Program-made: the position numbers and the translations under genes
Source: Patescibacteria group bacterium UBA6805
Lineage (GTDB): Bacteria; Patescibacteriota; Minisyncoccia; Minisyncoccales; Minisyncoccaceae
NCBI GenBank assembly: GCA_002452735.1
Contig: DKFD01000006.1
Span: forward strand, 39,621-63,620
Direction: 5' to 3'
DNA length: 24,000 nucleotides
Part shown: positions 1-24,000 of the stretch, one piece after another
How the letters are laid out: each line of letters begins with the position of its first letter
Numbering within the stretch: the stretch's first letter is position 1
The notes under the pieces: generated by a model
Told to the model about the DNA's origin: nothing
The model's input: the letters and a program-made list of their open reading frames with translations, nothing else
Databases searched by the model: none

Positions 1-1
1 T

Positions 2-532
2 ACTTGTAATGCGGGATATGCCAGAAGCGGCAACTCTTGCGTTGCCTTGGGCGGAGGTGGCGGAGGCGGAGGCGGTACTCCTCAGGGAGATTTGACCGCT
101 CCTTCTGTCGCAGATATCACGGTTATCAAAACCAGCACCAGTGCCACTGTTAACTGGAAAACAACCGAAGCATCGTGGACTTGGTTTTTGTGGGGAGCCA
201 CTGCCAATTACGCTAATGAGGTTAAGACCGAAGCATATGTTTTAACTCATTCTGCCGTCTTGACCGACCTTACCCCCAATACCACTTACTATTTCCAGAT
301 CAAGACCAAAGACGCGGCTGGAAATACCCTCTACGGTTCGGCCTTGAGCTTTACGACATCGGCTCAGGGAAGCAATACGCCGGTGACGGAAACACCTTCG
401 CAAACAGGGGGACAGCAGACCACGCCGTTCACTTTAAGCAAGCCTTTGAGCCAGATGAGCAGGGCGGAACTGCTGAACACGCTTTTGAGGCTGATACTGC
501 AGCTTTTGCTTCAGGGCAAGCTTCACTTCTAA
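2..532 (+). CDS. Secreted/surface protein, C-terminal part (5' end outside window): Cys motif, Gly9 linker, fibronectin type III-like domain, conserved C-terminal tail
   Basis: Frame 2 is open from the window edge (TCNAGYARSGNSCVALGGGGGGGGG...), so the TTG at 47 in the ORF track is probably internal. FN3-like signature (SATVNWKT...LTDLTPNTTYYFQIKTKDAAGN...LSFTT). The stop at 530-532 is followed by a hairpin/T-run terminator. Confidence 0.7.
   Translation, partial: TCNAGYARSGNSCVALGGGGGGGGGTPQGDLTAPSVADITVIKTSTSATVNWKTTEASWTWFLWGATANYANEVKTEAYVLTHSAVLTDLTPNTTYYFQIKTKDAAGNTLYGSALSFTTSAQGSNTPVTETPSQTGGQQTTPFTLSKPLSQMSRAELLNTLLRLILQLLLQGKLHF
428..529 (+). other. Conserved C-terminal tail motif, copy 1 (FTLSKPLSQMSRAELLNTLLRLILQLLLQGKLHF)
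   Basis: Hand alignment to the last 34 aa of the 1291-2727 protein gives 24/34 identical residues. The SKPLSQM core is 20/21 identical at nucleotide level. The rest of the two proteins is unrelated. Confidence 0.8.
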
Positions 533-548
533 AGAGTTGATAATAAAA

Positions 549-576
549 GCACCGCTCTCGGGCGGTGTTTTTGCTT
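549..576 (+). terminator. Rho-independent terminator
   Basis: GC-rich hairpin CACCGC(550-555)/GCGGTG(562-567) followed by TTTTTGCTTTT, 17 nt after the stop codon. Confidence 0.8.
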
Positions 577-590
577 TTCATGTTTTGTTG

Positions 591-659
591 ATGGTTGACA
601 GTTGACAGTAAGCTGTCAACCATATGGATGTTGACAAGATAATCTAACAGATATACAAT
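591..659 (+). promoter_or_regulatory. Toxin-antitoxin promoter/operator region: perfect 11-bp inverted repeat plus four GTTGACA copies and TTGACA-N17-TACAAT
   Basis: ATGGTTGACAG (591-601) and CTGTCAACCAT (613-623) form a perfect inverted repeat. GTTGACA occurs at 594-600, 601-607 and 630-636, and inverted at 614-620. The -35 TTGACA is at 631-636, followed by a 17-nt spacer and the -10 TACAAT at 654-659. The ATG is at 685. Confidence 0.6.
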
Positions 660-684
660 GTATATATAATAAATATACAAAAAC

Positions 685-957
685 ATGGATGCAATCATTA
701 ATTTTAAAACCGAAAAAAAGATAAAAAGCGAGGCCAAAGAAATTGCTCAAAAAATGGGGCTTAATCTAAGCGATGTTTTAAATGTTTGTCTGAGAAACTT
801 TGTTCGCGATAAGGAGTTGAGCATTAATGTTGAGGAGCCGTCCGATTACATGCTTAAAGAGTTAATCGGGGCGGAAAAAGAGGTGAGCGGGGGAAAGGTT
901 TCTCCTGAATTTGATAGTGCAAAAAAAGCTGTTGGTTGGCTGAATAAAAAACAATGA
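685..957 (+). CDS. Type II antitoxin, RelB/DinJ family
   Basis: The N-terminus MDAIINFKTEKKIKSEAKEIAQKMGLNLSDVLNVCLRNFV matches the RelB/DinJ ribbon-helix-helix pattern (INxRxDxxLKxxAxxxxxxxGLxxSD). The protein is 90 aa. It overlaps the downstream toxin gene by 4 bp (ATGA). Confidence 0.8.
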   Translation: MDAIINFKTEKKIKSEAKEIAQKMGLNLSDVLNVCLRNFVRDKELSINVEEPSDYMLKELIGAEKEVSGGKVSPEFDSAKKAVGWLNKKQ

Positions 958-1217
958 AAATTGTTTTTGCCAAAAGGTTTCAAAAACAATACCAGTCTGC
1001 TTCGGAACAGATTAAAAGCGATTTTAGCGGCAGATTGGGCGTTTTTATGAAAGACAAGCATGCCGTTGTCCTTAATAATCACTCCCTGAAAGGAAAATTA
1101 AAAGGATACAGAAGCATTAATGTGACCGGAGATTGGCGCGCTATTTTCAGGGAATCAAAAGACAGAAACTGTACAATATTTGTTTTATTGGGCAAGCACG
1201 GCGATTTATATAGATAA
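954..1217 (+). CDS. Type II toxin, YafQ/RelE-family mRNA interferase
   Basis: 87 aa. HSLKGKLKGYRSINVTGDWRAIF...LLGKHGDLY fits the YafQ/RelE pattern (HxLxGxxxGxxxxxxxxDWRxIF ... GxHxDLY). It is translationally coupled to the upstream antitoxin. Confidence 0.8.
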   Translation: MKIVFAKRFQKQYQSASEQIKSDFSGRLGVFMKDKHAVVLNNHSLKGKLKGYRSINVTGDWRAIFRESKDRNCTIFVLLGKHGDLYR

Positions 1218-1245
1218 TAGAAGCAGAAGCTTGATGTCTCGGCAT

Positions 1246-1278
1246 TTGATTTGCCTTTTTTTTATTCTATGATAGAAT
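1246..1278 (+). promoter_or_regulatory. Putative promoter with overlapping palindrome
   Basis: TTGATT (1246-1251), 16-nt spacer, TATGAT (1268-1273). The -10 lies inside a 7-1-7 palindrome ATTCTATgATAGAAT (1264-1278). The ATG is at 1291. Confidence 0.4.
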
Positions 1279-1290
1279 AAAAAGACAAAA

Positions 1291-2727
1291 ATGAGAAAAC
1301 GTATATATTTTTTAATATTTTTCTTTTGCCTGTTTCCCTTGTTTTGGGCCGAAGCAGATACATTGAGCCAGAAGACGGATTTTATCGTTGAGTCCAGTTA
1401 TTCTATTTCCGGGGAGAACAAAGTTTCGGCAACCCTGAAGAAAGTTTCCAACAGGCTCTATTTCTATTTTGAAGACAAGTGGTGGAGCAATCTGAACCAG
1501 CAAGAGGTTGATAAAATCGAGCAGATTTTAATTGATTTGGGAAACGAGTTTGATTCGGTGATTTATCCCAAGGCAACATCCCTCTACGGTTCGGAATGGA
1601 TTCCGGGAGTAGACAAGGACAGCAAAATCACCCTTCTTTTCTATCCCATGAAAGAAAACATGAGGGGGTATTTCAGGAATATTGACGGATATGAAAAGAT
1701 TGTCGCTCCCATGTCCAATCAGAGGGAAATGATTTATCTTAACGCTGAAAACATCCACAGTGCTTTTCTCAAAGAGTTTTTGGCCCACGAATTCGTCCAT
1801 TTGATTATTTTCAACCAAAAGGAAAGGCAACATGGCGCAACCGAAGACATCTGGCTCAACGAAGCAAGGGCCGAGTACATGATAACCTATCTGGGGTACA
1901 ACCAGAAAGAGAACAGCTATTTAAAGAGCCGAATAAGGGATTTTCTGGACAGGTCGAGCGATTCTTTGACCCAGTGGGACAGCGAGGCTTACGACTACGG
2001 GATAATCAACATGTTCGTCCACTATCTGGTTGACCAGTACGGGGCTGAAGTTTTGTCAGAGTCGTTAAGAACGAGCAAGACGGGCGTGGAAAGCATTAAT
2101 TACGCACTCAGCCAGCTGGGCAAGTCAAAAACCTTTGCCGACATATTCAGCGACTGGGCCATTGCTTCTTATCTGAATGACTGCTCTTTTTCCCAGAAGT
2201 ATTGCTACAAAGACGGCAATCTGGACAAGGTCCAGCTGGTTCCTTTCAATAATTTCCTGCCTTTGTCCGGAGAGAGTTCTCTTTCCGTTGGTCAGTCCTT
2301 GTCGGCTTGGTCTGCCCACTGGCAAAAATTCAGCGGAGCCAGAAGCGATGTAAAGATTGATTTTGACGGAAGAAACCAGAACAATCTCCGCGTTTTCTAC
2401 ATCATCAAGGACTTCGCGGGCAATTACGAGGTGAAAGAAATGGCTTTAGGCGCCGACAAAAAGGGGACAGTGACGGTTCTCGGCATGGGCAAGGATAAAT
2501 CCTCAATTGTTTTGGTTCCGGTTTCCCTGAGCTCTTCATCCAGCCTCTTTTATTCCATAACCGCCACCACCTTTGCCCAGCCAATTGAAAATCAGGGCCC
2601 TGGAAGCGAAATACAGCTGCCTTTCGAGATTAGCAAGCCATTGAGCCAGATGAACCGGGAAGAGCTCCTGGGCGTGCTTTTACGCCTTATAATCTACCTT
2701 TTATTGCAGGGGAAGCTGGTGCTGTAG
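1291..2727 (+). CDS. Secreted zinc metallopeptidase, gluzincin (clan MA(E)-like), with conserved C-terminal tail
   Basis: Signal-peptide-like N-terminus MRKRIYFLIFFFCLFPLFWAEA. HEFVH at 1786-1800 is followed 20 residues later by WLNE (1852-1863), resembling the M1-type HExxH...WLNE third-ligand arrangement. The C-terminal 34 aa are shared with the upstream FN3 protein. Confidence 0.7.
   Translation: MRKRIYFLIFFFCLFPLFWAEADTLSQKTDFIVESSYSISGENKVSATLKKVSNRLYFYFEDKWWSNLNQQEVDKIEQILIDLGNEFDSVIYPKATSLYGSEWIPGVDKDSKITLLFYPMKENMRGYFRNIDGYEKIVAPMSNQREMIYLNAENIHSAFLKEFLAHEFVHLIIFNQKERQHGATEDIWLNEARAEYMITYLGYNQKENSYLKSRIRDFLDRSSDSLTQWDSEAYDYGIINMFVHYLVDQYGAEVLSESLRTSKTGVESINYALSQLGKSKTFADIFSDWAIASYLNDCSFSQKYCYKDGNLDKVQLVPFNNFLPLSGESSLSVGQSLSAWSAHWQKFSGARSDVKIDFDGRNQNNLRVFYIIKDFAGNYEVKEMALGADKKGTVTVLGMGKDKSSIVLVPVSLSSSSSLFYSITATTFAQPIENQGPGSEIQLPFEISKPLSQMNREELLGVLLRLIIYLLLQGKLVL
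2623..2724 (+). other. Conserved C-terminal tail motif, copy 2 (FEISKPLSQMNREELLGVLLRLIIYLLLQGKLVL)
   Basis: See copy 1. It is preceded by a low-complexity linker (QPIENQGPGSEIQLP), as in copy 1 (TPSQTGGQQTTP). Confidence 0.8.
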
Positions 2728-2746
2728 TCTCGCCATATACTTGTAC

Positions 2747-2775
2747 TTGACTGCCGGGGATTAATTGGATATAAT
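2747..2775 (+). promoter_or_regulatory. Consensus sigma70-type promoter of the fic gene
   Basis: TTGACT (2747-2752), 17-nt spacer, TATAAT (2770-2775). This places the TTG at 2775 inside the -10 element, so the ATG at 2790 is the likelier start. Confidence 0.6.
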
Positions 2776-2781
2776 TGGATA
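2762..2781 (+). repeat. Perfect tandem 10-bp repeat TAATTGGATA x2 overlapping the -10 element and predicted transcription start
   Basis: TAATTGGATA occurs at 2762-2771 and 2772-2781, read directly from the sequence. Confidence 0.7.
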
Positions 2782-2789
2782 TAGTTAAT

Positions 2790-3866
2790 ATGTCCAATAA
2801 TTTTATGATGAAAAATATACGCTTTGACCAAAGATTAAAAAACATTCCAGCAGAAATCTGGTCAAAAGTAGCAAAAATCGATGAACTTAACGGGCAATGG
2901 ATTGCTGGCGCTAAACTGGGCCCGCAGATTTTAAGCCGTCTCAAGCGGTCTGTGTTGATTACCTCTGCCGGTGCTTCGACTCGCATCGAAGGTGCTCGGC
3001 TTTCCGACGAAGATATTGAAAAATTAATGCGTGGTATTGATATTCAAAAATTCGCCGGTCGCGACAAACAAGAAGTAAAAAGTTACATCGAATTACTTGA
3101 AAACGTTTTTAATTCTTGGAGGTCTCTTAAGTTTGGAGAGAACACGATTAAACATTTTCACGGTGAATTGCTGAAATATGTAAAAAAAGACGAGTTTCAT
3201 AGAGGCGAATACAAAAAAAACGAGAACAAGGTAGAAATGATTGACGCAGTAGGCAGGTCTGTTGGCGTTCTTTTCGACACTACGCCAGCATATCTTACTC
3301 CCAAGGAAATGCAGGAGTTGGTTGAGTGGGCCCGAGAATCTCTCGCCGAGAAAAAATATCACCCCCTTCTTATCGTGGGCAATTTTCTTATCGAGTTTTT
3401 GCAGATACATCCGTTTCAAGACGGCAATGGCAGGCTTTCTCGCGTTCTCACCAACCTTCTTTTGTTAAAAGAGGGGTATCTGTACGTACCCTATGTTTCC
3501 CATGAGAAATTAATTGAGGACAATAAGCCGGATTATTACATGGCTTTAAGAAAAAGCCAGAAGACCTTTAAAACGGACCATGAAGATATCACGCCCTGGC
3601 TGGATTTCTTTTTGGCTATTTTTTTGAAACAATCGAAGATGGCGGTTGAATTACTTTCGAAAGAGAGCGTTGAAAAGCTTCTTTCCGTTAAACAGCTTGC
3701 TGTCTGGGAGTGTTTGGAGAAAGCAGACGAAACAACTACCGGTGAAATAGTCCGAAAAATGAGAGTTGCGCGGCCGACAGTTAAGCAAGCGCTTGATAAA
3801 CTTCTGCGTCTTAAAAAAATCGAGCGTATCGGCTTGGGGAGAAGCGCGAGGTATAGAAAAATATAA
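2790..3866 (+). CDS. Fic family protein (class II, N-terminal inhibitory helix) with C-terminal winged-helix DNA-binding domain
   Basis: Fic motif HPFQDGNGRLSR at 3408-3443. Auto-inhibitory motif STRIEG ([ST]xxxE[GN]) at 2976-2993, upstream in the same polypeptide. The C-terminus TGEIVRKMRVARPTVKQALDKLLRLKKIERIG is wHTH-like. An alternative TTG start lies at 2775. Confidence 0.85.
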   Translation: MSNNFMMKNIRFDQRLKNIPAEIWSKVAKIDELNGQWIAGAKLGPQILSRLKRSVLITSAGASTRIEGARLSDEDIEKLMRGIDIQKFAGRDKQEVKSYIELLENVFNSWRSLKFGENTIKHFHGELLKYVKKDEFHRGEYKKNENKVEMIDAVGRSVGVLFDTTPAYLTPKEMQELVEWARESLAEKKYHPLLIVGNFLIEFLQIHPFQDGNGRLSRVLTNLLLLKEGYLYVPYVSHEKLIEDNKPDYYMALRKSQKTFKTDHEDITPWLDFFLAIFLKQSKMAVELLSKESVEKLLSVKQLAVWECLEKADETTTGEIVRKMRVARPTVKQALDKLLRLKKIERIGLGRSARYRKI

Positions 3867-3996
3867 GAATAAAAGACCAGTTAAAAATAGGGTATTGTCA
3901 AAATAATCATTTAATGGGACAATATCCTCAGCACCTTTTAATTATATTATATTTTAATTTTAAACGATGGTTTGGATTGTATGGAATAGTATCGAC

Positions 3997-4034
3997 TAGT
4001 TCTTTATTATTGCTCTTTTTAGTTCTTTATTATT
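3997..4034 (+). repeat. 15-bp direct repeat TAGTTCTTTATTATT x2
   Basis: Identical copies at 3997-4011 and 4020-4034, in the 232-bp intergenic region upstream of the 4099 gene. Confidence 0.6.
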
Positions 4035-4098
4035 TAGGTTCTGGCCCTTGGGCTGGAAGTTTGTCTGGTTGTATATAATTAAATAACAGTTAACCTTT

Positions 4099-4710
4099 AT
4101 GAATAAAAAGTTAAAGATATTTTTGGCGGTGATTTTAGTAATCATACTGGCATCTTTCTTAATTTTTAAGGTTGTTGAGTACAAAAACGAAAAAGCAGAT
4201 GAGTTAAACTACCTGTACATTGAAGATTTTACCAAAACAGAAATTGACGGTAAAACAATCTTAGAGAACAAGGACATTGGTCTTAAATTTACCGTGCCCC
4301 AGGGGTGGGAAGCCGGTTCTGCATATTGGGCGAATGTTTCTCTGGTTAGCCCTGATTTTGAGCCGTTAAGAAATGACCCGACGGCATCGCCTTGGCCACA
4401 AAAGGGGTGTTGGATAGACCTCGTTTTTTCTATAAATTATGCCCATGCGATTGACTACGAATTCATAAACAATTTGATAAACTTAAAAGGTTATTTGGAA
4501 AGCTATAACGAAGAAGGCAACCGTTATGAAATTATTGAGGTTGATGGTCTGAAGGCAGTTAAGGATAAGGATGAAGGAGACTATATGTCTGTTCGAATTC
4601 CCTTTAAGAGAAATGGAATATATTCTTTTGAGACTTATTTAATGGGCGAAAACAAAGAGGGGTGCCTTGACGAATTTAACGCTTTTCTTAATTCAGTTTA
4701 TATAAAATAA
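4099..4710 (+). CDS. Membrane-anchored extracytoplasmic protein, unknown function
   Basis: N-terminal anchor MNKKLKIFLAVILVIILASFLIF followed by a soluble domain. The LKFTVPQGWE-type strand is reminiscent of PsbP/Mog1-like folds, but this is weak. Its stop is 1 nt before the start of the giant gene, so co-transcription is likely. Confidence 0.6.
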   Translation: MNKKLKIFLAVILVIILASFLIFKVVEYKNEKADELNYLYIEDFTKTEIDGKTILENKDIGLKFTVPQGWEAGSAYWANVSLVSPDFEPLRNDPTASPWPQKGCWIDLVFSINYAHAIDYEFINNLINLKGYLESYNEEGNRYEIIEVDGLKAVKDKDEGDYMSVRIPFKRNGIYSFETYLMGENKEGCLDEFNAFLNSVYIK

Positions 4711-4711
4711 A

Positions 4712-7700
4712 ATGAAAATTAAAAATTTTCTCTTTAGTGCGGTATTAGCTTCATCGCTAATCTGCTTTTTGACGATACCTTCTAAGGTTTCGGCAATAGA
4801 ATTTAATCTTTTTGGATTTTCAGAAAAAACACCGCAGACTTTTTCTGAATTTGAGGCAAAGAATATATTGAAAAAATTTGATGGAATATTATTTAAAAAA
4901 TGGAGAGACCTCGAAGCTGACGCTTATAGTGACCCGAAAGAAAAAACCACGATAATATTTCTTAGAACGGCTCTTCGGTACAATGTTTGGAACTATATTT
5001 TTCAGGACCTTCCCATAGAAGTATCAATAAAAGTTGCAAAAGCAGTTGCAGAGATTGCCCGAATAGTAACATCTAACGACGTAATGAGTCTGGTGATAGA
5101 AAAACTGGAAAAAGAAACAGTCCGGCGTTCCGTGGAATATGCGATGGAACAGCTTTTTAAGAGCGATGTTAAAATTGCTTTCGGAGCCACGAAGGTAAAT
5201 TATGACACGGGCAAGGTAAAAGTTGATTCCAACTTGCAATATATAATGGTTTACACTCCCATTGACAAAGAGAAGGGGAATATCGTTGTAAGAATATATT
5301 CTCCTTATGAATTAGAGCCGCCAATAAGCCATGGTTCAATTGGATTAAGTATCGGCGTGGTGAACGACCTTCCCGAAGGGGAAAAGATTCCTCCTTTCGT
5401 GGTTGAATTTAGGGGAATTATTGGTAAGAAGTATTTTCCTTGGGATTATTGCTGGTACGGAGACCCTTCAATCGCCGTATATTTCCCCGACAACGTTCCC
5501 GACTTTGGATTTAGGCCCATCTCTAAATGGGATAAATATGTCGTTAATCCCATAAAAGAAGCGATTGAGAGTGTGACCGGGTTTTTCGGAAAACTGTTTC
5601 CCAAGGGAGAGGTGGTGGAATATTTTCCTTATGAAGAGCAAAGTGAAGAAGTTAAACAAGAGGTACAGGAAATGTCAAATAACGTAAACAATTACGTAGA
5701 GAATAAAAAAGAAGAAACACAGGAGGAAAACAAGAAAGAGATTAAAGAAACATCTGTTCCCAAAGTACAGCCTCCCGAAACACAGAAAGAAAGAAGGGAG
5801 TGTATTTTAAGCAATAGCAACCCCAAAAGAAGCTCGGTTTTGATTAATGAGGTCGCCTGGATGGGAAGCAAGAATAGCGCTAATGATGAATGGGTAGAGT
5901 TAAAGAATATCGGTAGCACGGGGGTAAACATCAAAGGCTGGAGCTTTTATGATAAAGATAAGCAGATAAATGTCTTTTTTGAACAAGATTATATTGTTCC
6001 CGCTGGCGGACTTGTGTTGCTGGAAAGAACGGATGACACTTCGGTTCCTTACGTGAAAGCTGATTTCATATATTCCGGGGCGATTTCCAACAAAGATGAA
6101 TCTCTTTATTTGTTTGACGCCCAGTGCGTACTTCAGGATTTTGTAGAAGCCAATTCTCAGTGGCCGGCCGGAAAGAGCGAAGAAAGGCGCACCATGGAAA
6201 GAGGGAGTGATTTAAGCTGGCATAGTTATAGTGGCAGCGGATATGCGGATATGTTTGGAACGCCGAAACAGGAAAATAGTCCTAAAAAAATAGAAGACGA
6301 GGGGAGTATCGAAACGGAACAGACCGAAGAAGAAAGCTCTAATAGTAACAGCAATAGCAACAGCAACAACTCGGGCGGTTTCGGCGGAGACATTGTGGCT
6401 TACTGTTCGCAAAGCAATTTAAGCAATCCAATCTTGTCGCCGATAGTAATTAACGAAGTCGCCTGGATGGGAACACAATTCAGCTCTAGTGACGAGTGGA
6501 TAGAATTGAAGAATGTTTCAGGAACAGATGTTAATTTGAATAACTGGCAGCTTTTGGATAAAGATAATCAAATCAGGGTTATTTTCGACACAAGCGACAT
6601 TGTCCCCGCCAACGGATTTTATCTTTTAGAAAGAACAGACGATACGTCGGTTCCCAATGTGCCGTTTAATAAGAAATATTCGGGAGCTTTGTCTGATACC
6701 AATGAATCTTTAAGACTTTTTAATTCAAGTTGCGAGTTGGTTGACGAGGTTAAGGCCGAAGAAAATTGGCCAGCCGGAGACAAAGAGAACAAAAAGACAA
6801 TGGAAAGGAATAGCAGCTTAAACGGCTGGCACACCTATTCTTTGTTAACGCCCGATGAAATTAGCGGTCTTTTCGGGACTCCGAAGAGGGAAAATAGCGA
6901 ATTAGCAGAAAGCGACCAGCGGCAAGAAGATGAGGAAAAAAACGATAATGTGCAAGAACAAATAGCGTTTGGTCTCGTTGTGTCCGAAATAGAATTAGGG
7001 GATGAAAATGGCTATGAATATGTAGAGATATTTAACCAGTCAGAAGAAGTAATTAATTTGTGTCAGGATGAAAATAATTGTTATTATCTTTCGTATTTTG
7101 CCAATACTTTTGACGACGAAGGAAAGCCGAGGCATGATTGGGACAATCCATACCGCAATTGGCCCCTTCAGGGGCTAATAATCAACCCCAATTCTTATCT
7201 TTTAATCGGAGACAAAGAGATTACTTCTCACGAGATTGTTTCTTTTCAATTGAGCAATTCCTCGGGTTCTTTGGCTCTATTTTCCAATAATCCCGTTTAT
7301 GCCGGGGAAGAAGAAAAGACCCAGGAAGAAAAGATTGTTTATGCGCAAGCTTTTAAAGTTGACGCTGTTGCTTGGAAGGATAAAGCCAATGACTTCGAGC
7401 CGACAGTAAGGGAGGGACAATCTTTTATTCTAACCGGAGAAGGAGTTTTGGGCAGGAAATATATAGAAGGTAAATACATAGACAGTGATAATAATTTTAA
7501 TGATTTTGAAATGCAAGAAAAGAGCCCTGAAAATAATCCTTCTTATCCTCCCGAAGCGATAAGCGACCTGAGTGTTCGGGGGGCAGGGAATAGGAGAAAC
7601 TCGGTTGTTTTGTCTTGGACGTTGCCATTCGACCTGGACACAAACAAAGACAGCCTTGATTATGAAGTTTATTATTCCTTAAATCAGGAAATTGACGTAA

Positions 7701-9088
7701 ACAACTTAATCGGAATTGACAGTTATATTGATGTTGAGATTGAGAAAAAAGATGAGGGCGTTTCTGTTTTAATTCCCGATCTTTACTACGGTTCTAATTA
7801 TTTTTTTGCCACGAAGACCAAAGATTCGGAAGGGAATTATTCTTTTCTTTCCAATATAGTTAATTATTCCATCTCTCCCGCTCAACACATAAAAGCATCG
7901 CCCTACCTTGATTACGGCAGAAGGAATAAGAGTTCATTTATTGGTCCTAGTAACGAAAACATTGTAGAAACCACGGTTTTAATAAAGGGCGAAGACGATA
8001 AAGACTGGAACGACGGATTTTCTTCTCCCTTAATAGATGAGAATGGAGATATATATTTTTCGGGAATATTAGATGATAATAAGGGCATTTTCGTTTTTAA
8101 TGATAGTGTTAAAAAGTGGTTTTATGAATGTCCTTCGGGGTGCAATAGGCTTTTCCTGAACAGCGACGGGACCCTTTATGCTTTTGACGGCCCGGTTCTT
8201 ATTGCTTTAAGCCCTTCCGGAAAATTAAAATGGCAGGAAGATTTATCGCAAGCTTATGTTTCTGAGATAGTGATTGATTCAGGCAAGCGACTTTATCTTC
8301 TTGGTTCTTCTGGCGGAACACCTTCGCTTTTCGTCTTAAGGGATAATCAAAATACGGTTGGTATAACAACTTTTGGCTTGGGAGGTAATTATGACCATTT
8401 TTCAAACCTGGTTTTAGACGAGCAAAATAATGTTTATTTTCTTGCAGATACCACGCTTTTTAAATTTACTGCTGGAGGAAAAACAGGGGAGCGAGTCCCT
8501 GAGATTGTTTACGACGAAGGTTACGAGGGCGATAAAGATAAATCAGGGCACGTTACTGATTTGGCATTATCTTCACAAGGAATGCTTTTGTTTAATATAT
8601 TTGATGGCGGATACGATAAAGACGGCAGGGCTTATAATATTTTCTATGCCTTGAATAAAGACGACATATCATCCGAACCCTTGTGGACGAAAAAAGATTT
8701 TTATTCGGGCCCGATAGGAATTAATGGAGAAGAATTTTTCATGCAGGCGAACCCACCCGGTTCTTACGGTTGGTATCATTTATATCTTTACGGTATTGAT
8801 GTTTTGACCGGAGAAACAAAATGGGCCAAACATTGGCAGTCAAACGGATCTCCGCCGTTAAGCGTTTCGGCAATAACTTCTGACAGCAATAATAATATTT
8901 ATTTCACTCAAGGCGGAGAGGTTTGGTCTTACAGTCTGGATAATATTTTAGACGAGATTCCACAAAACGACAGGATATTTTCTGCCCTAGGCGCAAATTC
9001 CAACATTTCCGAGCCGGTTGCCATGGGCCAAGGAGTGATGTATGTTTTAGGGGGAAAGACGATAAGTAGGGTAGTTTTTAATCCGTAA
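4712..9088 (+). CDS. Giant secreted multidomain surface protein (1458 aa): novel N-terminal domain, 2 clear plus 1 degenerate lamin-tail domains, FN3, C-terminal beta-propeller (PQQ/BamB-like) repeats
   Basis: Signal peptide ...LTIPSKVSA. LTD signatures INEVAWMG..DEW(V/I)ELKN occur twice (5837-6280 and 6443-6898), and a degenerate third copy VSEIELGDENGYEYVEIFN starts at about 6970. FN3-like segment at about 7547-7876 (SVVLSWTLP...YEVYYS...YFFATKTKDSEGN). Blade-like motifs recur from about 7960 to 9085 (DENGDIYFSG, NSDGTLYAF, DEQNNVYFLAD, DSNNNIYFTQ, QGVMYVLGG). Confidence 0.8.
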   Translation: MKIKNFLFSAVLASSLICFLTIPSKVSAIEFNLFGFSEKTPQTFSEFEAKNILKKFDGILFKKWRDLEADAYSDPKEKTTIIFLRTALRYNVWNYIFQDLPIEVSIKVAKAVAEIARIVTSNDVMSLVIEKLEKETVRRSVEYAMEQLFKSDVKIAFGATKVNYDTGKVKVDSNLQYIMVYTPIDKEKGNIVVRIYSPYELEPPISHGSIGLSIGVVNDLPEGEKIPPFVVEFRGIIGKKYFPWDYCWYGDPSIAVYFPDNVPDFGFRPISKWDKYVVNPIKEAIESVTGFFGKLFPKGEVVEYFPYEEQSEEVKQEVQEMSNNVNNYVENKKEETQEENKKEIKETSVPKVQPPETQKERRECILSNSNPKRSSVLINEVAWMGSKNSANDEWVELKNIGSTGVNIKGWSFYDKDKQINVFFEQDYIVPAGGLVLLERTDDTSVPYVKADFIYSGAISNKDESLYLFDAQCVLQDFVEANSQWPAGKSEERRTMERGSDLSWHSYSGSGYADMFGTPKQENSPKKIEDEGSIETEQTEEESSNSNSNSNSNNSGGFGGDIVAYCSQSNLSNPILSPIVINEVAWMGTQFSSSDEWIELKNVSGTDVNLNNWQLLDKDNQIRVIFDTSDIVPANGFYLLERTDDTSVPNVPFNKKYSGALSDTNESLRLFNSSCELVDEVKAEENWPAGDKENKKTMERNSSLNGWHTYSLLTPDEISGLFGTPKRENSELAESDQRQEDEEKNDNVQEQIAFGLVVSEIELGDENGYEYVEIFNQSEEVINLCQDENNCYYLSYFANTFDDEGKPRHDWDNPYRNWPLQGLIINPNSYLLIGDKEITSHEIVSFQLSNSSGSLALFSNNPVYAGEEEKTQEEKIVYAQAFKVDAVAWKDKANDFEPTVREGQSFILTGEGVLGRKYIEGKYIDSDNNFNDFEMQEKSPENNPSYPPEAISDLSVRGAGNRRNSVVLSWTLPFDLDTNKDSLDYEVYYSLNQEIDVNNLIGIDSYIDVEIEKKDEGVSVLIPDLYYGSNYFFATKTKDSEGNYSFLSNIVNYSISPAQHIKASPYLDYGRRNKSSFIGPSNENIVETTVLIKGEDDKDWNDGFSSPLIDENGDIYFSGILDDNKGIFVFNDSVKKWFYECPSGCNRLFLNSDGTLYAFDGPVLIALSPSGKLKWQEDLSQAYVSEIVIDSGKRLYLLGSSGGTPSLFVLRDNQNTVGITTFGLGGNYDHFSNLVLDEQNNVYFLADTTLFKFTAGGKTGERVPEIVYDEGYEGDKDKSGHVTDLALSSQGMLLFNIFDGGYDKDGRAYNIFYALNKDDISSEPLWTKKDFYSGPIGINGEEFFMQANPPGSYGWYHLYLYGIDVLTGETKWAKHWQSNGSPPLSVSAITSDSNNNIYFTQGGEVWSYSLDNILDEIPQNDRIFSALGANSNISEPVAMGQGVMYVLGGKTISRVVFNP
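5837..6898 (+). repeat. Intragenic tandem duplication of a ~150-aa lamin-tail-domain module (period ~606 nt)
   Basis: Hand alignment of the two units gives roughly 55-60% amino-acid identity, including the identical block LLERTDDTSVP and both ending in FGTPK(Q/R)ENS. Confidence 0.8.
6341..6370 (+). repeat. In-frame hexanucleotide microsatellite encoding (Asn-Ser)n in the inter-LTD linker
   Basis: AAT AGT AAC AGC AAT AGC AAC AGC AAC AAC, encoding NSNSNSNSNN. Confidence 0.7.
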
Positions 9089-9172
9089 AAATTTATACTG
9101 AAAACGATATAGTTGATGGTTTTCGGAATTATATAATAAGCGGGAAGGTATTCTTTTTGTGATTTTTTGCTA

Positions 9173-9201
9173 TTGACAAAATAGTTTTAAAGAGTTAAAA
9201 G
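9173..9201 (+). promoter_or_regulatory. Orphan promoter-like element with no downstream + strand ORF
   Basis: TTGACA (9173-9178), 17-nt spacer, TAAAAG (9196-9201). The architecture is almost identical to the rnpB promoter in this window. It points into the 3' end of the convergent 9315-9770 gene. Confidence 0.35.
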
Positions 9202-9314
9202 ATATATATAGATGAGATGGTTTTAATAAAGATATGGATTTTTGCGGGGCTGAAATGCAGAAAATCGGCTCTACTGCGGAGTACGAGTAGGCCATGGAAA
9301 TGGCAACGAAAGTA

Positions 9315-9770
9315 CTACGATGAGGGGGCGTCGTCCCTCCAGCTCCACAAAAGTTCATATTTTTCAAGATAAGCGTCATCGACTCTAAACACAGTTACTA
9401 TAGAAATTTCCCCTTTTTTTTCTTCATTGGTGCACCCCTCAATAGAACAGAGGTATTTTTTGTTTTTCAGTGTTTTTACAAAGCATAAATCTCCTGTTTT
9501 TTCTTTCTTGTTTTTGAAAATGTGATCAGGATATTTTACTATGGTAGGTAAGTTGTCAATTATAAAATCATACAATTCGCCTGGTTTTTTATCATATATG
9601 TGTTTAAGGACTTTTGTTGTAATATATACGGCGCCGGAAGAAAGCCCACAGCCTTTTTGAACCGCTTTTGTCAGATTGCATAGCAATATTTTTTTATAAA
9701 CTACAATAGCTTTGAGATCGGTTCCCTTAATATGGTTTTTATGCAGAGAGTGTAAAGATTCCTGCTTCAT
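9315..9770 (-). CDS. Hypothetical protein; possible Barnase-EndoU-ColicinE5/D-RelE (BECR/PBECR-like) fold nuclease toxin
   Basis: This is the only sizeable minus-strand ORF in the window. The segment VYITTKVLKHIYDKKPGELYDFIIDNLPTIVKYPDHIFKNKKEKTGDLCFVKTLKNKKYLCSIE resembles the KH...P(D/E)...PDxI...beta-strand layout of PBECR-type domains. That assignment comes from memory of the family pattern and not from a search. Confidence 0.55.
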   Translation of the reverse strand: MKQESLHSLHKNHIKGTDLKAIVVYKKILLCNLTKAVQKGCGLSSGAVYITTKVLKHIYDKKPGELYDFIIDNLPTIVKYPDHIFKNKKEKTGDLCFVKTLKNKKYLCSIEGCTNEEKKGEISIVTVFRVDDAYLEKYELLWSWRDDAPSS

Positions 9771-9877
9771 AATGAAAATTGTTTAATTTCTTATATATAA
9801 GATAAATCGAACGAGCAACCATGTCAAGTAATTGACTTTAAATCGGCGCAAAAGCATTCCCAATATTTTCGGGGCAT

Positions 9878-9906
9878 TTGACTAAAATCTGTTTTTGGTT
9901 TATATT
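9878..9906 (+). promoter_or_regulatory. secDF promoter
   Basis: TTGACT (9878-9883), 17-nt spacer, TATATT (9901-9906). The ATG at 9916 lies 9 nt after the -10, which argues against the TTG at 9895 as the start. Confidence 0.5.
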
Positions 9907-9915
9907 CCAAACAGT

Positions 9916-11343
9916 ATGACCAACAAGCAGATAACGATATCTTTTTTGTTAATATTACTCTTAGGCCTCGTTTCGGCTGTTTTTTGTTTTCCGCAATACC
10001 CCAACGCTTTTATCAAAGATGCGAACAATAAATACAACTGGTCCGTGCCTTTGCTGCCCGAGAAAGAGTTTAAGCTGGGCCTGGACCTGAGGGGCGGAGT
10101 CCACTTGGAATACCGCGCCGATTTGAGCCAGATTCCGGAAGGGGAGAGAGGGACGGTAATGCAGGGACTGAGAGACATTATTGAAAGAAGAGTTAACATT
10201 TTCGGGGTTACGGAATCAATAGTTCAGATCTACGGGGAGGACAGGATAGCGGTGGAACTGCCGGGCGTGGAGAGCATTGAGTCGGCCATCAGCTGGATCG
10301 GCCAAACTCCTTTATTGGAATTCTTGGAAGAAAAACCATCAGAAGAAATCCAGGCCATAATGGACAAGAGGCAGGAGCTTGTCGGAAAGACGGCCGAAGA
10401 AATACAGCAAGTGGAAAATTGGATATTGGCTTTTGAGTCGCCCTACAATAACACGAATCTTTCAGGCAGGTACTTGAAGAAAGCCACTCTTTCTTTTGAC
10501 CAAACGACTTATGCTCCGATTGTCGAACTTCAGTTTGACGACGAGGGAGCGAAGATTTTCGAGGAGATAACCGAAAGAAACGTGGGGAAAACCCTGGCCA
10601 TCTTTTTGGACGGACAATCGATAGTCGATACTACCGGAGATGGCAAGATTGATGCTAACGATTTGTATGCTCCCAGGGTAAACGAAAAGATTGCCGGAGG
10701 CAAAGCAATGATTACCGGAAACATGGACGTTAACGAGGCGAAAACCCTGGTCCAGAGATTGAATCAGGGTGCGTTGCCCGTTCCGCTGGGCGAGCCCATC
10801 GTTCAAAAGAAGATAGGCCCGACCCTGGGTGCGGTTTCTCTGGAAAATACCGTCAAGGCGGGAATAGCCGGAGTTCTGATGATTATCATTTTCCTTATTT
10901 TAGTCTACCGTTTACCCGGCCTTTTGGCTTCTTTCGCTCTTATTCTGTACATTGTTATTTTATTGGCCCTAATTAAGCTCGTTCCGGTGACCTTGACCTT
11001 GGCCGGTATCGGCGGCTTCATCTTGTCCATCGGCATGGCGGTTGACGCCAACATTTTAATATTTTCCAGAATGAGGGAAGAGTTAAAACAAGGAAAAGAA
11101 ATCTTAACAAGCATTGGAGAGGGCCTGAGAAGGGCTTGGCCTTCAATCAGGGACGGAAACTTTACCACCTTAATTGTCGCTTTCATTCTCTACTTTTTGG
11201 GAACCAGCTTTATCAGAGCCTTTGCTTTCGCCCTGATTTTAGGTATTTTTGTCAGTTTGTTTTCAGCGATTGTGGTTACTAACGTTTTCCTTCAGCTTTT
11301 TGCCAAAGGAAGATTGGGAAAGATAAAATTCATTTGGTCATAA
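9916..11343 (+). CDS. secD: Protein translocase subunit SecD
   Basis: LGLDLRGGVHL and GFILSIGMAVDANILIFSRMREE match conserved SecD blocks. There is an N-terminal TM helix, a large periplasmic domain and a C-terminal 5-TM bundle. An alternative TTG start lies at 9895. Confidence 0.9.
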   Translation: MTNKQITISFLLILLLGLVSAVFCFPQYPNAFIKDANNKYNWSVPLLPEKEFKLGLDLRGGVHLEYRADLSQIPEGERGTVMQGLRDIIERRVNIFGVTESIVQIYGEDRIAVELPGVESIESAISWIGQTPLLEFLEEKPSEEIQAIMDKRQELVGKTAEEIQQVENWILAFESPYNNTNLSGRYLKKATLSFDQTTYAPIVELQFDDEGAKIFEEITERNVGKTLAIFLDGQSIVDTTGDGKIDANDLYAPRVNEKIAGGKAMITGNMDVNEAKTLVQRLNQGALPVPLGEPIVQKKIGPTLGAVSLENTVKAGIAGVLMIIIFLILVYRLPGLLASFALILYIVILLALIKLVPVTLTLAGIGGFILSIGMAVDANILIFSRMREELKQGKEILTSIGEGLRRAWPSIRDGNFTTLIVAFILYFLGTSFIRAFAFALILGIFVSLFSAIVVTNVFLQLFAKGRLGKIKFIWS

Positions 11344-11345
11344 AC

Positions 11346-12260
11346 ATGGATTTCTTAAAATATTCAAAAATATATTTCGCCATCGCCATCATCATGGTTT
11401 TGGGAAGCTTGTTCTCCTTATTTTACTTCGGCTTGAATTTGGGCATTGACTTTGAGGGCGGCAGTTCTTTGAGCATTGAATACAAAACAGAAAGGCCCGA
11501 CGTTTCCAAGATTAAGGAAGCTTTGGCTCAGGTCAAAGACCTGCAGGGCGTTGAGGTCCAGCCGGTTGGCCAGGACGGCGTTATCGTTAAAATCAATAAA
11601 AAAAACATTTCCAGTGAATCCTACGAGAGCATAATCTTGGAGCTGAAAAAAACCGGAGACATTGAGGAATCCTCGGCCGGCATTGAAACAATCAGCCCTT
11701 TGATCGGGAGAGAACTTAAACAAAAAACAATCGTGGTGGTTATTGTTTCTCTTTTAGCCATGCTTCTGTATATCGCTTTTGCTTTTAGGAATGTTTCCAG
11801 GCCGGTCACTTCTTTCCAATACGGTCTTTCTTCAACCTTGATGCTTTTCCACGACGTTGTCATTCCCTTGGGCGTTCTGGCAATTCTGGGGCGTTTTTAC
11901 GGCGCCCAATTGACCATTCCGGTGGTAACAGCCCTTTTGACAATCGTCGGTTATTGCATAAACAACAACGTGGTTGTTTTTGACCGAATCAGGGAGAATC
12001 TTTTGAAGAACAGGGCATTGAGTTACGAAGAGATCGTCAACAAGAGCCTGAACGAAACCTTTGCCCGTTGTGTTAATACGTCCTTAACCGTGCTTTTCGC
12101 CCTAGGCGCCCTTTATTATTTCTTCGGCAGCAGCGAAGAGGGATTGAAATACTTTACCCTGACGGCCAGTATCGGAGTTTTCGTCGGTATTTTTTCTTCG
12201 GTATTTCTGGCCAGTCCCTTGTTGGTCTATTGGCTCGGATTCAAGAAGAAAAAGGTTTGA
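11346..12260 (+). CDS. secF: Protein translocase subunit SecF
   Basis: GIDFEGGSSL and NNVVVFDRIRENL match conserved SecF blocks. The gene lies immediately after secD, whose stop is at 11341-11343. An alternative TTG start lies at 11334. Confidence 0.9.
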   Translation: MDFLKYSKIYFAIAIIMVLGSLFSLFYFGLNLGIDFEGGSSLSIEYKTERPDVSKIKEALAQVKDLQGVEVQPVGQDGVIVKINKKNISSESYESIILELKKTGDIEESSAGIETISPLIGRELKQKTIVVVIVSLLAMLLYIAFAFRNVSRPVTSFQYGLSSTLMLFHDVVIPLGVLAILGRFYGAQLTIPVVTALLTIVGYCINNNVVVFDRIRENLLKNRALSYEEIVNKSLNETFARCVNTSLTVLFALGALYYFFGSSEEGLKYFTLTASIGVFVGIFSSVFLASPLLVYWLGFKKKKV

Positions 12261-12285
12261 CAAAAAGCTTAAGAGGTGTTATAAC
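12257..12285 (+). promoter_or_regulatory. Consensus promoter with extended -10 for the 12295-16386 operon
   Basis: TTGACA (12257-12262, overlapping the secF stop), 17-nt spacer, TGt-TATAAC (12277-12285). The ATG at 12295 lies 9 nt after the -10. Confidence 0.6.
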
Positions 12286-12294
12286 TATTCTAAT

Positions 12295-13356
12295 ATGGAC
12301 ATAAATTGCAAAGAATTCGTTCAAAAAGTTTTAAAGCAGATGCCGGAAAGAACAAGGAAAATAATGGTTCGCCGTTTTGGCTTGGATAAAAGGGGCAAAG
12401 GGGAAACCCTTGAGGCCATCGGCAGAAGCTATAACGTCACCAGGGAAAGAATAAGGCAAGTGGAAAGGGACGGATTCAAGAGAATGAAAAAAATAGTAGA
12501 ATCTTCCGAGCTTAAAAAGGATTTTGAGAAAATCGAATTTTTGTTTGAAAAGAAGCTGAAGCAGTTCGGAGGAATAAAGAAAGAAGAGGAACTGATTTTA
12601 TCTTTCGGTTCCTCCCAGCCCAAAAACCAGATTCTTTTTCTTTTGAATCTGGTCGATAATTTCAAAAGAGACAAAGGAGACAACTATTTCTACGCTTTTT
12701 GGTACAGCGACCCGAAACAGGTTTCCTTGGCCAAGAAGGTTGCTTCCGATTTCGTGGAAAAATTCAAGCGCGAGAAAAAAGCCGAGTCCCTGGACAAGGC
12801 CTTTGAATATTTTAAAAGCATTTTCAAGAAGGAAAAACCGACCGAGGAAGCTTTCGTTTCCTATTTGGAGATATCCAAGCAGATTTTCAGGTCAATTGAC
12901 GGCCGGAGAATCGGCTTGATGTCTTTTTCCGACATTAACCCCAAAACCGTAAAAGACAAAATAATTTTGATTTTAAACGAAAAGAAACAGCCCCTGCACT
13001 TCAGAGAAATAACGGACTTGATATTTTCTTTAAACAAAGACATTGAAAAAAAGCATAACCGTTCCTTGAGTCTTCATCCCCAAACCGTGCACAACGAACT
13101 GATAAGGAGCAACGATTTTATTCTGGTGGGAAGAGGGCTTTATGCCTTGAAAGACTGGGGCTACAATCCGGGCAGGGTTAAAGACGTGATTGCCCATGTT
13201 TTAAGGGCTTCGGTTCAGCCCTTGGCCAAAGAGGACATAATCAGCGAAGTTTTAAAGCAAAGAATGGTTAAGGAGTCAACAATTTTCTTGGGGCTCCAGG
13301 ACAAGAATCTTTTTGAAAAAAACGAAGAAGGAAAGTATAAGGTACGGGAGGCTTAA
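12295..13356 (+). CDS. Sigma-70 region 4 HTH + HARE-HTH (RNA polymerase delta-like) domain protein
   Basis: TLEAIGRSYNVTRERIRQVERDGFKRMKK is a near-textbook sigma70 region 4.2 HTH, but no region 2 is present. QPLHFREITDLI...FILVGRGLYALKDWGY fits the HARE-HTH pattern of the RpoE delta subunit. A second wHTH-like unit follows (VKDVIAHVLRASVQPLAKEDIISEVL...). Confidence 0.75.
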   Translation: MDINCKEFVQKVLKQMPERTRKIMVRRFGLDKRGKGETLEAIGRSYNVTRERIRQVERDGFKRMKKIVESSELKKDFEKIEFLFEKKLKQFGGIKKEEELILSFGSSQPKNQILFLLNLVDNFKRDKGDNYFYAFWYSDPKQVSLAKKVASDFVEKFKREKKAESLDKAFEYFKSIFKKEKPTEEAFVSYLEISKQIFRSIDGRRIGLMSFSDINPKTVKDKIILILNEKKQPLHFREITDLIFSLNKDIEKKHNRSLSLHPQTVHNELIRSNDFILVGRGLYALKDWGYNPGRVKDVIAHVLRASVQPLAKEDIISEVLKQRMVKESTIFLGLQDKNLFEKNEEGKYKVREA

Positions 13357-13365
13357 AAAAATTTA

Positions 13366-14700
13366 ATGGCTGAGGAAATCGGTATCCAAACATTAAAAAT
13401 CATAAATGATGTCTCGGGGATTCTTCTTCCTTATATTTTGTTCCTCAAAAATATTATCGTTCAATTTTGGTGGGTCCCTCTGCCGTTTTTACTTTACAAG
13501 TATTTCCGGTTCGCTTTTGTCCTTTTCATGGAAACCTGGTGGAATAAAACCATTAAAAGGGTCGTTTTGGAGGTCAAGGTTCCCCAGCACGTGGCCAGGC
13601 CCCTGAAAGCCATGGAAAATTTCTTTTCCGCCATCTGGCCCCTATACGACCCTCCCAAGGACTGGCGAACAACTTTTTTTGAAGGAAAAACCATGCTTAG
13701 CGCCTCTTTTGAAATCGCGGGAATAGACGGCGAACCGCATTTTTTTATCAGGATTCCCGCGACAGCCAGAAAAATGGTTGAATCGTCTCTTTATGCCCAA
13801 TATTCGGAAATAGAGATTTTCGAGGTTCCTGACTATACCAAAAGCGTGCCCCAAGGACTGCCCAATAAGGATTGGGAAATGTGGGGCTGTGATTTCATGC
13901 CCATTAAAACGGACGTCTATCCTCTAAAGACCTATCCCGAGTTTTTTGAAGAGAATCCTGAGGCAAAAGAGGAAAAAAGAATAGACCCCTTGTCTTCTCT
14001 TTTGGAAACAATCTCCACCATGAAAAAAGGTGAGCAGATTTGGATTCAGGTGGTGGCTTCGCCCGTCAGCGTCGTTGAAGACAATTATGTTAAAAGGGGA
14101 AAAGATATAGTCGACAAGCTTTTGAAAAGAATCAAAGACAAGGCGAACTACGAGCCGTATCCCATGTTTCTGGAAGCTTTGCGCATTTTGGTTTTTGGCG
14201 AGCCGTTTAAGGAAAAAGAATCAAAGGGCGAAGAAGAGTTTCCATGGGAAATGCGCTTGAGCCCCGGGGAAAGAGATATTATTGCCGGCATTGAAAGAAA
14301 GATATCCAAAGTTTGCTATACCTGCCTTGTAAGATACATTTATCTGGCCAAAAGGAGTGTTTTTTTCGGCGGAGCCAAAGCTTACGGACCCAGTTTTTTC
14401 ACTCAGTTTTCCACCCAGAACCTAAACGGGGTAAAACCTTGGGGCAAAACCATTACCAAAATCCAGGCCCCGGACATTTTTACCAAAAGAAGACTTTACG
14501 TCAAGAAAAGGAATTTGTTTGAAAATTACGTCAACCGAAGGCCCTCCTTTGACCCTTTTCCCGGCGGAACCTTCCTGATGGGCATTGACGAGCTGGCGAC
14601 CATTTATCACTTCCCGGGCATTGAAGTCGCTCCCACCCAGGCCCTGAAGAGAATCCAGACCAAGAGGGGAGCGCCTCCGGCAACCTTGCCCGTTGAATAA
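13366..14700 (+). CDS. Membrane-anchored protein of unknown function (partner of the downstream ATPase)
   Basis: 444 aa. Hydrophobic N-terminal segments (ILLPYILFLKNIIVQFWWVPLPFLLY, FAFVLFMETWW) precede a ~370-aa domain with no motif I can name. The C-terminus carries a GIDELATIYHFPG motif. The gaps to the flanking genes are 9 nt and 6 nt. Confidence 0.7.
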   Translation: MAEEIGIQTLKIINDVSGILLPYILFLKNIIVQFWWVPLPFLLYKYFRFAFVLFMETWWNKTIKRVVLEVKVPQHVARPLKAMENFFSAIWPLYDPPKDWRTTFFEGKTMLSASFEIAGIDGEPHFFIRIPATARKMVESSLYAQYSEIEIFEVPDYTKSVPQGLPNKDWEMWGCDFMPIKTDVYPLKTYPEFFEENPEAKEEKRIDPLSSLLETISTMKKGEQIWIQVVASPVSVVEDNYVKRGKDIVDKLLKRIKDKANYEPYPMFLEALRILVFGEPFKEKESKGEEEFPWEMRLSPGERDIIAGIERKISKVCYTCLVRYIYLAKRSVFFGGAKAYGPSFFTQFSTQNLNGVKPWGKTITKIQAPDIFTKRRLYVKKRNLFENYVNRRPSFDPFPGGTFLMGIDELATIYHFPGIEVAPTQALKRIQTKRGAPPATLPVE

Positions 14701-14706
14701 TAATTT

Positions 14707-16386
14707 ATGAAAGAGAAAGAAAAGATAACATTTTTTGGCAAGACCACTTTTCGGGGAGAGAAAAAGAGGTTTGGCATAAAAGACGACGACAAGAGGCGTC
14801 ACGTTTATATCATCGGTAAAACCGGCATGGGAAAAACCGAACTCTTGAAAAACATGGTGGTGCAGGATATCCGCAATGGCCACGGCGTCGGTTTTGTCGA
14901 CCCTCACGGGGAAGCGGCCGAAGAAATTCTCGGCTTTATTCCCAAGGAAAGAATCAAAGATGTCGTCTATTTCAATCCGGCTGATATCGAGAGCCCTATT
15001 GCCTTTAATATAATGGAAGATGTCAGCGCCGATTACCGCCACTTGATTGCCGGCGGATTGATGGGAGTTTTCAAGAAAATATGGCCCGATGTCTGGTCCT
15101 CCAGAATGGAATATATTCTTAATAATTCCATTTTGGCTCTTTTAGAAATTCCCGGTTCGACTCTTTTGGGAATCAACCGCCTTTTGTCCGATGCGGAATG
15201 GAGAGAGGAAATAGTAGTTCGGCTGAAAGACCCGATAGTCAAGGCGTTTTGGCTGAAGGAATTCGCCAGATACACCCAGAGGTATGAGGTGGAAGCAACA
15301 GCCGCCATTCAAAACAAAATCGGCCAGTTTATTTCCGCGCCCTTGATTAGAAACATTATCGGCCAGGAAAAATCAAGCATTGACATGAGGAAGATAATGG
15401 ACGAGGGCAAGATTCTGATAATGAACCTGTCAAAGGGGAAAATCGGAGAAGATAATTCCCGGCTCTTGGGAGCTCTTTTGATTACCAAGCTTCAATTGGC
15501 CGCCATGTCCCGGGTTGATATTCCGGAAAAAGAAAGAAAGGATTTTGTTCTTTACATTGATGAATTCCAGAATTTTTCCACCGATTCTTTCGCCAATATT
15601 TTATCCGAAGCGAGAAAGTACCGCTTGTCTTTGGTTTTGGCCCATCAATACATCGCCCAGATGGAAGAAAAAGTCAGGGATGCTGTTTTCGGCAACATCG
15701 GAACAATGATGCTTTTCAGGGTGGGAGCCGACGACGCGGAATTCATAGAGAGAGAATTTTCTCCCGAATTTTTTGTTGAAGACATGGTCAATCTTCCCAA
15801 GCAGAATATTTATGTCAAGCTGATGATTAGCGGATTGACTTCCCGGCCTTTTTCAGCCGAGACCCTTCCTCCGATAGAAATACCCGAAGAAACCCACGAA
15901 AAAGAAATAACGGAATTTTCCAGAAAAACTTACGGCACGTCCAAAACTGGCGTTGAGAAAAAAATAGCCGCGGAGTCGGGAGTGGATTCGATAATTCCTT
16001 TCAAAAAGAGTAATAGCGCGGAGCTTTATGACGCTGTTTGCCAAAAATGCGGCAAAAGCTTTAAAGCGCCTTTTAAGCCGGACGGCAAGAGGCCGGTCTA
16101 TTGCAAAACCTGCCTTAAGAAAAACGAAGAAGGGCCGAATAATGCTTTCAATTCGTTGCCCTCGATTTCCCTTAAAGAATCGGCCAGGGAATTCACTCCG
16201 CTGGCCAAAAAGAGCCGGCTAAAAGAAGAGGTGGTTATAAGGGGCGAGAACGTCAGAGACGTCAACAAATCGTCCAAAAAAGAAATAGACCTGGAGGGAC
16301 TGAAAGAAATAATCAAGAAAGCCAAGAAAGAAAAAAAGGAGGAGAGGGGGTTGATTAATCCAGGAGAGAAAATAAAATTCGAGTAG
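14707..16386 (+). CDS. Soluble P-loop ATPase of the TraD/TraG/VirD4 coupling-protein / HerA-FtsK type, with C-terminal CxxC-x17-CxxC zinc ribbon and Lys/Glu-rich tail
   Basis: Walker A GKTGMGKT (14815-14838). Walker B VLYIDE (15547-15564). The ARKYRLSLVLAHQYIAQM and GNIGTMMLFRVG blocks are typical of T4SS coupling and DUF87-type ATPases. No TM helix is present. The zinc ribbon CQKCGKSFKAPFKPDGKRPVYCKTC is at 16039-16113. Confidence 0.8.
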   Translation: MKEKEKITFFGKTTFRGEKKRFGIKDDDKRRHVYIIGKTGMGKTELLKNMVVQDIRNGHGVGFVDPHGEAAEEILGFIPKERIKDVVYFNPADIESPIAFNIMEDVSADYRHLIAGGLMGVFKKIWPDVWSSRMEYILNNSILALLEIPGSTLLGINRLLSDAEWREEIVVRLKDPIVKAFWLKEFARYTQRYEVEATAAIQNKIGQFISAPLIRNIIGQEKSSIDMRKIMDEGKILIMNLSKGKIGEDNSRLLGALLITKLQLAAMSRVDIPEKERKDFVLYIDEFQNFSTDSFANILSEARKYRLSLVLAHQYIAQMEEKVRDAVFGNIGTMMLFRVGADDAEFIEREFSPEFFVEDMVNLPKQNIYVKLMISGLTSRPFSAETLPPIEIPEETHEKEITEFSRKTYGTSKTGVEKKIAAESGVDSIIPFKKSNSAELYDAVCQKCGKSFKAPFKPDGKRPVYCKTCLKKNEEGPNNAFNSLPSISLKESAREFTPLAKKSRLKEEVVIRGENVRDVNKSSKKEIDLEGLKEIIKKAKKEKKEERGLINPGEKIKFE

Positions 16387-16416
16387 GCAGGAAGAAATTC
16401 TTGCCTTTTTCTTTTT
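16386..16416 (+). terminator. Rho-independent terminator of the 3-gene operon
   Basis: GGCAGGAA-GAAA-TTCTTGCC hairpin (one G-U pair) followed by TTTTTCTTTTT, directly after the stop codon. Confidence 0.75.
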
Positions 16417-16429
16417 AATCCTGTATCAT
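16401..16429 (+). promoter_or_regulatory. pgk promoter (leaderless configuration)
   Basis: TTGCCT (16401-16406), 17-nt spacer, TATCAT (16424-16429). The ATG at 16437 lies only 7 nt after the -10. The -35 overlaps the terminator's 3' arm, which lowers confidence. Confidence 0.45.
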
Positions 16430-16436
16430 TAGACAT

Positions 16437-17597
16437 ATGAATAATCTCAGAGACGTCAACGTCAAGGGCAAGAGGGTCTTGGTAAGGTGCGATTTCAATG
16501 TTCCTTTAAACGAAGAGGGGAAAGTTTCTCAGGATTTTAGAATCGTCAAGACCATACCTTTGCTTGAATATCTGAGGGACAAGGGGGCAAAGATCATTTT
16601 AATCAGCCATTTGGGTCGCCCGGACGGTAAAAGAGACTTAAGGTACAGCTTAAAGCCCGTAGCAGACGTATTGTGGCAGCTGGTCGGGGGGGTCAAGTTT
16701 ATAACTGAAACAATCGGGAGTAGCGTGGAGGCGCAGACCAAAAAGTTGAAAGACGGAGAAATTCTTCTTTTGGAAAATTTGAGGTTTTTTAAAGAAGAGG
16801 AAATGAACGATTCCGGCTTTGCTCAAAAGCTCTCCAGGCTGGGAGATATTTTCGTCCAAGAGGGTTTCGGGGCATGCCACAGGAAGCACGCTTCGGTCGT
16901 GGGCGTTACCAAGTTTCTTCACAGCTTTCCGGGTTTTTTACTGGAAAAAGAGATAAGCGTTTTGTCCTGGGTTATGAAAAGTCCGGAAAGGCCTTTGGTC
17001 TCGATTGTGGGCGGAGTAAAAATTTCCGACAAAACCAAGTTGATAGAAAAATTGCTCAAAAATTCCGACTATGTCCTGGTCGGGGGGAAGATCGCCAATT
17101 CAATTTTAACCGTCAAAGGGGTTTGCATCAGGGACCATTGGACAGATGAAGAATTTAAGCTGAAAGAAGGCATCCATGGCCTGGATATTTCCAGCCCCAA
17201 GCTGCATTTGCCCGTTGACGGAATGATTTCTTTGTCCAATCTCGAGGAGAACTATTTGAGAATCGGCGCCGTAGGCACCCTAAGAAGAGAAGAAGACATT
17301 TTTGACATCGGTCCGGAGACAATAGAAGAATTCAAGTTGATAATTTCGGGAGCCAAAACCGTTATCTGGAACGGCCCTCTGGGATATTTTGAAAGGGAAT
17401 ATTTTAAGGAGGGAACTTTGGAGATATTGAACGCCGTCGCTTCCGTGGAAGCTTTTACGGTGGTGGGCGGAGGAGAAACGACGGAGATAATAATAAAAGA
17501 GGGGATGGAAGAAAAATTTGACCATGTGTCTTCCGGGGGCGGAGCCATGCTTGATTTTATTGCCGGGGAAACCCTGCCCGGTATCGAAGTTTTATGA
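16437..17597 (+). CDS. pgk: Phosphoglycerate kinase
   Basis: KRVLVRCDFNVPL and ILISHLGRP are PGK signature blocks. The length of 386 aa is typical for PGK. Confidence 0.92.
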   Translation: MNNLRDVNVKGKRVLVRCDFNVPLNEEGKVSQDFRIVKTIPLLEYLRDKGAKIILISHLGRPDGKRDLRYSLKPVADVLWQLVGGVKFITETIGSSVEAQTKKLKDGEILLLENLRFFKEEEMNDSGFAQKLSRLGDIFVQEGFGACHRKHASVVGVTKFLHSFPGFLLEKEISVLSWVMKSPERPLVSIVGGVKISDKTKLIEKLLKNSDYVLVGGKIANSILTVKGVCIRDHWTDEEFKLKEGIHGLDISSPKLHLPVDGMISLSNLEENYLRIGAVGTLRREEDIFDIGPETIEEFKLIISGAKTVIWNGPLGYFEREYFKEGTLEILNAVASVEAFTVVGGGETTEIIIKEGMEEKFDHVSSGGGAMLDFIAGETLPGIEVL

Positions 17598-18754
17598 AAA
17601 TCAAAAACATTGAGAAGGCAGCGGAAAGAATCAGGAAAGCGGCCAAGAACAAAGAGCAGATAATCATCTTCGCCGATTCTGATTTGGACGGAACCGCCTC
17701 GGCAACAATTTTAAAGGAGACTATAGACAATTTATTGGGCAGGAATCATTTGAAAACCGCGGTCTTTTTTCCTAAAAGAAAAGAGGAGGGCTACGGCCTG
17801 AATGACAAAGCCCTGGACGTGATTATTTCCCAATTCAAGAAAGGAGGGCTTCTTATAACCCTTGATTGCGGAATCACCAATTTTGAAGAAGTGAAAAAGG
17901 CCGGAAAAAACGGCTTTACAGTCATCATCGTTGACCATCACCAGCCCATCGGGGGATTGCCCGAAGCAGACATCATCGTTGACCCAAAACAACAGGAAGA
18001 AACCCGGGTTTTTAAGGAATACGCCAATGCAGGAATCACATTCAAATTGGCCGAAGAGATTTTGAAAGAAGAAATGCCGTCGCTGTTGAGAGAAAGCTTT
18101 TTGGAGCTGACAGCCCTGGCCACCATTTCCGACATGATGATTGAAACAGAAGAAAACAAGGAATTCATTATCCAAGGACTGGCCACTATTGAAAACAGCG
18201 AGAGGCCGGCCTTTAAAGCCCTGTTTTCTTTTTTAAGCCCGGATGATTTTAATTCAAAAAGAGATTGGATTTCGAAAGTGAACAGCGCTTTGAATTCTTC
18301 CAAGATGGATGGGCATATTATGGCCGTTTATTCTTTTTTGATTGAAAGCGACCTGGAAAAAGCCAAGGGTATGGCCAGGGAATTGCTGGAGGAAAGCGAC
18401 CAAAAACACAGGGAAATATCCGTTTTAGTCGACGAGATTACCAGAAAGTCTTTGAACGGCTCTTTGATTTTTGAGGGTTCGCCCGATTGGAACATTGAAT
18501 ATTTGGGAGCCGTGGCTTCAAGATTGTGCAATCGTTTCGAGAAGCCGGTTTTTTTGCATCAGAAATACGAGGAGTTCAGCCGGGGCACGGTCAGGGTGCC
18601 TAAGGGAAAAGACGCTGTTAAAGCAATGGAGAGCTGCAAGGAACTGCTCAGAACTTTCGGGGGGCATCCGCCGGCAGCCGGTTTTACGGTTGAGAACAAG
18701 AACATTGAAAAATTTAAGAAATGCTTGCTTGATTATTTCGACGGGGTGAAATAA
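17594..18754 (+). CDS. DHH/DHHA1 family phosphoesterase, short RecJ-like
   Basis: DHH motifs ADSDLDGTAS, LDCG and VIIVDHH, plus the DHHA1 motif GGHPPAAGF. At 386 aa it is shorter than canonical RecJ. It overlaps pgk by 4 bp (ATGA). Confidence 0.8.
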   Translation: MKIKNIEKAAERIRKAAKNKEQIIIFADSDLDGTASATILKETIDNLLGRNHLKTAVFFPKRKEEGYGLNDKALDVIISQFKKGGLLITLDCGITNFEEVKKAGKNGFTVIIVDHHQPIGGLPEADIIVDPKQQEETRVFKEYANAGITFKLAEEILKEEMPSLLRESFLELTALATISDMMIETEENKEFIIQGLATIENSERPAFKALFSFLSPDDFNSKRDWISKVNSALNSSKMDGHIMAVYSFLIESDLEKAKGMARELLEESDQKHREISVLVDEITRKSLNGSLIFEGSPDWNIEYLGAVASRLCNRFEKPVFLHQKYEEFSRGTVRVPKGKDAVKAMESCKELLRTFGGHPPAAGFTVENKNIEKFKKCLLDYFDGVK

Positions 18755-18758
18755 AAAG

Positions 18759-18801
18759 AGCCAATCATGAACCGATCATCATTGGCTTCGGGGGTTTTTT
18801 C
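18759..18801. terminator. Bidirectional hairpin terminator
   Basis: AGCCAATCATGA-ACCGA-TCATCATTGGCT forms a 12-bp stem with one mismatch. It is followed by TCGGGGGTTTTTTC on the + strand and by CTCTTTTTATTT on the - strand. Confidence 0.7.
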
Positions 18802-18911
18802 TTCAGCCCTTCAACAGCTTTCAGGATTGTTTTTTTCTGTGCTTCATCAGCATCAACCAATTCGTCGTTTTTGATGAAGCGGCCATCATACCCTCTGTGT
18901 TTTTCTGCCAT
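18765..18911 (-). CDS. Small hypothetical protein (48 aa), below the ORF-track cutoff
   Basis: MAEKHRGYDGRFIKNDELVDADEAQKKTILKAVEGLKKKPPKPMMIGS. A canonical SD GGAGG (18919-18923) lies 7 nt (TATCGCG) before the ATG (18909-18911). The gene has its own promoter and a terminator hairpin at its 3' end. Confidence 0.5.
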   Translation of the reverse strand: MAEKHRGYDGRFIKNDELVDADEAQKKTILKAVEGLKKKPPKPMMIGS

Positions 18912-18937
18912 CGCGATACCTCCAAATAACTGAACAT

Positions 18938-18965
18938 ATCATAACAAATAATAAATAATTGTCAA
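18938..18965 (-). promoter_or_regulatory. Promoter of the 48-codon gene
   Basis: On the minus strand: TTGACA (18965-18960), 16-nt spacer, TATGAT (18943-18938). The -35 overlaps the region just upstream of the rnhA start codon. Confidence 0.5.
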
Positions 18966-18967
18966 TT

Positions 18968-19405
18968 ATGAGAATAACAGTCAATACTGACGGCGCTTCC
19001 AGGGGCAATCCCGGCCCGGGAGCCATCGGCGTCGTCATTGCCAATGAAAAAGGCGAAGGCATTAAGAAATACGCCGAGCTTTTGGGCGACCGCGTAACCA
19101 ATAATGAGGCCGAATACGAAGCCGTAATCTTTTCTTTGAAAAAGCTGAAGCTTCTTTTGGGAAAGGACAAAATCAAGAAGATGGAAGTGGAATTCAGGTC
19201 TGATTCAGAGCTTTTGGTCAAGCAAATGAGTGGCAAATACAAGATTGTCGAAAAGACATTGCAGGAGCTGTTCATAAAAATCTGGAATTTGAAAACCGAG
19301 TTCGGCAGAATCGATTTCGTCCACGTCCCCAGGGAGCGGAACAAGGAAGCGGACAAGCTGGCCAATCAGGCCCTGGACGAGAATTCAAAAAGAAGCTTGT
19401 TTTAA
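18968..19405 (+). CDS. rnhA: Ribonuclease HI family protein
   Basis: RNase H DEDD blocks: VNTDGASRGNPGPGAIG, NNEAEYEA, SDSELLVKQM and ERNKEADKLAN. The ATG at 18968 is preferred over the TTG at 18959. Confidence 0.88.
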   Translation: MRITVNTDGASRGNPGPGAIGVVIANEKGEGIKKYAELLGDRVTNNEAEYEAVIFSLKKLKLLLGKDKIKKMEVEFRSDSELLVKQMSGKYKIVEKTLQELFIKIWNLKTEFGRIDFVHVPRERNKEADKLANQALDENSKRSLF

Positions 19406-19419
19406 TTCTTTTAAACAAA

Positions 19420-19443
19420 AACACCCTTGATTAAAAGGGTGTT
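19420..19443 (-). terminator. Terminator hairpin downstream of rnpB (may also serve rnhA)
   Basis: AACACCCTT-GATTAA-AAGGGTGTT forms a perfect 9-bp stem. The T-rich run (TTTTGTTTAAAAG) follows it on the minus strand. Confidence 0.65.
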
Positions 19444-19459
19444 CTTGATGATTGTTTTA

Positions 19460-19789
19460 CCTTAATAAACCCGTAAGCCGAATTCTGTTTTAGGCGACCA
19501 TCTGTCTAAGGCCAAGGATTTCTCTTTGGCTCAAGCGAACTACTTTGTCTCTTGTTAAAGAGTTTGTTCTTGCTGCCGGCAAGAATTTAGCCGTTTCACT
19601 CCCGGAATTGCTTCCGGAACTAATCCCGAAGGATTCTCCAATCATTTCTGATTGAAGCGTCTCTGTTCGCATCTCTATCAGGTTTTGGGCCTGACGGCGG
19701 GCGTTACCCGCTGCTTTTTAGACCTTTAATCAGGAATGGCAGTTCGGACTTTCCTCTCCGAATCGGAGCAGTCACCCGGTTTATTAAGG
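19460..19789 (-). ncRNA. rnpB: RNase P RNA (bacterial type A-like), ~330 nt
   Basis: The minus strand contains GAGAGGAAAGUCCGAAC (P4 5' strand), AGCGGGUAACGCCCGC, GUGAAACGG, UAGACAGAUG and ACAGAAUUCGGCUUAC (P4 3' strand). The terminal P1 helix pairs CCUUAAUAAACC (5' end, 19789-19778) with GGUUUAUUAAGG (3' end, 19471-19460). Confidence 0.92.
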
Positions 19790-19795
19790 CAATTA

Positions 19796-19824
19796 ATTTT
19801 AACCAATATTGCTATGGATGTCAA
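19796..19824 (-). promoter_or_regulatory. rnpB promoter
   Basis: On the minus strand: TTGACA (19824-19819), 17-nt spacer, TAAAAT (19801-19796). The seventh nucleotide after the -10 is the first base of helix P1 (19789). Confidence 0.7.
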
Positions 19825-19828
19825 GGTT

Positions 19829-19857
19829 TTGCAAAATGAAGATTATTGTGAGATAAT
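19829..19857 (+). promoter_or_regulatory. Divergent promoter for the 19867 ORF
   Basis: TTGCAA (19829-19834), 17-nt spacer, TGa-GATAAT (19849-19857). The ATG at 19867 lies 9 nt after the -10. It sits back-to-back with the rnpB -35. Confidence 0.5.
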
Positions 19858-19866
19858 GATATTGTT

Positions 19867-20199
19867 ATGGATACTCAAAATTTGAAATTAAAAGATTATA
19901 AGGAAATTTGGAGTAAATTTTGTTTTCTGGACGAAAGCGGCAACTTGGCCAACCCAAAAGAAAAGTTTTTTACCATCGGAGCGATAAATTATGATTTAAA
20001 AATATCTACGAAAACGACCGGTGGTTTTGATAAGAATAAAATCGAATTTATAAATTTCGTTAAAGAAAATATCGGGGCGAATAGTTTTATCGGTGGATTC
20101 AGAAATAGGATATTCAATATTTTTGTAGACAAAGACATCAAGCAGAGGTTGCCGTTAAAATTTAGCGCTTCTGATAAAGAAAAAGGGCCATCGTCCTAA
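19867..20199 (+). CDS. Hypothetical protein with DUF3800-like N-terminal motif (possibly a truncated remnant)
   Basis: CFLDESGNLANPKEKFFTIGAI resembles the N-terminal (Y/F)xDESG...hydrophobic-strand signature of DUF3800. The 110-aa ORF is about half the usual family length and the remainder is unrecognisable. Confidence 0.45.
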   Translation: MDTQNLKLKDYKEIWSKFCFLDESGNLANPKEKFFTIGAINYDLKISTKTTGGFDKNKIEFINFVKENIGANSFIGGFRNRIFNIFVDKDIKQRLPLKFSASDKEKGPSS

Positions 20200-20258
20200 C
20201 GGTCGACGCCCTTTCTCGATACTGTATTTTTAGTATATCAGAATAAATTTATTTATCA

Positions 20259-21890
20259 ATGAACCTAAACGGCATTCTAAATTCCAGGCAGGCAGGCATC
20301 AAAAAAGCGACTTTGATAATGGTTGTTTCCGTCTTAATCAGCCGCGTTCTCGGCTTGTTGAGAGACCGGTTCTTGGCCGGTTTTTTCGGCGCTTCAATCG
20401 ATTTGGATATATACTTCACCGCTTTCAGGATACCCGATTTTATTTACAGCATCATTTTTGCCGGGGGGATAACCGTTTCTTTCCTGCCCATTTTTTCCGA
20501 ATATTTCAAGAAAAACAAAGAAGAGGCCTGGAAGATAGTAAACTACGTATTAAATCTTTTTTTCGTCCTCTATTTCCTGGTTTTCTTTGTTTTTGTGGCC
20601 TTTACGCCTCAGCTTGTCTCTTATCTCGCTCCGGGATTTGACGCGCTGGCCCAGGCCAAGACTGTTGAGTTGACCAGATTGGTGTTTTTAAGCGTTTTCT
20701 TTTTCGGCCTGTCCTCAATCTTAACGGTTATTTTGAATTACTTCAATTTATTTTTAGCCTATTCCCTGGCCCCTATTTTATACAACCTGGGGATTATCTT
20801 CGGCATCATTTTTCTTTCCCCGCATTTGGGGGTTTTCGGCGCCGGCCTGGGGGTTGTCCTGGGTTCTTTTCTTCATTTCTTGATTCAGGTTCCCGGAGCC
20901 AGGAACAGCGGTTTCAGCTACCGGGCGATTTTTTCCTTGAGCCACAAAGCCATAAAAGAATTCTTCTTTTTAATCGGTCCAAGGATTATTTCTTCGTCCT
21001 CTGTTCAGTTCAGTTTCGTCATCATCACCCTTATCGCTTCGGGCATAGGAGAAGGGGCGATTTCGGTTTTTAACCTTTCTAATAATTTAAGGTATCTGCC
21101 CATCGGGGTCATCGGCATTCCTTTTGCCACGGCCGCTTTTCCCGTTTTGGCGAAATTATGGGCGGGCAGGGAAAAAGAAGAATATTTGAAAAGATTCAGA
21201 ATGGTTTTTTCTTCCGTCCTGTATTTTTCTTTTCCCATAGGCATATTGATATTTCTTTTAAAAGACCAGATTGTCAAAATAATTTTTCAGACAGGTGCTT
21301 TCAGCGGCAGCGCCGTTGAGATTACGGCCGCTTGTCTGGGCTTGTACTTTTTGAGCACTTCGGCTCAATGCCTGGTGCCAATTGTTTTAAGGGGGTTTTT
21401 CAGCTTGAAAGATTCAATAACGCCTACCGTCGTCTCTATTTTTTTTGTGCTGATTAATACCTTCCTCTGCTTTTTTTTCGTCAACTTATCCTCCTACGAC
21501 AATATTTTTTCCCAAATTATCGGAAACGTTTTCGGATTTATCGCCTTGACCGACATCAAGGTTTTAAGCCTGGTTTTGGCTTTTAATTTCGGCCTGCTTT
21601 TTGAGTTTTTCTTTTTAATTTGTTTGTTTTTCCGCAAGGTCGGCAATTTCGGGCTCAAACAAACCCTAATTTCTTTTTTAAAGATATTGGTCTCAACCGC
21701 TGCCATGGCCATGGTTTTAATCGCTTTTCTTAATTATTGGCCCGTTTCCTTGCCTTTATTCGGGGAATTGGTTTGGTTTTGCTTTGTCTGCGTCGTGGCC
21801 GGGGTTGTTTATCTTTCGTCAACCCGTGTATTGAGAACGGAAGAAAGCGGCTTTTTAAACAAGTTTTTAATGAAAAGAAATGAAGATTAA
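20259..21890 (+). CDS. murJ: Lipid II flippase MurJ (MviN)
   Basis: The N-terminal block LISRVLGLLRDRFLAGFFGAS..LDIYFTAFRIPDFIY matches the MurJ signature. It is a polytopic membrane protein of 543 aa. Confidence 0.88.
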   Translation: MNLNGILNSRQAGIKKATLIMVVSVLISRVLGLLRDRFLAGFFGASIDLDIYFTAFRIPDFIYSIIFAGGITVSFLPIFSEYFKKNKEEAWKIVNYVLNLFFVLYFLVFFVFVAFTPQLVSYLAPGFDALAQAKTVELTRLVFLSVFFFGLSSILTVILNYFNLFLAYSLAPILYNLGIIFGIIFLSPHLGVFGAGLGVVLGSFLHFLIQVPGARNSGFSYRAIFSLSHKAIKEFFFLIGPRIISSSSVQFSFVIITLIASGIGEGAISVFNLSNNLRYLPIGVIGIPFATAAFPVLAKLWAGREKEEYLKRFRMVFSSVLYFSFPIGILIFLLKDQIVKIIFQTGAFSGSAVEITAACLGLYFLSTSAQCLVPIVLRGFFSLKDSITPTVVSIFFVLINTFLCFFFVNLSSYDNIFSQIIGNVFGFIALTDIKVLSLVLAFNFGLLFEFFFLICLFFRKVGNFGLKQTLISFLKILVSTAAMAMVLIAFLNYWPVSLPLFGELVWFCFVCVVAGVVYLSSTRVLRTEESGFLNKFLMKRNED

Positions 21891-23661
21891 GAATTTTGTC
21901 ATCATCAGCCACATTGACCACGGCAAGTCGACTTTGGCCGACCGGTTTTTGGAAATCACGGGAACAATCAAAAAAGACAAAATGAAGCCTCAGTATCTGG
22001 ACAGCATGGATTTGGAAAGGGAAAAGGGTATTACCATCAAAATGACTCCGGTGAGAATGGAGTATTTTTCTCGGAAAGGCGAAAAGATGATTTTAAATTT
22101 GATTGATACGCCCGGCCATATTGACTTTAATTACGAGGTTTCCCGAAGCCTGGCCGCGGTTGAAGGAGCGATTCTTTTGGTTGATGCTACCAAGGGCATC
22201 CAGGCCCAGACCATCACCAATCTTGATTTAGCCAAGAAAGAGGGGTTGGCGATAATCCCGGCCATAAACAAGATTGATTCTCCTCAGGCCAGGACCGAGG
22301 AGGTCAAGAAAGAAATCAGGGAATTCCTGGAATTTAAAAGCGAAGAGATTTTTTCCATATCGGCCAAGACCGGAGAGAATGTTGCTTCGTTTCTTGAAGA
22401 AGCGGCAGAAAGAGTGGAAAGCGCCGAGGATAATTCGGAAAAACCTCTCAGGGCCTTGATTTTCGATTCCAAGTACGATTCTTTTCTGGGGGTGGTTTCT
22501 TATGTGAGAATAGTTGACGGTTCCATCAAAGCTAATGACAAAATATATTTTATCAATTCCGAGGCTCAGGGAGCGGTCAAAGAACTGGGCGTTTTTAAGC
22601 CGGGGATGATTCCGGTTTCAGAACTAAGGTCCGGGGAAATCGGCTATATTGCCACGGGCATAAAAGACCCGGAGAAGATAAGAATCGGCGATACCATTGT
22701 TCTGGCCGGAGAAGAAAATTCGGTTGAGTCCTTGCCGGGATACAAGAATCCGGAGCCCAAGATTTTCGTTTCTTTGTATCCCAAAGAACAGGACGATTTT
22801 GAGCTTTTGAAAACGGCCTTGTCCAAACTGAAACTGAACGATTCGGCCCTGTTTTTTGAACAGCAGAACTTCCATGTTTTCGGCCGGGGATTTCTTTGCG
22901 GTTTTTTGGGTTCTCTCCACACCGAAATCACCATGGAAAGGCTGAAAAGAGAATTCGGCTTGGAGCTGGTAATCAGCTCGCCCCAGGTCTTATTCAAGGC
23001 CGAAGACGGCAAGGGAAAAGAAGTGTTTATCTATAATCCCATCAACTGGTCGGAAAGCTTTAAGAACTTTTCCGAACCCTGGGCCGAGGTGCGGATCATC
23101 ATTGGTTCTTCCTATTTGGGCCGGGTTTTTGAATTTATCAACAGCTTGGAAGGAAAGCATATCGATTCCCGTCCTTTCGGCGAAAACCGCTACTTTCTCA
23201 TATATGAAATGCCTTTAAGGGAAATAATCGGGAAATTCTACGAGAATCTTTTAAACATCACTCAGGGGTTTGCTTCCCTGACCTTTAAGGAAATCGGTTA
23301 CCGCAAAGCCGATTTGGTTAAACTGGAGATTTTAATCAACGGAAAAAAGGAAGAGGCTTTTTCCAGAATTTTGCCCCAGAGCAAGGTTAACGTTGAAGCC
23401 AGAAAAATGGTGGAAAAACTGAAAGACGTTCTACCCAAGCAATCTTTCAGCGTTCCCATTCAGGGCAAGATAGGAGGAAAGATAATTAGCCGGGAAACCC
23501 TGAAAGCCACGAGAAAAGATGTTACCGCTCCCTTGTACGGAGGAGATTACACGAGAAAGAAAAAGTTGCTAGAAAAGCAAAAAGAGGGTAAAAAGAAACT
23601 AAGGGAAAAAGGAGAGGTAAGGATTCCTCCCGAGGTTTTTTTGAAGGTTTTCGGCTCCTAG
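21880..23661 (+). CDS. lepA: Elongation factor 4 (LepA)
   Basis: IKNFVIISHIDHGKSTLADRFLEITG (G1), DTPGHIDF (G3), NKID (G4), and a LepA-type C-terminal domain. It overlaps murJ by 11 bp. Confidence 0.93.
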   Translation: MKIKNFVIISHIDHGKSTLADRFLEITGTIKKDKMKPQYLDSMDLEREKGITIKMTPVRMEYFSRKGEKMILNLIDTPGHIDFNYEVSRSLAAVEGAILLVDATKGIQAQTITNLDLAKKEGLAIIPAINKIDSPQARTEEVKKEIREFLEFKSEEIFSISAKTGENVASFLEEAAERVESAEDNSEKPLRALIFDSKYDSFLGVVSYVRIVDGSIKANDKIYFINSEAQGAVKELGVFKPGMIPVSELRSGEIGYIATGIKDPEKIRIGDTIVLAGEENSVESLPGYKNPEPKIFVSLYPKEQDDFELLKTALSKLKLNDSALFFEQQNFHVFGRGFLCGFLGSLHTEITMERLKREFGLELVISSPQVLFKAEDGKGKEVFIYNPINWSESFKNFSEPWAEVRIIIGSSYLGRVFEFINSLEGKHIDSRPFGENRYFLIYEMPLREIIGKFYENLLNITQGFASLTFKEIGYRKADLVKLEILINGKKEEAFSRILPQSKVNVEARKMVEKLKDVLPKQSFSVPIQGKIGGKIISRETLKATRKDVTAPLYGGDYTRKKKLLEKQKEGKKKLREKGEVRIPPEVFLKVFGS

Positions 23662-23759
23662 AGCCCGACGGCGACCAAAGAAATGATGGTGGAAAGGATT
23701 ACCAGGATTACGATAACGAACCAAGTAATCCGGAAAATCTTTTTTTGCTTTTTGTTCAT
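23658..23759 (-). CDS. Possible 33-aa single-TM small protein
   Basis: MNKKQKKIFRITWFVIVILVILSTIISLVAVGL has a positive-inside N-terminus and one clean TM helix. Its stop overlaps the lepA stop. There is no SD, and its promoter would have to lie inside the divergent FtsB-like gene. Confidence 0.3.
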   Translation of the reverse strand: MNKKQKKIFRITWFVIVILVILSTIISLVAVGL

Positions 23760-23765
23760 GGCCTT

Positions 23766-24000
23766 ATGATAGCAAAAAAAAGAAAAAAAGAAAAGTCGGT
23801 TTGGAAGGATTTAACCAGAAGGGCCAAACTTTTCCTTTCGGTTGCTTTCGTTATTTTTTTGGCGTACACCAATATAAGGATATTCGCGGAGATAAAAAAA
23901 GGAGACAAGGACCTGAAAAAGATAGAGGCGATTATTGAGGCCTTGAATAAAGAAAAGGACAGGTTGAATTTCGAGCTGGGCAACATTGACAGCGAGGCCT
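23766..24000 (+). CDS. Septum formation initiator-like (FtsB/DivIC family) protein, 5' part (continues beyond window)
   Basis: This open frame is absent from the ORF track because it has no stop in the window. Product: MIAKKRKKEKSVWKDLTRRAKLFLSVAFVIFLAYTNIRIFAEIKKGDKDLKKIEAIIEALNKEKDRLNFELGNIDSEA. It has a basic N-terminus, one TM helix and a coiled coil, which is the standard FtsB/DivIC layout. Confidence 0.6.
   Translation, partial: MIAKKRKKEKSVWKDLTRRAKLFLSVAFVIFLAYTNIRIFAEIKKGDKDLKKIEAIIEALNKEKDRLNFELGNIDSEA

Follow-up and report, generated by a model that had tools for sequence, protein, structure and literature searches.

A conserved C-terminal motif-helix tail on unrelated secreted proteins of Paceibacteria-type CPR bacteria, possibly a module for envelope retention

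Two neighbouring genes in the 24,000-nt stretch of Patescibacteria DNA analysed here (the window) encode secreted proteins with unrelated bodies and a common C-terminus, which raises the question of what this shared ending is and what it does for its carriers. The genes lie 760 bp apart on the + strand, and all parts of them mapped below are on that strand too. The first is represented by the 3′ part (2..532; 176 codons plus stop) of a gene for a secreted FN3-domain protein. Its start lies outside the window, and the complete gene was taken from the identical longer contig L003 (L003:8517-9242), where it encodes a protein of 241 aa with the Sec signal peptide MTKQMKKILLFSLILSFAFFSNVLA. The fragment contains an FN3/purple-acid-phosphatase-N-like beta-sandwich domain (101..340, fragment residues 34-113) that passes the Pfam cut-off for fn3 (29 bits) as well as for Pur_ac_phosph_N (30.6 bits). 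Next come the Ser/Thr/Gly/Gln low-complexity linker TSAQGSNTPVTETPSQTGGQQT (356..421) and, at the extreme C-terminus, the first tail copy (422..529, tail HMM E 1e-19), composed of the motif TPFTLSKPLSQM (422-457) and the N-capped hydrophobic helix SRAELLNTLLRLILQLLLQGKLHF (458-529).

The second gene (1291..2727) encodes a secreted, M30-like HExxH zinc metallopeptidase of 478 aa with 607 homologues, whose AF2 model (pLDDT 90.4) has its closest Foldseek match in the M30 peptidase lugdulysin (7bb8, E 1.5e-15). A Sec-type signal peptide, MRKRIYFLIFFFCLFPLFWAEA (1291..1356), was called heuristically from an n-region with 3 K/R and a 12-aa Kyte-Doolittle mean of 2.80. The zinc-binding motif HEFVH (1786..1800) has H166, E167 and H170 invariant among 61 homologues, and the C-terminal all-beta sandwich domain (2245..2574, residues ~319-428, from AF2 secondary structure) matches sandwiches of the PPC, collagen-binding and CPE C-terminal type in Foldseek. 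A poorly conserved, disordered linker (2575..2616; pLDDT <50 at residues 432-440) leads to the second tail copy (2617..2724), supported by BLASTP, AF2 and family conservation and consisting of the motif LPFEISKPLSQM and the helix NREELLGVLLRLIIYLLLQGKLVL, the latter modelled at residues 456-472 with pLDDT 76-87.

The FN3 protein ends in ...FTLSKPLSQMSRAELLNTLLRLILQLLLQGKLHF (428-529; stop 530-532) and the peptidase in ...FEISKPLSQMNREELLGVLLRLIIYLLLQGKLVL (2623-2724; stop 2725-2727). The first-pass annotation had aligned these ends by hand, and its count of 24/34 identical residues is correct; in a BLASTP comparison of the two whole products the tail segment was the sole match (26/39, E 2e-7). 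Its estimate of ~69% nucleotide identity likewise agrees with the 0.70 found across 90 nt starting at SKPL, including 20/21 identical nucleotides in the SKPLSQM core, and it rightly described the upstream parts as unrelated (fn3/Pur_ac_phosph_N versus HExxH peptidase), each tail as following a low-complexity linker, and the 1458-aa protein at 4712 as lacking the tail. The likeness is far above chance. A 36-position tail profile searched against 1.84 billion representative proteins gave 23 matches at E<=1e-3. Twenty-one of these were real, all with the tail 0-5 residues before the C-terminus.

Together with metagenome scans, this search, a check that had been proposed with the initial observation, placed the tail on at least seven unrelated protein bodies, namely the M30-like peptidase, the FN3 family, two unknown beta-domain families, Big_5-like repeat proteins, P0134 and an I42-inhibitor/Laminin_G group. 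All carriers found belong to Paceibacteria-type CPR bacteria. In the proposed checks on export and copy number, a Sec-type signal peptide was present on all ~60 carriers whose N-terminus is complete, and on long contigs of 110-656 kb only one tail locus each was found, with 1-2 genes. No match to the tail was found in Pfam, NCBIfam, PDB or the literature. The tail is, as had been suspected, an undescribed module, here of secreted proteins in an uncultured, ultra-small CPR/Paceibacteria lineage.

The module comprises ~35 residues with the consensus (L)PFx[IV][DS]KPLxQM[NST][RK]xEL plus a Leu/Ile-rich helix. Behind the flexible linker come the conserved motif, a helix N-cap with a hydrophobic staple (M-[NST]-[RK]-E-E-L) and a Leu/Ile-rich helix of 15-24 residues with a single narrow polar stripe (E458, x461, R/K465, Y469, x472, x476). 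Conservation of the tail is extreme: it is the best-conserved 36-aa window in the peptidase family, with a pairwise identity of 0.68 that equals or exceeds that of the HExxH window (0.65), compared with 0.50 for the body and a mean of 0.31 for the linker (residues 421-442). Identical residues are encoded by identical codons at only ~50% of positions, within as well as between genomes. High identity over scrambled synonymous sites shows purifying selection on the tail sequence itself and not just on its hydrophobic character.

What the tail does is suggested by the modules that occupy its place in homologues. In the orthologous peptidases P0106, P0116 and P0120, the tail columns hold EKPIxEMT[KR]EELIAKIAEITELLNQLKAQLA, followed by PG_binding_1 (PF01471), a wall-binding module that scores 27.7 bits in P0106 and 23.7 in P0116 (cut-off 23) and, just under it, 22.9 in P0120. 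The FN3 family alternates between the tail alone, as in the window, and a motif-helix with an extension of ~112 aa (L053/56/57/59) that is PG_binding_1-like by eye, although Pfam detects no such domain. Three further architectures have PG_binding_1 and then the tail (L012, L013, L065), and in five architectures the domain directly adjoins the motif-helix. Internal homologous copies occur in proteins of the L053 and P0106 types and in L071, where 552 residues follow the tail. In the peptidase homologues P0119 and P0121, a classical heptad coiled coil of 45 aa fills the tail columns. No homology to the tail was detectable in the N-terminal helix of the giant PG-binding protein from the cluster (hhalign probability 7.5%).

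We consider it about an even bet that the tail is a linker-tethered, uncleaved helix for non-covalent retention and assembly, the stand-alone form of a wall-anchoring cassette of motif-helix plus PG_binding_1. After export of the carrier and removal of the signal peptide, the body would float on its linker while the large, conserved hydrophobic surface of the helix would be buried in a helical assembly with its own copies, with the tail of a neighbour-encoded protein or with another envelope partner. Peptidase and partner would thereby be retained at the cell envelope, much as homologues of the same proteins may be through the interchangeable cassette. In these protein families PG_binding_1 modules stand where the tail otherwise does, presumably with a shared role in retaining exported proteins at the wall; the tail differs in being a single ~24-residue helix that lacks the PG_binding_1 fold and any hint of a murein-binding site. 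Also comparable are the terminal coiled coils through which surface proteins oligomerise and their docking handles, as in non-covalent display of the dockerin-cohesin type. Like these, the tail is small, linker-tethered and terminal, shows sequence-specific conservation and is common to unrelated co-encoded enzymes, and P0119 and P0121 have plain heptad coiled coils in its place. However, its hydrophobicity goes well beyond that of soluble coiled coils, and a receptor would be hypothetical. Tail proteins are most likely held at the envelope, and we infer that this occurs through helix bundling or membrane embedding.

The tail genes belong to a conserved surface-protein cluster that contains the M30-like peptidase, in most loci a holin-like 3-TM protein and in several loci a further tail protein encoded upstream. 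In 9/49 peptidase loci, the gene immediately 5′ of the peptidase bears the tail or a short variant (L003/L016, the window genome; L001/L070, L009/L020, L011/L043, L021 and L012; in L013 the variant is weaker, HMM E 0.003), a pairing that fits co-assembly. The holin-like gene is the commonest neighbour, present in ~28/39 peptidase loci (~70%) within the available sequence and often 4-200 bp 3′ of the peptidase stop. Its product carries the invariant residues R19 and D86 within predicted helices; with this intramembrane Asp and Arg, the protein would suit an intramembrane partner of the tail too.

In the strongest alternative, which we regard as possible without being probable, the tail helix spans the cytoplasmic membrane or lies in its outer leaflet and makes the peptidase a membrane-tethered ectoenzyme. 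A spanning helix would act as a stop-transfer segment with the C-terminus inside and QGK at the inner interface, and the tail Arg/Lys may pair with the conserved Asp of the holin-like protein. The peptidase tail is hydrophobic enough for a marginal membrane helix: its Kyte-Doolittle mean of 1.98 over 19 aa (1.98-2.07 over 19-20 residues) lies within the range of the SecD, SecF and MurJ segments of the window (1.69-3.03; median of 25 transmembrane-like segments 2.24), its Eisenberg mean over residues 459-472 is 0.72, and its polar residues, including R/K465, Y469 and K475, form one narrow stripe. Tail-only proteins are consistently more hydrophobic than their PG_binding_1-bearing homologues, as expected if the helix took over anchoring by entering the membrane. 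However, the summed Hessa free energy of the best 19-aa window is positive for both tails (+3.0 for the peptidase, +8.1 for FN3), and the FN3 tail, with a Kyte-Doolittle mean of 1.13, falls under the usual threshold of 1.6. Only 14 uninterrupted apolar residues separate EE from QGK, with an Arg/Lys in their middle that several FN3-family tails replace by Met or Asn, and a single Lys makes up the cytoplasmic basic residues. Hydrophobic runs shrink to 12-16 residues in short variants (P0071, P0089, P0099, L012, L013, L072), and a homologous helix ahead of the extracytoplasmic wall-binding domain cannot span the membrane. Conservation well above the norm for lipid-facing anchors also argues against this reading, as does the lack of a holin-like gene near tail proteins without a peptidase neighbour. 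E. coli PBP5 and PBP6 are low-molecular-weight penicillin-binding proteins with C-terminal amphipathic-helix membrane anchors; as may be the case for the tail, a short, uncleaved terminal helix holds an exported enzyme at the outer face of the cytoplasmic membrane. Their helices show a wide, basic polar face and little sequence conservation, whereas the tail helix is apolar around most of its circumference, exceeds the rest of the protein in conservation and has soluble coiled-coil homologues.

The first-pass annotation had drawn a parallel with the LPXTG/sortase, PEP-CTERM/exosortase, PGF-CTERM/archaeosortase and GlyGly-CTERM/rhombosortase systems, in which case a dedicated enzyme would recognise and cleave KPLxQM and attach the protein covalently to wall or lipid. 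As in these tripartite signals, an invariant short motif precedes a hydrophobic helix, almost always with just 0-9 residues left before the C-terminal end, on signal-peptide proteins only, with unrelated bodies and within one lineage. The parallel fails on the charged polar cap ([NST][RK]EE) between motif and helix, the mid-helix Arg/Lys, the absence of a terminal basic cluster, helices of just 12-16 hydrophobic residues in some family members, and copies that are internal or beside PG_binding_1. NCBIfam sorting-signal models gave no match even at E<=10, ~60 loci contain no gene of the sortase, exosortase or rhombosortase kind within 10 kb, and the recurrent neighbour families of these loci include no polytopic enzyme. 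One small locus per long contig and a soluble peptidase as the commonest carrier further make a true sorting signal very improbable. Of the original proposal of a sorting or anchoring signal, the sortase-type analogy falls away, and the evidence agrees better with the fallback suggested there, an amphipathic anchor or an oligomerisation helix.

About as doubtful is a SAR-like (signal-anchor-release) switch, in which the membrane-bound tail would keep the peptidase inactive, to be set free once the holin-like protein depolarises or permeabilises the membrane. SAR endolysin/pinholin pairs combine a muramidase bearing an N-terminal, Gly/Ala-rich signal anchor with a small membrane protein, and the peptidase locus resembles them in its conserved pairing of a secreted hydrolase, whose helix has marginal membrane propensity, with a small holin-like protein. 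This protein resembles holins in PF16083 (E 2e-3, below the cut-off, with precomputed matches for several members), in PHROGs holin families (E 2e-3) and in BFVD, where the best fold matches are mostly phage holins (TM-scores 0.54-0.73 in the top ten; Foldseek E 0.025-0.1), but all of these matches are under curated or significance thresholds. Moreover, the gene is chromosomal, single-copy-type and conserved at 60-90% identity, unlike fast-evolving holins, and M30 peptidases are not known to act as murein hydrolases. The tail is C-terminal and Leu/Ile-rich, and carriers that are not peptidases, the FN3 protein among them, have the same tail.

Finally, a functionless likeness due to chance or to a recent exchange between adjacent gene ends, by local recombination or gene conversion, for which the short distance and the near-identical core might speak, is refuted by the number of families in the profile matches, by the retention of both tails in orthologues from many genomes, where they group by orthology, and by codon identity between the two window tails (11/22 identical residues) that is not above the between-genome level.

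Two plus-strand genes at the start of the window encode proteins ending in the same tail of ~35 residues, a KPLxQM core followed by a Leu/Ile-rich helix (tail copies at 422-529 and 2617-2724). The first gene is represented by the last 176 residues of its product (2-529, +), and the N-terminus lacking in the window was read from L003, a longer contig identical to the window genome (241 aa with a typical Sec signal peptide). The second (1291-2727, +) is complete, and 17 public contigs, DIJX01000016.1 of GCA_002421465.1 among them, encode an identical 478-aa product. Translation reproduced both C-termini quoted in the first-pass annotation, and its account of their likeness held: by count the tails agree at 24 of their 34 final residues, BLASTP aligns only the protein ends (26/39, E 2e-7), and at the DNA level identity is 0.70 across 90 nt, with 20 of 21 nt identical in the SKPLSQM core. 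As it had also stated, the bodies of the carriers are unrelated (fn3/Pur_ac_phosph_N versus an HExxH enzyme). The first is a fibronectin type III domain that passes the Pfam cut-offs for both fn3 (29.0 bits, cut-off 25) and Pur_ac_phosph_N (30.6 bits, cut-off 30). The second, judged by its HExxH zinc site and predicted fold, probably belongs to peptidase family M30 (hyicolysin/lugdulysin): H166, E167 and H170 are invariant across 61 homologues, the AF2 model (pLDDT 90.4) shows an M30-like catalytic domain, then a beta-sandwich, a disordered stretch and a terminal helix, and its best Foldseek matches are the solved lugdulysin structures 7bb8 and 7bb9 (E 1.5e-15, TM 0.66 on target). PF10460 is present in some peptidase homologues, and the window peptidase's own Pfam match lies below the cut-off. 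Between its Cys-rich segment and the FN3 domain, the first carrier also has nine Gly codons in a row (GGGGGGGGG, window 47-76, +), a spacer kept in the FN3-family homologues L001, P0133 and P0143.

A codon comparison across seven genomes led us to reject gene conversion and recent duplication as origins of the two gene ends. Of the residues on which both tails agree, about half share the codon (11/22 for the window), and this sharing is no higher within genomes than between them. Peptidase tails of different genomes are, moreover, closer to one another than to the tail of the adjoining gene; the resemblance of the two tails is thus an old one, preserved in the protein sequence. When 57 peptidases are aligned, the tails average 0.68 pairwise identity, compared with 0.50 for the bodies, 0.31 for the preceding linkers and 0.65 for the most conserved 36-residue stretch of the body, which surrounds HExxH; the tail is thus constrained at least as strongly as the active site.

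A word-index protein search with a two-sequence tail profile returned one 60-aa fragment. Since an index of this kind easily misses a short tail attached to a long protein, we used exhaustive HMMER and DNA-pattern scans. A 36-position tail profile, run with HMMER against 1.84 billion cluster representatives (E<=1e-3), gave 23 matches; discounting two repeat artefacts leaves 21, in all of which the tail lies within 0-5 residues of the C-terminus. The whole peptidase retrieved 607 homologues, those with names being assigned to Candidatus Paceibacterota, Pacebacteria or Minisyncoccales, and the consensus end LPFx[IV][DS]KPLxQM[NS][RK]EELLxVLL[RK][LV]IIYLxxQGKLxx occurs in nearly all of the best 120 of these 607. 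Fifty-seven more loci came from a pattern scan of JGI metagenomes. The first-pass annotation had allowed for a tail confined to the two window ends. Clustering of the tail-upstream parts from all pooled loci instead yielded at least seven unrelated carrier families: the M30-like peptidases, the FN3 family, a small beta-domain family that includes larger proteins (P0132/P0135), Big_5-like repeat proteins, a further family from loci L019/L022/L025, the protein P0134, and an I42-inhibitor/Laminin_G group. The suggested restriction to signal-peptide proteins is borne out by all ~60 carriers with a complete N-terminus, none of which is cytoplasmic and all of which have a Sec-type signal peptide as called by a heuristic (basic n-region and strongly hydrophobic h-region).

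Contigs of 110-656 kb hold one tail locus each, with 1-2 tails, a lower bound given the narrow scan pattern. A scan of genome contigs found two loci only, a result of little weight for the distribution since its patterns were likewise narrow. Scanning ~800 kb of related loci by regex and HMM turned up no additional cryptic copies, and the IMG/VR scan found no tail-bearing viral protein. The carrier P0134 (271 aa, L015:3534-4349) sits in a stretch of phage- or mobile-element-like appearance, where numerous small ORFs accompany an HTH protein and an SLT/transglycosylase giant. The tail is recognised by neither Pfam nor NCBIfam, even at E<=10, a PDB sequence search with the tail profile gave chance matches alone (E>0.3), and nothing on the motif was found in the literature searched on CPR sorting signals and anchors and on DUF5667.

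The surroundings of the peptidase gene recur among 49 peptidase loci. A giant signal-peptide protein of 1270-1440 aa and a ~100-aa membrane protein, hereafter the holin-like protein, are neighbours in 28 loci each, followed by DUF5667 (13/49), a Fic protein (11/49) and an ECF sigma factor (9/49). In nine of the 49, the gene directly upstream of the peptidase itself carries the tail or a short variant of it (L003/L016 of the window genome, L001/L070, L009/L020, L011/L043, L021 and L012), and the upstream gene of L013 has a weaker variant (HMM E 0.003). The giant protein gene lies upstream of the peptidase, behind the ECF sigma factor and DUF5667 (L009:3150-7304, L012:3131-7078, L014:5563-9516, L036:4556-8431 and 24 others). 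The mature N-terminus of its product has a Cys-bracketed helix (ACSLxxLSECDNxGLMALVxQLL), then a Thr/Gly/Gln linker and PG_binding_1, and it is possibly a major surface protein. Homology of the tail to this Cys-bracketed helix is unsupported (hhalign probability 7.5%).

The most informative evidence on function comes from the alternation of the tail with a wall-binding domain. Distant members of the peptidase family have in the tail columns the sequence EKPIxEMT[KR]EELIAKIAEITELLNQLKAQLA, that is, the same motif on a charged amphipathic helix, and in the peptidases P0106, P0116 and P0120 this motif-helix is followed by PG_binding_1 (27.7 and 23.7 bits for the first two at a cut-off of 23, and 22.9 bits, just below it, for P0120). 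P0119 and P0121 have a 45-residue coiled coil in these columns, and the tails of P0071, P0089 and P0099 comprise just 12-16 apolar residues. The FN3 family alternates likewise: the window protein has the tail only, and the homologues in L053/56/57/59 have the motif-helix (…KPLSQMSREELISTILKLIIYLQQKKEQ…) plus ~112 aa that appear PG_binding_1-like by eye, although Pfam detects no such domain there. PG_binding_1 is directly followed by a short tail in proteins of L012 (270 aa), L013 (1415 aa) and L065 (893 aa), and the motif-helix of L071 is internal, 552 residues short of the C-terminus. The internal copies and the swaps and adjacency with PG_binding_1 therefore place a module that is not obligatorily terminal in extracytoplasmic contexts. 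Read from sequence, this pattern argues against a cleaved sorting signal and an obligatory membrane span, and favours a part in keeping proteins on the envelope. Our conclusion is a linker-tethered helix that most likely retains or assembles Sec-exported proteins at the Paceibacteria envelope, and a stand-alone relative of the 'motif-helix + PG_binding_1' cassette. It would work like known non-covalent surface-retention devices; a terminal anchoring or assembly helix is a known sort of device, and this module matches no curated family or solved structure.

As to the mechanism, we see about an even chance that the conserved apolar surface of the helix is buried in a helical assembly, with like helices or with an envelope partner. 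This reading is favoured because of a conservation resembling that of an interaction surface, the coiled-coil homologues and the second tail on the adjoining gene in several loci. In the AF2 model of the peptidase monomer, residues 432-440 are disordered (pLDDT <50) and residues 456-472 form the helix (pLDDT 76-87). The invariant M-[NST]-[RK]-E-E-L preceding it we take, from general helix-capping rules, to be a helix N-cap with a capping box and hydrophobic staple. Variable positions in the helix are limited to 461, 471/472 and 476-478, and one narrow stripe holds the polar or variable positions E458, x461, R/K465, Y469, x472 and x476, the rest being a conserved Leu/Ile/Val surface. By eye, the helices homologous by position in P0106, P0116, P0119 and P0121 show a heptad a/d pattern, their b, c, e, f and g positions being polar. 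The window tails have Leu/Ile at a/d-like spacing, yet most of their other positions are apolar too, leaving the single polar stripe.

The main rival, an embedding of the tail in the membrane, possibly together with the holin-like protein, we regard as less likely, though it is the most serious competitor to helical assembly. In its favour, the tail-only versions are the more hydrophobic ones and the holin-like gene is a conserved neighbour. Over 19 aa, the peptidase tail has a Kyte-Doolittle mean of 1.98 and a Hessa sum of +3.0, the FN3 tail 1.13 and +8.1, and the median of 25 transmembrane-like segments of the window (SecD, SecF, MurJ and others) is 2.24 and +1.1. Measured against the stop-transfer criterion of a self-integrating segment with cytoplasmic positive residues, the peptidase tail is borderline and the FN3 tail falls short. 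The putative partner is encoded within the available sequence in ~28 of the 39 loci with at least 700 bp downstream of the peptidase, its gene often starting 4-200 bp past the peptidase stop; in the window genome it lies outside the window (L003:2886-3194), upstream of both the FN3 gene (by ~5.3 kb) and the peptidase (by ~7 kb), and other copies are found at L009:11418-11717, L011:3012-3311 and L014:9653-9955. The family comprises 913 clusters, all Paceibacteria-type and 60-90% identical, with …AGFGGGxVRG…GYAGGDFLDG… highly conserved, and AF2 predicts three helices. Its likeness to holin superfamily III (LydA-like) is weak but consistent (PF16083, 17-19 bits, E 2e-3, cut-off 28.4). Several members have precomputed PF16083 matches, PHROGs holin families match at E 2e-3, and the best BFVD fold matches are mostly holins, but at E 0.025-0.1.

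More speculatively, the tail could be the address tag of a new sortase-independent surface-display system of Paceibacteria, in which a dedicated receptor would capture proteins with KPLxQM and the helix. We consider this improbable; the receptor might be the holin-like three-transmembrane protein, binding by way of an intramembrane Arg/Lys-Asp pair, or the abundant peptidoglycan-bound giant surface protein of the same ECF-sigma-controlled cluster. Were it true, the episymbionts would gain a plug-in arming of their surface with the protease and adhesin-like partners, possibly with holin-triggered release.

The first-pass annotation had drawn a parallel to tripartite sorting signals such as those processed by sortases. 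The general layout stands, as a motif is followed by a hydrophobic helix, mostly at the terminus and on signal-peptide proteins, but four of the five sortase-type features tested are absent. The motif is not directly joined to an uninterrupted apolar helix of ~17-22 residues, since [NST][RK]EE comes after KPLxQM, and EE and QGK enclose an apolar run of 14 residues that has a conserved R/K at its midpoint. There is no terminal basic cluster, the ends QGKLVL, QGKLHF, QGKLTF, QGKTIF and QGKLTHL having one Lys and 2-5 neutral or apolar residues. The extreme C-terminal position is not obligatory (most carriers are terminal; exceptions are L053/56/57/59, P0106/P0116/P0120 and L071). On the fifth feature, several substrates per genome together with a dedicated polytopic sorting enzyme, the long contigs show one locus of 1-2 tails each as a lower bound, and sortase-, exosortase- or rhomboid-like genes do not recur in the neighbourhoods out to 10 kb. 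That the motif lies outside the known signals, as had been proposed, agrees with the NCBIfam/TIGRFAM models: hmmscan with both whole proteins and both 44-aa ends gave no match of a curated sorting-signal model to the tail at E<=10. We consider a true sorting signal very unlikely, and a SAR-like release switch about equally so.

CPR/Patescibacteria are ultra-small episymbionts whose surface proteins underlie contact with the host. How the cell holds on to these proteins is, to our knowledge, hardly understood at all, and most are annotated as 'hypothetical'. The tail signature marks a set of exported, probably surface-held proteins, ties an M30-like protease physically or functionally to the variable adhesin-like partners encoded alongside, and defines a conserved cluster of ECF sigma factor, DUF5667, giant PG-binding protein, tail protein, tail peptidase and holin-like protein. 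A specific docking tag would represent a new non-covalent display principle and a pull-down handle for uncultured organisms; should the tail prove to be just a hydrophobic anchor, improved annotation would be the practical benefit. In archaea-parasitising Paceibacteria, PG-binding signal-peptide proteins are reported to be among the most highly expressed secreted proteins, and one adjoins a DUF5667 gene (PMC10936435). This is consistent with the tail cluster encoding abundant surface components; the sole link between that study's supplement and the present families is the PGBD-DUF5667 adjacency, which does not establish membership in the same family.

Several further observations concern the genes around the tail carriers. 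Exactly between the two tail genes of the window, a RelB antitoxin (PF04221; 685-957, +) and a YafQ/RelE-type toxin (PF15738; 954-1217, +), overlapping by 4 bp, are inserted; the pair is missing in L001 and L070, where the tail genes are adjacent. Directly downstream of the peptidase lies a gene for a Fic/DOC-domain protein with a C-terminal winged-helix (MarR/DIP2311-like) domain (2775-3866, +), and 11 related loci likewise have a Fic gene there. At L026:7669-12391 and L032:2716-6220, 2-4 near-identical holin-like copies each flank an inserted gene of the AAA_14/DUF4143 ATPase, NYN/LabA-like or AlbA_2-HATPase kind, so that from its sequence context the holin-like gene looks like an integration hot spot with target-gene duplication. 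In the window genome, an AAA_14 gene (L003:1701-2834) is located directly upstream of the single holin-like copy.

Elsewhere in the window, a 203-aa N-terminally anchored protein (4099-4710, +) is encoded directly upstream of a 1458-aa signal-peptide protein (4712-9088, +) with three Lamin-tail domains (PF00932, E 7e-28), acidic low-complexity spacers and a C-terminal repeat region that gives a sub-threshold PQQ_2/BamB-type match only; this pair is kept in L014 and L016. A PBECR3-domain protein (PF18812; 9315-9770, -), located between the surface-protein block and secDF, is the product of the sole sizeable minus-strand gene in the window's first half. A 444-aa membrane-associated protein (13366-14700, +) and a TrwB/TraG-like (type IV coupling protein-like) ATPase with a C-terminal zinc-ribbon (14707-16386, +) form a second pair that is kept in L014, beside a sigma-like gene and pgk.
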